From NCBI GenBank assembly GCA_965205425.1, contig CBDBGZ010000009.1, positions 288,001-352,000 on the forward strand: a DNA stretch of 64,000 nucleotides. The letters run 5' to 3'. This document shows positions 1 to 64,000 of the stretch, piece after piece; within the stretch, counting starts at the first letter, position 1, and every line of letters begins with the position of its first letter. Origin of the DNA: Nitrosopumilus sp. GTDB lineage: Archaea > Thermoproteota > Nitrososphaeria > Nitrososphaerales > Nitrosopumilaceae. A program made the translations under genes and the position numbers. The notes beneath the pieces were generated by a model, which worked only from the letters and a program-made list of their open reading frames with translations, did no database searches and had not been told where the DNA came from.

Positions 1-85
1 TAATCTGTTCAATTAAGCTAGTTACAGTATTGTTAAGAGAATTTTGAATTCCACTAGAATCTAGTTGAAGTGGAACGTTTTGCAT
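1..85 (-). CDS. 5' part of a CDS running off the window start (MQNVPLQLDSSGIQNSLNNTVTSLIEQI...), function unknown
   Basis: ATG at 85-83 on the minus strand, open to position 1; AT-rich TATA-like sequence upstream at about 106-112. Confidence 0.5.
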   Translation of the reverse strand, partial: MQNVPLQLDSSGIQNSLNNTVTSLIEQI

Positions 86-203
86 GTTATCAGTTAACAA
101 ATTTGTTTAAAAATGATTACGAATTGGAAATTTGGAAATATTTTTGATAGGCTCAATTACTTTCAAAATCTTTAACCTCTTTATGCCCAAACATCATAAT
201 CGA

Positions 204-271
204 TGTGCAGAGTGATGATTAGGTCATCTGAATTGTATGAAGAAATATGACCTGGGGTATCTGACTGCATA
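204..271 (+). ncRNA. Candidate box C/D (kink-turn) small RNA
   Basis: Terminal stem TGCAG(206-210)/CTGCA(265-269); box C GTGATGA 212-218; D' CTGA 228-231; C'-like ATGAAGA 237-243; box D CTGA 261-264; TTTATG TATA-like box at 180-185. Confidence 0.55.
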
Positions 272-301
272 ATTGGTTATTTACTAATCACCTTGCTATT
301 A

Positions 302-326
302 ATAGTACGGTACCATACCGTACTAT
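302..326. promoter_or_regulatory. Perfect 11-bp inverted repeat (ATAGTACGGTA-cca-TACCGTACTAT), putative operator
   Basis: Lies between TATA-like TATTAATA (297-304) and the ATG at 327. Confidence 0.6.
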
Positions 327-434
327 ATGATTCAATGTGAATACTGTCCACAAGGGTTTATTGAAACAGCAAATGGGTTGGCTGAAAAGACATTTCATGA
401 ATTACTTCATGAACCAGAAGTTGTAAACAAGTAA
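327..434 (+). CDS. 35-aa microprotein with CxxC...HxxxH (C2H2-like zinc finger)
   Basis: Manual translation MIQCEYCPQGFIETANGLAEKTFHELLHEPEVVNK*; TATA-like box about 23 bp upstream. Confidence 0.6.
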   Translation: MIQCEYCPQGFIETANGLAEKTFHELLHEPEVVNK

Positions 435-495
435 CTCTTTACATTTTTTATTTTACACCTAACTTTTTTATCTTTAAATTTTTAATTGAATTTAC

Positions 496-2013
496 ATGGC
501 TACTAAGACGGCAAAAAAGAAAACAACAGTCAAAGTAAAAAAAGTTACAAAAAAAGAGCCTGCTCCATCAGTATTGTTAAAAAAAGTTGCATCAGTTTCA
601 GACTCTAACAAAGCATTACAAAAAGAGATCAAAGTAATGTCAAAAATCTTTGGTGAAAATCAAAAAGTTCTAGTTTCCATGAAAGGTATGATTGACACAT
701 TATCTTCAACATTAGAATATATTCAAAAACAATCAAAGCAAATCAACATTATAGAAGATGACACTCAAAAATTATACGCAGGGTTAAGCCAAGTAAGAAC
801 ACAATCAAATCTAGTTACTAAAATTAATGATCAAACATCAAAATTAGAAAAAGAAATTAGTAGAATTTCTGAATTACAAAAAGCATCAAAATCTCAAGAA
901 TTATCTAAACAAGTAGAAGATAGTATGAATTCAATTCAAAACAATTCTCAGATGATCATCAAAATTGCACAAAGAATTGATGAAGTAAGAGATGATTTAA
1001 GAAAAGTTTCAGGAAAAACAGATTCATTCTTAGAAATTGGTTCAGAGATGGATAATCTAAAAAGTACAATAGATGAAATTTCAGGAAAAACTTCAAAATT
1101 AGACACAGGTTCTCAAATAATTGAAAGTCTTAAACAAGAATTTGGAAGAATTACTGAAGGGGTATCATCTACATCAAACCTCAATGCAGAATTAGATGCA
1201 ATTAAAATTACAATTGACGCCATATCATCAAAAGCATCAAAAATTGATTCATTAGGAGGGGTAATTGACGGTCTTAAACAGCAATTTGAAACCATAGCAT
1301 CTAAAGCAGGTTCAGTAGATAATTTGAGCCTAGAATCTATCAAAGATTTAGGAGGGAAAATTGACAAGATTGAAACTGAAATTGGTTCCCTTGCTCAGAG
1401 AGCAGACTCAACAGCATTTGTTGGAGAAGGGCTAAAATCAGTCCAAGAAGAATTTTCAAATTTCAAACAGAATGTCTTTGATAAAACTAACAGTATTGAA
1501 CAGAAAATATCCTCAGTTTCAGATACTCTGCAAAGACAAGATGAATCTACAATTGAATTCCATAAAAAATCTGAAAAATTATTTGAAGAGTTACAATCAG
1601 TCAAAAATGTTACAAACAAAGCATCTAGTGATTCATCTAAAGAAATGATGGCATTACTAAAACTATCAGAGTATCAATCAAATATCAGAATGAATGCAGA
1701 ATCAAAATACGGAGTCTCTAAAGATATTGAAAAAATGGCATCCCAAACTGCAGATATAGTAAATCTGTTTGATAGAATTTCTATTGAGTCAGGAGAGAAA
1801 ATTCCATTGCCTCATGAAGTAAGACAATGGGCGGTAAGTAAAATATTAGATTGCGCAGATAAATGGGAAATTAGATTTAGTGATGTATATTCAATTTTGA
1901 CTAATGTAATAGGTAGAGATATGCTAAAAGAAGCAATTAGAATTCAACAGGTTAGAGACATTTACGGAATTAGAGCAGTAGATGAAATTAGAAAAGATCT
2001 AAATATTTCTTAA
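496..2013 (+). CDS. Long coiled-coil protein with Lys-rich N-terminus
   Basis: 505-aa ORF with heptad-rich sequence. Confidence 0.75.
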   Translation: MATKTAKKKTTVKVKKVTKKEPAPSVLLKKVASVSDSNKALQKEIKVMSKIFGENQKVLVSMKGMIDTLSSTLEYIQKQSKQINIIEDDTQKLYAGLSQVRTQSNLVTKINDQTSKLEKEISRISELQKASKSQELSKQVEDSMNSIQNNSQMIIKIAQRIDEVRDDLRKVSGKTDSFLEIGSEMDNLKSTIDEISGKTSKLDTGSQIIESLKQEFGRITEGVSSTSNLNAELDAIKITIDAISSKASKIDSLGGVIDGLKQQFETIASKAGSVDNLSLESIKDLGGKIDKIETEIGSLAQRADSTAFVGEGLKSVQEEFSNFKQNVFDKTNSIEQKISSVSDTLQRQDESTIEFHKKSEKLFEELQSVKNVTNKASSDSSKEMMALLKLSEYQSNIRMNAESKYGVSKDIEKMASQTADIVNLFDRISIESGEKIPLPHEVRQWAVSKILDCADKWEIRFSDVYSILTNVIGRDMLKEAIRIQQVRDIYGIRAVDEIRKDLNIS

Positions 2014-4074
2014 TTATTCTTCATCGGTTTTATTGAGTTGTTCTTTCTTTCTTTTTAATGCAGCAAAGATTCCAATAATTGCGGCAATCCAAATTGCACT
2101 TAACATCATATTTGCAGGACTAACATACATGAATGGAGTTGCATCCATAATGTTAATTCTTAATTTTAATGATCTATCGTTAATATCTTCCATTCCAGTT
2201 GAATAAGCAGCATTATCTTTTGAGAGAGAAGACATTTCATCAAGATCTAAAAGCATTGTTGCTATATTATTTTGAATTCTAATAAAGTTAGTAGATTCTG
2301 TTCCAAATATCCAAACAGGATTTTTTGAGATTATTTTACCTTCAGAATCCAATGTTTCAGGCAGATTTGCCATTACAACATCCAAATCCTGCTGTATTGC
2401 CACTAAATGATTACGAATGGTTTCAGGATCTGATGAAGATACAACTCCATCAAGATTTCCTCGGATTTTATCAAGTGGATAAATATCAGAATTATAACCA
2501 GAAAATGCCATATATCCTCCAAAAATAATAATTGCTAGTATTCCAATCATGGAAAGTTTGTAAACAGTATTTGCCATCTTTTCTTTCTTAGTTTTTGGTC
2601 GATTATCACTTGATTTATTTCTTTTAAATCGGGTATGAGCCAAACTCAGGTACGCAATGAAAAAAAAGCCAATGGTTTGAAGGGTGATGATTGGTACAAA
2701 TACAGGATTATTTGAAAAAATTGCAATAAAAATTCCCATAATTCCATAAACTCCAAAAAATATTTCTAGCAGAGTTGTTTGTGTAAATGGTAAATTATAC
2801 GCCTTGTCTTTCCAATCATCTTTTTTTGTGACAATTCCATATTTGGGAGTTCTGTGAAATTCATTTTTCTTACCAAGTATTGCATCAAATACTGCTACGG
2901 TATTATTAACAGACATACCAGCATTATAGATGAGTAATGCCGGAAGTAATTTGGCTTTAGATTTCCATGACTTGTTATACATTCCCTGAATCACTAAAAC
3001 ATATGCACCAGGTCCCATTGCAAGATATGTTGCAATTGTCAATGCAGGTAGGACACTTACAACATAAAGATTGATTTGTGCAGCTAGCAATACAGGTAAT
3101 GACAAAAATTGTATTAGCACTAGAGGATAAACAATATGACGAGTAAGCTGAATGAATGCCTGGATTTTAGCTTCAATAGCAACATGACGTTTTAGAGCAA
3201 CATCAGAAAGTAATTTTATTGCACATTGTATTGATCCTTTTGCCCAACGGAATTGTTGTCGTTTAGCACCATTCATTTGAGCGGGTAATTCAGCATCAAC
3301 TACAATATCAGGCAAAAACAAACATTTCCAACCTTTCATTTGTGCTCTATAACTTAGATCAAGATCTTCTACGAGTGTAGCAGTATGCCAACCTCCAGCA
3401 TCTTCAATGCAGTCACGTCTCCAAATACCTGCAGTTCCGTTAAAATTCATGAAAAGGTGAGAATTACTTTTAGCTTTCTGCTCCACAAGGAAATGAAAAT
3501 CAATGCTGAGTGCTTGTACTTGAGTAATTGTAGAATAATTTTCATTGACATGCCCCCATCTGCATTGAACTAAACCAATGCTTGATTTTGCAAAATGAGG
3601 TATTGCTCGTTTAAGAAACCAAGTAGGGGGAATAAAATCAGCATCAAATATTGCAACAAGTTCTGTATCAGTTGTTTTCATTGCATGTTTTAAGGCACCT
3701 GCTTTGTACCCTTTTCTTGTTCCACGTCTCACATGTTCAATTTGATATCCTTCTTTTTTGTAATCAGCAACGACACCACTAAGTAATTCAACAGTGTCAT
3801 CATCTGAATCATCACATACCATTATTTTCATTTTATCTTTTGGATAATCCATGTGACAAACCGCATCAACAAGTCGTTGTGCCACATACTTTTCATTGTA
3901 AATTGGCAATTGTATAGTAACAGTTGGAGTCCCCCAATCAATTGTAGGATGGGATTCTTTTCTTGTTCTTGAAAGAAATGCAAGATAGTAGAAATTTACA
4001 GTATATGCTGTAATGATAATTGCTGATAAAATAAACAAATCAAATACAAACGAAGTAAAAGGATTAACTGCCAT
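2014..4074 (-). CDS. Processive GT2 glycosyltransferase (cellulose synthase-like) with membrane domain
   Basis: QLPIYNE, DDSDD, KAGAL, FDADF, EDLDL and QQFRW motifs; several TM helices. Confidence 0.9.
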   Translation of the reverse strand: MAVNPFTSFVFDLFILSAIIITAYTVNFYYLAFLSRTRKESHPTIDWGTPTVTIQLPIYNEKYVAQRLVDAVCHMDYPKDKMKIMVCDDSDDDTVELLSGVVADYKKEGYQIEHVRRGTRKGYKAGALKHAMKTTDTELVAIFDADFIPPTWFLKRAIPHFAKSSIGLVQCRWGHVNENYSTITQVQALSIDFHFLVEQKAKSNSHLFMNFNGTAGIWRRDCIEDAGGWHTATLVEDLDLSYRAQMKGWKCLFLPDIVVDAELPAQMNGAKRQQFRWAKGSIQCAIKLLSDVALKRHVAIEAKIQAFIQLTRHIVYPLVLIQFLSLPVLLAAQINLYVVSVLPALTIATYLAMGPGAYVLVIQGMYNKSWKSKAKLLPALLIYNAGMSVNNTVAVFDAILGKKNEFHRTPKYGIVTKKDDWKDKAYNLPFTQTTLLEIFFGVYGIMGIFIAIFSNNPVFVPIITLQTIGFFFIAYLSLAHTRFKRNKSSDNRPKTKKEKMANTVYKLSMIGILAIIIFGGYMAFSGYNSDIYPLDKIRGNLDGVVSSSDPETIRNHLVAIQQDLDVVMANLPETLDSEGKIISKNPVWIFGTESTNFIRIQNNIATMLLDLDEMSSLSKDNAAYSTGMEDINDRSLKLRINIMDATPFMYVSPANMMLSAIWIAAIIGIFAALKRKKEQLNKTDEE

Positions 4075-4127
4075 ATCCCTAATTTCACAGAATTACTAAT
4101 CGCTATTTATAGTTGCAAAAATTGCAA

Positions 4128-5075
4128 CTATTTTTGCTCATAAATTTTGATTGCTTGTGGCGGACATACACCCTCACATGCAAGACAGAAAATACAATCT
4201 GGCTCTTTAGACATTAATGGTTTCTTTTCAGATGCAGGATTTCCTGGAGAATCAAACCATTCGTATACACCTACAGGACATGCTTCAAGACATCCACCAT
4301 CTGCAATACAAATATCATAATCTACTGAAACAAACTCTCCCCATACACCCATGATACCATTACTAGTTCCTCGTCTACCCCAAGTTTTGATGGTATGTTC
4401 AGGAGCATCATATGATGCAGATGATTTCATTTTTGATTTATAGTCAACATCAATTGGTCCAGGTTTTGCTCCGTCTGGAATTTCAATTGCACTCTCATCT
4501 TCTTCTTCATCATCATCTTTAGCTTCAATTGGTTTTGGTTTTGCACCAAGAACAATTTTTGCAAGAGGAGTTAATTCTTCTAATTTTTGAATTGCTGCAA
4601 CTTCAGAGATTTTTTCAGTTTTAGCAAAGTGTGAAATCATCTTGTCAGCCAAAATGGTATTTCGTAAAATAGTATCAATGACCATTTTTGCAAAATGATC
4701 TGCTTTCTTTCTATAATCTTTGACCCAATTTGGATCACCGAATTTTTCAATTGGAAAAATTTGATAAATAATATCTACAACTTCGCCAGTTACAATTTCT
4801 ACTGTAACTGATAAGTCAACTTCTTCGTATCCTTTTGCATCAGGATCATCCATGTTTTGTTCTTTCCATCTGTATGTTGCAAAAATTCTATCTGCATACA
4901 TGTCCATTTCAAATGCTTTTTTGAGACCATCGTGAACGGATTTTAGCTCTACAATTTCTTCAAGTTTAATTGGTAATCTGAATAGTCCAAGTTTGAATCC
5001 ATGTAAAGGATACACACCTCGTTTTGCAGTTGGTGCTTCCATTGACCAAACTCGATCTTTTAGAAGTAAGGACAT
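4128..5075 (-). CDS. Ferredoxin-domain protein (unknown N-terminal domain plus C-terminal dicluster ferredoxin)
   Basis: CIADGGCLEACP and CIFCLACEGVCP motifs. Confidence 0.85.
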   Translation of the reverse strand: MSLLLKDRVWSMEAPTAKRGVYPLHGFKLGLFRLPIKLEEIVELKSVHDGLKKAFEMDMYADRIFATYRWKEQNMDDPDAKGYEEVDLSVTVEIVTGEVVDIIYQIFPIEKFGDPNWVKDYRKKADHFAKMVIDTILRNTILADKMISHFAKTEKISEVAAIQKLEELTPLAKIVLGAKPKPIEAKDDDEEEDESAIEIPDGAKPGPIDVDYKSKMKSSASYDAPEHTIKTWGRRGTSNGIMGVWGEFVSVDYDICIADGGCLEACPVGVYEWFDSPGNPASEKKPLMSKEPDCIFCLACEGVCPPQAIKIYEQK

Positions 5076-5111
5076 CTAATTTTTATGATTTTTTTTTAGA
5101 TAAAAAGGTTA

Positions 5112-5423
5112 TCAGTCGGTATCATCAGGACATGTTAATTCTCTAAGTTCTGTGTATTTTTTTTCCATTGCATCTGCGTGAATTTCCACTTGAGAGAGAT
5201 CATAGAAATCCTTTGAGAAATACCATCGGATTGGAACCCAATGTCCAATTCCATCCATATCATGGATCATGCCTTTATCGGCTTTAACATTGATTTTTTC
5301 ATCAATAGATGTTTCTTTAATTTCAAGACCTCGTTTAGTTTTATCTTCCATTATAATGTCAGATTCTCCATCTTTGATAAAATAGAAAGAACCTTTCTTT
5401 AGAACAGGAAGGTCTAAAAGCAA
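5112..5423 (-). CDS. Hypothetical protein
   Basis: 103-aa ORF directly after the sulfurtransferase gene on the same strand. Confidence 0.7.
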   Translation of the reverse strand: MLLDLPVLKKGSFYFIKDGESDIIMEDKTKRGLEIKETSIDEKINVKADKGMIHDMDGIGHWVPIRWYFSKDFYDLSQVEIHADAMEKKYTELRELTCPDDTD

Positions 5424-5424
5424 T

Positions 5425-6270
5425 TTATTTTTCCACAGGATTTCCGATCATGTTTCCCCATTCAGTCCATGAACCATCATAGTTTCGGACCTTTGGATAT
5501 CCAAGTAGATATTTCAAAACAAACCAACTGTGTGAAGAACGTTCTCCAATTCTACAATAACAAATTACATCTTTGTCTGGAGTGACACCATTTGGTTCAT
5601 AGTTTTGTCTTAATTCCTCAACTGCTTTGAACGTACCATCAGCATCATTTACTGCAGTTGCCCATGGAATGTTATTTGCATCTGGAATGTGACCTCCTCT
5701 TTGTGCATGTTCCATCGGATATTCAGGAGGTGCAGTGATTTGACCAGTAAATTCTGCAGGAGATCTTACATCAACCATTACTGTATCTTCTTTTCCTAAT
5801 GCTCGGCTAACATCAAATAGATATGCACGTAAACCCTCATCTGGAGGTTGTGCAACATAATTTGTTTGTGCTAGTTGAGGTTCATCAGTTGTGTAATCTT
5901 TACTTTCTAATTCCCATTTTTTTCTTCCACCATTCATTATCTTTAGATTTTCATGACCGTAAATTTTGAAAACCCAGAAAACAAAAGCTGCAAACCAATT
6001 GTTAAAGTCACCATAAAGAATTACTTCAGTATCTGCAGTAATTCCATTTTTTGCCATTAATGCTTCAAATTCTTTTTTGCTAATGATATCTCTTGTAACA
6101 GGATCATTAATGTCTCGTTTCCACCAGATTAAACTAGCACCATTAATGTGACCTTTTTGATATCCATTTACAGGATCATAATCAACTTCAACTAATTTTC
6201 TATTTTCATTAGGAGGATTTTGTGATACCCATTCGGTATCTACTAAAACTTCAGGATGTGCGTAACTCAT
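5425..6270 (-). CDS. Thiosulfate sulfurtransferase (two-domain rhodanese)
   Basis: GHIPDA, active-site YCRIGERS and YDGSWTEW signature. Confidence 0.93.
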   Translation of the reverse strand: MSYAHPEVLVDTEWVSQNPPNENRKLVEVDYDPVNGYQKGHINGASLIWWKRDINDPVTRDIISKKEFEALMAKNGITADTEVILYGDFNNWFAAFVFWVFKIYGHENLKIMNGGRKKWELESKDYTTDEPQLAQTNYVAQPPDEGLRAYLFDVSRALGKEDTVMVDVRSPAEFTGQITAPPEYPMEHAQRGGHIPDANNIPWATAVNDADGTFKAVEELRQNYEPNGVTPDKDVICYCRIGERSSHSWFVLKYLLGYPKVRNYDGSWTEWGNMIGNPVEK

Positions 6271-6315
6271 ATTTTTTACGGATTTGTTTTCATACTTATT
6301 TGTTTTTCCAATAAA

Positions 6316-6389
6316 GGTTCTGTTAAGTAATCAAGACCTCAACTATGGATCTTCTTCGTGTTAAGTGTCGAGACCTGAGGCTAAATTAT
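6316..6389 (+). repeat. Left terminal inverted repeat (74 bp)
   Basis: Exact reverse complement of 11906-11979. Confidence 0.97.
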
Positions 6390-6409
6390 AATTACCTGAA
6401 TGATGTAAT

Positions 6410-6646
6410 TTGAGTATGGAAAGATTTGAACAATGTAAATTTGCAGTATATTTTGACGTTCCAAATCCTCATGTGATCATACACAAAATTGGCAAACATA
6501 AGTTGGAAATTCATGGAGGTGATCATATTGTAGAAGTTGTTAGTGGTTGGGGTTATTTTGTAGAAGAACATGAAGCCAAATCTTTTGCAGAAGGAATCAG
6601 CAAAACAAGAAAAATATCCTTATCTCATTGTAAAAAATGCTATTAA
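6410..6646 (+). CDS. Small hypothetical cargo protein (His-rich, C-terminal CxxC)
   Basis: 78-aa ORF between the left TIR and the transposase stop. Confidence 0.65.
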   Translation: MSMERFEQCKFAVYFDVPNPHVIIHKIGKHKLEIHGGDHIVEVVSGWGYFVEEHEAKSFAEGISKTRKISLSHCKKCY

Positions 6647-6649
6647 ATT

Positions 6650-7756
6650 CTAAATTTTACTGGCATTTTGAATCAATGTAATCCATTTGTTATTTCCAGT
6701 TACTTTAATTCCCACCCTATCTGCGGGTGTATCCCCGTCTAAACTCATGTGTTCTCTAATGTAGTTATGGTAGAGTTGAATGCCTGTAATGGCTGATGAA
6801 TCATCTTTTTTCAATCCTCTAAATGTTTTCTCTCTATCTCTAAATTCTCCATTTAATCTTTCTTGAATATTGTTGTTGGCTACTTGGTTTCTAATATGAA
6901 TTTCCTTGATGTGTTTTGCTCTCGGATTCTTTAGTGTCCAAAATTCCTTCTTGAAAGCATCATTATAAGCTGGTAATCCGTCAGTGACAAATGTTTTAGG
7001 TATCTTTCCAGTTTTTTCTTTTCCCATCTTTAACAAGGTTCTCGCATCATGCTTGAATTTACTATTTGCCACTTCTTGAGCAATCCAAAATCTAGTGTCA
7101 TTGTCCATCATTGCAAAGAGATACTTTCTATCACCATTGATTTTTAGCCATACTTCATCTGCATGCCATTTATCGCCTACTTTTGGTGTGATGGTTTGTA
7201 GATAACTATCCATAAGTTTGATGTATTTGTTAACCCATTCATAGATAGCAACGTGTGAGAAATTAATTCCTTGTAGTTTGATAAATTTCTGAACGCCACG
7301 TAAAGATTCACCTGTAAAGTACAACTGCATTGCACTTGTGATAATCTGAGGGGTGGCATGCATTCCTTCAAACCCTAGATTGATTGAGAATTTTCTATCA
7401 CAATCCTTGCACAAATAAATCTGAATTTCCTGATTCTTGTTTTTACGTAATCCTTTCTTGATGATTTTTTGGGATTCACAGTATTTGCAACAATTACTTT
7501 CTACGGGATTTAGTGTAACGTGATTTTTAACTTCCTTTCTAATGGATAATGAGATTTCAACGCTGTGAATATGTTTACAGCAGGTTTTTCTAAAGTTATG
7601 ATCCTCGCATGAACAAGACCAGCCAAATTCAGTAGAGATAATGTCATGTTGTATCTTTCTTGATTGAGAATTAACCTTGTAATGATTTTCATCAACTCTT
7701 GTAATTTGATCTTGTTTCTTGGCTATTTCTTTACCTTTAATTTCCCTCACATTCAT
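6650..7756 (-). CDS. IS6-family-like DDE transposase with N-terminal SWIM zinc finger and Zn ribbon
   Basis: CSCEDH..CKH (SWIM), CKYC...CKDC, HTH-like region, then WHADE / VTDG / NNIQERLN catalytic motifs. Confidence 0.9.
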   Translation of the reverse strand: MNVREIKGKEIAKKQDQITRVDENHYKVNSQSRKIQHDIISTEFGWSCSCEDHNFRKTCCKHIHSVEISLSIRKEVKNHVTLNPVESNCCKYCESQKIIKKGLRKNKNQEIQIYLCKDCDRKFSINLGFEGMHATPQIITSAMQLYFTGESLRGVQKFIKLQGINFSHVAIYEWVNKYIKLMDSYLQTITPKVGDKWHADEVWLKINGDRKYLFAMMDNDTRFWIAQEVANSKFKHDARTLLKMGKEKTGKIPKTFVTDGLPAYNDAFKKEFWTLKNPRAKHIKEIHIRNQVANNNIQERLNGEFRDREKTFRGLKKDDSSAITGIQLYHNYIREHMSLDGDTPADRVGIKVTGNNKWITLIQNASKI

Positions 7757-7764
7757 GTAATTAT

Positions 7765-7821
7765 AATAACAGTACTGTTATTTATGCCTGTTGTTAACCG
7801 TCTGTTTTTAACAGATCGGTT
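7765..7821. promoter_or_regulatory. Two palindromes in the divergent transposase/regulator promoter
   Basis: Perfect 18-bp AATAACAGTACTGTTATT (7765-7782); near-perfect AACCGTCTGTT-ttt-AACAGATCGGTT (7796-7821). Confidence 0.7.
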
Positions 7822-7848
7822 TAAATACAATTAAAATTTTACAACATC

Positions 7849-8043
7849 ATGACAAGATGGGCAAGAGATGCAAAAGAATTCGATGTAAGTTTAACAAAAA
7901 GTAAGAACAAAGGAACAACAGAAAGTGTGATTTGTAGAGTTCCAGTTCCTATTTTTGAAAAGTTAGGAAAACCAAAACGATTAAATTTTAAAATTCAGGG
8001 TAAAAAAATAATTGTTGAAGGATTAAACAAGAATGGAAAATAG
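7849..8043 (+). CDS. AbrB/MazE-like swapped-hairpin DNA-binding protein
   Basis: 64 aa; CRVPVPIFEKLG..KRLNFKIQGKKIIVE matches the AbrB-type pattern. Confidence 0.7.
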   Translation: MTRWARDAKEFDVSLTKSKNKGTTESVICRVPVPIFEKLGKPKRLNFKIQGKKIIVEGLNKNGK

Positions 8044-8875
8044 TCAAACTGTTCAACATGATGCAGTTATTGTAGAAGGCAGTGATTTTGAACGACTAAA
8101 AAATAACGTAGATCATTTGATACATTTGGGTGATTGTATTAATGTTTTAGATAAGATCGATGACAAATCATGTCGTTTGATTTTTGCAGATCCGCCATAT
8201 AACATGGGAAAGAATTTTGGAAATAATAATGACAAATGGGAATCGGGAGCAGATTATGCGGATTGGTGTGTAAAATGGATTAAAAAATGCATTGACAAGC
8301 TAACTGATGATGGCTCAATAATGATTATGGGGCATCCGAGATATGCATCATATCTAATACCTTATCTTGATAAAAAACTCCATTATGTTAATCAAATTAT
8401 TTATTATTACACTGACGGGATGCCCGAAAAAAAGAATTTTGAGAAAAGATATGAGGTGATAATGTATTATCGTAAAGATAAAAACAATTTTGTATTCAAT
8501 GTAGATGATGTCAGAGTTCCATTAAAAAGATATGATAAAACAAGTAATCCTAACGGAAAGAATCCAAATGACGTATGGCAAATTCATCGTGTAAGATGGA
8601 ATTCAAAAGAAAGAGTAAACACAAATGATGGAAAAATAGCTCATTTGGCACAAAAGCCAATTCGGCTACTAAGAAGAATCATACTTGCAACTACAAACAA
8701 AGAGGATTTAATTTTAGACCCCTTTTTAGGAACAGGAACAACCATGACTGCATCAAAAGAACTTTCACGAAAATCAATAGGAATTGAGATAAATCCAGAA
8801 TATGCCAATATTGCATTAAACAGATTGCAACATACAAAGAAGAAAACAGAAGGAGTTCCTTATGAAGAAAGATAG
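8033..8875 (+). CDS. DNA amino-methyltransferase (N6-A/N4-C), beta-class motif order
   Basis: Catalytic DPPY precedes SAM-binding DPFLGTGTT; HLAQKP motif. Confidence 0.92.
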   Translation: MENSQTVQHDAVIVEGSDFERLKNNVDHLIHLGDCINVLDKIDDKSCRLIFADPPYNMGKNFGNNNDKWESGADYADWCVKWIKKCIDKLTDDGSIMIMGHPRYASYLIPYLDKKLHYVNQIIYYYTDGMPEKKNFEKRYEVIMYYRKDKNNFVFNVDDVRVPLKRYDKTSNPNGKNPNDVWQIHRVRWNSKERVNTNDGKIAHLAQKPIRLLRRIILATTNKEDLILDPFLGTGTTMTASKELSRKSIGIEINPEYANIALNRLQHTKKKTEGVPYEER

Positions 8876-10007
8876 TCTAGTACTAAAGTTAAAAAATCCT
8901 ATAAACAAGTATGATTCAAAACAATTCAATAAAAATCATGAATGGTTCATTCCCAGAGATAGAGTTAACTTTTACCTAACCCACGACTTTCATCCATATT
9001 TTGCTGCTTTTCCGCCCCAACTTGTTGCACGTCTTTTACATTATCATTCAAAGAAAGGGGATGTGTTTTTGGATCCTTTCATGGGTGGTGGATCTTCAAT
9101 GGTTGAGGGAGTGGTAAATGACAGAAAAACCATCGGAAATGACATTAGTCCATTCTCAAAGTTCATTTGTAGTGTAAAATCTACTCCGATTAAGATTAAA
9201 GATGATGAATTGCTCTTCTTACAATCAAATATCAAAAGATCACTTTCAAACAAAAAGAGAACAACAGATTTTGAAGATTATGATAGAATTACAAATGTGA
9301 AATATTGGTTTGATTCCAAAAATCTAACCGAACTTGATTCTATATATCGATGTGTTAAGAAAATTAAAAACAAGAAATTTCAGAATTTTGCACTACTTGC
9401 ATTTTCTAGCATATTGAGAAAATCTTCAAATGCAAAAAATGCAGAACAGCATTTATGTCTCAAACAAAATAAAAAACTCCCTTCTCCTACAAATCTTTTT
9501 GAGAAAAAAATGAACCTAATGGCTGAACAGATGAAAATATTTTACAAAAATTATCATACACATAACAAAACAACACTGCATACTGGAGATGTCCGGAATC
9601 TATCTGATAAAATTAATGAAAACAGTGTAGATATTGTTATCACATCACCTCCTTATGGAACTGGCTCAAAATATACAAACATTTACCGATTAAATTATGA
9701 GTGGCTAGGACTAGAAAAACCACAAAATAAAGATCCTCTTGAAACAACAAACGATTTTAGAGGCGAATTAAAAAAATCTCTTGAGCAGATACACAATGTT
9801 TTAAAACCCAATAAATTTTGTTTTTTTGTCTATGGGGATCCATCAACATCTAACGGATTGACAAAATATGCCATTACGGATGCAGAGTCGATGGGCTTTA
9901 AGTTTAGAGGAACCATCTCATGTCCAATAAAAAAGACCATTGCAAAACATTCAGAAAAATATACTCAATTCATACCAAAAGACTTTATCATTATTTTGCA
10001 AAAATAG
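8862..10007 (+). CDS. DNA amino-methyltransferase, probably N4-cytosine, alpha-class motif order
   Basis: FHPYFAAFPP and DPFMGGGS (motif I) precede TSPPY (motif IV). Confidence 0.9.
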   Translation: MKKDSLVLKLKNPINKYDSKQFNKNHEWFIPRDRVNFYLTHDFHPYFAAFPPQLVARLLHYHSKKGDVFLDPFMGGGSSMVEGVVNDRKTIGNDISPFSKFICSVKSTPIKIKDDELLFLQSNIKRSLSNKKRTTDFEDYDRITNVKYWFDSKNLTELDSIYRCVKKIKNKKFQNFALLAFSSILRKSSNAKNAEQHLCLKQNKKLPSPTNLFEKKMNLMAEQMKIFYKNYHTHNKTTLHTGDVRNLSDKINENSVDIVITSPPYGTGSKYTNIYRLNYEWLGLEKPQNKDPLETTNDFRGELKKSLEQIHNVLKPNKFCFFVYGDPSTSNGLTKYAITDAESMGFKFRGTISCPIKKTIAKHSEKYTQFIPKDFIIILQK

Positions 10008-11535
10008 TGTTAACATCCGATTTTGCTATGATCTTGTTTAGCTTTAAAATTTCTATTACTTTGTCTTTTTTCCCTCCTGATTCTGAATATTTTTCTGTTA
10101 GAAAGTTCAATGTGTCATGATCAATAAGAGATATGATGTGATGACAATTATCTTCATGTATGATGATGTCAGATCCAAATTTATCAGATACAATTAATTG
10201 ACCTAATGCTTTGATTTGCAGTACTTTCTTTGTATGCCTGTAGAATTTGGTCGTACCATCACTTTCTCTTTTTTGAGTGTCGTCTATTCTTTTTTGCCCT
10301 GAATAAATTCCAAGTGTGGTCTCCATCAGAAGTTTTTCCTTTGTGTTATCTCGGAGATATGAAAGCAAATCTTCAGGAGCATAATCAAGACCAGACAAGT
10401 CTATTACTGCATCAGGTCTATCTGATTTACCACCTAAATGAAATGCCATTAATCCAATCTTTCTAAATTTCTCACATAGATTAATTTCCCATATACGATC
10501 ATCGTTTCCAATGTTTATTGATGGGAAATAGAGTTGTTTCTTTTGATTGTTAAAAGATATTTCCAATAATCCACAAAATATAGTAGAGAAACTATCTGAT
10601 CTTCCATAACTGTTTGAGGTCAAAGTGATCTGTACTTTCTTTTTATTATGTGGTGCAAGTGTGAATGACTTTTCTGAGTCTATTTTTATTTCTGAGGTAT
10701 TCTCAAAAACACTTGAAAGTTTTCCGTTTATTTCAAGAGACAAATCTTTGGCAGTTTTGTTGATAAATTCAAAGAAAAAATCATATCTTCTACCCTTGTT
10801 AAAATCACTAAATCCAAGAAAAGCATTTTGTGGTATTACCTCTAACTCATCACATGTGACTTGAGTTTCAATTCCTGAAAATATCTCATCAAGGCTTTTT
10901 TTCTTTTTTAGAAATTTTTTGAAACTCTCATTTACTGTAAAATATCTCAAACTTGATCTGTAAATCAAACCGCAAGGCTCAAGCCATCCAAATTTTATTG
11001 CCTTCCCTGCATGTTGCTCAACATAAATTACATGCTTTTTTGTGATTTTAGATGTGGCTTCATCATTAATGGGTATTTTTTTCTCAATGTCATATAGTTT
11101 AAAGAGTTTAGAGCATTGAGGATAATTTCCATCATCAACAGCTTTTAAGATACACCATGCAACATAATACGGAAACTGTTTCTTTTCTTGAGTTAAAACA
11201 AATTTTCCGAGTTTTGATAAACAAAATTTTAATTTTTTTGCCAATCTCCATGTCGTTTGTCCTAAATCAATTATATTATTAGTTTCATTATCTAAACGAT
11301 CAACTAATCCAAGTCTCCATAATTCTTTAAGATATGATCTGCATGTTTCTTTTGGTGCCTTATGTTTTGGGTCATCCCACCAAGCAAATTTTTTGTTGAG
11401 TTCTACCATTAGAGTTGTAATGTCAGTTGTTCCTAAATTTTGGATTGTGCATAATGTTTCATAATGTTGAGATAACCCCATTCCTTTTCCTACGGACATT
11501 TGATCGCTTGGTGTCCTACTTCCACCTTTTGTCAT
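9991..11535 (-). CDS. Putative restriction endonuclease with C-terminal PD-(D/E)XK, FokI-like cleavage domain
   Basis: WEINLCEKF...HLGGKSDRPDAVID...LLMETT segment; convergent with two methyltransferase genes. Confidence 0.65.
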   Translation of the reverse strand: MTKGGSRTPSDQMSVGKGMGLSQHYETLCTIQNLGTTDITTLMVELNKKFAWWDDPKHKAPKETCRSYLKELWRLGLVDRLDNETNNIIDLGQTTWRLAKKLKFCLSKLGKFVLTQEKKQFPYYVAWCILKAVDDGNYPQCSKLFKLYDIEKKIPINDEATSKITKKHVIYVEQHAGKAIKFGWLEPCGLIYRSSLRYFTVNESFKKFLKKKKSLDEIFSGIETQVTCDELEVIPQNAFLGFSDFNKGRRYDFFFEFINKTAKDLSLEINGKLSSVFENTSEIKIDSEKSFTLAPHNKKKVQITLTSNSYGRSDSFSTIFCGLLEISFNNQKKQLYFPSINIGNDDRIWEINLCEKFRKIGLMAFHLGGKSDRPDAVIDLSGLDYAPEDLLSYLRDNTKEKLLMETTLGIYSGQKRIDDTQKRESDGTTKFYRHTKKVLQIKALGQLIVSDKFGSDIIIHEDNCHHIISLIDHDTLNFLTEKYSESGGKKDKVIEILKLNKIIAKSDVNTIFAK

Positions 11536-11572
11536 GATATTATAATGATAAATCCAGTACGATTAAACAGTT

Positions 11573-11899
11573 ATGGGTAAAATCAATTTTATTATACCAA
11601 ATAAAAGCATGAACCGTATGAGTAATGTAATTTTTAAGAAGAAGATTAACAAAAGTGAGAAAAAATTCAGTTTCATACACGTACCACATCAGTATCGGAA
11701 AGATCTTGGTAATTCTTTAGAGATCATGGCAGATGGTAAAATATTCACAGTGAAAATAAACACAGTGGGCAGATTGATATCTAGTAAACTCTTCAAACAT
11801 CTTGACCCAAAAATTGATGATAGCATAATTCTAGAAAAAGATGCAGAGGGACGATATACAATCACAGTACAACCCTCTCATATGCGAGTTAAATTTTAA
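11573..11899 (+). CDS. Small protein resembling a B3/EcoRII-N DNA-binding pseudobarrel
   Basis: Pattern FKKKINKSE..FIHVP...GRL...LF....KIDDSIILEK...YTITV; start may be a later Met (MSNVIF). Confidence 0.55.
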   Translation: MGKINFIIPNKSMNRMSNVIFKKKINKSEKKFSFIHVPHQYRKDLGNSLEIMADGKIFTVKINTVGRLISSKLFKHLDPKIDDSIILEKDAEGRYTITVQPSHMRVKF

Positions 11900-11905
11900 A
11901 TTAAA

Positions 11906-11979
11906 ATAATTTAGCCTCAGGTCTCGACACTTAACACGAAGAAGATCCATAGTTGAGGTCTTGATTACTTAACAGAACC
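11906..11979 (-). repeat. Right terminal inverted repeat (74 bp)
   Basis: Exact reverse complement of 6316-6389; followed by TSD CCAATAAA. Confidence 0.97.
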
Positions 11980-12032
11980 CCAATAAACAGGAAAAATATC
12001 ATTTTTATGTAAATAGACTTCAGAAGAACTGC

Positions 12033-12848
12033 TTGAAATTACAAAAAGTGGCAGTAGTAAGCAAGGTAGGATCCAAGGATTCAGAGCAAGCTGCAAAAGA
12101 TGTTACAAAAAAACTCTTAGCAAAAAAATCTACTGTGTTTACCATATCCCCAATTGAAGTTGAAGGGGCAAAACAAATTGAAACTTTGGAAGAATTAAAG
12201 AAAGAAAAACTAGACCTAGTAATTACACTTGGTGGAGATGGAACCACGCTTAGAGTTTTTAGAAATTTAGAAAATGAAACACCGATTTTAACTATCAATG
12301 TAGGAGGGAACAGAGGAATTTTAGCAGAAATTACAATTGAAGAAATTGATGAAGCAATAGATCAAATTTTAAAAGATAATTTCTTTTTGGATAAAAGAAC
12401 CAGAGTGATTGCATCATGTGGTGGAAAAGAATTCCCACCAGCATTAAATGAAATTTACATTACAAGAACAAATTTGACTAAAACTGCAGAAATTAAAATT
12501 AAATTTCAAGACGATACGGTAAAACAAAAAATGGATGGCGTCATTATTGCAACTCCAAGTGGTTCTACAGGTCATTCATTTTCATTAGGGGGTCCAATTT
12601 TGCATGAAAGTTTAGATGTCTTAATTATAACGCCAGTAGCACCAGTTTACAGATTAGCATCATTAATTGTTCCAGATGAGCAAATTGAAATCGCGTGTTC
12701 GCATGATTGTAACATTGCAATGGATGCACAAGTTGTAAAAACAGTAGGATATGAAGAACCAATTACTATTAAAAAATACAAAAAACCCGCAGTTTTCCTT
12801 AGATTAAAAAAACGAGGACTGAGACAGATGAGCAAACTTGGATTTTAG
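12033..12848 (+). CDS. nadK: NAD(+) kinase
   Basis: GGDGT, ALNE and DGVIIATPSGSTGHSFSLGGP motifs. Confidence 0.93.
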   Translation: MKLQKVAVVSKVGSKDSEQAAKDVTKKLLAKKSTVFTISPIEVEGAKQIETLEELKKEKLDLVITLGGDGTTLRVFRNLENETPILTINVGGNRGILAEITIEEIDEAIDQILKDNFFLDKRTRVIASCGGKEFPPALNEIYITRTNLTKTAEIKIKFQDDTVKQKMDGVIIATPSGSTGHSFSLGGPILHESLDVLIITPVAPVYRLASLIVPDEQIEIACSHDCNIAMDAQVVKTVGYEEPITIKKYKKPAVFLRLKKRGLRQMSKLGF

Positions 12849-13332
12849 AATACTAGACGCTAGTGCATTTTATGCAGGAGTGCCATTTAGATCATCTGAT
12901 GATTGTTACACCACATCATTGGTTTATGATGAAATTAAACACATAAAGAAAAATCATGATGCATTAGGAACTTTACTTGAGACAAACAGGTTAAAAATTA
13001 GAGAACCCGATTCAGAATCAACAAAAAGTGCAATCAAAGCATCAAAAGATACAGGAGATTTCCCACAATTATCAAAACAAGATATCTCAATTATTGCCTT
13101 AGCTATAGAGATGAAGGGTGAAATAATTAGTGATGATTTTGCAATTTCAAACGTAGCCAAAAATTTGGATTTAAAAATTCTGCCCATTATGACCAAAGGA
13201 ATTGCAGATGTGGGTAAATGGATTCATTATTGTCCTGGATGTAGAACTAATCATACAACGGGAAAAGAATGCCCAATGTGTGGAACACCTCTAAAAAGAA
13301 AATTACTAAAAGAGAAGTCAGTGTCTATTTAA
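12838..13332 (+). CDS. nob1: Nob1-like PIN endonuclease with Zn ribbon
   Basis: ILDASAF, LSKQD, SDDFAI; CPGC...CPMCG. Confidence 0.88.
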   Translation: MDFRILDASAFYAGVPFRSSDDCYTTSLVYDEIKHIKKNHDALGTLLETNRLKIREPDSESTKSAIKASKDTGDFPQLSKQDISIIALAIEMKGEIISDDFAISNVAKNLDLKILPIMTKGIADVGKWIHYCPGCRTNHTTGKECPMCGTPLKRKLLKEKSVSI

Positions 13333-13381
13333 TGAATAAAATATCAGCAAAAATTATTTTCTGATTTTTTTAATCACATAA

Positions 13382-14065
13382 TTAATCATGTAAAGTTTTT
13401 TGGTTAGATTTTTTGAGAAATTTACTTTTAGTGTCTAGAGTTTTTTTGATTTTCTTAGCACGAGCTTCACCCAATCCTTCAACTTTTACTAATTCAGTAG
13501 TAGTTGCACTAAAAACTTTCAAAGGAGTTCCAAATTTTGTTAGCATTCTAACTGCAAATTTTTCTCCAATTCCAGGTAAACTACAAAGGACTGAAAGTTG
13601 TTGTTTTTCTAAATCAGATGATTTTTTGATCTTTTTCAAATATGGTCCTTTAGGAGTATCTTTTCTAGAACACATTGAAACAAGCAACTTTGCAGTATGA
13701 GCAGCATTAGGAGTAGGAATTACTGGAATTTTAAAATCAAGAACAACTGTAGAAATTGCACCGTAAAATACCAAAGGATTTTCAGTTATTTCTTCAATTT
13801 CATCTACATTTCCTTCCATGAGAACAATAGGATGTTCAAAATGTTCCTTTAGTCTAGAACATTGATCAAAAAGTCTACCATCAAAAACTGAAGCCATAAG
13901 ATCACGTATACTTTTTCGCTCAACTATTGTTTCAGGTGCAACAATATAATCTCCAATTGGGAGTGTTTTCATTTCTATATTCAATCCAATTGATTTTAGT
14001 AGATCAGGAATTCCACTTTTTTTCTCCCGTTCATCCACTATGATCCTAAGATTTTCTAATTTCAC
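13382..14065 (-). CDS. xpf: XPF/ERCC4 structure-specific nuclease (short form with HhH2)
   Basis: VDERE, GDY, VERKS..D motifs; C-terminal LPGIG/VEGLG HhH repeats. Confidence 0.92.
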   Translation of the reverse strand: MKLENLRIIVDEREKKSGIPDLLKSIGLNIEMKTLPIGDYIVAPETIVERKSIRDLMASVFDGRLFDQCSRLKEHFEHPIVLMEGNVDEIEEITENPLVFYGAISTVVLDFKIPVIPTPNAAHTAKLLVSMCSRKDTPKGPYLKKIKKSSDLEKQQLSVLCSLPGIGEKFAVRMLTKFGTPLKVFSATTTELVKVEGLGEARAKKIKKTLDTKSKFLKKSNQKTLHD

Positions 14066-14117
14066 AATAATTGTTGGAAAGAATTGTTAATATCTTATAT
14101 GAAATTGATGTAAAAAA

Positions 14118-14522
14118 TTATTTTCTAGGATTATCTTCTGCAGGTGGAGCATTTGGTGGTGGAGCATTTGCAGAACCACCTTTCATCATTTCAGTAATTT
14201 TTGCTTCTTGTTCTTTTAGAGATTCTTTAAGACGTGTTTCTTGTTTTTCAAGAACGGTAGCACGTGTTTTAGTCATCTCAATTCGTTCTTCTAATTCATC
14301 AATTAGTTCTTGTTTTTTTGATTTAATCAAAACAGTACCTGCTTGTTTGAAAACAGCATCGCCATCGGCTACTTTTTTTAATTCTTCAAGAGCTTTTTCA
14401 GTTTCTGCTTTTTCAATATCAAGATGTTGTTTTTGAGTCATTACTGACTGTAGATTTTGTTGAGATTGTTGCATTTTCATAACTTGTTCTTGAAGCCATG
14501 GTGGCATTTGTTCGGCTGACAT
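14118..14522 (-). CDS. pfdB: Prefoldin beta subunit
   Basis: Coiled coils flanking VFKQAGTVLI hairpin; exosome superoperon context. Confidence 0.92.
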   Translation of the reverse strand: MSAEQMPPWLQEQVMKMQQSQQNLQSVMTQKQHLDIEKAETEKALEELKKVADGDAVFKQAGTVLIKSKKQELIDELEERIEMTKTRATVLEKQETRLKESLKEQEAKITEMMKGGSANAPPPNAPPAEDNPRK

Positions 14523-14545
14523 ATTTTAACAAAAAAATTGTTTCA

Positions 14546-14791
14546 TTATATCTTTACCGATTCAATTGATTCGTAACTAGCCTGAATTAATCGAAGTGTT
14601 GAATTCAGGTTTGCTCTTAGATGAGCTAATTGATCAGTTTCTACAGAAATGATAAGTTTTTCATCAAATTCAATCTTAGTTTTTACAGGATTTTCTGGAT
14701 AAAATTCATTATCAATATTTACAGAATCATAAATTGCATTAGTTTTGTCTTTTGCATCGACAGTAATTTTTGCACTAAAGTTTAATGTCAT
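14546..14791 (-). CDS. pcc1: KEOPS complex subunit Pcc1
   Basis: LRANLNSTLRLI motif; position after L37Ae. Confidence 0.85.
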   Translation of the reverse strand: MTLNFSAKITVDAKDKTNAIYDSVNIDNEFYPENPVKTKIEFDEKLIISVETDQLAHLRANLNSTLRLIQASYESIESVKI

Positions 14792-14987
14792 ATGCGGTTC
14801 CAGCTACTTTATAGCTGCACTTTTTACAAGACCAAATACCTACTGCATCTCGACCAAATGTTTGGGAACCACATTCAGGGCAAGTTCTTTTTTCTTTTAA
14901 TTGAAGATGAATTTTTGTATATTGTTTTCTAAGTTTAATTCCATAACGAGCACCTAATCCTTTAAGAGATTTTTTTGCTTTTGCCAT
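14775..14987 (-). CDS. rpl37ae: 50S ribosomal protein L37Ae (eL43)
   Basis: GARYG, CPEC, GIWSCKKC, AGTAY. Confidence 0.95.
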   Translation of the reverse strand: MAKAKKSLKGLGARYGIKLRKQYTKIHLQLKEKRTCPECGSQTFGRDAVGIWSCKKCSYKVAGTAYDIKL

Positions 14988-14988
14988 T

Positions 14989-15807
14989 TTATTGACTTCC
15001 TGATTGAGCTGCTTTTAATTTTTCTCTTATTTTTGCGCCTACTTTGACAGATATTTCACCACATTGATTAATTTCATCTTGGGTAAATCCATCACTGCCA
15101 CCTTTTTGTAAAGCACAAATATTTCCATCAGAGTCGCTTGTAATTGTTACACGAGCATCCATACTTGCCCATTCATCTCCATTTGGATCAACGATGATAT
15201 AGTTTCCAATTTTGCCCATAGTAACAGATACTGGAATAGTTTCAACGGGTAATGATGTTTCTTCACCTTCTACTAGAGTGGGTTTCTCATCAACCCATTC
15301 CCATTTTGGGGTTTTAGCTACAAGTAATGCAGCAGTTGCAGCATAAGAACATGCATCAAAAAGATTACCATCTTGATCAACTACAACATTGTCAGCAAAT
15401 ACACCAACAACTGATTTGTCTTTTAAAATTACTAATTTACTAACATCAATCATGTGACTTTCTCTGATTCCTCTATCAGTAACTCTAGCCAATTCAATTA
15501 CGGGTGGTTGTGGGGGACCAGTTTCTACAGTTGGGTGAGATAAGGGTAAAAGTTCAGCAGTACACATGAAAATTCCTCTATCACCAGTATCTGGGAAAGG
15601 TCTGTCTGGTTGAATTTTAACACCACAAATAACTTCAGTGTCACCTAGTCTGACTCTTGCTGAACCATTTGCTTTTGGAATTGCATTAGTTTCAATAGTA
15701 ATTTCACGGCATTCATCAAGTGCACGTCCATCAACTCTTTTTCCTTGTTCTAATAATTCAAGAATTTGTGCTTTCTTTAATTCATCTAGAACAGAAACAG
15801 ATGCCAA
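14989..15807 (-). CDS. rrp42: Exosome complex component Rrp42
   Basis: RNase PH fold (RVDGR, ANGSARV, DRGIRES). Confidence 0.95.
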   Translation of the reverse strand: MASVSVLDELKKAQILELLEQGKRVDGRALDECREITIETNAIPKANGSARVRLGDTEVICGVKIQPDRPFPDTGDRGIFMCTAELLPLSHPTVETGPPQPPVIELARVTDRGIRESHMIDVSKLVILKDKSVVGVFADNVVVDQDGNLFDACSYAATAALLVAKTPKWEWVDEKPTLVEGEETSLPVETIPVSVTMGKIGNYIIVDPNGDEWASMDARVTITSDSDGNICALQKGGSDGFTQDEINQCGEISVKVGAKIREKLKAAQSGSQ

Positions 15808-15809
15808 TT

Positions 15810-16543
<734 letters not shown>

Positions 16544-16544
<1 letters not shown>

Positions 16545-17227
16545 TATGATTCAATATCCTTTATTTCTAACATTTCTTTCACTTGATCAGTTAAATTAGC
16601 AACATGTGCTTTTTCATTAATCATTTCAATGGCTGTTTTAGCCTTTAATAATCCCTCGGGAGTTTCACATGAAACCACCACCCAGCCATTTTGGCCAATA
16701 GTAACTGCTGCATTAGTTGCCATTTCAATCATCTGAATCATACTTCCTCTTTTGCCTATAAGACGCGGAACCTTACTTGGAGAGATTTTTACCAAGTCAC
16801 CAGAGTCAATTTTGCCTAAATCTCTATCAGAAATGGTAACAAGTGGATCTCTTGTTCTATCAAAATTAGCTATTCTTGCTGCAACTAAATCACCAGATTT
16901 TAGTTTGGTTGCTAGTTCATCAGCATGAGCAGAAAAGTCTCGTCCAAATACATCTTGAGCAGGCAAAAAGCCAACATAGCAAGAATTGATATCTAATTCC
17001 CAGGATAATGAAGTATGGGAAATGACTTTTCCAATTACAAGGTCATTAATTTTAGGAATATATTTTCCAGTTAATGGAATGACTCTAACAGAATCATCAT
17101 AAATTTCAGAAATTCCAATAGTTGTAGAAATTATCTTATCTCCTTCAAGTATTACATTTTGTTCAGGTCTAAAAGGGCCGGTGGTTACTAAATCACCAGG
17201 AATAACGTATTTTCTCTTGTTATCCAT
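16544..17227 (-). CDS. rrp4: Exosome complex RNA-binding protein Rrp4
   Basis: S1 and KH domains (VPRLIGKRGSM, GQNG). Confidence 0.95.
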
Positions 17228-17913
17228 TATTGAACTACCTCAACTGTAGCTGAACCTTTGGTTATAGAACCCAATCTATCAATCACATTTGGCCTTGCTG
17301 CAGCGGGTATTTCAAGTATTGCTTTTAGAGAACCATTATTTTGCCATTCTTCTTTTTTTAGCGAACCTACAGATTTTAGAACAGCATATGATTGGGATGC
17401 AAACTGTGCAGGGATTGTAATTTCCAATTGTAGACTTTCAGATTTTAAGGCAATTATTGAACGTAATTTTTCAACAATATCTTTTACTTGTTCATCCACA
17501 TTTTTTTGAGGGTCTATAGAAACTCGGCCATCTTTCATAGCCTGTTCAATTCTCAATGGAGGGTGAGGAAGGTGGGTTTTAGGATCAACATAGGTTTTAG
17601 CAATAAATGTAACAATTTGTTTTCTCTTATCTTCAATCATTTTACGTCTTTGATCAGTGGTAAGATTCAGATCACCTTTCGCCATAATTATTTGAGCAAT
17701 TTCAGTTTGGTCTTCAGTTTTGAATGCCTTTAGTAATTTTTCAGCAGAGGGACGAGTTCCTTTTCCGGAATCAGTGTAAATTTCATCAGATACTAAAACT
17801 GAAGAAATATCTTTTTTCTTGCCTAGCTTGTAATCCAATGCAGGATCAGGTTTTACCATAATTTCAAATTTTTCCCCTTCAAAGGAATATCGAACTAATG
17901 AGACATCTGCCAT
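17227..17913 (-). CDS. Ribosome maturation factor SBDS/Sdo1
   Basis: GEKFEI, LTTDQRR, DPKTHLPHPP. Confidence 0.95.
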   Translation of the reverse strand: MADVSLVRYSFEGEKFEIMVKPDPALDYKLGKKKDISSVLVSDEIYTDSGKGTRPSAEKLLKAFKTEDQTEIAQIIMAKGDLNLTTDQRRKMIEDKRKQIVTFIAKTYVDPKTHLPHPPLRIEQAMKDGRVSIDPQKNVDEQVKDIVEKLRSIIALKSESLQLEITIPAQFASQSYAVLKSVGSLKKEEWQNNGSLKAILEIPAAARPNVIDRLGSITKGSATVEVVQ

Positions 17914-17973
17914 TTCTAAAATAGGTATGAGGATTTGCTATTTATCTATACGTAAAACTAGCTAGATTTTTAT

Positions 17974-18639
17974 GTGGACTTTGAAGATTTTGTTCAAGAT
18001 TTGTCATCCTTAGAGGTAATTAGTAAAGATAATCAAAAGATTGCTGTAAAGCTAAAAGGCATACCATTACAATATGCAAATGCACTTAGACGTGTTTGTC
18101 TAAATGGTGTTCCAGTGTTTGCTATCGATACAGTAGACATTATTGAAAATTCTTCAGTATTACCAGATGAGGGTCTAGCCCACAGATTAGGACTTATTCC
18201 AATAACAACTGATTTGGCTAGATTTAATGAACCATCAAAATGTGAATGTCAAAGTGAAACAGGATGTTCTAATTGTAAAGTAATGTTAGTTTTAGATTCA
18301 GGAGATTCAGACGTCACAAGAACAGTTCTTTCAAATGAATTATCATCTGAAGATGATTCAATTAAACCAGTTTCAGATAAAATTCCTATTGTACAATTAG
18401 CACCAGGACAAAGAATCAAAATTGAGTGTTATGCAAGACTTGGCCGCGGTACAGAGCATGCTAAATGGAATTCTTCCAATATTGCAATGCTTACGGATAC
18501 AGATCAAGAAGATGTCAAAGTTTTAACAATAGAATCCACGGGTGCACTTAATCCTGAACAAATTATCATTTCAGGAGTAGACGAAGTCAGCAATAGAATT
18601 GGTCAATTTAAAGAGATGATTGACCAAGTTGAAGTGTAA
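17974..18639 (+). CDS. rpoD: DNA-directed RNA polymerase subunit D (Rpo3); true start may be TTG at 18001
   Basis: ANALRR, LAHRLGLIP, HAKW. Confidence 0.95.
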   Translation: MDFEDFVQDLSSLEVISKDNQKIAVKLKGIPLQYANALRRVCLNGVPVFAIDTVDIIENSSVLPDEGLAHRLGLIPITTDLARFNEPSKCECQSETGCSNCKVMLVLDSGDSDVTRTVLSNELSSEDDSIKPVSDKIPIVQLAPGQRIKIECYARLGRGTEHAKWNSSNIAMLTDTDQEDVKVLTIESTGALNPEQIIISGVDEVSNRIGQFKEMIDQVEV

Positions 18640-18684
18640 TCTAAGCATAGACATTATATTTGGGTTTCAAACCGCATTATTCAC

Positions 18685-19032
18685 ATGACTAATCAAGTCG
18701 TTATACACATGGCCAAAGATCTAAAGAAGGCATCTACCAAAAATGATGCTCCTATTTGGGCAAAATTAGCAGAATATGCATTAAAACCATCTGTAGCAAG
18801 AAGAGATCTTAATTTGAATAGAATTGATCAACTAACAAAAGATAACGATACAGTAGTCTTCCCAGGAAAAGTTCTAGGAACTGGCAACATTTCTCACAAA
18901 ATTACATTATTCTCATTTTCAATTTCAGAATCTGCAGCAAACAAAATCATTGAAAAAGGTGGAAAAATCATCACCCATGCAGATTTGATTGAACAAAACC
19001 CAACTGGAAAAGGAGTCGTTCTACTTGGCTAA
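18685..19032 (+). CDS. rpl18e: 50S ribosomal protein L18e
   Basis: VVFPGKVLGTG; operon order. Confidence 0.95.
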   Translation: MTNQVVIHMAKDLKKASTKNDAPIWAKLAEYALKPSVARRDLNLNRIDQLTKDNDTVVFPGKVLGTGNISHKITLFSFSISESAANKIIEKGGKIITHADLIEQNPTGKGVVLLG

Positions 19033-19519
19033 TGGAAGAATCAACAAACCAAAGGGAACAAAACAAGAAACAGTTGTAAGAACTGACAGACCAATTGTAG
19101 TTGATGCAACTAATCATATTGCAGGCAGATTAGCATCCAGTGTAGCAAAATTATTGATGCAAGGAAACAGAGTATCAGTAGTTAATTGTGAAAAAATTAT
19201 GATGAGTGGTACAAGAAGTAACCAAATTCAAGAGTATAGAGAATTTTTAGAAATTAACAGTATTATCAATTACAAACACGGACCAAAACACTATAGAAGA
19301 CCAGATACAGTAATGGCAAAAATGATTCGTCAAATGCTTCCATTTGATAGAAAACCATCAGGAAAAGAATCATTTCAAAGACTAAGAACATACATTGGTT
19401 CACCTAAAGAAATAAAATCACTTGAAAAAATTCAATTTGAGAAAGCAATGATTAGGAAAACCCCATCAAATTATACAGAACTAGGTGCATTATGTAGAGT
19501 AATAGGGTGGACTGAATGA
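18989..19519 (+). CDS. rpl13: 50S ribosomal protein L13 (start probably near 19025)
   Basis: IAGRLAS, IRQMLP. Confidence 0.95.
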   Translation: MNKTQLEKESFYLANGRINKPKGTKQETVVRTDRPIVVDATNHIAGRLASSVAKLLMQGNRVSVVNCEKIMMSGTRSNQIQEYREFLEINSIINYKHGPKHYRRPDTVMAKMIRQMLPFDRKPSGKESFQRLRTYIGSPKEIKSLEKIQFEKAMIRKTPSNYTELGALCRVIGWTE

Positions 19520-19965
19520 CAACTCCAAAAACTGAAATCTATTTTGCAACAAGAAAGACAGCTAGTGCTCACGTTTACATCACTAAAGGTAAAGGAAAAA
19601 TTAGAATTAATAATGTTCCAGTAGAAATGATTCCACAAGAAACTGCCCGTGAAGTTATTCTAGCACCATTAGAAATTACGGGGGATTTAAGAGACAAAAT
19701 CGATATTTCTGTAAGAGTAAGAGGTGGAGGCTTTATGGGTCAAGCTAGTGCAATAGCAACTGGAATTTCCAGAGCACTTACTGGATGGACTAAGTCTAAA
19801 AAAGAACCAAAAGATCATCCTTTCCCAAAATCTACTAGAGAAGATCTCAGAAAACGAATCACTGATTTTGATAAATACCTAGTCAGTGGAGATGCCAGAA
19901 GAAAAGAACCAAAGAAGTTTGGCGGACCTGGTGCAAGAAGAAGAAAACAGAAATCATACCGTTAG
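19516..19965 (+). CDS. rps9: 30S ribosomal protein S9
   Basis: GGGFMGQA, EPKKFGGPGARRRKQKSYR. Confidence 0.97.
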   Translation: MTTPKTEIYFATRKTASAHVYITKGKGKIRINNVPVEMIPQETAREVILAPLEITGDLRDKIDISVRVRGGGFMGQASAIATGISRALTGWTKSKKEPKDHPFPKSTREDLRKRITDFDKYLVSGDARRKEPKKFGGPGARRRKQKSYR

Positions 19966-19968
19966 GCT

Positions 19969-20688
19969 GTGAAGGCTGTAATTCTTGCGGGCGGCAAGGG
20001 AACAAGAGGCAAACCATATACTGAATATTTTCCAAAAGCAATGACTCCAATCAAAGGAAAGCCATTGATTGATTATGTTGTAAAATATCTAAAATCATCA
20101 AAGATTATAGATGAGGTTATCATTGTATCAGATTTTGAAGGATTAGGAGGACAAATCAAAAATTATTTTGGAAATCAAAAAAACATTACTTTTGTTCAAG
20201 ATTCACAAAGTGGAACTGGTGGGGATTTATTACACATTGCAAACAAACTCAAAAACGAATCAGAATTTGTGTTATGGTTTGTAGATAATTTGTGCGCAAT
20301 AGATCTTAAAAAAATGAGAGACTTGTTTAGAGAGAAAAACAGTTCAGCATGTATAGCAACTAGAACCAAAAGGAAAGAAGAAACAGGATTTGCAACAGTA
20401 GAAGATGGAATCATTAAAGAATTCAAAGAAAAACCAGTAATGAAATTACAATTATCAGAATGTCTAGGGATTTACATGCTAGGTAAAGACATCATCAAAC
20501 GAATTAAAGCAAAACAAAAACAAAAAGAAATCAACCTGTCATATGATATTTTACAACAACTATCAAAAGAAGGAAAAATTAGTGCATTTGACATTGGAGA
20601 TAATGAATGGATGGATGCAGAATCACCAATGGTTTTAGAAAGAAATGAAAAATCAGTGAAGAAGATTATAAAACAGATGGGATTTTAG
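19969..20688 (+). CDS. Nucleotidyltransferase (sugar-phosphate NTP transferase family)
   Basis: ILAGGKGTR...PKAM. Confidence 0.88.
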   Translation: MKAVILAGGKGTRGKPYTEYFPKAMTPIKGKPLIDYVVKYLKSSKIIDEVIIVSDFEGLGGQIKNYFGNQKNITFVQDSQSGTGGDLLHIANKLKNESEFVLWFVDNLCAIDLKKMRDLFREKNSSACIATRTKRKEETGFATVEDGIIKEFKEKPVMKLQLSECLGIYMLGKDIIKRIKAKQKQKEINLSYDILQQLSKEGKISAFDIGDNEWMDAESPMVLERNEKSVKKIIKQMGF

Positions 20689-21250
20689 ATTCTTTTTCAA
20701 AATCTGAAATTTTATCCTCGTATTGAAAAGTAATTGCAATATCATCTAATCCCTCTAAAAGGATTTTTTTCTGGTATGAGTCAATCTCAAAGGATATTTG
20801 TTCTGAAGGGGTTGCGATAGATTGATTTTCTAAATCCACTTCAACCTGGCCAGTTTCTTCTAACAATTTTTCTACAATTTTTTGGTCTAAGGTAATTGGT
20901 AAAATTCCATTTTTGAAACAATTACTAAAGAAAATATCTGCAAATGAAGGAGCGATAATTACACTAAAACCATAATCAAGTAGGGCCCAAACTGCGTGTT
21001 CACGACTAGAACCACAACCAAAATTATCTCCAGCCACAAGAATCTGTGAATTTTCATATTTTTTATCGTTTAATACAAAATCTGATTTTTCATTCTCCTG
21101 TTCATCATATCTCCAGTTAAAGAATAGAAATTTTCCAAATCCTGATTTTTGAACTAATTTTAAGAATTGTTTTGGAACGATTTGATCAGTATCTACATTT
21201 ACCTTATCAAGAGGAGTTACAATACTAGTTACTTTTTTGAAGGAATCCAA
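20666..21250 (-). CDS. leuD: 3-isopropylmalate dehydratase small subunit (bacterial type)
   Basis: [24 protein letters not shown]. Confidence 0.93.
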   Translation of the reverse strand: MDSFKKVTSIVTPLDKVNVDTDQIVPKQFLKLVQKSGFGKFLFFNWRYDEQENEKSDFVLNDKKYENSQILVAGDNFGCGSSREHAVWALLDYGFSVIIAPSFADIFFSNCFKNGILPITLDQKIVEKLLEETGQVEVDLENQSIATPSEQISFEIDSYQKKILLEGLDDIAITFQYEDKISDFEKESKIPSVL

Positions 21251-21251
21251 A

Positions 21252-22667
21252 TTAATTCAAATCCATCTTTCTTACATCAACAAAATGTCCATGAATTGCA
21301 GCTGCTGCTGCCATCACAGGACTAACTAAATGAGTACGTCCTCCTGTACCTTGTCTACCTTCAAAGTTTCTATTGGATGTACTTGCACATCGTTCTCCAG
21401 GAGATAAAATGTCAGGATTCATTCCAAGACACATACTACATCCAGCTTCTCTCCATTCAAAATTAGCACTAATGAAAATTTTATCTAATCCCATTTCTTC
21501 AGCTTGTTTTTTTACCATTTGAGAGCCAGGAACTACCATTGCGTTAACATTTGGAGAAATTTTTTGTCCTTTGATAACTTTTGATGCTTCAATAAGATCT
21601 TCTAATCGGGCATTAGTACATGAACCAATAAACACTCTATCTATTTTGATATCTTCAATTGCAGTTCCAGATTCTAAAGCCATATAATCAAGTGCTTTTT
21701 CTGCACCCTTCTTTTGATTGGCATCACCTTTAGAGAATTCATCAGGAGTAGGGATTGATTCAGTAACATCACAAGTCATTCCAGGGTTTGTTCCCCAACT
21801 AACTTGAGGAGCAATATCATCAATGTGCAAAGTAAATTGTTTTTCAAACTTTGCATCGCCATCAGTTTTAAGATCAGTTTTCCAAGAATCAACTAAAGAT
21901 TCATAGTTCTTTGGAGTGTATTCTCTACCTCTTAGATAATCAAATGTTTTTTCATCAGGGGCAATCAAGCCAGCACGAGCTCCTGCCTCAATTGACATAT
22001 TGCAAATAGTCATCCTTTGTTCCATTGAAAGATCAGTGATTCCTTCACCACGATATTCAATTACCGTGCCTGTACCTCCCCCAGTACCTATGTTTTTGAT
22101 AATAGATAGAACAATATCTTTGGCAGTTACTGCATGAGGGTTATTTCGTTTGCCTTCAACCTTAATTTCAAACGGTTTTGGTTTTTCTAACCACATGGTT
22201 TGAGATGCTAAAACATGTTCAACATCACTGGTTCCAATTCCTAAAGCAAGTGCTCCAAAAGCACCATGGGTAGATGTGTGACTATCACCGCAAACAATTG
22301 TTGTACCAGGTAAAGTAATTCCTAATTGAGGACCAATGACATGGACGATTCCTTGATTAGGACTGTTAACATCAAATAATTTTATACCAAAATCCTTACA
22401 GTTTTTTTCCAAAGTTTGAATTTGAACAGAAGATGTCTGGTCTAAAATAGGAAGAGAACGGTCAGTTGTTGGAACATTATGATCCATTGTAGCAATAGTA
22501 AGATCAGGTCGTCTAACTTTCCTATTACTCATACGCAATCCTTCAAAAGCTTGTGGAGAAGTTACTTCATGGACAAGATGTCTGTCAATGTAGATTAGTG
22601 ATGGGTTATTTTGTTTTTCAACAACAATGTGAGATTCCCAGATTTTTTCAAAAAGAGTTTTTCCCAT
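21252..22667 (-). CDS. leuC: 3-isopropylmalate dehydratase large subunit (bacterial type)
   Basis: [33 protein letters not shown]; start taken at MGKTLFEK. Confidence 0.95.
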
Positions 22668-22668
22668 T

Positions 22669-23160
22669 TTAATCCTGGTCGGGTTTATACTTGAAAAGCC
22701 CACCTGCAGCAATTATTTTTCCAATAATTTCTGAAAAAGGTTTCATTTTGTAGGTTTGATTTTTGGTAATATTTTTAATTTCATTTGAAGATACATCAAT
22801 TGTAATTTCATCACCTTCTGAAATTCCATCATATGCATCCTGTTCAATTTCAATAGGTAACAAAAATGCACCATCAACAGAATTTCTGTAAAAGATTCTC
22901 GCAAAAGATAATGCGAGTACTGCCTTTACTCCAGAATGAGATAATGCAATTGGAGCATGTTCACGAGATGAGCCACATCCAAAATTCTTACCAGATAAAA
23001 TAAAATCTCCTTCTTTTACTTTAGAATGAAAATCAGGGTCTAATCCCTCCATTGCATGAGTTGCAAGTTCTGCATAATCATGGATTTTTAGATATGGGCC
23101 TGGAATAATGACATCAGTGTCAATATTGTCTCGGGCATATTTTATGACGTTACCTTTCAT
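22669..23160 (-). CDS. Archaeal-type isopropylmalate/homoaconitate dehydratase small subunit
   Basis: [22 protein letters not shown]. Confidence 0.88.
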
Positions 23161-24434
23161 TACAAGTCCCTCGGATCAGTGATTTTTCCAGTTACTGCAG
23201 AAGCTGCTGCCACTAGTGGAGATGAAAGATATGTTTGAGACTCTACATGGCCCATTCTACCAGGGAAATTTCTATTTGTAGTACTGATACAAATTTCATC
23301 TTTTGCCAAAACACCCATGTGTGCTCCACAGCAGGCTCCACATGTTGGAGGTCCAACTGTCACACCAGCATCTAAGAAAATCTTCAACAATCCATCTTCC
23401 ATGGCTCGTTGATAAATTGAAATTGCTGCAGGTAAAATTTCAGTTCTTATCTTTACCTTTCTTCCTTTGAGAACACTTGCTGCAGCTACCAAATCTTCGT
23501 ATTTTGCACCAGTACAAGAACCAATGTATGATTTATCCAATTCTACAGAAGGAGCTTCTCGTACTACCGTTGTATTTTCAGGAGAAAATGGTTTTGCAAC
23601 AATTGGTTCCATCTCTGAACTTTCAAATTCAAATGTCTTTGCATATTCAGCATCATCATCACCTTTTATCAAATTCATGTTAGTTGCCCCTCTTTGAGTA
23701 AGATAATCAACTACTTTTTGATCAGGTTCTACAATACCATTCTTTGCACCAGCTTCTGTAGTCATATTACATAAGGTCAATCTGCTTTCTACAGACATTT
23801 CATCAACTCCAGTACCACCAAACTGCATAGTTTGATATGCACCACCATCAGTTCCGATTTCACCAATAATTTTTAGAATCAAATCTTTGGCCATCACATG
23901 TTCTGGCAATTTACCATTTAGTTTAAAGTAGAAAGTTTCTGGAACTTTGAACCAAATTTTACCATTCAATAAAACATAAGCAATGTCAGTATGTCCCAAA
24001 CCACAAGCAAAAGCACCCAAGGCACCAGTTGTATTTGTATGAGAATCTCCACCAACATACACCTCACCGGGTAACACCATAGCTTCTTCATGAGATATTG
24101 TATGACAAATTCCATATTGTCCCATTCCATATTTGAAATGTTTTTCAATTCCATAATTCTTGGCAAAGTTTGTTAATTTTACAATATTTTCAGCAGATAC
24201 TTTTTCTGCAGAAGGAACAAAGTGGTCTTCGGCAACCCAAACTTTAGTAGGATCCCATAATTTATCAACAGAAATTCCTTGTTTCTTTAATTTGTCAAAT
24301 ACCTTAATCACACCTGGCCCAGACACATCATGCATCATGACCTTATCCACATTAGCAAAAACTACATCATCTGGGGCAACAGAAGATTTTCCAGCACCAC
24401 GAGCAAGAATCTTCTCAGTAATATTCATAATCAA
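23160..24434 (-). CDS. Archaeal-type isopropylmalate/homoaconitate dehydratase large subunit
   Basis: DSHT, GSCT, CGACCG, NRNFPGRMG. Confidence 0.88.
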   Translation of the reverse strand: MIMNITEKILARGAGKSSVAPDDVVFANVDKVMMHDVSGPGVIKVFDKLKKQGISVDKLWDPTKVWVAEDHFVPSAEKVSAENIVKLTNFAKNYGIEKHFKYGMGQYGICHTISHEEAMVLPGEVYVGGDSHTNTTGALGAFACGLGHTDIAYVLLNGKIWFKVPETFYFKLNGKLPEHVMAKDLILKIIGEIGTDGGAYQTMQFGGTGVDEMSVESRLTLCNMTTEAGAKNGIVEPDQKVVDYLTQRGATNMNLIKGDDDAEYAKTFEFESSEMEPIVAKPFSPENTTVVREAPSVELDKSYIGSCTGAKYEDLVAAASVLKGRKVKIRTEILPAAISIYQRAMEDGLLKIFLDAGVTVGPPTCGACCGAHMGVLAKDEICISTTNRNFPGRMGHVESQTYLSSPLVAAASAVTGKITDPRDL

Positions 24435-24496
24435 AAACCCAGTTCTACAAATTAAAAGCTTTTCAGATTTTTAATTTTTCTGAAATTAATCCTTCT

Positions 24497-24682
24497 TTAG
24501 CGATAACAAGCAAGCAACTCCTTAACGGTATAATTTCTCAATGATTCAGGCACAGATTCTATGTCAAAAGATTTCACTGCCCCAATTTTTTTGCGAATTA
24601 GCATTTTGACTAAAGCTGGTGCATTTTCATGATATTTTGAATTGATATGTTCTAAAATTTCATCAGTTTTTTCTTGATTCAT
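24497..24682 (-). CDS. Small hypothetical protein, possibly frameshifted near the 3' end
   Basis: MNQEKTDEIL...; a CAAG tandem at 24507-24517 precedes the stop. Confidence 0.55.
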   Translation of the reverse strand: MNQEKTDEILEHINSKYHENAPALVKMLIRKKIGAVKSFDIESVPESLRNYTVKELLACYR

Positions 24683-24716
24683 AACAATAAAAAAGAAAAC
24701 GAATGTTAAGTATATT

Positions 24717-25493
24717 GTGCAATTAACAGTTTTACCACTTTTAGCAGAAAGAATGGAGGAAAAGTTCGATGTTTTTGAAACACTGTTGAAAACATTAGAT
24801 GAAAACAAAACAAAATTAGAAGATGGGGATGTACTAGTAATTTCTACCAAATATGTCTCAAATTCTCAAGGAAGAATTGTGGATTTAGAAAAAATTAACG
24901 CATCAGAAGAAGGAATGAAAATCTCAAAAGAGTATCAATTAAAATCAGGAATTGCTGAAATCATTCTTAGAGAATCAGATAAGATTTTTGGGGGAATTGG
25001 GGGATTTGTAATTACATCTTCAGATAATATCATGGCTCCAAATGCCGGAATCGATAAATCAAATGCCAAAAAAGGTAGAGCCATACTATATCCTACAAAT
25101 CCATATCTAACTGCAGAAGAAATTCGTAGAAAGATTTTCTTAAAATTTTTCATTCATGTCGGAATAATTCTCGTTGACAGTAGATTAATGCCGGCAAGGA
25201 TTGGAACATCTGGAGTAGCCATAGCTTGTGCAGGAATTGAACCAGTTTTAGATATGAGAGCAAAAAAAGATCTTGATGGAAATCCACTAAAAGTTACATT
25301 TCAAGCAGTAGTTGACAATCTTGCCACTATTGCAAACCACAAGATGGGGGAAGGAGGAGAATCAAAACCATTTGCAATAGTTAGAAATTCAGATGCAAAA
25401 TTAACTGACAGAATCATCAATCCAGCAGAAATGGCAATTTCCCCAGATCAATGTGTATATGTCAGAGGATTGTCCAATCCTCCAAAAACCTAG
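24717..25493 (+). CDS. cofE: Coenzyme F420-0:L-glutamate ligase
   Basis: DVLVISTK, NAGIDKSN, DLDGNPL, MGEGGE. Confidence 0.88.
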   Translation: MQLTVLPLLAERMEEKFDVFETLLKTLDENKTKLEDGDVLVISTKYVSNSQGRIVDLEKINASEEGMKISKEYQLKSGIAEIILRESDKIFGGIGGFVITSSDNIMAPNAGIDKSNAKKGRAILYPTNPYLTAEEIRRKIFLKFFIHVGIILVDSRLMPARIGTSGVAIACAGIEPVLDMRAKKDLDGNPLKVTFQAVVDNLATIANHKMGEGGESKPFAIVRNSDAKLTDRIINPAEMAISPDQCVYVRGLSNPPKT

Positions 25494-25526
25494 CGTGAAA
25501 ATCAATTCTGCTTTAAATAGAGGAAT

Positions 25527-26096
25527 TTGATGGGAAAATTAATGGAATACCTTACCACATATCCAAAAACGGTTTCATTTTTTGATGGAATAAAACACAA
25601 AATTGATGTGGATAGTAAAGACGGTGTTGAACAACTTCACATAGTAGTTAAGAAAAGTTTTGAAGAATTAACAAAAATTTTCACAGATGAAGGATTTACT
25701 AAAGTTAAACTTGAACATAAACAGCCAGATCAAATTGGTAGTGGATTAAATCTCAAATTAAAAAAGCCATGGGAAATGCATGTCAGAATGGTAGATTTGA
25801 AAAAAGGATTAATTGGAATTCATGCCGAAGTAGAAGTTTCAAGAGATTATTTACAACATTTGTTTTCTCAAAGAACACCAGTAGTGTATGAAGTTGAAGA
25901 AATTCTAAAAAAATATCAGGTAGATTACAATATTTGGCATGATAAAATTAAGAAAAATGTTCATGCCATTGTAGATAATTACAAAGTAAAGCTTGCAACT
26001 CCAAGTATTCCAGTATTTGCATGGAAACCAATGTTATTTGTAATTGGAACTATAGCAACATTTTATGGTTGGAAATATTTCAACACAATTTGGTAA
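25527..26096 (+). CDS. Hypothetical protein with C-terminal TM helix
   Basis: 189-aa ORF. Confidence 0.7.
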   Translation: MMGKLMEYLTTYPKTVSFFDGIKHKIDVDSKDGVEQLHIVVKKSFEELTKIFTDEGFTKVKLEHKQPDQIGSGLNLKLKKPWEMHVRMVDLKKGLIGIHAEVEVSRDYLQHLFSQRTPVVYEVEEILKKYQVDYNIWHDKIKKNVHAIVDNYKVKLATPSIPVFAWKPMLFVIGTIATFYGWKYFNTIW

Positions 26097-26098
26097 GA

Positions 26099-26428
26099 TT
26101 AAACACCTAAAGTTTCAGCCTTACTTAGTTCTAAAAAGACCTTATCTCCAACTGAAAGACCCATCTCTTTGTATTCATGCATTTCAAGTTTTAGTTGAGT
26201 AATTCCAGATTGCATACCTGCTCCACCCATTCCAGACATCATCTTGTTCAAATCTTTCATCATATCATTCATGTTTGAAAATCCCATTACTTTTGGAGTT
26301 CCAAAAGGAGGTTGTTGTTGAGGTTGATTTCCTTCTTTTAGATCCTTAAGGGACGATAATGAAATTACAACATATGGTGCCCCATCAGGTGCAGAATCTA
26401 TGCTTTTTACTACAAATTCTTTCTTCAT
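26099..26428 (-). CDS. Hypothetical protein (possibly arcadin-1-like beta-barrel)
   Basis: 109-aa ORF ending LEMHEYKEMGLSVGDKVFLEL. Confidence 0.7.
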   Translation of the reverse strand: MKKEFVVKSIDSAPDGAPYVVISLSSLKDLKEGNQPQQQPPFGTPKVMGFSNMNDMMKDLNKMMSGMGGAGMQSGITQLKLEMHEYKEMGLSVGDKVFLELSKAETLGV

Positions 26429-26532
26429 GTCTAGAGTTGTATCTTATTCCATATAATTTTAATTTTAAGGTGGATTTGTACTAGTTTTGCCAGTTTTGAA
26501 GCTTTAATTACAATTTTCTGGATTTTAAATCA

Positions 26533-27066
26533 TTGTCAGAGAATGTAAAAACAACATTACGATATTACGGGATTTCTCCATGGGAGATTGAGGTTCTTTA
26601 CGGATTTTTAAATTCTCATTTCACTATCATACAAGATGAAATTGAACCCGATGATGAGAATTATGTTAGTTTCTTAGACATTGATATCCCATTACAATTT
26701 AATGAAGCATTTTTCCAATGGTTTGATTTCAAACGATGGGGAAAAATCAAAGCAGTATTCAAGGAAATGAAACGAAGAAGAGGCAGCGGAAATGCTTTAA
26801 AAATTGTAATGAATTTTTCAGGGAACCCAAAAATTATCTTTACTATTGATATTGAAGATAGACAATGGTTTGATAATGCATTAGAAAAAATTGATTTTGT
26901 TTTAGAATTATTACCATATCATCTAGATCCCGAAAAAATTCCAGCCGGAATTTCACAGATCATATACAAATTTGATCCTGAATCAATTAGATGGCGTCTA
27001 GATTCAGCTTCATCTGAAAATAAAAAGTACACATTCAGAGGAGATTCATGGAATGAGATTATTTAA
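26533..27066 (+). CDS. Hypothetical protein
   Basis: 177-aa ORF. Confidence 0.7.
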   Translation: MSENVKTTLRYYGISPWEIEVLYGFLNSHFTIIQDEIEPDDENYVSFLDIDIPLQFNEAFFQWFDFKRWGKIKAVFKEMKRRRGSGNALKIVMNFSGNPKIIFTIDIEDRQWFDNALEKIDFVLELLPYHLDPEKIPAGISQIIYKFDPESIRWRLDSASSENKKYTFRGDSWNEII

Positions 27067-27499
27067 GATCTTTTTGTAAAGGTTCCAATAATTCATGAAG
27101 TTCTTTGTATTTTGATTCTAGGAATTCTAATGCATCAATTAATTTTTTAGATTTTCCATATTTGTAACGAATTAGTTCACGATGATGCCAGAATGTTTTT
27201 CCTTCATCAACTGATAAAGTTGTAAAATAATCAGTACCTTTCAAAGAATCAGGAAGTTTAACATCGTGAGGAAATAGCAACTCTACAATAAACCACTCAT
27301 CACCATCCGGATAATCAGAACCAGTCTCTACATCAAAAAATACATGCAACAAATCAGACTGCATTAGACCATCATCACTAATTGAAGGATGTTTCACGGG
27401 GGATTTTTTAAAATCTAGATTTACTAGTTGGGGTTCAAAGAACCCTTTGATTATAGATTTTCTAAATATTTTATTTGCCTCATTAATATTCAAATGCAA
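27059..27499 (-). CDS. Hypothetical protein
   Basis: 146-aa ORF. Confidence 0.7.
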   Translation of the reverse strand: MHLNINEANKIFRKSIIKGFFEPQLVNLDFKKSPVKHPSISDDGLMQSDLLHVFFDVETGSDYPDGDEWFIVELLFPHDVKLPDSLKGTDYFTTLSVDEGKTFWHHRELIRYKYGKSKKLIDALEFLESKYKELHELLEPLQKDLK

Positions 27500-27548
27500 A
27501 ATAATATTCTAAAACTTGCCTATAACTTCTTAGGTTCAGGACAGTATA

Positions 27549-28511
27549 CTATACTTCTAAAGAATCTAAAATTTTTGAAATGTCAGTATTAGAATGACCA
27601 TTTTTAGAAATATTTTGTTTTGCGGGAGAATTTTCCAAATAGTTTGGAATCTTATCTTTAATCCTTTGAGTATAAGGAGAAATTAAATCATTTTTGTAAA
27701 ATACACCAATTGGGATTTTGTTACCCCATTCAAGGGATTTAATCAAAGCTTGAGATAATTTTTCATTTACTTCAACTTCAGAATCATAGTGAACAGTTGG
27801 TTCATATCCAGTTTCTTCTAGTTTGTAAATTCTAGAATGTCTTTTTTGTGCTTCATCAACTAAATCAGTTCCAGCATACCAATCTCTTGTATTAAGATCA
27901 TTGTAAGTTGGACAAGGTTGCAAAACATCAAGAAATGAAAGACCTTTGTGGTTTACTGCTTGAATGATCAAATCCTTGAGATGTCTTACATCATATGAAT
28001 ATCCTCGAGCTACAAATGTAAAACCAGATGCTACTGCAAGACCAATCGGATTGACGTTTGAATTAGTATTTGGCGAAGGTAATGATTTTGTTTTTTCTCC
28101 CAATTTTAGAGTTGGAGATGCTTGACCTTTTGTTAATCCATAAACTCCATTGTCAAAAATAACGTAAGTCATATCCACATTTCTTCTTCCTGCAGCGACA
28201 AAATGACCAGCACCAATTCCTAAACCATCACCATCGCCTCCTACTGCAACGACAGATAACTCAGGATTTGCAATTTTTGCTCCTTGTGCAAATGTCAAAA
28301 CCCTTCCATGTAATGTATGAACACCGTAGGTATTGATGTAATGAGAAGTTTTACCAGAACATCCAATTCCAGAGAACATTGCAGCCTTATCCCTCTCTAT
28401 TCCCATTTCAGCTAGTGCCATTTGGATTGCATTTACAATTCCAAAATCCCCACACCCAGGACACCAATCATTATGCACGTCGGTTTTGTAATCAGCTAGT
28501 TTAAGCGCCAT
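27549..28511 (-). CDS. 2-oxoacid:ferredoxin oxidoreductase beta subunit
   Basis: WCPGCG, SGIGCS, GDGD...N TPP motif, [11 protein letters not shown]. Confidence 0.95.
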
Positions 28512-30411
28512 GCATCAAAACCTCCCGTTTGTTTGCTTTATTTTCAACAATTTTTTTGAGAGAATCATAGACTTCAGTACAAGTCATTGCTCGTCCAGTG
28601 TATTTTAATATAAAATAATCAATATCTCGCCCAGTATTTTGTTTAAATAATTTTCCAAGTTGTCCTGAATGATTTGCTTCAATGTCAATAATGGTTTTAG
28701 CATCTTTTAACAAGGAATTGATATAATCACCTGGGAAAGGTTGTAGTAATTTTAGCTGAACAAATCCAATCGACATTCCTTCTTGTTTGAGCATTTCTAA
28801 TGCATCCAAGATAGGGCCTTTTGCAGAACCCCATGAAATAATAGTATATTCTTCAACACCGAAAGATTTTGCTTGTTCATTATCAGGAATTTCTTTTAGA
28901 ATTAAATCTAAACGAGACATTCTCTTATCCATCATTTTTACACGTAAAATAGGATCTTCAGTAATGTGACCAGTTTCATCTGATTCATCACCAGTATTCC
29001 AAAATATTCCATTGTCAATTCCCAATCTAGAACGAGGAGAAATCCCATCATCTGTAAACTCAAATCTTCTATAATCATCATCTACTTTTTCTAATAGTTT
29101 ACCTCTATTGATAGAAATTTTTTGAGGATCAAATCTTTTACATGTAATTACAGAACTTGCATGGAATTTATCCATCAAGTGAATCAAAGGAACTTGAAAA
29201 ATTTCCGTATAGTTAAAACAATTACCAGTATCATAGAAGCTCTCTTCAATATCTCCAGATGCATAGACAATTTTTGGAAAATCACCATGTCCGGCATGGA
29301 CAGCAAATAACAAATCATCTTGACCGTGTCGTGTTGGGAGTCCTGTAGAAGGTCCACTTCTTTGATAATTTGTAATCACTACGGGTACTTCATTTATTCC
29401 CGCCCAGCCTAACATTTCAGTCATTAATGCAAATCCAGGACCAGAAGTACAAGTAGCCGAACGAGTTCCAGTTAATGCACCTCCAATTGTCATCCCCATA
29501 GCACAAATTTCATCTTCTGTTTGAATTACTGCTGTAGAACCAGGTCTATCATCTATAATTTCAAGAATTTCATTGGATTCTAGAAAAACAGATTCATCAG
29601 ATGCAGGAGTAATCGGATAGTAAGGTTGGAACCTACAACCACAAGCCATTTTTCCTAAAGCTGTACCTTGAAACCCCTGAACCAAAATGGTCTGAGATTC
29701 TTTTTCGGTTCCAAGTAAAGTGTGAGTGAAATTTTCAAATTTTGCAGTTGCAAAATTATAAGAATAATTTGCAGTCTGTTGATTTATTTTTGCAATTTCA
29801 GGTTTTTTTGAAAAAATTGATTCAATTGCTTTTTGTAACGAGTCAGGAGGCATCTTAACTAAACCTAAAGATAACGATACTCCAATAACATTATACATTC
29901 TAACTAATCCCCGTAAACGTGGATTTTCAGTTTCTTCAGAAAGAGTTTCTAAGATAGATTTGAAAGATATCGGAAATACTTTTACACCGTTTTCTTTTGC
30001 AATTTCTAACACACCTGCAATTGTAAAGGGTTTATTTTTTGATTCTAATTCTTTGTGTAATCTTTCTTTAAAGGGAGCATCAAGTGTACGTACAGCATCT
30101 GTTTTTGTTTCCTCTAAATCAGAATCATAAATTATTCCTCCGCCAGAAACTATTTCCTCGTAATGACGAAAAATTGTTTCAGCATCAAAAGAAGCCATAA
30201 GATTTACATCATTTACATTTGAGTTGATTTTTTTCTCAGCGACTCTTACTGTGAAATAACTATGTTCACCTTTGATGTTTGAATAAAATTCTCTCTTTCC
30301 AAAAATTTGATAACCCATTTCAGCACAAACTTGAGAGAAAATATTGGCTGCAGATTCGACCCCACTTCCTTGAGGGCCTCCAATTAGCCAAGTAAAATCA
30401 ACAGAACTCAC
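28501..30411 (-). CDS. 2-oxoacid:ferredoxin oxidoreductase alpha subunit (gamma-alpha fusion)
   Basis: [28 protein letters not shown]. Confidence 0.95.
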
Positions 30412-30460
30412 AGATATTCACTCATTTCCTGAATCTTAATAGTATGATAGTTCATTTCTT

Positions 30461-30607
30461 CTAACCTCCAGTGGCTGCATCAAACAATGCACATTCACAT
30501 TTATCACGTTCACCACAATAAGGACACACACATACGCATTTTTCAATTGAATTTCCACATTCTACACAAATAGCAAATTCTTCCTCTTCTTCAACCTTAG
30601 AAGACAT
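30461..30607 (-). CDS. 48-aa Cys-rich microprotein ending in GG
   Basis: MSSKVEEEEEFAICVECGNSIEKCVCVCPYCGERDKCECALFDAATGG*. Confidence 0.7.
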   Translation of the reverse strand: MSSKVEEEEEFAICVECGNSIEKCVCVCPYCGERDKCECALFDAATGG

Positions 30608-30660
30608 CAATGAAAATACAAAGAAATCGTATAAATGGTTTGAGATGAATATCAAGACTG

Positions 30661-31629
30661 ATGAAAAAAAAAGTGTTTCTTACAAGAACTCTACATGATT
30701 TTGCATTAAAAGAATTGAAAAAAAGATATCAGATTGAAGTTCATTCTGGAAAAATACCCATACCTAAAACGAAACTACGATCAAAAATTAAGGAAGTGGA
30801 TGGACTCATCTGTTTTCCATATGACAAAATTAACAAAGAAATTATTGATTGCGCTAAAAATCTAAAATCAATTAGTACCTACAGTGTAGGCTTTGATCAT
30901 ATAGATATAGAGTATGCCAAAGAAAAGAAAATTCGGGTAGGATATACTCCAGAAGTATTAACAGATGCTACAGCAGATCTTGCATTTTCACTATTATTGG
31001 ATATTTCAAGAAGAGTATCGGAAGGCGATAGAATTATTCGAGATGGAAAGTGGAAAGAAATCTATGGAGCATTTGATTATGTTGGAGTGGATTTACAAGG
31101 TAAAACACTTGGGATTTTAGGTTTGGGTAGAATTGGCAGTACACTTGCTAAAAGAGCAAAGGCATTTGATATGAAAATAGCATATCACAACAGAAAACGT
31201 ATTTCAAAATCTAAAGAAAAATCATTAAACGCAAAATATGTGTCATTTGAACAATTAATTACAAAAAGTGATTTTATTTCAATTCATGTGCCCCATACAA
31301 AAGAAACAGACAAGTTGTTTAGCATGAAAATTTTGAAAAAGATGAAGAAAACAGCATTTTTGATTAATACATCAAGAGGAAAAGTAATCAATGAAAAAGA
31401 TCTTGTGACTGCTTTGAAGAAGAAAATTATCTCGGGTATAGGATTAGATGTCTTTGAGACAGAACCAATTAATGAAAAACACCCATTTGTTAAATTATCA
31501 AATATTGTACTTGCTCCCCACATAGGAAGTTCTACAAAAGAGACAAGAATGAAAATGGCAGAAATTACTGTGAAAAATTTAGATCTTGGAATAAAAGGCA
31601 AAAAACCAATTTACTCAGTAGGATACTGA
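30661..31629 (+). CDS. D-isomer-specific 2-hydroxyacid dehydrogenase (glyoxylate reductase-like)
   Basis: GILGLGRIG, INTSRG, GLDVFETEP, PHIGS. Confidence 0.92.
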   Translation: MKKKVFLTRTLHDFALKELKKRYQIEVHSGKIPIPKTKLRSKIKEVDGLICFPYDKINKEIIDCAKNLKSISTYSVGFDHIDIEYAKEKKIRVGYTPEVLTDATADLAFSLLLDISRRVSEGDRIIRDGKWKEIYGAFDYVGVDLQGKTLGILGLGRIGSTLAKRAKAFDMKIAYHNRKRISKSKEKSLNAKYVSFEQLITKSDFISIHVPHTKETDKLFSMKILKKMKKTAFLINTSRGKVINEKDLVTALKKKIISGIGLDVFETEPINEKHPFVKLSNIVLAPHIGSSTKETRMKMAEITVKNLDLGIKGKKPIYSVGY

Positions 31630-31697
31630 CTTTCACGCATGGTTGCCATCGCATTAATTGTGCAGTTTTTATATCTAAATCATAACATAAAATCAGA

Positions 31698-31787
31698 ATG
31701 AAGAAATTCAAACATACGAATGAAGAATTAGAATTAGCTAAACAACAATCTGAAAAAGAGAAGAAAGAAAAAGAGTCTGAAGAATAA
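31698..31787 (+). CDS. 29-aa charged microprotein
   Basis: MKKFKHTNEELELAKQQSEKEKKEKESEE*; TTTATA about 25 bp upstream; T-tract after the stop. Confidence 0.45.
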   Translation: MKKFKHTNEELELAKQQSEKEKKEKESEE

Positions 31788-31797
31788 GATTTTTTTG

Positions 31798-31826
31798 CTT
31801 GTCTTTTTCAGACAAGATTTTTTTTA
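31798..31826 (+). terminator. Hairpin plus T-tract between convergent genes
   Basis: CTTGTCT-ttttc-AGACAAG followed by a T run. Confidence 0.4.
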
Positions 31827-32195
31827 AAATTTAATTTTGGAAGTGAATTTTTCATTTAATTGATCATAGATTTTTTTTCGTTCTGGAATTAGTTGTTTTG
31901 AATCATCATACATTTTTGTAAAAAATATTGCAATGATTCTATCGCCATTTTGATCAAAAAAACGAACACTGAAACTTGTACGTTCAGGTTTTTCTTCGGC
32001 AACAAATTCTGCAGATTGTATTAATTCTGAATTAACATGAAGGTGTGCAGGACCATCATTATCACCAATAGTTATCCACTTTTCTTTTTGTCTAATACTA
32101 AGAGGGCCTCGAACCTCACTTATAGCACCATTATTTTTTACAATAAGTAAAACATCGTCAATTTTGACTAAATCAGATAATAATTCTAAAAGCAT
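31824..32195 (-). CDS. ChuX/HutX/HemS-like heme-binding protein
   Basis: VKNNGAISE, HLHV, SFSVRFFDQNG pattern. Confidence 0.7.
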   Translation of the reverse strand: MLLELLSDLVKIDDVLLIVKNNGAISEVRGPLSIRQKEKWITIGDNDGPAHLHVNSELIQSAEFVAEEKPERTSFSVRFFDQNGDRIIAIFFTKMYDDSKQLIPERKKIYDQLNEKFTSKIKF

Positions 32196-32221
32196 TGTAT
32201 AGCATTGAAATTGAAATTATT

Positions 32222-32503
32222 TCAGTTTTTTGAACGATTCATGTCAATTTGAACAAAATCATCAGTATCCCCATGAACACAATCAGTTCCTACGGCCTTT
32301 ACAGGTGAAAAACTAATTTTTCCATCGTGGATTTTTCCTTCTTTTTGTAAATGACCAATTTTTCCAGTTACAACTTGTTTGTGTCGTCCACAAGTGACTC
32401 CTACCATGTATTCATCATCTCCTGAAATAATTGATACAATAAATTCAGGTGGATTTACACATTGTTTGCCTTCTTTTGAAACAGAGCATTTGTCAGGTAA
32501 CAC
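32222..32503 (-). CDS. Hypothetical protein (Cys/His, possible metal binding)
   Basis: 93-aa ORF. Confidence 0.7.
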   Translation of the reverse strand: MLPDKCSVSKEGKQCVNPPEFIVSIISGDDEYMVGVTCGRHKQVVTGKIGHLQKEGKIHDGKISFSPVKAVGTDCVHGDTDDFVQIDMNRSKN

Positions 32504-32591
32504 AGTTTGAATTGAGAATTTATCAGATATTAATCTTGATTGTTACAGATTCAATTTATTATCAAGCAGATTTAATCATCATTGAAAGTTA

Positions 32592-33899
32592 TTGACACAT
32601 GATTTTGATGTTGTAATTATTGGTGGAGGAATTCTTGGAACTTCATTATCATATTTTCTTTCATCATTAAATGAATCAAAAAAAATTGCAGTAATAGAAC
32701 AAGCTCATAGCATAGCATTTCATACAAGTGGGAGAAATACTGGAAAAGTTCATGCACCTTATCTATACAATCCTGAAAAGAAAAAACTGTTTGCAAAATC
32801 AGCTTTTCATGGTTATGAAATGTGGGAAGAATACGCAAAATTGAAAAATTTACCGTTTAAAGAAGATGGAGTCATCGAAGTTTCACCAGATCAAAAAGGA
32901 ATCAAAGTTCTTGAAAAATATCTCAAATGGGGAAAACAAAATGGTTTGGAAGAAAAAGACATTAAATTAATGAGTAAAGAGGAAATAAAAAAAATAGAAC
33001 CTGAAATAAAATGTGAAGCTGCACTGTATGTTTATAGAGATGCATCAACAGATTATTCTATATTTACAAATTCAATTATGAATGATAGTAAAAAAACAGG
33101 TACTGATTTTCTATTAGACACCAAAGTTACTAAAATTAAAAAAGAAAATGGAAAATGGGTGATCACATTAAATGATGAACATGAAATTAACGCAAAATTT
33201 CTAATCAATGCCGCAGGAGGTGAAGCCATTGATATTGCACACGATGTAGGTGTTGCAAAAAAATTCACGGATGTACATTTTAGAGGAGAATACTGGAAGG
33301 CTCCAAAAGAATACAACAACCTTACAAAATCAAGTGTATATTCAGTACCAGAATTTCCTGATTATCCATTTTTAGATCCACATTGGATTATCAGAGTAGA
33401 TGGTAGTTGTGAAATTGGACCTAATGCAGTACCAGTGTTTAGTCCACATGGATATGATACATCAAAAAATATCAAAGAATTCATTCCAAAGATGCTTGAG
33501 ATGTTAAATTCAGGAGCAAGAAAAGCAGTATTTGATAAACAGTTTCAGGAACTTGCCATGAATGAAATTCAATCATCAATGTCAAAAACTGCAATGGTAA
33601 GCAGAGTAAAAAAATTCTTGCCAAAAATTGACACTAAAAAAATTACTGAAAGAGGTACTGCAGGAATAAGATCATCAATAATTGACGACAAAGGAAAATT
33701 TGCACCAGATGTAATTCTAATAGAGAATGAATCATCATTTCATATTTTGAATTATAACTCTCCAGGAGCTACGGGGGCCTTGCCATTTTCTGCACATATT
33801 GTAAATCATCTAAACAAGACAGGTTTGTTCAGTAATGAAGATGAGGATGCAGTTTGTGGCCCATGGAGATTTTCTGAAATCATAGAAAAACTAGAGTAA
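32592..33899 (+). CDS. FAD-dependent oxidoreductase, L-2-hydroxyglutarate oxidase-like
   Basis: IIGGGILG, TSGRNTGKVH, FRGEYW, GPNA, SPGAT. Confidence 0.85.
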   Translation: MTHDFDVVIIGGGILGTSLSYFLSSLNESKKIAVIEQAHSIAFHTSGRNTGKVHAPYLYNPEKKKLFAKSAFHGYEMWEEYAKLKNLPFKEDGVIEVSPDQKGIKVLEKYLKWGKQNGLEEKDIKLMSKEEIKKIEPEIKCEAALYVYRDASTDYSIFTNSIMNDSKKTGTDFLLDTKVTKIKKENGKWVITLNDEHEINAKFLINAAGGEAIDIAHDVGVAKKFTDVHFRGEYWKAPKEYNNLTKSSVYSVPEFPDYPFLDPHWIIRVDGSCEIGPNAVPVFSPHGYDTSKNIKEFIPKMLEMLNSGARKAVFDKQFQELAMNEIQSSMSKTAMVSRVKKFLPKIDTKKITERGTAGIRSSIIDDKGKFAPDVILIENESSFHILNYNSPGATGALPFSAHIVNHLNKTGLFSNEDEDAVCGPWRFSEIIEKLE

Positions 33900-33925
33900 G
33901 AAAATACAAGATAAACTAGACAGAA

Positions 33926-34984
33926 TTACCTAATTTTGTATCGAAGTATTGCTAGAACAGAATTATCAATGTCTAATTTTTTGATTATTTTTGGAGAAAC
34001 TGCAAATTCTATTTTCGATGAAGTATTTTTTGCAAGTTCAATCATTTTCATTATACTTTTGAATTGAGAATTAGTATGATAATTTGCAGAAACAATAAGG
34101 GTATCTACGGCTCCAATTTCAAGTGCTTTGTAGATTACATTATTTCTTTTAGCAGTTAATCCATCTTTGACTAAATTCTCATATTTTTGAATTAATTCTG
34201 TAACAAGCTTTCTTCTATGCTGATACAAATGATGAATTATTTTTTTATCAATATCTTTCATTGAAGTTGAAAAGGACAAATTTTCTACAAATCGACATTT
34301 TTTTACCAATTCTGAATTAAGTTCATCATAAAATTCTGTTTTTGCAGGACCAATTCCACCCAATAGAATTAGTGAAGAATTTGAATCCATCTCTCTGACT
34401 TTATTTGCTACTTTTTTGAAGAAAACATGAATTTTTGTTTGTCTTGCTCTAAGGAATCGCCCCTGACTCTGTCCTCCTTTCTTATGTCTACCCTGTAAGT
34501 CAATTCGAAGTTTTGCTTCTTGAATTATTTGATGTCCATGAAATTTTTGAATTCTTGCTGTTTTTTGATCTAGTGTTACTACCAAAACATGATAATTAGT
34601 TTTCAAAATATCATTGAATGGTTTGATGAAGGGTTTCTTGCTAGACATGTAGATGTAAGGAAGTTTTTTTGAAGTTCCAATCACTTTGATGTTAACTTTA
34701 CCATTTTTTATCCATCCAAAAATACACAATGTTTTTGTAAATTTTCCTACAGAAACAGGATTTTTTTTAAGTTCAGTAATTTTATTTTTGATTTTTGATT
34801 TTATTCCTTCAAGAGTTTCATTTCGTCTTGTTTCCTCTAGTAAAGATATAGTTTCAGAACCCTTACCATATGGATAATAGACAGAAATGCATTGAGAGTC
34901 AATATTTTTTATCTCATGTAGAAACTGGTTAATGGATATCCATTCAAAAGGTGGAATTTCTGAAGGTTTGATGGCATCATTCAT
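33926..34984 (-). CDS. aRF1/eRF1-family peptidyl-tRNA hydrolase paralog
   Basis: GRHKKGGQSQGRF; C-terminal GAVDTLIV...AILRY. Confidence 0.8.
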   Translation of the reverse strand: MNDAIKPSEIPPFEWISINQFLHEIKNIDSQCISVYYPYGKGSETISLLEETRRNETLEGIKSKIKNKITELKKNPVSVGKFTKTLCIFGWIKNGKVNIKVIGTSKKLPYIYMSSKKPFIKPFNDILKTNYHVLVVTLDQKTARIQKFHGHQIIQEAKLRIDLQGRHKKGGQSQGRFLRARQTKIHVFFKKVANKVREMDSNSSLILLGGIGPAKTEFYDELNSELVKKCRFVENLSFSTSMKDIDKKIIHHLYQHRRKLVTELIQKYENLVKDGLTAKRNNVIYKALEIGAVDTLIVSANYHTNSQFKSIMKMIELAKNTSSKIEFAVSPKIIKKLDIDNSVLAILRYKIR

Positions 34985-35119
34985 TGAAGATTATTTTTGA
35001 AGTTCATATAAAATTCATTTCAAAATATTTGTAGATATCTTTTCCGGAAATTATTTCACCCCTTAACTAGGAGAGCATCATTCCCATACTATCGTATGCG
35101 TGGGTATCGTGGCATACCT

Positions 35120-36028
35120 ATGGTAAAGTTAGATGAGAATAAGATCAGGTGGATTATACAATCTAAAAATGAAAAAGTCAAGAATTTAGATATTTCAGTA
35201 ATCCTCAAGATAACGCCTAGAAGAGTACAACAAGTCTACTCTCAGTACAAAAAAACCAAAAAGATTCCCACACCCAAAAGGCCAGGGCGTCCAAAAAAGC
35301 CAGTCACTGTACACGAGATAGAGCTAGTCAAACAAGTTCAAGAAAAATTTCATACAAACGCACTATACCTTGAGAAAATCATATCAAAATTGTACAATAC
35401 CAAGATAAACCACAATCGCATCCACAAGATTATGCTAGATGAAGGATTATCAGTTGAGCAACCACGGAAAAAGATGAGAAGAAAGTGGATCAGGTATGAA
35501 CGTGAATATTCAAATTCACTGTGGCATACTGACTGGCACACAATACATGATTCACGCTGGGCAGGAAAACAACTAATTGCATTTGAAGATGATGCCTCAC
35601 GATTTATCACGGGTTTCGGAGTGTATGATGAGGCAACATCTGTGAATTCTTCTGCAGTACTATCTGATGCAATAAAGAATCACGGTAGACCAGCATCCGT
35701 ACTATCTGATAATGGAAAACAGTTCACATCAAATGTCAATACTCTTGATCATAACAAGCCAGTAGACTTTGAGCAGCAACTAATGAGACATCACGTAAAG
35801 CACTCTCGTACAAGAGTGAGACATCCACAAACAAATGGTAAGCTAGAAAAGTTCTGGGATATCTTTGAGTGTAAAATAGAATACTTTGAGTCAGTGGAGC
35901 AGTTTATGCATTGGTACAATCACATTAGAGTTCATGGCGCACTAGACTTGGATAACATGGAGACACCATCTGATGCGTATCACTCCAAGATGATAACAAA
36001 CAGTAGATGGGAAAGTAACTCAATTTAG
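35120..36028 (+). CDS. IS481-family (rve) transposase, C-terminus truncated by nested IS
   Basis: HTH, LWHTDW, DDASR, SDNGKQF, PQTNGKLEKF; native tail (TNEILIDPSILWRNYS*) resumes at 37321-37371. Confidence 0.88.
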   Translation: MVKLDENKIRWIIQSKNEKVKNLDISVILKITPRRVQQVYSQYKKTKKIPTPKRPGRPKKPVTVHEIELVKQVQEKFHTNALYLEKIISKLYNTKINHNRIHKIMLDEGLSVEQPRKKMRRKWIRYEREYSNSLWHTDWHTIHDSRWAGKQLIAFEDDASRFITGFGVYDEATSVNSSAVLSDAIKNHGRPASVLSDNGKQFTSNVNTLDHNKPVDFEQQLMRHHVKHSRTRVRHPQTNGKLEKFWDIFECKIEYFESVEQFMHWYNHIRVHGALDLDNMETPSDAYHSKMITNSRWESNSI

Positions 36029-37320
36029 ATCAAAAACTATCAATTATTCAATCAATCTATTCAGATAGAAAAAGCTTGATGGAAGTATGTCACTCCATCA
36101 AATATGCATTGTACTTCATTTGATACCATGACACACCAAGGCGTGATACTATCTAAAGCATTTGAGATTATCACTAAAATAATGTACAATATCTTGTTGT
36201 TTCCATGCTCTAGTAAAAATAACTCACGGTTCCACAATGCTGATGCACACAATTCTGTCATGTCATTGTGTTTGGGAAATTCATATTCTGAATCTGGATT
36301 AAAGAGACTGGCAATGGAATCCCAGAATCATTCTCCAACTGGTTTCATGGTTGAGAAAAATTATATCAAAAATATCACAAAAAACAATGCAAATTCAATT
36401 ACATCGTTCACTGGATAGTACCATATCAAAATTACAAGAATTGGGAGTATTGGAGCAACCAGTTACTGTGGCAATTGACAAACATCTAATCCCAAGATAT
36501 GACAAATTGCCAAATCATTCTTTAATAAAATCAAAATCTAAAAACAGTACTACTCATTTTGAGAGTTACTGCACCATGCAGTGCGTTGAAAAAAGAATCA
36601 GGGCTCAATTAGGTTGTTATCCTTTGTATGACAACAAATCAAATGCCGATTTTGTGCGTAAATTACTCTCTGATGGCATCAATAATGGAATCAAGATTAA
36701 ACTATTGCTAGTGGATAGGGAGTTTTTCACAGCTGGAACAATTTCAGAAATAAAACAAAAGAATCTGAAATTTCTAATGCCTGCAAAAAAGAATTCTCGA
36801 ATCAAAGATGCAATTGTACAATACGTTAATGGAGATAGAAAGTCAATCTCGCCATACACAATAAAATCATCATCAGGACATGTAGAATCATTTACTCTAG
36901 TTATTCTGCCAAACAAAAATGCAAGAAAAAAATCAGATATTATTGATCAGTATGCTGTGTTTGCAACAAACGTTTCACCAAAAGAAATATCATATAACAT
37001 ACAAAACATTCCAACTGACTACAAGAAACGTTGGGGAATTGAAACAGGATATGCATGTGTGGGAAGGTTCAGACCAAAAACCACCAGTTCAAACCAATCC
37101 ATAAGATTGTTGTATTTTTACTATTCGTTGATTTTGTACAATGCATGGATAATTGCTAATTTGATTATCTCAGAAGAAACCAATGTACAAAATCACAAAC
37201 CAATAATATCAATTGAAATTCTCAAATATTTCTTTGTAAAGATAATTATTCATTATTTTAGAAATAACAAAAATAATTATTTTCTAGAATGTGTAACTTG
37301 AGTTACTTTCCCATCTACTG
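36001..37320 (+). mobile_element. ISH3-like (IS4 superfamily) insertion sequence, 1320 bp
   Basis: Perfect 23-bp IR CAGTAGATGGGAAAGTAACTCAA (36001-36023 / 37298-37320); 5-bp DR ACAAA at 35996-36000 and 37321-37325. Confidence 0.92.
36104..37301 (+). pseudogene. ISH3-like DDE transposase split by a 1-bp frameshift near 36341-36350
   Basis: Overlapping ORFs 36104-36418 and 36351-37301; VAID, VDREF and YKKRWGIETGY (Y-R-E) motifs. Confidence 0.8.
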
Positions 37321-37438
37321 ACAAACGAAATACTCATAGACCCAAGTATTCTATGGAGGAATTACTCATGAAAGTGACACGAAATAATTTTTGGAAAGAA
37401 CACAAAATATTTGTAGAAACTAGATTTATTAAAAAAGA

Positions 37439-37540
37439 TGGCGCCGGGAGGGAGATTTGAACTCCCGTTCCCTTGCGAGAACGCGCTTTATGGTTAAACA
37501 ATTTCCAGGCGCGCGCCCTACCAGGCTAGGCGACCCCGGC
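37439..37540 (-). tRNA. tRNA-Ser(GGA) with a 15-nt intron at the canonical 37/38 position; CCA encoded
   Basis: GCCGGGG acceptor stem, CGCGC/GCGCG anticodon stem around CT-GGA-A, long variable arm, GTTCAAATC T-loop. Confidence 0.93.
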
Positions 37541-37607
37541 ACAAGTCTTGCGACAAATGTATTCGATGAAATGTGATTATAAATTATGTTACTTGATTTA
37601 TGAGAAA

Positions 37608-38060
37608 TTACTTCCAGATTGTTATTGTTGTGGACTTTTCTACATTATTTCCTTCATTATCCATACCATTTACAGATATTTTGTAAAGACCTTCCAATGC
37701 AGTATCACCGTCATTCTTAATTTGATCCCATGAGAAACTTACTTCCTCACCAGGATCTAAACCAGAGATTATTTCTTCAGTAGAAATCCAAGAAGAGTAC
37801 ATCAAGATACCAGACAACCCAGTTATTCTAAGGCCATATGATCCATCAGAAAACGACAAGGGAACAGTTCCAGAATTTACAATTCGAATTTTTATCTCTT
37901 CACCTTTTTTAAAATCAGATTTTTCTGTAACTACTGAAACTGAAGGTCCTTCAACAAAAACTAGCTGACTGGTACTTTTAACATCAATTAGATAAACTCC
38001 AAATGCAAGTCCTGCAATCACACCAATTCCAATAAAGAGTACAATGCTTTTTGCTAACAA
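37608..38060 (-). CDS. Membrane-anchored hypothetical protein (Ig-like beta sandwich)
   Basis: N-terminal TM helix and beta-rich body. Confidence 0.7.
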   Translation of the reverse strand: MLAKSIVLFIGIGVIAGLAFGVYLIDVKSTSQLVFVEGPSVSVVTEKSDFKKGEEIKIRIVNSGTVPLSFSDGSYGLRITGLSGILMYSSWISTEEIISGLDPGEEVSFSWDQIKNDGDTALEGLYKISVNGMDNEGNNVEKSTTITIWK

Positions 38061-38087
38061 TTCTTTTTAAAATAATTTCTTTATTTT

Positions 38088-39089
38088 TTAATCCTTTGGA
38101 GGAGTGGGTTTAGTTCTCCATTTTTTTGGATATGTTTTAGGAGCCATAATGATTCTTTTTGTTTCAAATGCATACCCCTTGGTTGCATCTTTGATTTCTT
38201 CTTCGGACATTGTTGCTTCAGCTAAAGCAACTGCCTCTCCTTTTTGTGTATAAACACCAACAATATCTCCTTTTTTCAAATTTTGAGAAATCTTTAAAAT
38301 TCCAGGAATGGCAAGTTGTGCACCATGGCACATTGCATCCACTGCAGAATCACGAACAACTACTGATTTTAATTCACTTAGTGCTAATTCAACAGGTTTA
38401 ATCATTTTCATCAATTTACTATCATCTTTTTTTTCTTCCCATAATGCAAATGCATCTGCAAGTTCATGCAAAGTTACTAGTCCATCTTTTTCATGAAATT
38501 GATCAACTCGACTTCGTCTTAGTTCAACCATAGTAGCACCAGGTCCTAATATTTCTCCAATATCATAGTAAAGTTTACGAATGTAAGTTCCAGCTTCGCA
38601 GAGTATTCTTGTTAAAAGCAATCTTTCTTTTTGTTCAATCACTTCAAATTCGTATATTGTTCTTGTTCTAGTTTGTCTGAGAACGGCAGAACGTTGAGGA
38701 GGCTTTTGGAAAATTTCGCCTTGAAACATTTCTACAATTTCTTTTAGTTTTTCTTTAGATGTAAGAGAATGTACTCGTCCCAATGCATGGTATTCTTTTG
38801 GACCATAAAGTAAAACACCCAGGGCTTTTGTTGCCTCACCCAAACCCAATGGTAGAACACCAGAAACTTGTGGGTCTAATGTACCACTGTGACCAATTTT
38901 AGGAAGTTTAAGAAGACGTTTGGTCCAAGCTACAGTTTCATGACTTGTAGGGCCTGGCGGTTTGTCTAAAAGAATAATTCCATAATTTAGTAATTGTTCA
39001 ATTGTTCTTTTATCATAATATGTTCCATATGCATTATCTGTAATGTCTTGATCAATTTCTACAAGATTTTCCAATTGTTTTAAAGTCAA
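38088..39089 (-). CDS. cbf5: H/ACA pseudouridine synthase Cbf5 (TruB family, PUA domain)
   Basis: DKPPGPTSH, GHSGTLDP, CEAGTYIR. Confidence 0.95.
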   Translation of the reverse strand: MTLKQLENLVEIDQDITDNAYGTYYDKRTIEQLLNYGIILLDKPPGPTSHETVAWTKRLLKLPKIGHSGTLDPQVSGVLPLGLGEATKALGVLLYGPKEYHALGRVHSLTSKEKLKEIVEMFQGEIFQKPPQRSAVLRQTRTRTIYEFEVIEQKERLLLTRILCEAGTYIRKLYYDIGEILGPGATMVELRRSRVDQFHEKDGLVTLHELADAFALWEEKKDDSKLMKMIKPVELALSELKSVVVRDSAVDAMCHGAQLAIPGILKISQNLKKGDIVGVYTQKGEAVALAEATMSEEEIKDATKGYAFETKRIIMAPKTYPKKWRTKPTPPKD

Positions 39090-39646
39090 AGTAATTTCCT
39101 CACTGTTTCTTTTGTCACATCAATTACTTGTTGTGCGGTTAAATTATCTGTGTTTATTATTAAATCAAATACAGATTTGTCTTCACCAAAATCAAAATCA
39201 TACAGTTTTTTGTATAATGCTTTATTCTTATCAAATCTCTCTTTAGTAATTTCATAGGCATCTTCTGGGCTCATACTATCTCTTGTTTGCATTCTTTTTG
39301 TGCTACTTTCATGAGATCCTTCCAACCAAATTCTAATTCCATTTTTGATTAACCAAGGTAAAGTATAGCTAGTGATTACCATTCCACCTTGATTAAAAAG
39401 ACCAATTAATTTTTCATCCAATTTTTTATCAAATTCAGAATTTTGTTCACGTTGGTTTAGAAATTTCATTCCATCTTCTGTATCCCACCAATCATCACCC
39501 TTAGAATCAAATCCATGTTCATTTGCCATTTCCTTTAGCACATCTCCTCCACTGAGATACTTTAATTGAAATTCTTCTGCTAAACCTTTAGCAACAGTTG
39601 TTTTTCCCACTGCGGGAGGACCAGAAATAACAATAGATTTGGTCAA
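39086..39646 (-). CDS. cmk: Cytidylate kinase
   Basis: ISGPPAVGKTT P-loop; conserved position after DUF106. Confidence 0.88.
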   Translation of the reverse strand: MTKSIVISGPPAVGKTTVAKGLAEEFQLKYLSGGDVLKEMANEHGFDSKGDDWWDTEDGMKFLNQREQNSEFDKKLDEKLIGLFNQGGMVITSYTLPWLIKNGIRIWLEGSHESSTKRMQTRDSMSPEDAYEITKERFDKNKALYKKLYDFDFGEDKSVFDLIINTDNLTAQQVIDVTKETVRKLL

Positions 39647-40266
39647 CTGAGATCCATTGAGGTCTTTGTTAGTCTCATGATAATCCCACTAAATGCAATG
39701 GATGAAAGGAAATACCAAGCCCATAGATACAATGCATTTTCTGTTGTACAAACATGATCTACATCTGCGGCTTGTTCAGCAGTGCATGTTAATTGGAACA
39801 TATCTCCAGGAATAACATTTAGTGGAATTGGGGATACAGCAACAGTATAAGCAAATAGTTGCGGTAACACAAGATAAAATATCAAAATTAATGGAACAAA
39901 AGTAATCATCATTGGTCTCATGTTCATCTGCATCATCTCCATTGACATTTTGTTCATGTAGGATGATTTTTTTCCCAATTCAGCAATCTTTGCTTGGTCT
40001 TTAGATCTCATCGCAGCCATTCTTTCTTTTTGCCAACCACGAGTTTCTTTCATAATTCGTTTTAGCTTAACTTGGTCAACCATCTTCTTTCTAACTCCAG
40101 CATTGAAGATGTTCAATAGAATACCAAATCCAGTAACAGCAAACATTGAAAGAATCAATCCTTTGACGATAGGATCATCACTACCCAAAGCCTGTCTTTC
40201 ACCTCCAAAAATATCAAATTGTAGAGGTATAGATTCGATGAAAAGTAGAATAAAGTTAAAATCCAT
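39643..40266 (-). CDS. EMC3/TMCO1 (DUF106, Oxa1 superfamily) membrane insertase
   Basis: TM, coiled coil, MRPMMITFVP, WYFLSS. Confidence 0.88.
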   Translation of the reverse strand: MDFNFILLFIESIPLQFDIFGGERQALGSDDPIVKGLILSMFAVTGFGILLNIFNAGVRKKMVDQVKLKRIMKETRGWQKERMAAMRSKDQAKIAELGKKSSYMNKMSMEMMQMNMRPMMITFVPLILIFYLVLPQLFAYTVAVSPIPLNVIPGDMFQLTCTAEQAADVDHVCTTENALYLWAWYFLSSIAFSGIIMRLTKTSMDLS

Positions 40267-40269
40267 TTT

Positions 40270-40875
40270 TTACAGTCCTATTGCACTAATGATTTTATCA
40301 GCAGCTTCATCAACCTTTCCCTCACGATTGAGGATGTATTTGACAGGAGAGCCAGAAATTACCATACAGGATGCAATTATTCCTGATTGAGCGTCTAATT
40401 CTTTCTTAATATTGGCAAGAGTAATTTTATCTCGATTTCGTGTATCGTCACTCATTCGTCTATTGTAGATTTCTTCAGGTTTTGCTGAAACTGAAACAAA
40501 GTTTGTTGGTTGGATAATTTTGAGAACATGTTCTGGTAGACCAGGATAGTATCCTTCTGCAGAACTAATGAATGCATGAGTATCAATAATTACAACATCT
40601 TCATCATGTTGAGCAATTTTTTCTGCTGCAAGTTTTTGTAATCTTTGTTGTTCAGCGACAGGTAGTTTTCTTAATCCATCTCTATCTTTAAGACTATTTT
40701 CTTTTGCAACATCAAACATCAAAGTTCCAAAACTTAGAACGCTGACACTTTTTTTATGGTTTTTAATAATTTCTGCCATTTTGGTTAACAAGGTAGTTTT
40801 CCCAACTCCAGGTATTCCTACCATTACAACTTTTTTATTTTCTGCCAAGTAGAGCACCCAAACGCGGCATTGCAA
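40270..40875 (-). CDS. adkA: Adenylate kinase (archaeal type)
   Basis: GIPGVGKTT, IDTH, GYYPGLP. Confidence 0.93.
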   Translation of the reverse strand: MQCRVWVLYLAENKKVVMVGIPGVGKTTLLTKMAEIIKNHKKSVSVLSFGTLMFDVAKENSLKDRDGLRKLPVAEQQRLQKLAAEKIAQHDEDVVIIDTHAFISSAEGYYPGLPEHVLKIIQPTNFVSVSAKPEEIYNRRMSDDTRNRDKITLANIKKELDAQSGIIASCMVISGSPVKYILNREGKVDEAADKIISAIGL

Positions 40876-42268
40876 CTTCGACTTGTTCTCTAACTAATTG
40901 TGTGTAATAGTTGATGAGAATATCCACCATAAGTAAAATTCCGATTCCAGAACCAAAGACACCAAGAACATCAGATACACCTGCTAAGAGACCCAATATC
41001 ATTGAGCCAATAATGGTTACGGATGGAATGTACTTGTTTAGTAAAGCTTCAACAGGTTTGTTTGATCTTCTAAATCCAGGAATTTGTACATCTGCATCAA
41101 GTAAGTTTTGTGCAGCACTCTTTGGAGATAAACCACCAAGCTCTACCCATAATCTACCAAACACAACTACAATTCCAATCATAAATAGAACATAACCAAC
41201 TGCACGCATTGGATCTAATGCTGCAACATCCAAACCTCTTGGAGGAGTGATGAAATAGATGATACCACCTATTGGAGTGTTAGGACTAGTAGGATCAAAT
41301 TGCGCTATAAAATTCATGAAGAAATTATTATTCCGCGGGTTCATGTTCGCCCAAAGCATTTGGAAAATGAAAACCGCGTTTGCAGTAAGTGCAGATGCTA
41401 AAATGACTGGAATGTTTGAAACATACATCATTTTGATTGGATAAACAGCAGAGAAGCCTCTGTATTTTGTTGAAACAATTGGGATTTCAATTTTCATTCC
41501 TTGTGTAAATACCAAAATCAACAAGATTCCTGCAGTCAGACACAATCCAAAGATACTCGGAAGTTGATTAGAACGGAATAGAATATTTGTAATATCTCCA
41601 CTACCTGTAAGAGATTGTACAATGTATGGAATAATACCAATCATCCCTCCATCTCCAGCAGGTAACGGACTGAACATACTCCAAAGAATTTGTTGAGCTA
41701 CACCTGCCATAATGAAAAGACTGATTCCACTTCCAAGACCCCAACCCTTCTGGATTAACTCGTCTAAGAACATGATAATAACCGACGCCGCCATCAGCTG
41801 CCCTATAATCACATAGAGAACATATGGTTCAGTTATTCCTGGACCATATACTGCTGCTGCATATACAATAGATTCTGCAACAATTACAACATAAGTTACC
41901 ATCTTAGTAGCAGTCTGGAAGATACCTCTTTCTTCTGGTTTTTTGAAATCAAATTTGAGAATGTCTGAACCTCTCAATAATTGCATCAAGAGACCAGATG
42001 TAACTATAGGCCCAATCCCCAGTTCTACAAGTGTACCTTGTTGTGATGCAAAAATAACTCTAGCAAACGCTAGGAAATCAAATTGTGGTGCTGTTGCTCC
42101 AAATAATGGAGTTTGTCCCATTATCATATAGATGAGTAATGCAATTCCACACCAAAGCAATCTGACTTGTAGTGGGATTTTCTTTTTAGGTTTTGGGACT
42201 TGAGGAAGATATGGTTCTGCCTTGAAAACCATTTTTCGAATGACGGTAGTGATAGTACCCTCAGCCAT
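40835..42268 (-). CDS. secY: Protein translocase subunit SecY
   Basis: ELGIGPIVT, GLGSGISLFI, IPGFR. Confidence 0.97.
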   Translation of the reverse strand: MAEGTITTVIRKMVFKAEPYLPQVPKPKKKIPLQVRLLWCGIALLIYMIMGQTPLFGATAPQFDFLAFARVIFASQQGTLVELGIGPIVTSGLLMQLLRGSDILKFDFKKPEERGIFQTATKMVTYVVIVAESIVYAAAVYGPGITEPYVLYVIIGQLMAASVIIMFLDELIQKGWGLGSGISLFIMAGVAQQILWSMFSPLPAGDGGMIGIIPYIVQSLTGSGDITNILFRSNQLPSIFGLCLTAGILLILVFTQGMKIEIPIVSTKYRGFSAVYPIKMMYVSNIPVILASALTANAVFIFQMLWANMNPRNNNFFMNFIAQFDPTSPNTPIGGIIYFITPPRGLDVAALDPMRAVGYVLFMIGIVVVFGRLWVELGGLSPKSAAQNLLDADVQIPGFRRSNKPVEALLNKYIPSVTIIGSMILGLLAGVSDVLGVFGSGIGILLMVDILINYYTQLVREQVEVAMPRLGALLGRK

Positions 42269-42686
42269 TTTCAGTTAACACTTCTCCCCCAACAGCTTTT
42301 AGTTTCTCTTCTGCAGATGCTGTAAATTGTTGAATTTTGACGGAATATGCATTTGTGATTTTTCCGCCTCCAAGGAGTTTGTCGTATCCTGCACTTTCAA
42401 GGTCTACGATTTTTTTGCCTCCTTCTTCTTTACCGAACATCATGAACAAGTCATCTAGATCTCTAACGCTAGTCCATTTTTTGATAATATTTGGGTGAGG
42501 TGTTTTAGGGATACTGTGGTTGTAATGATCTGGATCTTCTTTCATCATAGTACTTCTATGATGTTTCTTCATACCAGTAATTCCAAGACCACCTTTGTGA
42601 CCACTTGCACGATGTTGACCTACTTGTCCCCATCCCATGTGTCGTCCGCCTCTAAGACGTCTTGTTTTTCGTAATCTAGATGCCAT
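42261..42686 (-). CDS. rpl15: 50S ribosomal protein L15
   Basis: RRLRGGRHMGWG, KLLGGG. Confidence 0.95.
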   Translation of the reverse strand: MASRLRKTRRLRGGRHMGWGQVGQHRASGHKGGLGITGMKKHHRSTMMKEDPDHYNHSIPKTPHPNIIKKWTSVRDLDDLFMMFGKEEGGKKIVDLESAGYDKLLGGGKITNAYSVKIQQFTASAEEKLKAVGGEVLTENG

Positions 42687-42687
42687 G

Positions 42688-43155
42688 TTAAATCATTCTC
42701 CTTACAATAGTGTCAAGTTCTTTATTTTGTCCAAGTACTCCTTTCTGTCCATAAAGTTTCTTGGTACTTCTTTTGAATCCATGTACAGGAGGTGCTAAAG
42801 CAAACCATGGTTTGAGTGGTTTTAATTTTGACAATGTTGCTTTACCTTCAGCCAAAGCTGCTCCCAATTCTGCAGTACTTGAAAATCCTAATTCTTTCAA
42901 ATCTTCAGCAGTTACTTTTTGATAACCACCTTTTCTTGCTTTCTTTTCTAATAGTTCAGTTGCTAAAGATGCGTCAATTTCAACCCAAGAAACATAGTGT
43001 TGTACTTTTCTTAACATTCCCAAAGTATTATCTTTGGCAGGAAGGATAGTTGCACGATATCTTTTGTCTAATTTTAACAAAGTCATTGTAGTGGTTGCCC
43101 AGTATGGACAATCTGCTTGACCTTTTATTCTAACAACGAGATATGCATTTGCCAT
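42688..43155 (-). CDS. rpl30: 50S ribosomal protein L30
   Basis: VVRIKG, GMLRKVQHYVSW, LAPPVHGF. Confidence 0.93.
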   Translation of the reverse strand: MANAYLVVRIKGQADCPYWATTTMTLLKLDKRYRATILPAKDNTLGMLRKVQHYVSWVEIDASLATELLEKKARKGGYQKVTAEDLKELGFSSTAELGAALAEGKATLSKLKPLKPWFALAPPVHGFKRSTKKLYGQKGVLGQNKELDTIVRRMI

Positions 43156-43161
43156 TCTTTA

Positions 43162-43899
43162 TCAACCCTGACTAAATGTCTGTCTTAGACAATCCAATAT
43201 TGCTTTTGAAGTTGAATTCATGGTAGGTGTTGAACCTTTTGCAGTAGTCCATGCATCTTTAAGACCAGCTAATTCCAATAATCGTTTAATTTTACCGCCT
43301 GCTACTAGACCTAATCCACGAGGAGCAGGAATAATTTCAATTGTAACACTGCCACCTTTTCCTTTTACTTTGAATGGTACAGAATGTTTTTGATCACATC
43401 TACATTCCCAACTGCCACATCCCATTTTGATTGGTTGTACGTTTAGGAAAGCTTGACTAGTTGCTTTTTCAATTGCAATTCTCATTTGTTTTGATTTACC
43501 TTGGCCAATTCCCAAGTATCCATTTTCATTTCCTGCTGCAACAATTGCTTTGAATCTAGTTGATTGACCATTTGAAGTCATTTTTTGAATAATACCTACA
43601 TCAACAACTTCACTTTTCAAATCAGGTAACAGTTTCTTAATAATTCCTGATTCTTGAACTCTTAATCCTAATTCAATAATTTCTTCTAATGATGTAATTT
43701 CTCCAGAGTTAACTTTTTGTCCCAAAATAGTTTTTGGAACCCAAACTTCTTCTTCTGGCTCTCTTCTTGGTCTTCTTGGACGATCTTTAGCTCCTCCTGG
43801 TGGGCCTCTTCCATATACTGGTGGGCCTCTTCCACGTTGACCTTGTCCGCCTTGACCGGGTTTTGATTGTCCTGGTTTTGATTGTGCAGTTTGACTCAT
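43162..43899 (-). CDS. rps5: 30S ribosomal protein S5
   Basis: WVPKTILG, GCGSWEC, PAPRGLGLV. Confidence 0.96.
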   Translation of the reverse strand: MSQTAQSKPGQSKPGQGGQGQRGRGPPVYGRGPPGGAKDRPRRPRREPEEEVWVPKTILGQKVNSGEITSLEEIIELGLRVQESGIIKKLLPDLKSEVVDVGIIQKMTSNGQSTRFKAIVAAGNENGYLGIGQGKSKQMRIAIEKATSQAFLNVQPIKMGCGSWECRCDQKHSVPFKVKGKGGSVTIEIIPAPRGLGLVAGGKIKRLLELAGLKDAWTTAKGSTPTMNSTSKAILDCLRQTFSQG

Positions 43900-43901
43900 T
43901 T

Positions 43902-44384
43902 CTATTTGACCTCACTATCAATTGCAGATTTTATTTTTGAAACTTCATTTTTTACTGTTAAATGTTCACCGTTAATTCTTTCTTCAGCTGGGAATGATTC
44001 TGGATCAGCTGGGACTTGAAGGCCTGCATCAACTAATCCTTTGAGAGCAGCTGCCATTCTTTGAGTAAATCTTTTAGTTCCAGTATACAAAATAGCATCC
44101 TTTGCACCTTTTCCTATTGCCTTCTTACCTGCCAAGTAACCTGTAAGATATGCAGCTGGTACACTTTTTCTAGAACCTTTCCATCCTTTTTCAAGTAGAT
44201 ATCTAGAATGAGCAGAAGCTACAACTTTGTCTCCAGTCATCCCAGGTGTGAGAATTTGGACTTGAGTATTTTCATTAGTAATATTTACAGTGATAAAATC
44301 GCGTTTACCCATCAACATGGTTCCACGTTTTCTATAATTGGTCTTTTCCTCTCTTAATCTTCTTAATATTTTTGAATAGGCCAT
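43902..44384 (-). CDS. rpl18: 50S ribosomal protein L18
   Basis: KTNYRKR, PAAYLTG. Confidence 0.95.
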   Translation of the reverse strand: MAYSKILRRLREEKTNYRKRGTMLMGKRDFITVNITNENTQVQILTPGMTGDKVVASAHSRYLLEKGWKGSRKSVPAAYLTGYLAGKKAIGKGAKDAILYTGTKRFTQRMAAALKGLVDAGLQVPADPESFPAEERINGEHLTVKNEVSKIKSAIDSEVK

Positions 44385-44420
44385 CTATAGAAACCGAGTT
44401 TGAATCTGCTCTTATATACG

Positions 44421-45335
44421 TTAAGCGCGAATCAGAGCAACTAGCAAAGCTTTCTGAGTATGTAGACGATTTTCTGCCTCATCCCATACAACAGATTGTG
44501 GACCATCAATTACAGATGAAGTAACTTCTTGTTCTCGTTTTGCCGGAAGACAATGTAAAAAGATCGCATCTTTTTTTGCAGACTTTAACAATTTGTCATT
44601 TACCTGATACTTTGGCAAGAATTTTTTTAATCTTTTCTTATCAAGATTGTGAATTGATGCGAAGGTATCAGCAACTACTACATCTGCATTTTTAGTTGCA
44701 ACAAAAGGATCAGTTGTTAATTCAATGTTGGTTGTTTTCTTGGCTTCTTTGATGACAGTTTTGTCTGGTTCAAAGCCTTTAGGAGTTGCAATTGACATGT
44801 TTACTCCAGATAAAGCCGCACCGTAAACCATAGAGTTACATACATTGTTACCATCACCAATCCATGCAATTTTTAGTCCCTTGAGTTTTTTCTTTTTTTC
44901 TTTTATCGTCATAAAGTCTGCCAATATTTGGCAAGGATGAAAAGTATCAGATAGTCCATTAATCACAGGTACACTTGCATGCTTTGCTAATTTTTCAAGT
45001 AAATCATGGTCATAGACACGCGCCATTATACAATTTGTATATCGTGAAAGAGTTTTTGCAGTGTCTTCAACTGATTCTCCACGAGATAATTGCATGTCAT
45101 TTGATGATAAATTCACTGCATGTCCTCCTAACTGATACATACCAACTTCAAAACTAACACGTGTTCGAGTAGATGGTTTTTGGAAAATCATTGTTAAGGT
45201 TTTATTTTTTAGGGTTGGTTTGTTTCCATTTTTTTTGAGTTCTTTTTTTAATTTAATAGAGTCATCGATTAATCCTACAAATTCCTTTGGGGCTAGTTCC
45301 GCTAAAGTGAGTAAATCTTTTGTTTTTAGTTTCAT
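44421..45335 (-). CDS. argF: Ornithine carbamoyltransferase
   Basis: [16 protein letters not shown]. Confidence 0.95.
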
Positions 45336-46723
45336 TTCTTAAAGAATCCGAATCTTCCTCGTTTCTTTTCAGGTTTTTCTTCTTTATCATGTTTTTGTAT
45401 TTCTTCATCTTCAACATCATCTACATCATTGACTTTGTTTGATTCTCCAGGTTTAGGTCGGTCATTTTTAATCCACTGACGAATATTGTTACCAAGATTG
45501 ATTGCATCCTTGTCATTTTCTGGTGGAGTGATTTTAAATAGTTCAGAATAAGTTGTAATGTCATCATCTTTGATTCCATCAAAGGGATCATCAGAAGTTT
45601 GTGTTGGTTCAGGTTCTGGTGTTGGTTCTGGTGTTGGTTCTGGTGTTGGTTCTGGTGTTGGTTCTGGTGTTGGTTCTGGTGTTGGTTCTGGTGTTGGTTC
45701 TGGTGTTGGTTCTGGTGTTGGTTCTGGTGTTGGTTCTGGTGTTGGTTCAGGTTCTGGTGTTGGTTCTGGTGTTGGTTCAGGTTCTGATTCATTAGTTTTT
45801 GTAACATCTACATCATCTAGAGAACCAAAAACTGTTTCTAGAAAAAGTTCCCTATCAAAGGGTTTAAGATCAGGATATTCTTGCCCAACTCCAACATAAA
45901 GTACAGGAGTGGAAGTTACTTTTACAATAGATAAAGCAGCACCGCCTTTTGCATCAGCATCACTCTTTGTTAAAATCGAACCATCAAAATTGACATGTTT
46001 ATGGAATTCACGAGCTTGATTTACAGTATCATTTCCTGCCAATGAATCACCTACGAAAATTTTCATATCTGGGTTTACTACTTTGGTAATTTTTTCAATT
46101 TGCTGCATTAAATTTTCACTTGTCTGCATTCTTCCAGCAGTATCAATTAGCACAACATCTGTTTTGTGAGACTTTGCATATAGTACTGCATCACGTGCAA
46201 CAGCTGCTGGATCTGAATTATAATTTTGAGCAACCAATTTTAGATTAAGTCGTTTAGTATGTTCGCGTAATTGTTCAATTGCACCTGCTCGGAAAGTATC
46301 AGATGCTGCAACAACAACAGAATATTTTGCTTCTTTTAACAGATGTGCAACTTTAGCTAATGAAGTGGTCTTTCCAGTACCATTAATTCCAACAAATAAA
46401 ATCAAAAAAGGTTGTTCTTGTTTCTTTTTTTCATTAATTTTTTCGAAAAGATCAAATTCGCCAGCAGCATCAAACAAAGAAGAAATACTTGAAATTAAAC
46501 TGTCTTTGACAAATTTTTCAATTTCATGCTTGTCTACTTTAGAACCAATTAATTTTTCTTTGAGATCAGATTTAATGGAATCAATAACTTCAGTTGCAAC
46601 ATCAGATTCTAAGAGAGATATTTCTAATTCAAAAAGAATATCTTCAATGTCTTTGTCATTAAGTTCTTTTTCTCCAAGACTTTTCGCTGCATTTGAAAAT
46701 GCACTACGAAGTTTATCAAACAT
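45332..46723 (-). CDS. ftsY: SRP receptor FtsY with C-terminal acidic/PEPT-repeat extension
   Basis: [25 protein letters not shown]. Confidence 0.95.
45601..45787. repeat. 12-bp tandem repeat (GGTGTTGGTTCT)n, about 14 copies, encoding PEPT
   Basis: Directly visible in the sequence. Confidence 0.97.
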
Positions 46724-46726
46724 AGA

Positions 46727-47176
46727 TTATCCCGTAGTTGGAGGCTGTGGTGGTTGTTGCATGGCTTGCATCATTTGATTCATCTGTGCTTTTCCTTGCT
46801 CTAATCGTGATGCTGCATCTTGTTTTTTTGCAACAGTATCTTGTAATGCAATTTCAATTTCTTTGATTCTTGCTTCTAGATAATTAATTGCTGAAGGAAA
46901 ATCTTTTTCAACTGCTACTCCTGCACCAATATTCATAACAATCTTTGAGCTAGATGAAATTTTTGTAGGAACATAAGTGCCCATTCCTATTGGAACTAGA
47001 GTTTCAGATTCTGAATTCTTTCCAAGAGATTGAATTGATTGAATTGAAGCAGTTGCTTCTCTTAAAATATTCATGAAGGTGACTTCTCTTTGAGATAAAT
47101 CAGAAAAATATGTTTCAAGCATTTGCATTTGCTGCATTAATTGCTCAGCCTGTTCTTCACTCATGTCAACAAACAT
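46727..47176 (-). CDS. pfdA: Prefoldin alpha subunit
   Basis: LVPIGMG...IGAGVAVEK hairpins. Confidence 0.92.
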   Translation of the reverse strand: MFVDMSEEQAEQLMQQMQMLETYFSDLSQREVTFMNILREATASIQSIQSLGKNSESETLVPIGMGTYVPTKISSSSKIVMNIGAGVAVEKDFPSAINYLEARIKEIEIALQDTVAKKQDAASRLEQGKAQMNQMMQAMQQPPQPPTTG

Positions 47177-47264
47177 CTTTCAGATGGTTATAAATTCATT
47201 CATAGGTTTGGAAAAAAATTTAATCAAAATAGAATAAAAAATAGAAAAAAATAAAGATTTAACT

Positions 47265-47886
47265 TTATTTTGCTTTAGAGAATCTAGATTCTACTTCATC
47301 CCAATTTACTACATTCCACCATGCCTCAATATAGACAGGTCGTTTGTTTTGGTAGTTGAGATAGTATGCATGTTCCCACACATCACAGCCAAGTAATGGC
47401 ACTAATCCTTCAGTTCTTGGACTAGTTTGGTTTGGCATTGATTTGTACTCAACCTTTCCTGAAGAAGGATTGTATACTAACCATCCCCAACCGCTGCCTT
47501 GAATTACAGCTGTAGTAGATGAAAATTTCTCTTTGAAGTCAGAAAAGCTTCCAAAGGAATCATTGATTGCATCAGCAATAGATCCTCCAGGTTCTCCGCC
47601 TCCATTTGGTTTCATGTTATTCCAAAATAACCTATGGTTATCATAACCACCACCGTTGAAATTAATTGCACCTCTTTGAGCTTCTGGTATTGAATTAATA
47701 TCAGACAAGATGTCAAGGATATCTTTTTCTTGAATATCAGCAGGACATGTTTCAAGAGCTGCATTTAGTTTGTCAGTGTATGCTTGGTGATGTTTTGAAT
47801 GATGAATCTCCATTGTTTTTGCATCAATGTGAGGTTCTAATGCATCATAAGCATATGGCATTTCAGGAAGAGTGTATTTTCCCATA
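47265..47886 (-). CDS. sod: Fe/Mn superoxide dismutase (start at MGKYTLP)
   Basis: HHSKHH, DVWEHAYY. Confidence 0.95.
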
Positions 47887-47948
47887 TACCACATGGAAAA
47901 TTTATTCAATTTATTGCTTTAGTAAGCAATTCATTTTTACTTGTTAGA

Positions 47949-49994
47949 ATGATTAGAAAATTTGTGAAAATATTACTAATTTTCTCATTAACATTAGTAT
48001 TATTTGGAATTTTTATTTTTTCACATTATTTAGAATCAGAAAATGAAATTCACACGTATGTTCAAAGAAGTGTTCCGTTTGTAGGAACTGAAATTCCAAG
48101 ATTAGATGGAATAGATGGTTCAGGGATAAAAATAGCAGTGATTGACACAGGAGTGGATTTCAACCATCCAGATCTTTTTGGATGGGGGCAAGATGGAAAA
48201 GTGATTGGAGGATTTAATTTCATACAAGAAGGCCAACCCCCTCTAGATACTAATGGACATGGGACTCAAGTTGCAGGAGTTATAGCTGCAGATGGAGAAA
48301 TAATAGGCGTAGCACCAAAGGCCAAAATTTTAGCTTACAAAGTTTCCGAAGATGGAGAAGGAGTATCATCAGAGTTAATCATCAGAGCAATTGAGAAAGC
48401 TATAGAAGATGATGCAGATATTATCAATATCAGTTTAGGAGTAAACAAAACAAATTCAAAGATTGAACATGCAGTAAATCTTGCATTAGAAAAAGAAATT
48501 TTTGTAGTAACAGCAGCTGGAAATGATGGACCAGGGTTAGAATCAATTGGAAGTCCAGGAAGAAATTTTGGATCAGTTACAGTTGGTGCAACATATAACA
48601 ATTTGACTTCGAGTTTGGTTGCAACATTAGAAATAGATGAAAAACCATACACAGTAATTCCAATGGTTGGCTCTACAAAATTAGAAGAACCGTTAAGAGA
48701 GAAAATAATTTTTGCAGGTTACGGAAAAGTTACAGATTTTCAAGAACTAGATGTTAATGATGCAATAGTAATTGTTGAAAGAGGAAGTGATGTAGAAGAG
48801 GAGATGTTGTATTTTTCAATCAAAGAAAAGAATGCAGCTGCTGCAGGTGCAAAAGCGATGATTGTTTACAATAATATTCCAGGGATTTTTTTGGGGGAAT
48901 TAGTTCATGAGTTTATAGCGCCAGAATACTCACCTCAAATTCCAGTAGTATCAATTGATAGAGAAGAAGGGCTTGAAATTAAAGAATCACTTTCAGAAGA
49001 CAGTGAGGGAATTTTACAATTATTTTTCAATCCAGATTTTGTTGCACATTTTAGTTCCAGAGGACCAATATCACCATTTTACATAAAACCGGAAATTGTA
49101 GCACCTGGAGCTTACATTAACACCACCCAGAACAATGCAGGATACAACTTTACCAGTGGAACTAGTTATGCTGCTCCTCATGTGAGTGGAGCTGCAGCAT
49201 TATTGCTTCAAAAAAACCCAGATCTTCATCATCATGAAATTAAATCTCTACTACTTACCACAGTTGAGCCTGTTTCTGATGCCTATGGACAAGAATTCTC
49301 CATTCATGAATCAGGTGCAGGTAGATTAGATATTGAAAATGCATACAATGCAAAATTGATCATAGAGCCACCAAACTTTGTAGCTATTACATCATCAGAT
49401 AATAGAATTGTAGAAAAACAATTCCAACTAAAATCAATTGGTGGTTCATGGGATGGTTTTGATGTAACATTTGACGGACCCGAATTTGTAGAGTTTAGTG
49501 GAGAACTCGTAGATAGAGGGATTTTGAAAATTAGGATGAATGTGTTAGAAGACAATTTTGGAGAGCATGAAGGATTAATTATGATAAGTCATGAAGATTC
49601 TCAATACAGAGTTCCATTTTTGTTGCACTTTACACAAGGTTCAATTTCAGTAAACCAACAAAATGAAAAATTATCTTTTGAGATTTATCACCCTGAAGAA
49701 TGGAGCTTTGCAAAAATTTCAGTAATCAATAGTTTTGATGGAAGTACACACACAACAACTACAACACCCCACAAAGAAGCATCAATTGAAGTCTATGAGA
49801 ATTCAGAATATTGGATTGATGCAAAAATTAGAGTTAGCGGTAACACAACAAGTGCATTTAATGTAATTGAAATCAATTCACTTGATGAAAGTCAATCTAG
49901 AATTAACTTTTTAGAAATTCCTGAAAGACAAATACTCATAATCAGCATAGTTTTGGTTGGAATTGCAATTTTTGGAATAATTAAAAGAAGATAA
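47949..49994 (+). CDS. Membrane-anchored subtilisin-like S8 protease with PA domain
   Basis: DTG, HGT and SGTSYAAPHV triad; N- and C-terminal TM helices. Confidence 0.92.
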   Translation: MIRKFVKILLIFSLTLVLFGIFIFSHYLESENEIHTYVQRSVPFVGTEIPRLDGIDGSGIKIAVIDTGVDFNHPDLFGWGQDGKVIGGFNFIQEGQPPLDTNGHGTQVAGVIAADGEIIGVAPKAKILAYKVSEDGEGVSSELIIRAIEKAIEDDADIINISLGVNKTNSKIEHAVNLALEKEIFVVTAAGNDGPGLESIGSPGRNFGSVTVGATYNNLTSSLVATLEIDEKPYTVIPMVGSTKLEEPLREKIIFAGYGKVTDFQELDVNDAIVIVERGSDVEEEMLYFSIKEKNAAAAGAKAMIVYNNIPGIFLGELVHEFIAPEYSPQIPVVSIDREEGLEIKESLSEDSEGILQLFFNPDFVAHFSSRGPISPFYIKPEIVAPGAYINTTQNNAGYNFTSGTSYAAPHVSGAAALLLQKNPDLHHHEIKSLLLTTVEPVSDAYGQEFSIHESGAGRLDIENAYNAKLIIEPPNFVAITSSDNRIVEKQFQLKSIGGSWDGFDVTFDGPEFVEFSGELVDRGILKIRMNVLEDNFGEHEGLIMISHEDSQYRVPFLLHFTQGSISVNQQNEKLSFEIYHPEEWSFAKISVINSFDGSTHTTTTTPHKEASIEVYENSEYWIDAKIRVSGNTTSAFNVIEINSLDESQSRINFLEIPERQILIISIVLVGIAIFGIIKRR

Positions 49995-49995
49995 T

Positions 49996-51600
49996 CTATT
50001 GGTTGAATTTAGGACCAGCTTCAATAATTTCTGGTGAGACATTTTCAAATTTCTTAAAGTTCTCAACGAACATTTGAGCTAATTTCTTTGCAGACATGTC
50101 ATAGGAATCTTTGTCAACCCAAGTATTCTTTGGATCTAAGATTTCAGAAGGGACTCCTTCTACTTCAGTTGGAATATCCAAGTTGAATAAATCATCATGA
50201 CGATATTTTACAATATCAAGTGCGCCTGAAAGAGCAGCAGTAACCATTGCACGGCTGTATTTGATTTTGATTCTTTTTCCAACACCATATGGGCCACCAG
50301 ACCATCCAGTGTTTACAAGATAAACCACAGTATTGTGTTGGTTAATTTTTTCACCAAGAAGTTTTGCGTAAACTGAAGCAGGTCTAGGCATGAATGGAGC
50401 ACCAAAACACTGAGAAAATACAGATTTTGGCTCTTTAATTCCTCTCTCAGTTCCTGCTAACTTACTAGTATATCCAGACATGAAATGATACATTGCACCT
50501 TCTTTGGTAAGTCTAGAAACAGGAGGCAAGACACCCAATGCATCTGCTGTCAAAAATACGATAACTCTAGGATTTCCACCAACACTTGGAATTACAGCTC
50601 CAGGGATGAAATCTAAAGGATATCCAACACGAGTATTTTCTGTTAATGAGTTATCATCATAATCTGGAACGCCGTCATTTAGTACAACATTTTCTAAAAG
50701 TGCACCAGGTTTGATTGCATTCCAAATTTCTGGTTCTGCTTCTTGGCTCAGATTGATACATTTTGCATAACAACCTCCTTCAAAATTAAATGTCCCGTTA
50801 TCAGACCATCCATGTTCGTCATCACCAATTAATTTTCTATTAGGATCTGCTGAAAGTGTAGTTTTACCAGTACCAGATAGTCCAAAGAACAAAGCAGTAT
50901 CGCCTTTTTCACCAATATTTGCAGAACAGTGCATTGGAAAAATACCACGGTCAGGTAACAAGAAATTCATTACACCAAACATTGATTTTTTCATTTCACC
51001 AGCGTATTCAGTTCCGCCAATCAAAACAATTTTTCTTGTTAAATCAATTAGAATAAAGACATCAGTTCTGGTTCCATCAATTTCAGGGTCTGCTACAAAG
51101 TCATTGATACATAAAATGGTAAATTCAGGTTCGTGTTTATCTAACTCTTCACTTGTTGGACGGATAAACAAATTACTTGAAAACATATTTTGCCAAACGT
51201 GATCATTGATGACTCTAATTGGTAAACGAGTTTCAGGATCTGCTCCTACAAAACCATCAAAAACAAAAAGTTCCTTGTTATCAACAAAGTCTTTCATTTT
51301 TTCAAATAGTTTTTCAAATTTACCACTTGGGAATTGATGGTTAATTTTTCCCCAATCAATAGAATCATGAGTTTTGTCATCATATACAATAAATCGATCA
51401 TCAGGAGATCTTCCAGTGTATTTTCCAGTATCTACTGATAATGAGCCTGTTGAGTTTACAACACCTTCCTTTCTCTCAACTGCCATTTTGACCATATCAT
51501 CCACACTTAGATTTCTGTGGACTTTGGATGGATTGATTCCAAAAGCACCTAATTGTGATGAAAATTTCTCAGTTGCTACAGTACCAAGTACTTGGGTCAG
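49996..51600 (-). CDS. pckA: Phosphoenolpyruvate carboxykinase (ATP); probable CTG start at 51600
   Basis: TGRSP, YAGEMKK, GLSGTGKTTLS, IGDDEHGW; GGAGG 9 nt before the CTG. Confidence 0.93.
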   Translation of the reverse strand: MTQVLGTVATEKFSSQLGAFGINPSKVHRNLSVDDMVKMAVERKEGVVNSTGSLSVDTGKYTGRSPDDRFIVYDDKTHDSIDWGKINHQFPSGKFEKLFEKMKDFVDNKELFVFDGFVGADPETRLPIRVINDHVWQNMFSSNLFIRPTSEELDKHEPEFTILCINDFVADPEIDGTRTDVFILIDLTRKIVLIGGTEYAGEMKKSMFGVMNFLLPDRGIFPMHCSANIGEKGDTALFFGLSGTGKTTLSADPNRKLIGDDEHGWSDNGTFNFEGGCYAKCINLSQEAEPEIWNAIKPGALLENVVLNDGVPDYDDNSLTENTRVGYPLDFIPGAVIPSVGGNPRVIVFLTADALGVLPPVSRLTKEGAMYHFMSGYTSKLAGTERGIKEPKSVFSQCFGAPFMPRPASVYAKLLGEKINQHNTVVYLVNTGWSGGPYGVGKRIKIKYSRAMVTAALSGALDIVKYRHDDLFNLDIPTEVEGVPSEILDPKNTWVDKDSYDMSAKKLAQMFVENFKKFENVSPEIIEAGPKFNQ

Positions 51601-51669
51601 AGGGTATTGCCTCCAAAAATACAAAGTTCAATCCCAGGCTGGTTCATGAGATATTCGATCCGGCCTAAG
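51591..51669 (-). promoter_or_regulatory. Structured 5' leader of pckA (hairpin, kink-turn-like motif, SD-sequestering hairpin)
   Basis: GC-rich island; TGGG-ATT-GA...TGA-CCCA; GAGG/CCTC hairpin over the SD. Confidence 0.45.
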
Positions 51670-51749
51670 TTTCCTTATTATCTTTTTCTTATAGGGAATT
51701 TTTTTCTTGTCTAGGAACGTATTTATTCCAAAATTCAAGACTCAATTTC

Positions 51750-52148
51750 ATGACGATCAACAAAGATCTGCTTGCAAAAAGAGAAGAGGTAAAAGCAAAC
51801 AAACCAGATTTTGTCAGACCAGAAAGTTGGCGTTATGTTAGACTTCAAACCAATTGGAGAAAACCAAAAGGTATTGATCATCACCAAAGAAAACAAAAGA
51901 GTAGAGGTCGTCCAGGTCTTGTTAAAGTTGGATATGGTGGACCAAAAGCAGCAAGAGGATTACACCCATCAGGATTTACAGATAACCTAGTTTACAATTT
52001 GAACGATTTAGAAAAATTAGACCCAAAGAAAGATGGAGTCAGATTTGGACACAGTGTAGGAACTAAAAAGAGAAAAGAAATTATCGTAAAAGCAATTGAA
52101 CAAAAATTCAAAATCTTTAATGCAAGAGTGAGTCCAAGTGGTAGTTAA
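51750..52148 (+). CDS. rpl32e: 50S ribosomal protein L32e
   Basis: WRKPKGID, GLHPSG. Confidence 0.96.
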   Translation: MTINKDLLAKREEVKANKPDFVRPESWRYVRLQTNWRKPKGIDHHQRKQKSRGRPGLVKVGYGGPKAARGLHPSGFTDNLVYNLNDLEKLDPKKDGVRFGHSVGTKKRKEIIVKAIEQKFKIFNARVSPSGS

Positions 52149-52593
52149 TCTTAAAGCTAAAAAAAGACTCGCAGCCAGAGTTACTGGTGTCGGAGTTCAT
52201 CGAATTAGATTTGATGCTGATCATTTAGATGACATTGCAGATGCAATTACAAGAGAAAATATCCGAAGTCTCATTACAGCAAACACTATCAAAATTAAAT
52301 CATTTACAGGTACTTCAAGAGGTAGAGCACAAGAAAAGAAAGCTCAGAGAAACAAAAGAGGTACAACTCAAGGTTCCAAACAAGGAAGAAAAGGTGCAAG
52401 AGTTGGTAAAAAAGAAGTTTATGTTGCTAAAGTTCGTTCATTAAGAAGATTATTGAAAATTGCAAAAGACAGAAAGGATTTGACTAATCCTGAATTTTGG
52501 GCACTTTACAAGAAAGTAGGTGGTAACACAGTTAGAAACAAAGCACACCTTAGACTTTTGATGGAAGAAATCAAAGAAAAACGAAAAGATTAG
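52138..52593 (+). CDS. rpl19e: 50S ribosomal protein L19e
   Basis: KRLAA, AITRENIR, GSKQGRKGAR. Confidence 0.95.
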   Translation: MVVNLKAKKRLAARVTGVGVHRIRFDADHLDDIADAITRENIRSLITANTIKIKSFTGTSRGRAQEKKAQRNKRGTTQGSKQGRKGARVGKKEVYVAKVRSLRRLLKIAKDRKDLTNPEFWALYKKVGGNTVRNKAHLRLLMEEIKEKRKD

Positions 52594-52889
52594 AATCGAT
52601 AAATTTTATTTTCTAATTCTACAATTTTGCCATTTTGAATTTTAATTCCTTCATCATTTAGCATCTTAGTCTTTACATTTTCTCCATAGGCATATCCACC
52701 AATTTTTCCAGTAGACATTACAACTCTATGACACGGAATAATTACGGGGTATGGGTTTTTGTTCATAATTTTTCCAACAGCTCGTTGACCATTTTTTAAT
52801 CCAACAGCTTTTGCTAATTCCCCGTATGTTGTAATTTGGCCTTTAGGTACTTCAAGTAATTTCTTGTAAATTTTTTGCTGAAGATTCAA
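52590..52889 (-). CDS. ogt: Methylated-DNA--protein-cysteine methyltransferase (C-terminal domain only)
   Basis: TTYGELA, RAVG, IPCHRV. Confidence 0.88.
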   Translation of the reverse strand: MNLQQKIYKKLLEVPKGQITTYGELAKAVGLKNGQRAVGKIMNKNPYPVIIPCHRVVMSTGKIGGYAYGENVKTKMLNDEGIKIQNGKIVELENKIYRF

Positions 52890-53692
52890 AGTTTGATTAC
52901 CTCAAGATCAGTTTTCTCAAGAAGATCAAGCACTTTTTGTTTATCAGAACCCAATCCTTTCCAATCTAAAAGTGCGACAGTGGCCATTTTGTTTTGTGAG
53001 ATAATATGAGAGAATAGTTGCTCATCAAGATTCTCCAATGCGTGTTTTGGAATTACTGTTCCAAGGGCATATTTTCCTTCAAGTAACTCATTAGTGAATT
53101 TTGAAGGATAGTGAGTTCCACCAAAACAAATTGCTACTGGATTTTCTTTAAGAGAATTAGACATTACTTGATGAACCAAAACAGATACAGATCTACAGAG
53201 AGATTCATCAGTCCATTGTTTGTCAGTAGTTCCAATCTCTATGAATATTGATGGCTTTTTTAACGCAGTTGGACCATGGTGAGTTGCCTCTATAGTAATT
53301 TGAAATTCTGAAAATTGTGATTGGTTTTTCTTTAAAGCCTGAAGATATGCTTTTTGTAAATTAGGATGAGGGATTGCAACTTGTCTGTTATTTCCTCCAA
53401 ACTTTGCTTCTGAGAAATTTCCAGTACTGTGACATGTCAAAGCTAACTGGCCAGATTCGGCAGCATGTTTTGAGAGAAAAACAAATCCATCATAATCATA
53501 TTTTTCTTCCAACCAATCAGCAGAAATTGCAGGTGTTGGAATTATAACAAGATCATAATATTGTCCGTGGAAAATATCTCCATCTTGAGTCATTTCTTTT
53601 GAAAGGAATTTTGCCATATTATGACCTGCAGGGTCATCTTGATACGCAACTAGTAGCTCCATGAGATAAGGAATATAAGGACACCTTATCAA
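52886..53692 (-). CDS. dtdA: D-aminoacyl-tRNA deacylase (archaeal Dtd2); start probably MELLVAY
   Basis: SKH, EATHHGPT, FIEIG, GGTHY. Confidence 0.9.
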   Translation of the reverse strand: MIRCPYIPYLMELLVAYQDDPAGHNMAKFLSKEMTQDGDIFHGQYYDLVIIPTPAISADWLEEKYDYDGFVFLSKHAAESGQLALTCHSTGNFSEAKFGGNNRQVAIPHPNLQKAYLQALKKNQSQFSEFQITIEATHHGPTALKKPSIFIEIGTTDKQWTDESLCRSVSVLVHQVMSNSLKENPVAICFGGTHYPSKFTNELLEGKYALGTVIPKHALENLDEQLFSHIISQNKMATVALLDWKGLGSDKQKVLDLLEKTDLEVIKL

Positions 53693-53701
53693 TTTTCAGC
53701 A

Positions 53702-53875
53702 ATGAACCCTAGGCAGACTTTGAAGAACATGGCCAATACTATGAAAATGGCAAAAAAGCCAGACAGAGATGAGTACTCACAACATCTTAGACTTGTATTA
53801 TTGGGAATAGCAGGAGTAGGAGCTATTGGTTTTACTATACAGTTTGTCTTTTCGGTAATTACGTTTGGTCGATAA
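53702..53875 (+). CDS. secE: Protein translocase subunit SecE/Sec61-gamma (not in ORF track)
   Basis: Manual translation: MAKKPDRDEY followed by one TM helix; directly upstream of spt5. Confidence 0.92.
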   Translation: MNPRQTLKNMANTMKMAKKPDRDEYSQHLRLVLLGIAGVGAIGFTIQFVFSVITFGR

Positions 53876-53877
53876 AA

Positions 53878-54336
53878 ATGTCTGAAGAAATAAAATCACA
53901 TCTATTTGCAATTAGAACCACAGGTGGACAAGAAAAAGTGGTAATGAGATTATTAGAAGCAAAAGCTAATGCAAATCAAATTAACATTCAATCAGTATTT
54001 TGGGTTAGTGATCTAAAGGGATACGTCGTAATTGAGGCAATCAATCCAAGTGATGCATATTTGGCAGTAGAAGGTGTCAGACACATCAGAGGTCAATTAA
54101 GAGGAGAATTAGAATTCAAAGATATTGAAGGATATCTAGTCAAGAAATCAACAGTTTCACAATTAACAGTAGATAATGTAGTAGAAATTACAGGTGGTCC
54201 ATTCAAGGGAATGAAAGCAACAATTACTAGAATTGATGTTGAAAAAGAAGAGGCGACCGTAGTTTTGTTAGATGCATCATACCAATTACCAGTCACAGTA
54301 GACGCCAACTACCTAAAGTTGTCTAGTGAGGCTTAG
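53878..54336 (+). CDS. spt5: Transcription elongation factor Spt5
   Basis: NGN domain (TTGGQE, KGYVVIE) and KOW (GPFKG). Confidence 0.95.
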   Translation: MSEEIKSHLFAIRTTGGQEKVVMRLLEAKANANQINIQSVFWVSDLKGYVVIEAINPSDAYLAVEGVRHIRGQLRGELEFKDIEGYLVKKSTVSQLTVDNVVEITGGPFKGMKATITRIDVEKEEATVVLLDASYQLPVTVDANYLKLSSEA

Positions 54337-54371
54337 GAAGGATTAAATTTTCAATTTGAGTTTGATTTAAC

Positions 54372-54851
54372 ATGGGAGAACAAAAAGTATCATCACTTGT
54401 AACAGGCGGAGGAGCATCAGCAGGTCCACCATTAGGTCCAGCACTAGGTCCTCTAGGAGTCAACATCATGGAAGTCATTAATTCAATTAATGAAAAAACA
54501 AAAGACTTCGAAGGAATGAAAGTTCCAGTGACGGTAATTGTTGATACAGATACAAAAAAGTATGAAATTGAAATCGGAATCCCTTCAGCTGCTGCTCTAA
54601 TCATGAAAGAAGCAGGAATTCAAAAAGGTTCAGGAGCATCAGGTACTGAATGGGCAGGAGATGTCAATATGGATTCAATCATTAAAGTAGCAAATACAAA
54701 ACTCGAAAAATCTTATGCTTCTTCACTAAAATCAGTTACAAAAACCATCATCGGTACATGTGTAGCATTAGGAGTTAAAGTAGAAGGAAAAACTCCTAAA
54801 GAAATTACTGCTGAGATTAATGAAGGTAGATGGGATGAGAAATTCCAATAA
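54372..54851 (+). CDS. rpl11: 50S ribosomal protein L11
   Basis: GPPLGPALGP. Confidence 0.97.
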   Translation: MGEQKVSSLVTGGGASAGPPLGPALGPLGVNIMEVINSINEKTKDFEGMKVPVTVIVDTDTKKYEIEIGIPSAAALIMKEAGIQKGSGASGTEWAGDVNMDSIIKVANTKLEKSYASSLKSVTKTIIGTCVALGVKVEGKTPKEITAEINEGRWDEKFQ

Positions 54852-55307
54852 TTATTGAATTAGATATATAGGATCTTTATCGGTTTTTTGTAATTCTACA
54901 AAGGTTTCAGTATTTTGAATTCCTTCAATTTTACCAATTTTTTCAATTACTACAGAATGAAGAGCTTCAAGATTCTTTGCATAAACTTTAATCATAATAT
55001 CAAATCTTCCTGTTACTTCTGAAATGGAAACAACTTCTGCAGTTTCCATGAATTTTTTATGGATTGTGTCCTTAAATTTTGGATCGCGGTTTATTCCAAC
55101 AGATGCTTTAACTCCTATTCCCAAAAGAGAGTCATCAATCTCGATAGTGAATTTCTTGATGAGTTTCTTCTTCATCAATCTCTTAATTCTACTATACAGT
55201 ACTGATGCATTAATTCCAAGTTTTTTAGATAATGTAGGAACAGAAATGGAACCATCAGTGGTTAATTCGTAAAGTAATTTCATATCTAATTCATCAAAAC
55301 GGTGCAA
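54852..55307 (-). CDS. Lrp/AsnC family transcriptional regulator
   Basis: N-terminal HTH, VTGRFD. Confidence 0.92.
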   Translation of the reverse strand: MHRFDELDMKLLYELTTDGSISVPTLSKKLGINASVLYSRIKRLMKKKLIKKFTIEIDDSLLGIGVKASVGINRDPKFKDTIHKKFMETAEVVSISEVTGRFDIMIKVYAKNLEALHSVVIEKIGKIEGIQNTETFVELQKTDKDPIYLIQ

Positions 55308-55465
55308 TGTGTTCGAAAAATATGGTTCTGATTTAATATATGTAGGTTTTCAGCATAATTTCCACCTTAATTATAATAATTTTAGTAAAAATATGTAATT
55401 TTTTAAAATAAATGATTGGCAAAAAAATCAATCTCTAAACGATTTTAAGTAGGTTTTCTCGAAAA

Positions 55466-56137
55466 TTGTTCGTAATGATTACAGACGCTCAGCTTACTGA
55501 AATGGTTCAAGCAGCAAGAACATCAACAAAAGAGAGAAAATTCAAACAATCTGTAGAATTAATCATCACTTTCAAAGATATTGATGTAAAGAAAGGATTT
55601 GCCATTAACGAAGTTGTTCAACTTCCAAAGACAAGTTCTCCAGCAACTGTATGTATTATCGCTACTGGAGATATGAGTGAAAAGGCAAAAGCAGCTAAAG
55701 CAGATTCTGTAATCGGAACAGCAGAATTAGAAAAATTTGGAACTAACAAAAGAGAATCTAGAAAATTCATTAACAAATATGATTTCTTTTTAGCAGATAC
55801 TAAAGTCATGCCAACTGTTGGTAAAACTTTGGGTCAGCTTTTAGGTCCAAGAGGAAAAATGCCAACACCAGTTCCTTTCGATGCATCTATTGAAGCATTC
55901 TTGGAAAGATTTAGATCATGTATCAAAGTAAGAACAAGAGCATCATTGTCAATTTCATCTAAAATTGGAGATGTCTCCATGGAAGATTCAGATTTAGTAA
56001 TTAACGCACATACAGTTCTTAGTGCAATTGAAAAGAAATTACCAAACGGAGAGAAGAACATGAAAAAGATTTTAATTAAAACTACAATGGGCAAGCCAAT
56101 AAAACAAGCACAAGAGGTTAAGAAGAAATATGCATGA
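55466..56137 (+). CDS. rpl1: 50S ribosomal protein L1
   Basis: RKFKQSVEL, LGPRGKMP, KTTMG. Confidence 0.96.
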   Translation: MFVMITDAQLTEMVQAARTSTKERKFKQSVELIITFKDIDVKKGFAINEVVQLPKTSSPATVCIIATGDMSEKAKAAKADSVIGTAELEKFGTNKRESRKFINKYDFFLADTKVMPTVGKTLGQLLGPRGKMPTPVPFDASIEAFLERFRSCIKVRTRASLSISSKIGDVSMEDSDLVINAHTVLSAIEKKLPNGEKNMKKILIKTTMGKPIKQAQEVKKKYA

Positions 56138-56996
56138 AGATAGAACATCTTATCCTAAAAGAAAATCCCAAATGTATCAACAACTAACAGAGTTACCAAA
56201 AAAATACAAAGTTATGTCAATTATTCAAATGCGAAAAGTTCGTTCAACTCAAATCTTATCACTAAGAAAAACTCTCAAGGGCGAAGTGGAATTTGTTTGT
56301 GTTAAAGATAAGGTTGCAGCAAAAGCACTAGAAACACTAGACGTTCCAGGTATCAAAGATATGATTGGCGAACTAAAAGGCCAAATCATGTTCATATTTA
56401 CAAATATGTCACCATTCAAGCTAAACGTTCTTCTTGCCAAAAACAAAATCATGATGGCAGCAAGAGGTGGAGATATTGCAAGTATCGACATTGTAGTTCC
56501 TGCCAAAAACACAGGAATTGCACCGGGTCCAATGCTTACTGAATTCAAAGAGGCAGGCATTCCAACAAAAATTGATCAAGGAACAATTTGGATTGCAAAG
56601 GATAGTACTCCAGTGAAAAAAGGTGAAGCAATCAACGAAAAATTAGCATCAATTCTAGGTAAATTAGATATCAAACCAGTAGAAGCAGGAATTTCACTTT
56701 CCTCAGCATTAGAAGATGGTCTAAAGTATGCAGAAGCAGAAATGGTAATCGATGTTGAGAAGATAAGAAACGCCTTTGCTCAATCACACCAAGAAGCAAT
56801 CTCATTATCTATCGAGGCAGCATATATTACTGCAGATAACATCGCACAAATTCTTGGCAAAGCATCAGGATATGCTCGCTCTTTATCAGTAGAATCTGGA
56901 TTTATGACAGATGAGACAAAAGAACAAATCTTGCAAAAAGCAGATGCACAAGCAAAAGGTGTTGCAGGTCAAGCAAAAGATTACACTCCTGCATAA
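56130..56996 (+). CDS. rpl10: 50S ribosomal protein L10 (P0)
   Basis: FTNMSPF, TGIAPGP, LDIKP. Confidence 0.95.
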   Translation: MHEDRTSYPKRKSQMYQQLTELPKKYKVMSIIQMRKVRSTQILSLRKTLKGEVEFVCVKDKVAAKALETLDVPGIKDMIGELKGQIMFIFTNMSPFKLNVLLAKNKIMMAARGGDIASIDIVVPAKNTGIAPGPMLTEFKEAGIPTKIDQGTIWIAKDSTPVKKGEAINEKLASILGKLDIKPVEAGISLSSALEDGLKYAEAEMVIDVEKIRNAFAQSHQEAISLSIEAAYITADNIAQILGKASGYARSLSVESGFMTDETKEQILQKADAQAKGVAGQAKDYTPA

Positions 56997-57049
56997 TCTC
57001 TAAAACATATTCTAAATCAAGAATTAAACATAATTTTGTTTTAATCACT

Positions 57050-57796
57050 TTATACTTCGTTTTTCTTTTTATTGAATTTGTTGTATCCTTCTTGGTTGTA
57101 TCCTTCTTTGTCGTAACCTAGGTGATCATATCCTAGTTCATCATACCCGTTACTATCAAATCCATCTTCATCATACCCGTCTAAATTATACCCATTTTTG
57201 TTATATCCATCTTCATCATACCCGTTACTATCAAATCCATCTTCATCATACCCGTCTAAATTATACCCATTTTTGTTGTATCCTTTTTTGTCATACCCGT
57301 CTAGATCATACCCGTCTTTGTTAAACCCGATTTTGTTAAGCCCATTTTTGTCATATCCATTTTTATCATAACCATTTTTGTTATACCCATTTTTGTTGTA
57401 TCCTTTTTTGTTAAACCCATCTTTATCAAAAACAATTTTTGTATCAATGTGAATTCCATCTATAGAAAAACCCCGATTATCATACCCATTGTTGTCGTAT
57501 CCTTTTTTGTCATATCCTTTTTTGTTAAACCCATCTTTATTGTAACCCTTGAAATCGAATCCATCTTCATCATACCCGTCTTTGTATCCTTTTTTGTCGT
57601 ATCCTTTTTTGTCATATCCTTTTTTGTTAAACCCATTTTTGTTGTATCCTTTTTTGTCATACCCATTTTTGTTGTATCCATCCTTACCATACCCATTTTT
57701 GTCGTATCCTTTTTTGTCATACCCATTTTTGTCATAACCATCTAGATCATATCCATGATTGTCAAATGTACGACTAAATCTATCGAATAAACCCAT
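57050..57796 (-). CDS. Repeat protein made of G(Y/F)(D/N)xx pentapeptides
   Basis: More than 40 degenerate 15-bp repeat units in frame. Confidence 0.8.
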   Translation of the reverse strand: MGLFDRFSRTFDNHGYDLDGYDKNGYDKKGYDKNGYGKDGYNKNGYDKKGYNKNGFNKKGYDKKGYDKKGYKDGYDEDGFDFKGYNKDGFNKKGYDKKGYDNNGYDNRGFSIDGIHIDTKIVFDKDGFNKKGYNKNGYNKNGYDKNGYDKNGLNKIGFNKDGYDLDGYDKKGYNKNGYNLDGYDEDGFDSNGYDEDGYNKNGYNLDGYDEDGFDSNGYDELGYDHLGYDKEGYNQEGYNKFNKKKNEV

Positions 57797-57934
57797 AACA
57801 GAATTTCATGAATTCGATTTAGATAAGCATTTTCGCACCCAACAACATCCATTGTTATTCAAAAATTCTCTATCTTGTTGAGAGTTTACGCTCTAATCAT
57901 ATTGTCAAACCATTCAATTTAGCCAAAATTAGGA

Positions 57935-58567
57935 TCAAGTTTCTCTAACTTTAGGCAAATTCCAATTAAACTTCATTGCCAATAATCTAATTCCAGTTCC
58001 TACAATAATTCCAATTACAGATGCAATCTGTACATCTACTCCAGATGAAAGTATGACATAAAATACTATAATTCCAATAATGCTAGCAATCGCATACACT
58101 TCTTTTACAAACACTATTGGTATCTCGCGTACAAAGACATCCCTTAGTATTCCACCACCAATTGCAGTAATCATTCCACCAAAGAACATTGGGAGAAATT
58201 CCAATCCAACTACTTGATACGCAATAGATGCACCCAAAATTGAAAATACTCCAAGGCCGACTGCATCAAATACTAACCATACATTCATCCGTTTTTGGAG
58301 TTTTCTAAAAAGGAAGAACATTACAACTCCAACTGCTACAGTCAATCCAACATAGATTGGATCAGAAAAAGCAGTGGGGAATCTTCCAAAAATAACATCA
58401 CGTGTTACTCCTCCACCAACACCGACTACTGTTGCCAAAACAATGATTCCAAAAATATCTGCCTTGTGTGCAATTGCTTTGGAAGCTCCAGTGACAGCAA
58501 AAGTTATCGTACCCAAGTAATCTAGAATACTAATGAAGCCATTTATTGGAAAAGAGAAATCAACCAA
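57935..58567 (-). CDS. TRIC (trimeric intracellular cation channel)/UPF0126 family membrane protein
   Basis: Duplicated GGGxxRD motifs, DAVGLG. Confidence 0.9.
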   Translation of the reverse strand: MVDFSFPINGFISILDYLGTITFAVTGASKAIAHKADIFGIIVLATVVGVGGGVTRDVIFGRFPTAFSDPIYVGLTVAVGVVMFFLFRKLQKRMNVWLVFDAVGLGVFSILGASIAYQVVGLEFLPMFFGGMITAIGGGILRDVFVREIPIVFVKEVYAIASIIGIIVFYVILSSGVDVQIASVIGIIVGTGIRLLAMKFNWNLPKVRET

Positions 58568-58646
58568 TCAATACAAACTGTGAGTTAGGAGTAATTAAGA
58601 TTAACAAAAATAAAGATCAAAATTAAATTGAGAAAAATAAAGTTGC

Positions 58647-58949
58647 TTAGCCAAATAAGGAAGACAATCCTTCCATGGCTGCTTCTTCGTTTTTAGGTTC
58701 TTCTTTCTTCTTCTCTTCTTTTGCAGGTGCGTCTGCTGCTGCATCTGCTGCTGGTGCGGCTGCTGCAACTGCTGCTGGTGCGGCTTTAACTGCATCATCG
58801 ATGTTAACATCGGCTAATGCTGCGACTAGAGATTTAACTTGGGCTTCATTAACGTCAGCACCAGATGCTTTGACAACTGATGTGAGGTTTGCCTCGTTAA
58901 CTTCTTTGTCTAGTTTGTGAAGAAGTAAAGCAGCGTAAACATATTCCAT
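58647..58949 (-). CDS. rpl12: 50S ribosomal protein L12 (P1)
   Basis: [11 protein letters not shown], Ala-rich hinge, EGLSSLFG. Confidence 0.97.
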
Positions 58950-59016
58950 TGTATCGAGATTTTCTTAGGGCATAATATAAAACTATGGAGAAGTTACGCC
59001 TGAAAACTTGGAAAAT

Positions 59017-59526
59017 TTAGTTCAGAAGTTTTAGACTTCTACAAACAGCATATACTGTTCGTTTCAGATGAGGATCATTCAAAGTATCCTTTCTTTGTCT
59101 TAAAACTCGTTTTGCCTCATCTCTTTCAGAACCTTCTGGCAATGACAAAACAGTATTAAAAAATTCAGGTAGTGATTCACGAATCCAACCATCTAGCATT
59201 GCATATATTTTTGGAGGAAGAATATCACACTTGTCAACATCAAGATCTAATACTTCGGCATAATTTTCATGTTCGACTCTATACACTAAGGCAAGTACTA
59301 CATTGTCAGGGTTTGGATGTTCAAGAATTTCTCTAGATCGTTCACCTGTTTTGTCTTGAGCAATCTTGTTTTTCAGACCAACTGGATTTACTATAACTCC
59401 ATTGACACCAACTTTTCTTCCATCAACACCAGTAACTACACCAAAAATAAAGTCATTAAATTCACCATTTTTTTTAACTGAGAAAACAGTAGTACCTTCT
59501 TTCAACTGAGGTTTCTTACCAAACAT
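59017..59526 (-). CDS. Hypothetical protein
   Basis: 169-aa ORF. Confidence 0.7.
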   Translation of the reverse strand: MFGKKPQLKEGTTVFSVKKNGEFNDFIFGVVTGVDGRKVGVNGVIVNPVGLKNKIAQDKTGERSREILEHPNPDNVVLALVYRVEHENYAEVLDLDVDKCDILPPKIYAMLDGWIRESLPEFFNTVLSLPEGSERDEAKRVLRQRKDTLNDPHLKRTVYAVCRSLKLLN

Positions 59527-59604
59527 GAATAGATTGAGTTGTGTAGTGTATTTAATGTATTATTAATCGACAATTCTTAATATTGGAATGGAGCAGCCTC
59601 ATCG

Positions 59605-62274
59605 TTGGATAAAAGAGAGATTCTAAAAGAATTTTCAGCAGATCCTGAAAAATACTATAATGTCAAATTATTTCAAGAGCAGGGATTTGTCAGAAAGTCA
59701 TGTACTAAATGTGGCAGATTCTTTTGGACTCTAAACGCTGATAGAAATTTATGTCCAGATGATGGATTAGATACTTATTCATTCATTGGTGAGCCACCAA
59801 CTAGCAAGAGATTTGATTATACACAAGCATGGAAACAAGTCGAAGAATTTTTTGTAAAAAATAACCATACTTCGGTTTCAAGATATCCAGTTGTGTGCAG
59901 ATGGAGAGATGATTTGTTTTTTACAATTGCATCAGTTGTTGATTTTCAGCGAGTGATGGGAAGTAAAGTAGTATTTGAATTTCCTGCAAACCCGTTAGTA
60001 GTTCCACAAACTTGTTTGAGATTCAAAGATTTAGAAAATGTAGGAGTTACTGGCAGACACTTTTCAAGCTTTTGTATGATAGGGCAACACAGTGTTCCAG
60101 ATTTGGAGGGATATTGGAAAGATGAATGTGTTGATTTAGATTTTAGATTATTGACAAATCAATTTGGAATTAAGAAAGAAGAAGTTGTGTTTGTAGAGGA
60201 CGTATGGGCAGGTGGTGGCTCTTTTGGTCCATCCCTAGAATACTTTGTTAGAGGATTAGAATTAGGAAATGCAGTATTTACTGAATTTCAGGGAGAACTA
60301 GGACAACACACTACACTTGATCAGCGAGTAATAGACATGGGTGCAGGATTGGAAAGATTTGCATGGATTACCATGGGAACGCCTACTGCGTATGACTGCT
60401 GTTTTGGTCCAGTTAACGGTAAATTATTTGAGAAGATTGGAATTGATTCAGATTCAGATGTTTTGAAAAAATATTTCACAGAAATTGCAAAAGAGATTGA
60501 TCATTTCGATGATCTAAACGAGGTAAGACGTCTTGCAGTAAAGAATGCAGGAATTACAGATGATCAATTAAACAAAATGATAACACCACTTGAAGGAGTG
60601 TATTTAATTGCAGACCATTTGAGAACTCTAATTTTTGCAATTACCGATGGTGCACTGCCATCAAACGTTGGTGGCGGATACAACCTTAGAATGATGTTGC
60701 GAAGAATTAATGGAACAATCAACAGATTGAATCTAAAATTAGACATTGATGATTTGATTGATACTCATATTGATTATCTCAAAGACACCTATCCTGAGCT
60801 TGATGAGAAAAGAGAAGATGTCAAGGCAATTCTCAAGCTAGAATCAGCAAGATATGAGGATTCCAAAGTACATATGAAGAAAAAGGCTGAAAAGATTCGT
60901 GCGCGAGGAGTACCATCAGTTGATGAACTCATTACTTTGTATGAATCAGATGGAATTACACCTGAATATCTCAAAGAAGTTGATGCAATTTCAGAAATCC
61001 CTTCACAATTTTACTCTAAACTATCGGATTTGCACCAATCTGAAAAGAAAAAGGCAATCACAGAACTTCCACTAGAAGAATTGCCAGAAACTGAAACTCT
61101 ATTTTACAAAGATGACCCAATGGAGTTTGAGGCCAAAGTAATCAAGGTATTTGATGATCAAGTGGTATTAGATAGAACCTCATTTTATGCCAGAGGTGGA
61201 GGGCAAGAACCAGATTTAGGTAGTATCGCAGGATTCAAAGTTGTAAATGTCGATAAACACGCAAACATTATTGTTCACAAGCTAGAAGATGGCACTCCAA
61301 AAGAAGGAGAAACTGTATATTGTAAAGTTGATGAGACTCGTCGTGCAAACATTACAAAAAACCATACCAGTACTCACATTATCAATGCATCATCAAGAGG
61401 AGTGTTAGGTTCATGGATTTGGCAGCATTCTGCATTCAAAGACGATGATCATGCCAGACTAGACATTACACACCATTCATCATTAACTGATGAGCAAGTA
61501 AAGCAGATTGAAGATGCAGCTAATCAAATGGTAAAAGAGGATTATCCAGTAAACATTGATTACTATGATAGAGGAACTGCAGAGCAAAAATATGGTTTTA
61601 GAATTTATCAGGGTGGTGTAGTTCCAGTAAAATCTGTACGTATTGTATCAATTGAGGATAAAGACATTGAAGCATGTGGTGGAACACATGTAGAAAAGAC
61701 TGGAGATATTGAACTAATCAAAATTACAAAAACAAAAAGAATTCAAGATGGAGTAGTTCGCATAGAGTTTGTTTCAGGACCTACAGCTTTTCAATATGTA
61801 AAAGATCAAGAAGAAGAATCAAAGAAACAAGATGTAGATGATATTGCTAAAGAAAAATTAGAGAAACAAAGAGAAGAAAATAAAGATAAAGCAAGAGAGC
61901 AAATTCCTATTTTACTAGAAAAGATTCTAGGTGGAGAATCAGGAGAACTAGATGATATTACAATTAAAAATAAAATCTGCTTTACTGCAAATCCAAATTA
62001 TGATGATTATTTCCATCAAAACTTTGGCAAGAAACTAGTTGCCAAAGATAATACTGCTGCATTTTGTGGAATTTTTGAAGCTGGTCCAACTGTTAGAATT
62101 ATAGTATTTGCAGGGGAGCAATCAGGTGTAAATGCAGGTAAGATAGCCAAGGAAATATCCTCAATTTTAGGAGGATCTGGTGGCGGTGATGCTAAATTTG
62201 CTCAAGGTGGAGGGAAAGACACATCTAAAAAAGACGAGGCAATAACCAAAGCAAAATCAATGATTTTAGGATGA
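59605..62274 (+). CDS. alaS: Alanine--tRNA ligase
   Basis: VGVTGRH, DMGAGLER, HTSTH...CGGTH editing motif, GGSGGG. Confidence 0.97.
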   Translation: MDKREILKEFSADPEKYYNVKLFQEQGFVRKSCTKCGRFFWTLNADRNLCPDDGLDTYSFIGEPPTSKRFDYTQAWKQVEEFFVKNNHTSVSRYPVVCRWRDDLFFTIASVVDFQRVMGSKVVFEFPANPLVVPQTCLRFKDLENVGVTGRHFSSFCMIGQHSVPDLEGYWKDECVDLDFRLLTNQFGIKKEEVVFVEDVWAGGGSFGPSLEYFVRGLELGNAVFTEFQGELGQHTTLDQRVIDMGAGLERFAWITMGTPTAYDCCFGPVNGKLFEKIGIDSDSDVLKKYFTEIAKEIDHFDDLNEVRRLAVKNAGITDDQLNKMITPLEGVYLIADHLRTLIFAITDGALPSNVGGGYNLRMMLRRINGTINRLNLKLDIDDLIDTHIDYLKDTYPELDEKREDVKAILKLESARYEDSKVHMKKKAEKIRARGVPSVDELITLYESDGITPEYLKEVDAISEIPSQFYSKLSDLHQSEKKKAITELPLEELPETETLFYKDDPMEFEAKVIKVFDDQVVLDRTSFYARGGGQEPDLGSIAGFKVVNVDKHANIIVHKLEDGTPKEGETVYCKVDETRRANITKNHTSTHIINASSRGVLGSWIWQHSAFKDDDHARLDITHHSSLTDEQVKQIEDAANQMVKEDYPVNIDYYDRGTAEQKYGFRIYQGGVVPVKSVRIVSIEDKDIEACGGTHVEKTGDIELIKITKTKRIQDGVVRIEFVSGPTAFQYVKDQEEESKKQDVDDIAKEKLEKQREENKDKAREQIPILLEKILGGESGELDDITIKNKICFTANPNYDDYFHQNFGKKLVAKDNTAAFCGIFEAGPTVRIIVFAGEQSGVNAGKIAKEISSILGGSGGGDAKFAQGGGKDTSKKDEAITKAKSMILG

Positions 62275-62278
62275 TATA

Positions 62279-64000
62279 ATGACAATTAACTGGAATGAAA
62301 TAGAAACTAAATGGCGAAACAAGTGGGCAGAATCTAAAGACTTTGAGACAAATCCAAATGAGAAACCAAAAAAGTTTATCACAGTTGCATATCCGTATCC
62401 TAACTCTCCGCAACATATTGGACATGGAAGAACATACACACTAGCTGATGTTCATGCAAGATTTTATCGAATGAATGGATTCAATGTACTATTTCCAATG
62501 GGATTTCATTATACTGGAACTCCAGTACTTGGGATGGCAAAAAGAATTGAAAAAGGAGAAAAAGAAATTCTTGATGGATTAAGAAATGTGTATCATGTTC
62601 CTGAAGAGGCCATCAAGACATTTGTGGAACCAATAAAGATTGCAGACTATTTTCATGAAGAGATAAAGTCTGGAATGATTGAAATGGGATATTCCATTGA
62701 TTGGAGACGAGAATTCACAACTATAGTTCCAGGTTATCAGAAATTTATCGAGTGGCAAATTACTACACTTAAAGAAAATGGTAGAATCATTCAAGGTTCT
62801 CATCCAGTTGGATGGTGTCCAAAGGATCAAAATCCTGTATCACAACATGATACAATGGGAGACGTTGAACCCAAAATTGATGAAAAAAACTTCTTGATTA
62901 AATTCAAGCTTGGTGAATTTATTTTCCCAGTTACAACACTACGACCTGAAACAATTTTTGGAATTACAAATTTGTGGGTCAATCCAAATACAATTTACAA
63001 AAAAGTTACAGTAGATAATGAAACATGGATTATTTCTGAAGAGTGTGCATACAAAATTGAATTCTTTGAAAAACAAGTCAAAGTGATTGGAGAAATTCAA
63101 GGTAGTGAAATTATAGGACAATATGCAATAAATCATGACGGACGAGAGATTCCAGTATTACCTGCTGATTTTGTAGAGCCAGGTATGGGCACAGGTCTTG
63201 TAATGTCAGTACCAGCTCATGCACCAAAAGACTATCAGGCATTGATGGATTTGAAGGCTAAAAATCATGAATTAACCTCAAAAATTGAGCCCATTCCCAT
63301 AATAGTTACAGAAGGATATGGAAAATATCCTGCAAAAGAGATTTGTGAAAAACTAGGAGTCTCTAATCAAACAGATGAGAAATTAGAAGAAGCTACGAAA
63401 GAACTGTATCTCAAAGAGTTTACTGAGGGTAAATTAAATGAAAAATGTAATCAATTCAACAATGAAAAGGTACAGTTTGGACGAGACAAAATTAGAGCAT
63501 GGCTTCAAGAGAATAACACACTAGAGAAATTTCCAGTACTAGAAAATTCACCAGTGCATTGTAGATGTGGAGCAGAATGTGTTGTGAAAATATTGAACAA
63601 TCAATGGTTTTTGAATTACGGCGATGAAGAATGGAAAGAACTTGCACGTAATTGTTTTGATGAGATGAATATTCTTCCAAGTAATATTAGAACAGAGTTC
63701 AAAGAAGTAATAGAATGGTTACACGAGCGAGCTTGTGCAAGACAACAAGGATTAGGTACAAAGTTACCATGGGATAAGGATTGGATTGTAGAGTCACTCT
63801 CAGATTCTGTGATATACATGGCATACTATACCATTTCACGATTTGTAAACGATGGAACAGTTACACCTGAGAATCTAGCTCGAGAATTATTTGATTATAT
63901 TCTATTGGACAAAGGAGATGTAAAACATGCTGCAAGTACATCAAAACTTTCTGAAGATATCATTGAAACAATGAAAAAAGAATTTACTTACTTTTATCCA
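62279..64000 (+). CDS. leuS: Leucine--tRNA ligase (partial, runs off the window end)
   Basis: Manual translation MTINWNEIETKW...AYPYPNSPQHIGH, TTLRPET, GTGLVMSVPAHAP, ESLSDS. Confidence 0.93.
   Translation, partial: MTINWNEIETKWRNKWAESKDFETNPNEKPKKFITVAYPYPNSPQHIGHGRTYTLADVHARFYRMNGFNVLFPMGFHYTGTPVLGMAKRIEKGEKEILDGLRNVYHVPEEAIKTFVEPIKIADYFHEEIKSGMIEMGYSIDWRREFTTIVPGYQKFIEWQITTLKENGRIIQGSHPVGWCPKDQNPVSQHDTMGDVEPKIDEKNFLIKFKLGEFIFPVTTLRPETIFGITNLWVNPNTIYKKVTVDNETWIISEECAYKIEFFEKQVKVIGEIQGSEIIGQYAINHDGREIPVLPADFVEPGMGTGLVMSVPAHAPKDYQALMDLKAKNHELTSKIEPIPIIVTEGYGKYPAKEICEKLGVSNQTDEKLEEATKELYLKEFTEGKLNEKCNQFNNEKVQFGRDKIRAWLQENNTLEKFPVLENSPVHCRCGAECVVKILNNQWFLNYGDEEWKELARNCFDEMNILPSNIRTEFKEVIEWLHERACARQQGLGTKLPWDKDWIVESLSDSVIYMAYYTISRFVNDGTVTPENLARELFDYILLDKGDVKHAASTSKLSEDIIETMKKEFTYFYP

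Follow-up and report, generated by a model that had tools for sequence, protein, structure and literature searches.

Elements of the IS6/IS26 family, such as IS26, IS257 and IS1216, combine a DDE_Tnp_IS240 catalytic core with GG..cTGTt tips and an 8-bp target site duplication (TSD), and have no resolvase. Their transposases have 213–254 aa, their ends 14–20 bp and the whole elements ∼0.8 kb, as given in parts of PMC7986276 and PMC6807381. The catalogued archaeal members, the ISH14, ISPfu1 and ISC774 groups, have 206–237 aa, 0.67–0.85 kb and terminal inverted repeats (TIRs) of 12–34 bp (Table 5, in the excerpt of PMC6807381 available). The mobile elements of thaumarchaea were surveyed in 2019 (PMC6563490): insertion sequences are treated there as one- or two-gene units, and passenger-carrying transposons are listed, in the portion available, as undetected in archaea. 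In Xanthomonas oryzae and Neisseria gonorrhoeae, restriction-modification (RM) genes are described between long inverted repeats, of 65 and 26 bp; an 8-bp TSD and an empty site are present as well. The transposase there is absent or a COG3677 remnant, and no archaeal transposon-like RM unit survived the survey in the available extract of PMC2853133.

Some DDE elements have also been described that insert upstream of promoters, at a constant distance from them. According to sections of PMC3942029, TnGBS, ISLre2 and ISKra4 (p-MULT 3 and 4) use a Mutator-type transposase and insert 15–17 bp from a bacterial sigma-A −35 box, in both orientations when their inverted repeats are near-perfect; for the archaeal ISH6 the same sections describe a preference for AT-rich TSDs only. 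In eukaryotes the LTR retrotransposon Ty3 integrates harmlessly and with base precision at Pol III start sites through TFIIIB, a TBP-containing complex, and its contact with TBP has been shown (bioRxiv 10.1101/2021.07.27.453949, in part).

The window, the 64,000-nucleotide stretch of the marine ammonia-oxidising archaeon Nitrosopumilus sp. analysed here, contains a transposon of 5664 bp. Its left TIR (6316–6389, + strand), beginning GGTTCTGTT, is the exact reverse complement of the right TIR (11906–11979, − strand) over 74/74 nt; the runner-up inverted repeat within 5500–13000 is 31 nt at 71%. The TSD CCAATAAA directly abuts both outer ends (6308–6315 and 11980–11987, + strand), with the matching ends immediately inwards. 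Seven ORFs lie inside: the transposase gene (6650–7756, − strand) and six passengers of 78, 64, 280, 381, 514 and 108 aa that flank it on both sides. Searches of all seven in Pfam and NCBIfam gave no match to a resolvase or recombinase family.

The target is single-copy in relatives. Among the best 20 loci from a genus-wide DNA search, one was the window itself and two were transposase-only matches; the remaining 17/17 show an empty site in which the flanks join with an 8-bp overlap. The empty-allele joint (6307 to 11980) is also present in three of the four public sequencing runs examined. One of the runs, X6, holds a near-whole copy of the element, ∼92% identical and with other flanks, together with the empty allele at the present locus. 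The insertion, although undated, is plausibly recent. The sequence-only reading had proposed just this arrangement, with perfect repeats, an outer duplication, one transposase, six passengers, no resolvase and entry as one unit, and had pointed to the empty site in relatives as a check; all of it holds. With one transposase and its passengers moving as a unit between a single pair of inverted repeats, these 5664 bp form an autonomous unit transposon, and the wider proposal of a transporter-type IS6 derivative with defence cargo in an archaeon is supported. It belongs to a large archaeal SWIM-DDE family related to IS6.

The 368-aa transposase comprises a SWIM finger (∼aa 1–80), a Zn ribbon (∼90–124), an HTH and an IS6-like DDE domain, in which D200, D259 and E299 are invariant in the family alignment. 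Pfam DDE_Tnp_IS240 (PF13610) matches it at 52.8 bits (cut-off 27) and NF033587 at a borderline 124.3 and 126.5 bits (cut-off 125). The SWIM finger is detected in 25/26 family N-termini, weakly in the present copy. The match to IS256 covers 37 aa only (E 5e-4), and the enzyme is not of Mutator type. Among 27 longer proteins scanned from the top 150 SWIM matches, none carries the module on a non-IS6 catalytic core; apart from one GNAT fusion and an unrelated protein with repeats, they are fragments or have IS6-like cores. AlphaFold models the transposase poorly (pLDDT 61), and Foldseek returned nothing for the model at E 0.001 or better.

The IS6-like label given to this enzyme from sequence stands for the DDE_Tnp_IS240 core, but the N-terminal SWIM finger and Zn ribbon and a separate branch in the tree set it apart from an ordinary IS6 enzyme. 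In the broad ISfinder sense the element shares with IS6 the DDE domain, the GG tips with their cTGTt motif and the 8-bp TSD, but not the short (15–20 bp) repeats or a transposase gene that fills the element. In the sense of Harmer and Hall it lies outside IS6/IS26, with ERLNGEFRDREK in place of the E-DH---K signature and a length of 368 aa. Its end matches nine bases of the 14-bp IS26 end GGTTCTGTTGCAAA and then diverges. The family as a whole differs from IS6/IS26 in its long SWIM-bearing transposase, in ends of ∼50 bp (74 here), in its cargo and in its promoter-anchored target. The closest catalogued matches, 31–34% over aa 126–358, are to the ISCpe7 group of long clostridial IS6-like elements, which share the N-terminal Zn ribbon and 8-bp TSD; the SWIM profile does not match ISCpe7. 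In a quick tree the sampled family (46 rows; the row L302_own, in the wrong frame, was disregarded) forms a branch distinct from the six bacterial references taken from the catalogue (SH-aLRT 97). The ISCpe7 group and ISDsp3 are 1.2–1.8 kb long, with TIRs of 15–36 bp, and carry either no passenger or a single hypothetical one; ISDsp3, which alone among catalogued IS6 elements has a passenger, is set apart here by description. The element also lies outside the size ranges of the ISH14, ISPfu1 and ISC774 groups, with which it was compared by published sizes only.

In total, 132 elements of the family were delimited, of 1.5–13.5 kb; just 3 are ≤1.8 kb, 122 carry passengers and 35 carry RM genes. 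Left–right identity extends to ∼50 bp, and 115/143 end calls have GG/GG tips. The motif-free end caller gave 4/100 false calls on controls (inverted IS copies), so the 11/143 calls without family-type tips were removed. Of 150 distinct transposase copies, 76 lie within TIRs and an exact 8-bp TSD, against 1/150 random anchors, and that sole positive proved to be a true sibling element. A further 26/150 have TIRs without a TSD, from which we conclude that rearrangement or replicative pathways also operate; such copies are compatible with replicative cointegrate formation but no proof of it. Whole cargo elements of 4026 and 2825 bp are duplicated at 100% identity within one genome. Cargo and unusually long ends, read from sequence as peculiarities of this copy, are indeed present but are the norm in the family. 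A homologue occurs in 64/151 genomes of the genus, and in ammonia-oxidising archaea and Bathyarchaeia this family commonly carries RM genes and other defence genes. One member could appear in Supplemental Table S1 of PMC11529989. In the literature covered, with most subscription journals and ISfinder outside its scope, neither the family nor archaeal insertion in register with a TATA box was found described.

Insertions of the family share a register, in which the TSD is followed after 5 bp by a TATA-like box, on one side, and the promoter is directed outwards from the element. Among loci that were picked by similarity to the present transposase and are related to one another, WTWWAW begins 12 bp away from the TSD at 21/48 discovery loci and 19/41 held-out independent loci; promoter-proximal controls have it at the register in 27/862 cases (p=5e-16 against the held-out set). 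The peak is one base wide, with 40/89 at offset 12, 9–12 at offsets 10, 11, 13 and 14, and 0–5 elsewhere; at 35/90 family loci there is no good box in precisely this register. Positions of the BRE, which were not those used for orienting the loci, show a purine at −6 in 49/53, A at −4 in 40/53 and A at −3 in 46/53 on the box side, compared with 23, 16 and 14 on the mirror side. The same three positions match in 92/75/87% of targets and in 55/49/41% of 320 average host promoters. A different arrangement, in which the insertion would separate the TATA box from the start site and the box would be directed into it, failed a direction test (3/33 vs 7/33), and the reading of promoter orientation was therefore reversed. 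Where the box is strong, 17/42 loci have an ATG within 70 bp on the box side and 5/35 on the other side, in windows picked after inspection of the data, and more than half of these strong-box sites have no such ATG; over all loci, ATGs 33–41 bp out were not significantly in excess on the box side (9/77 vs 6/68).

Tandem stacks, in which orientation is fixed by the neighbouring element independently of the motif, have the box on their free side at 14/16 loci, against a background of 5.9%. The same base is reused across species, in hot spots of 22, 7 and 5 elements; the fixed register explains both these shared hot spots and the stacks. In 6/7 stacked pairs the TIRs are more perfect in the element nearer the promoter, which is suggestive of its being the younger.

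At the present locus 37 bp separate the element from the sulfurtransferase ATG (6270) downstream of it. The TATA-like box of this gene, CAAATAAG (6295–6302, − strand), is 5 bp away from the edge of the TSD and precedes the ATG by 32 bp. It is a weak box, with 6/7 matches to WTWTAWR, and fails the strict pattern; the segment GAAAAACAAwTAAGTATG is invariant except at one position in 17/17 relatives. A BRE-like segment follows at 6303–6309 (− strand), by the contact positions in the consulted part of PMC2699501; its two upstream bases fall within the TSD, and the duplication restores them. The site is intergenic, as had been read, but that description was incomplete: the position is a fixed one, where the BRE/TATA promoter of the sulfurtransferase gene has its upstream edge. 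An unplanned check of the register came from runs X2 and X4, in which the same TIR occurs at a second site, ACGTATCA-TAATA-CTTATAAA, which is not in genome G000. Two siblings in the same genome are off register: in E2 a box-like run lies 2 bp farther outwards, and E3 is inserted in the relic end of another element.

We consider it very probable that the element is an autonomous unit transposon that chooses promoter-anchored targets, rebuilds the promoter and stacks. One transposase acts on the two long ends, mobilises all that lies between them and makes the 8-bp duplication, as comparative data show. Strand transfer would place the end of the duplicated 8-mer 5 bp upstream of the TATA-like box, overlapping the first BRE bases; such targeting is shown statistically for the family, and the present copy fits it. 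The TSD rebuilds the core promoter, and the host gene should therefore stay transcribed and the same target be regenerated. Later elements would then insert at the same point and give tandem stacks separated by one TSD; the stacks themselves are observed, and we infer that they arise by repeated insertion at the regenerated target. Like the p-MULT elements, the family lands a constant distance upstream of its target promoter and in both orientations, but the promoter is of a different type.

For the choice of target, the most likely mechanism is that the transpososome docks on the TBP–TFB–promoter complex through its SWIM/Zn-ribbon N-terminus, a reading to which we would give about an even chance; a predicted complex of transposase aa 1–128 with the host TFB core and TBP scored 0.02, which speaks neither for nor against it. 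The broader picture, of a widespread family whose SWIM domain docks on the TBP–TFB preinitiation complex and whose insertions fall at the upstream BRE edge, may equally well prove right or wrong. If true, it would be a prokaryotic counterpart of Ty3–TFIIIB tethering, involving a DNA transposon upstream of the BRE and a contact that is inferred.

A possible though less likely alternative is that the transposase itself reads the DNA, one subunit's SWIM/Zn ribbon recognising an A/T-rich BRE-TATA-like sequence or shape without a host protein. Many target boxes have no ORF start nearby, as this would allow, and the stronger BRE match at targets than in average promoters is equally expected from it. 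Near-symmetric ends and a presumably dimeric enzyme should, however, produce a two-sided preference, yet the motif stands on both sides in 2/40 loci only, and the enriched positions −6, −4 and −3 are TFB-contact or conserved BRE positions in the consulted part of PMC2699501. Passive targeting, in which promoter DNA would serve best as substrate for being bent by TBP or free of chromatin and no specific contact is made, appears improbable. Bent targets are favoured by DDE enzymes, and the TATA box is kinked by TBP (PMC2699501, in part); but non-SWIM insertion sequences of four families in the same genome have 2/33 copies at the register, against 55/90 for the present family. Random insertion followed by selection for copies that spare promoters would account for the 48/51 discovery targets outside long ORFs, but any position further upstream should be tolerable, and the one-base peak and the reuse of the same base by different species make it very unlikely. 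It is scarcely credible that a normal IS merely happens to lie within an RM island here, or that the arrangement arose in assembly: the assembly does show a contig-end overlap (C8/C9) and 5.2% contamination, and among the contig pieces listed none bridges a filled junction with at least 31 bases on each side (one has 30), but the empty sites are clean, 132 sister elements share the architecture and the same gene set occurs between the same ends at other sites.

Docking on TBP–TFB, if true, would make strong housekeeping promoters into polarised, growing stacks of defence-cargo cassettes, the newest adjoining the promoter. Landing upstream of the BRE/TATA gives the SWIM domain a testable function; it should keep the host gene working and let cassettes accumulate at the promoter, and the register offers an explanation for the nucleation of defence islands at fixed promoters. 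The base-precise insertions are a natural marker of archaeal core promoters and a possible safe-harbour integration tool for archaea.

The cargo probably forms a type IIS RM system, in keeping with the RM-like system that had been claimed from sequence. Two N6_N4_Mtase methyltransferases, of 280 aa (8033–8875, + strand; DPPY before the F-G-G motif, beta order) and 381 aa (8862–10007, + strand; F-G-G motif before SPPY, alpha order), adjoin a 514-aa probable type IIS-like restriction endonuclease (9991–11535, − strand). The latter has no sequence match in Pfam, PADLOC or PDB and was absent from 400 other genomes of the order searched; its assignment comes from 43 homologues, conservation and a structure model (pLDDT 91.6) with winged helix, Ig-like and PD-(D/E)xK-type domains. 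R373-P374-D375 and E405-T406 are invariant among the homologues. The best structural matches are FokI (Z 12.1, rmsd 8.7 over 209 aa) and N.BspD6I (Z 11.1), and for the nuclease domain alone AF1548 (Z 10.4, rmsd 2.7); Foldseek returned the Ig-like domains alone, and FokI_cleav_dom is weakly matched by 3/41 members of the nuclease family. FokI and BspD6I likewise pair two methyltransferases with a nuclease that has an N-terminal winged helix and a C-terminal PD-(D/E)xK domain, whereas the present nuclease has an inserted Ig-like domain and is known by its model, not by a sequence match. From what is known of such systems, the cargo would likely confer anti-virus defence and addiction-type stability.

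Divergent from the nuclease gene is a 108-aa ORF (11573–11899, + strand), for which models (ESM Atlas scores 0.85–0.91) offer a B3/EcoRII-N-like DNA-binding fold as a lead. The 78-aa ORF (6410–6646, + strand) gave no significant match in Pfam, NCBIfam, PADLOC or PHROGs. Between the divergent genes for the transposase and the 64-aa protein, a palindrome AATAACAGTACTGTTATT with CTGTT..AACAG repeats (7765–7814) is a candidate operator; a variant of the element in public runs has one extra unit of this type inserted at 7801. The 64-aa protein (7849–8043, + strand) may be a regulator, putatively AbrB-like: it belongs to a recurrent cluster matching passengers of 13 other elements, a sister cluster matches MazE_antitoxin, and in 104/131 family elements the gene immediately upstream of the transposase is a small ORF.

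The 5664-bp element upstream of the sulfurtransferase gene (positions 6308–11987 of the window with its target-site copies) has the architecture proposed in the sequence-only reading. Its terminal inverted repeats (TIRs) are identical at 74 of 74 positions, the 8-bp target-site duplication (TSD) at its ends is CCAATAAA, and seven ORFs, the transposase and its passengers, lie inside. The expected empty site also exists: among the best 20 loci when the genus (151 genomes) was searched, all 17 relatives having both flanks carry them joined with a single 8-bp site, and the empty joint is present in contigs of three of four public sequencing runs. No piece bridging a filled junction with 31 bp on both sides was found among the read-contig pieces listed. 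Support for movement of element and cargo as one unit comes from identical duplicates of whole elements in another searched genome (G139) and from a ∼92% identical copy with other flanks in run X6. Siblings with different cargo are present in the source genome, G000, in which the window is C9:288001-352000. That the described structure is real is well supported.

The element belongs to a large archaeal family. Transposase homologues number 5129 at E 1e-20 or better; within the genus 64 of 151 genomes have one, and within the phylum 41 of 351. A discovery set comprised 150 distinct copies, of which 76 have TIRs with an exact 8-bp TSD, 26 have TIRs only and 48 have neither, many of the last on short contigs; one of 150 random control anchors was called by the same end calling, and this was a true sibling. 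The count for a second set of copies was 64 of 143. Removal of 11 calls without family-type tips left 132 elements, which occupy 91 independent target loci and are 1.5–13.5 kb long (median 3.3 kb), with a passenger of at least 100 aa in 122 and passengers on both sides in 92. Named hosts of the family include Nitrosopumilus, Nitrosotalea, Nitrosotenuis, Nitrosocosmicus, Bathyarchaeia and one Atabeyarchaeia genome, and complete elements lie in two of four tested viral-collection contigs. The matched TSDs of most delimited copies show that simple insertions are end products; the TSD-less copies are compatible with replicative routes as well.

The 368-aa transposase matches DDE_Tnp_IS240 and an IS1/IS1595 Zn ribbon, is borderline against NF033587 (124.3 and 126.5, cut-off 125), and a SWIM match is found in 25 of 26 family N-termini. 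The closest catalogued transposases, of the long clostridial ISCpe7 type, are 31–34% identical over the core and, like IS26 and IS1216, lack SWIM. The family sits on a separate branch in a quick tree whose six references are all bacterial, with no ISfinder entry from archaea. The element behaves as a transporter IS of the IS6 type, but falls outside the strict IS6/IS26 definition.

Insertion follows a fixed, one-sided register. Of the 51 discovery loci, 22 have a TATA-like hexamer that starts at a distance of exactly 12 bp from the TSD. The test was fixed on that set and applied to loci fetched later, of which 19 of 41 were positive, compared with 27 of 862 control sites near promoters (p=5e-16). 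The motif lies on both sides in only 2 of 40 loci. Four other IS families of G000 show the register in 2 of 33 cases, compared with 55 of 90 for this family. A first orientation of the box was rejected when it failed a direction test; in the outward direction the target consists of the TSD, then 5 bp, then YTTAWAWR. The window copy fits: 37 bp separate its TSD edge from the ATG of the sulfurtransferase gene, and a weak box lies 5 bp from that edge. This box is conserved in all 17 relatives, in contrast to the variable sequence immediately upstream. Once the rule had been fixed, a second site of the same ends came to light in runs X2 and X4; its sequence is ACGTATCA, TAATA, CTTATAAA. Against the rule, a good box at the register is missing in 35 of 90 loci, and two siblings in G000, E2 and E3, do not fit.

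The register is also seen where elements are stacked. Another family end lies exactly beyond the TSD in 33 of 131 elements (background 0.5%), and in stacks with one free side that side has the box at 14 of the 16 independent loci (13 if the first-listed element is used) against 5.9%, as expected if every insertion restores the target on the promoter side.

The target boxes are likely to be working promoters, and the host gene would stay expressed after insertion. Upstream of the box there is a purine at −6 in 49, an A at −4 in 40 and an A at −3 in 46 of 53 loci, compared with 23, 16 and 14 on the mirror side. The BRE consensus is cRNaANt. YTTAWA boxes of the G000 host peak 27–31 bp upstream of ATGs. 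PMC2699501 gives BRE contact or conserved positions at −37, −35, −34 and −32 from the start site. If the box starts at −31, these become −6, −4, −3 and −1 from the box. Over all loci the box-side excess of nearby ATGs is not significant (9/77 versus 6/68); at strong-box loci ATGs lie at 33–44 bp in 8/42 on the box side versus 1/35, and within 70 bp in 17/42 versus 5/35, both windows having been chosen afterwards. A radA hot spot holds 22 elements with the ATG at 36–39 bp, and ARAGORN places tRNAs behind three targets. From their translations, the genes behind targets presumably include radA, tfb, ribosomal protein genes and an S-layer-like gene.

These features could be read in three ways. In the first, to which we give an even chance, the transposase would dock on TBP–TFB through its SWIM/Zn N-terminus. 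Direct readout of the target DNA is a possible but weaker candidate, and passive bending an improbable one. The cargo of one family element includes a gene for a TATA-binding protein (L171:5538-6098), which is notable in view of the target rule.

Parts of the proposed behaviour have precedents: promoter-upstream insertion in the bacterial TnGBS, ISLre2 and ISKra4; tethering by a factor in Ty3; and RM units between long inverted repeats in two bacteria. Literature searches found no description of the family or the target rule. The terms promoter, TATA, SWIM and passenger do not occur in a 2026 archaeal IS survey (PMC13343696), and term look-ups and section 4 of PMC11529989 gave no description of the family.

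Both methyltransferases of the cargo are N6_N4_Mtase proteins, assigned to type II by PADLOC. The 514-aa protein gave no direct family match, but its 43 homologues keep an RPD...ET motif. Its confident model (pLDDT 91.6) resembles FokI (Z 12.1, rmsd 8.7) and N.BspD6I (Z 11.1), and residues 345–484 resemble the nuclease-fold protein AF1548 (Z 10.4, rmsd 2.7). Since this FokI/BspD6I-like protein accompanies two methyltransferases, the cargo reads as a putative type IIS-like RM system, which may provide defence or addiction. The nuclease (window 9991-11535) defines an unannotated 43-member family, one member labelled Bacteroidetes, with an Ig-like domain inserted between the winged-helix and nuclease domains. 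A 64-aa ORF, found again in 13 other elements, is probably a regulator acting on palindromes at 7765-7814.

The Pfam scan of the cargo covered 150 proteins, made up of 148 cluster representatives (of 190) and two proteins from E2, with results propagated over clusters. RM-type genes occur in 35 of the 132 elements, and a further 6 have defence-like genes of other kinds; most cargo clusters lack a Pfam match and are candidate defence genes. Proteasome-subunit-like cargo recurs, and KwaB-like, DprA/SLOG, GmrSD, NurA and PIN cargo is also seen (element loci L149, L088, L109, L238; L241; L204; L070).

G000 is very rich in IS, with 13 multi-copy families, and has several TBP and TFB paralogues. E2 (L302; G000:C9:353406-356463, just beyond the window) is 3058 bp long, with 67-bp perfect TIRs, a MunI-like nuclease and an MT-A70 methyltransferase. 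E3 (L303; G000:C9:576-6457, equal to C8:16221-22102) is 5882 bp long, with 67-bp TAC-starting ends, a divergent 449-aa SWIM transposase and cargo that we read as Mod/Res-like genes; its insertion point is inside the relic end of a family element of the GG type, not at a promoter. Its first 2120 bp are shared with C8:83985-91370, where the cargo differs. Reversed, C8:13221-22677 is identical to C9:1-9457, an assembly overlap or a duplication. A transposase-less family element (L304; G000:C9:961114-963201, 2088 bp, TSD CAAAAAAA), interrupted by another IS, sits at the radA-promoter hot spot with a box score of 7/7.

A palindrome, TACCGTA-N3-TACGGTA, overlaps the radA start region and is found again at further promoters, including two hot spots (promoter flanks of L040, L027 and L130; G000:C9:137112, 963229 and 1126684; C4:170840); it is a candidate operator for a regulon of the DNA-damage response in Nitrosopumilaceae.
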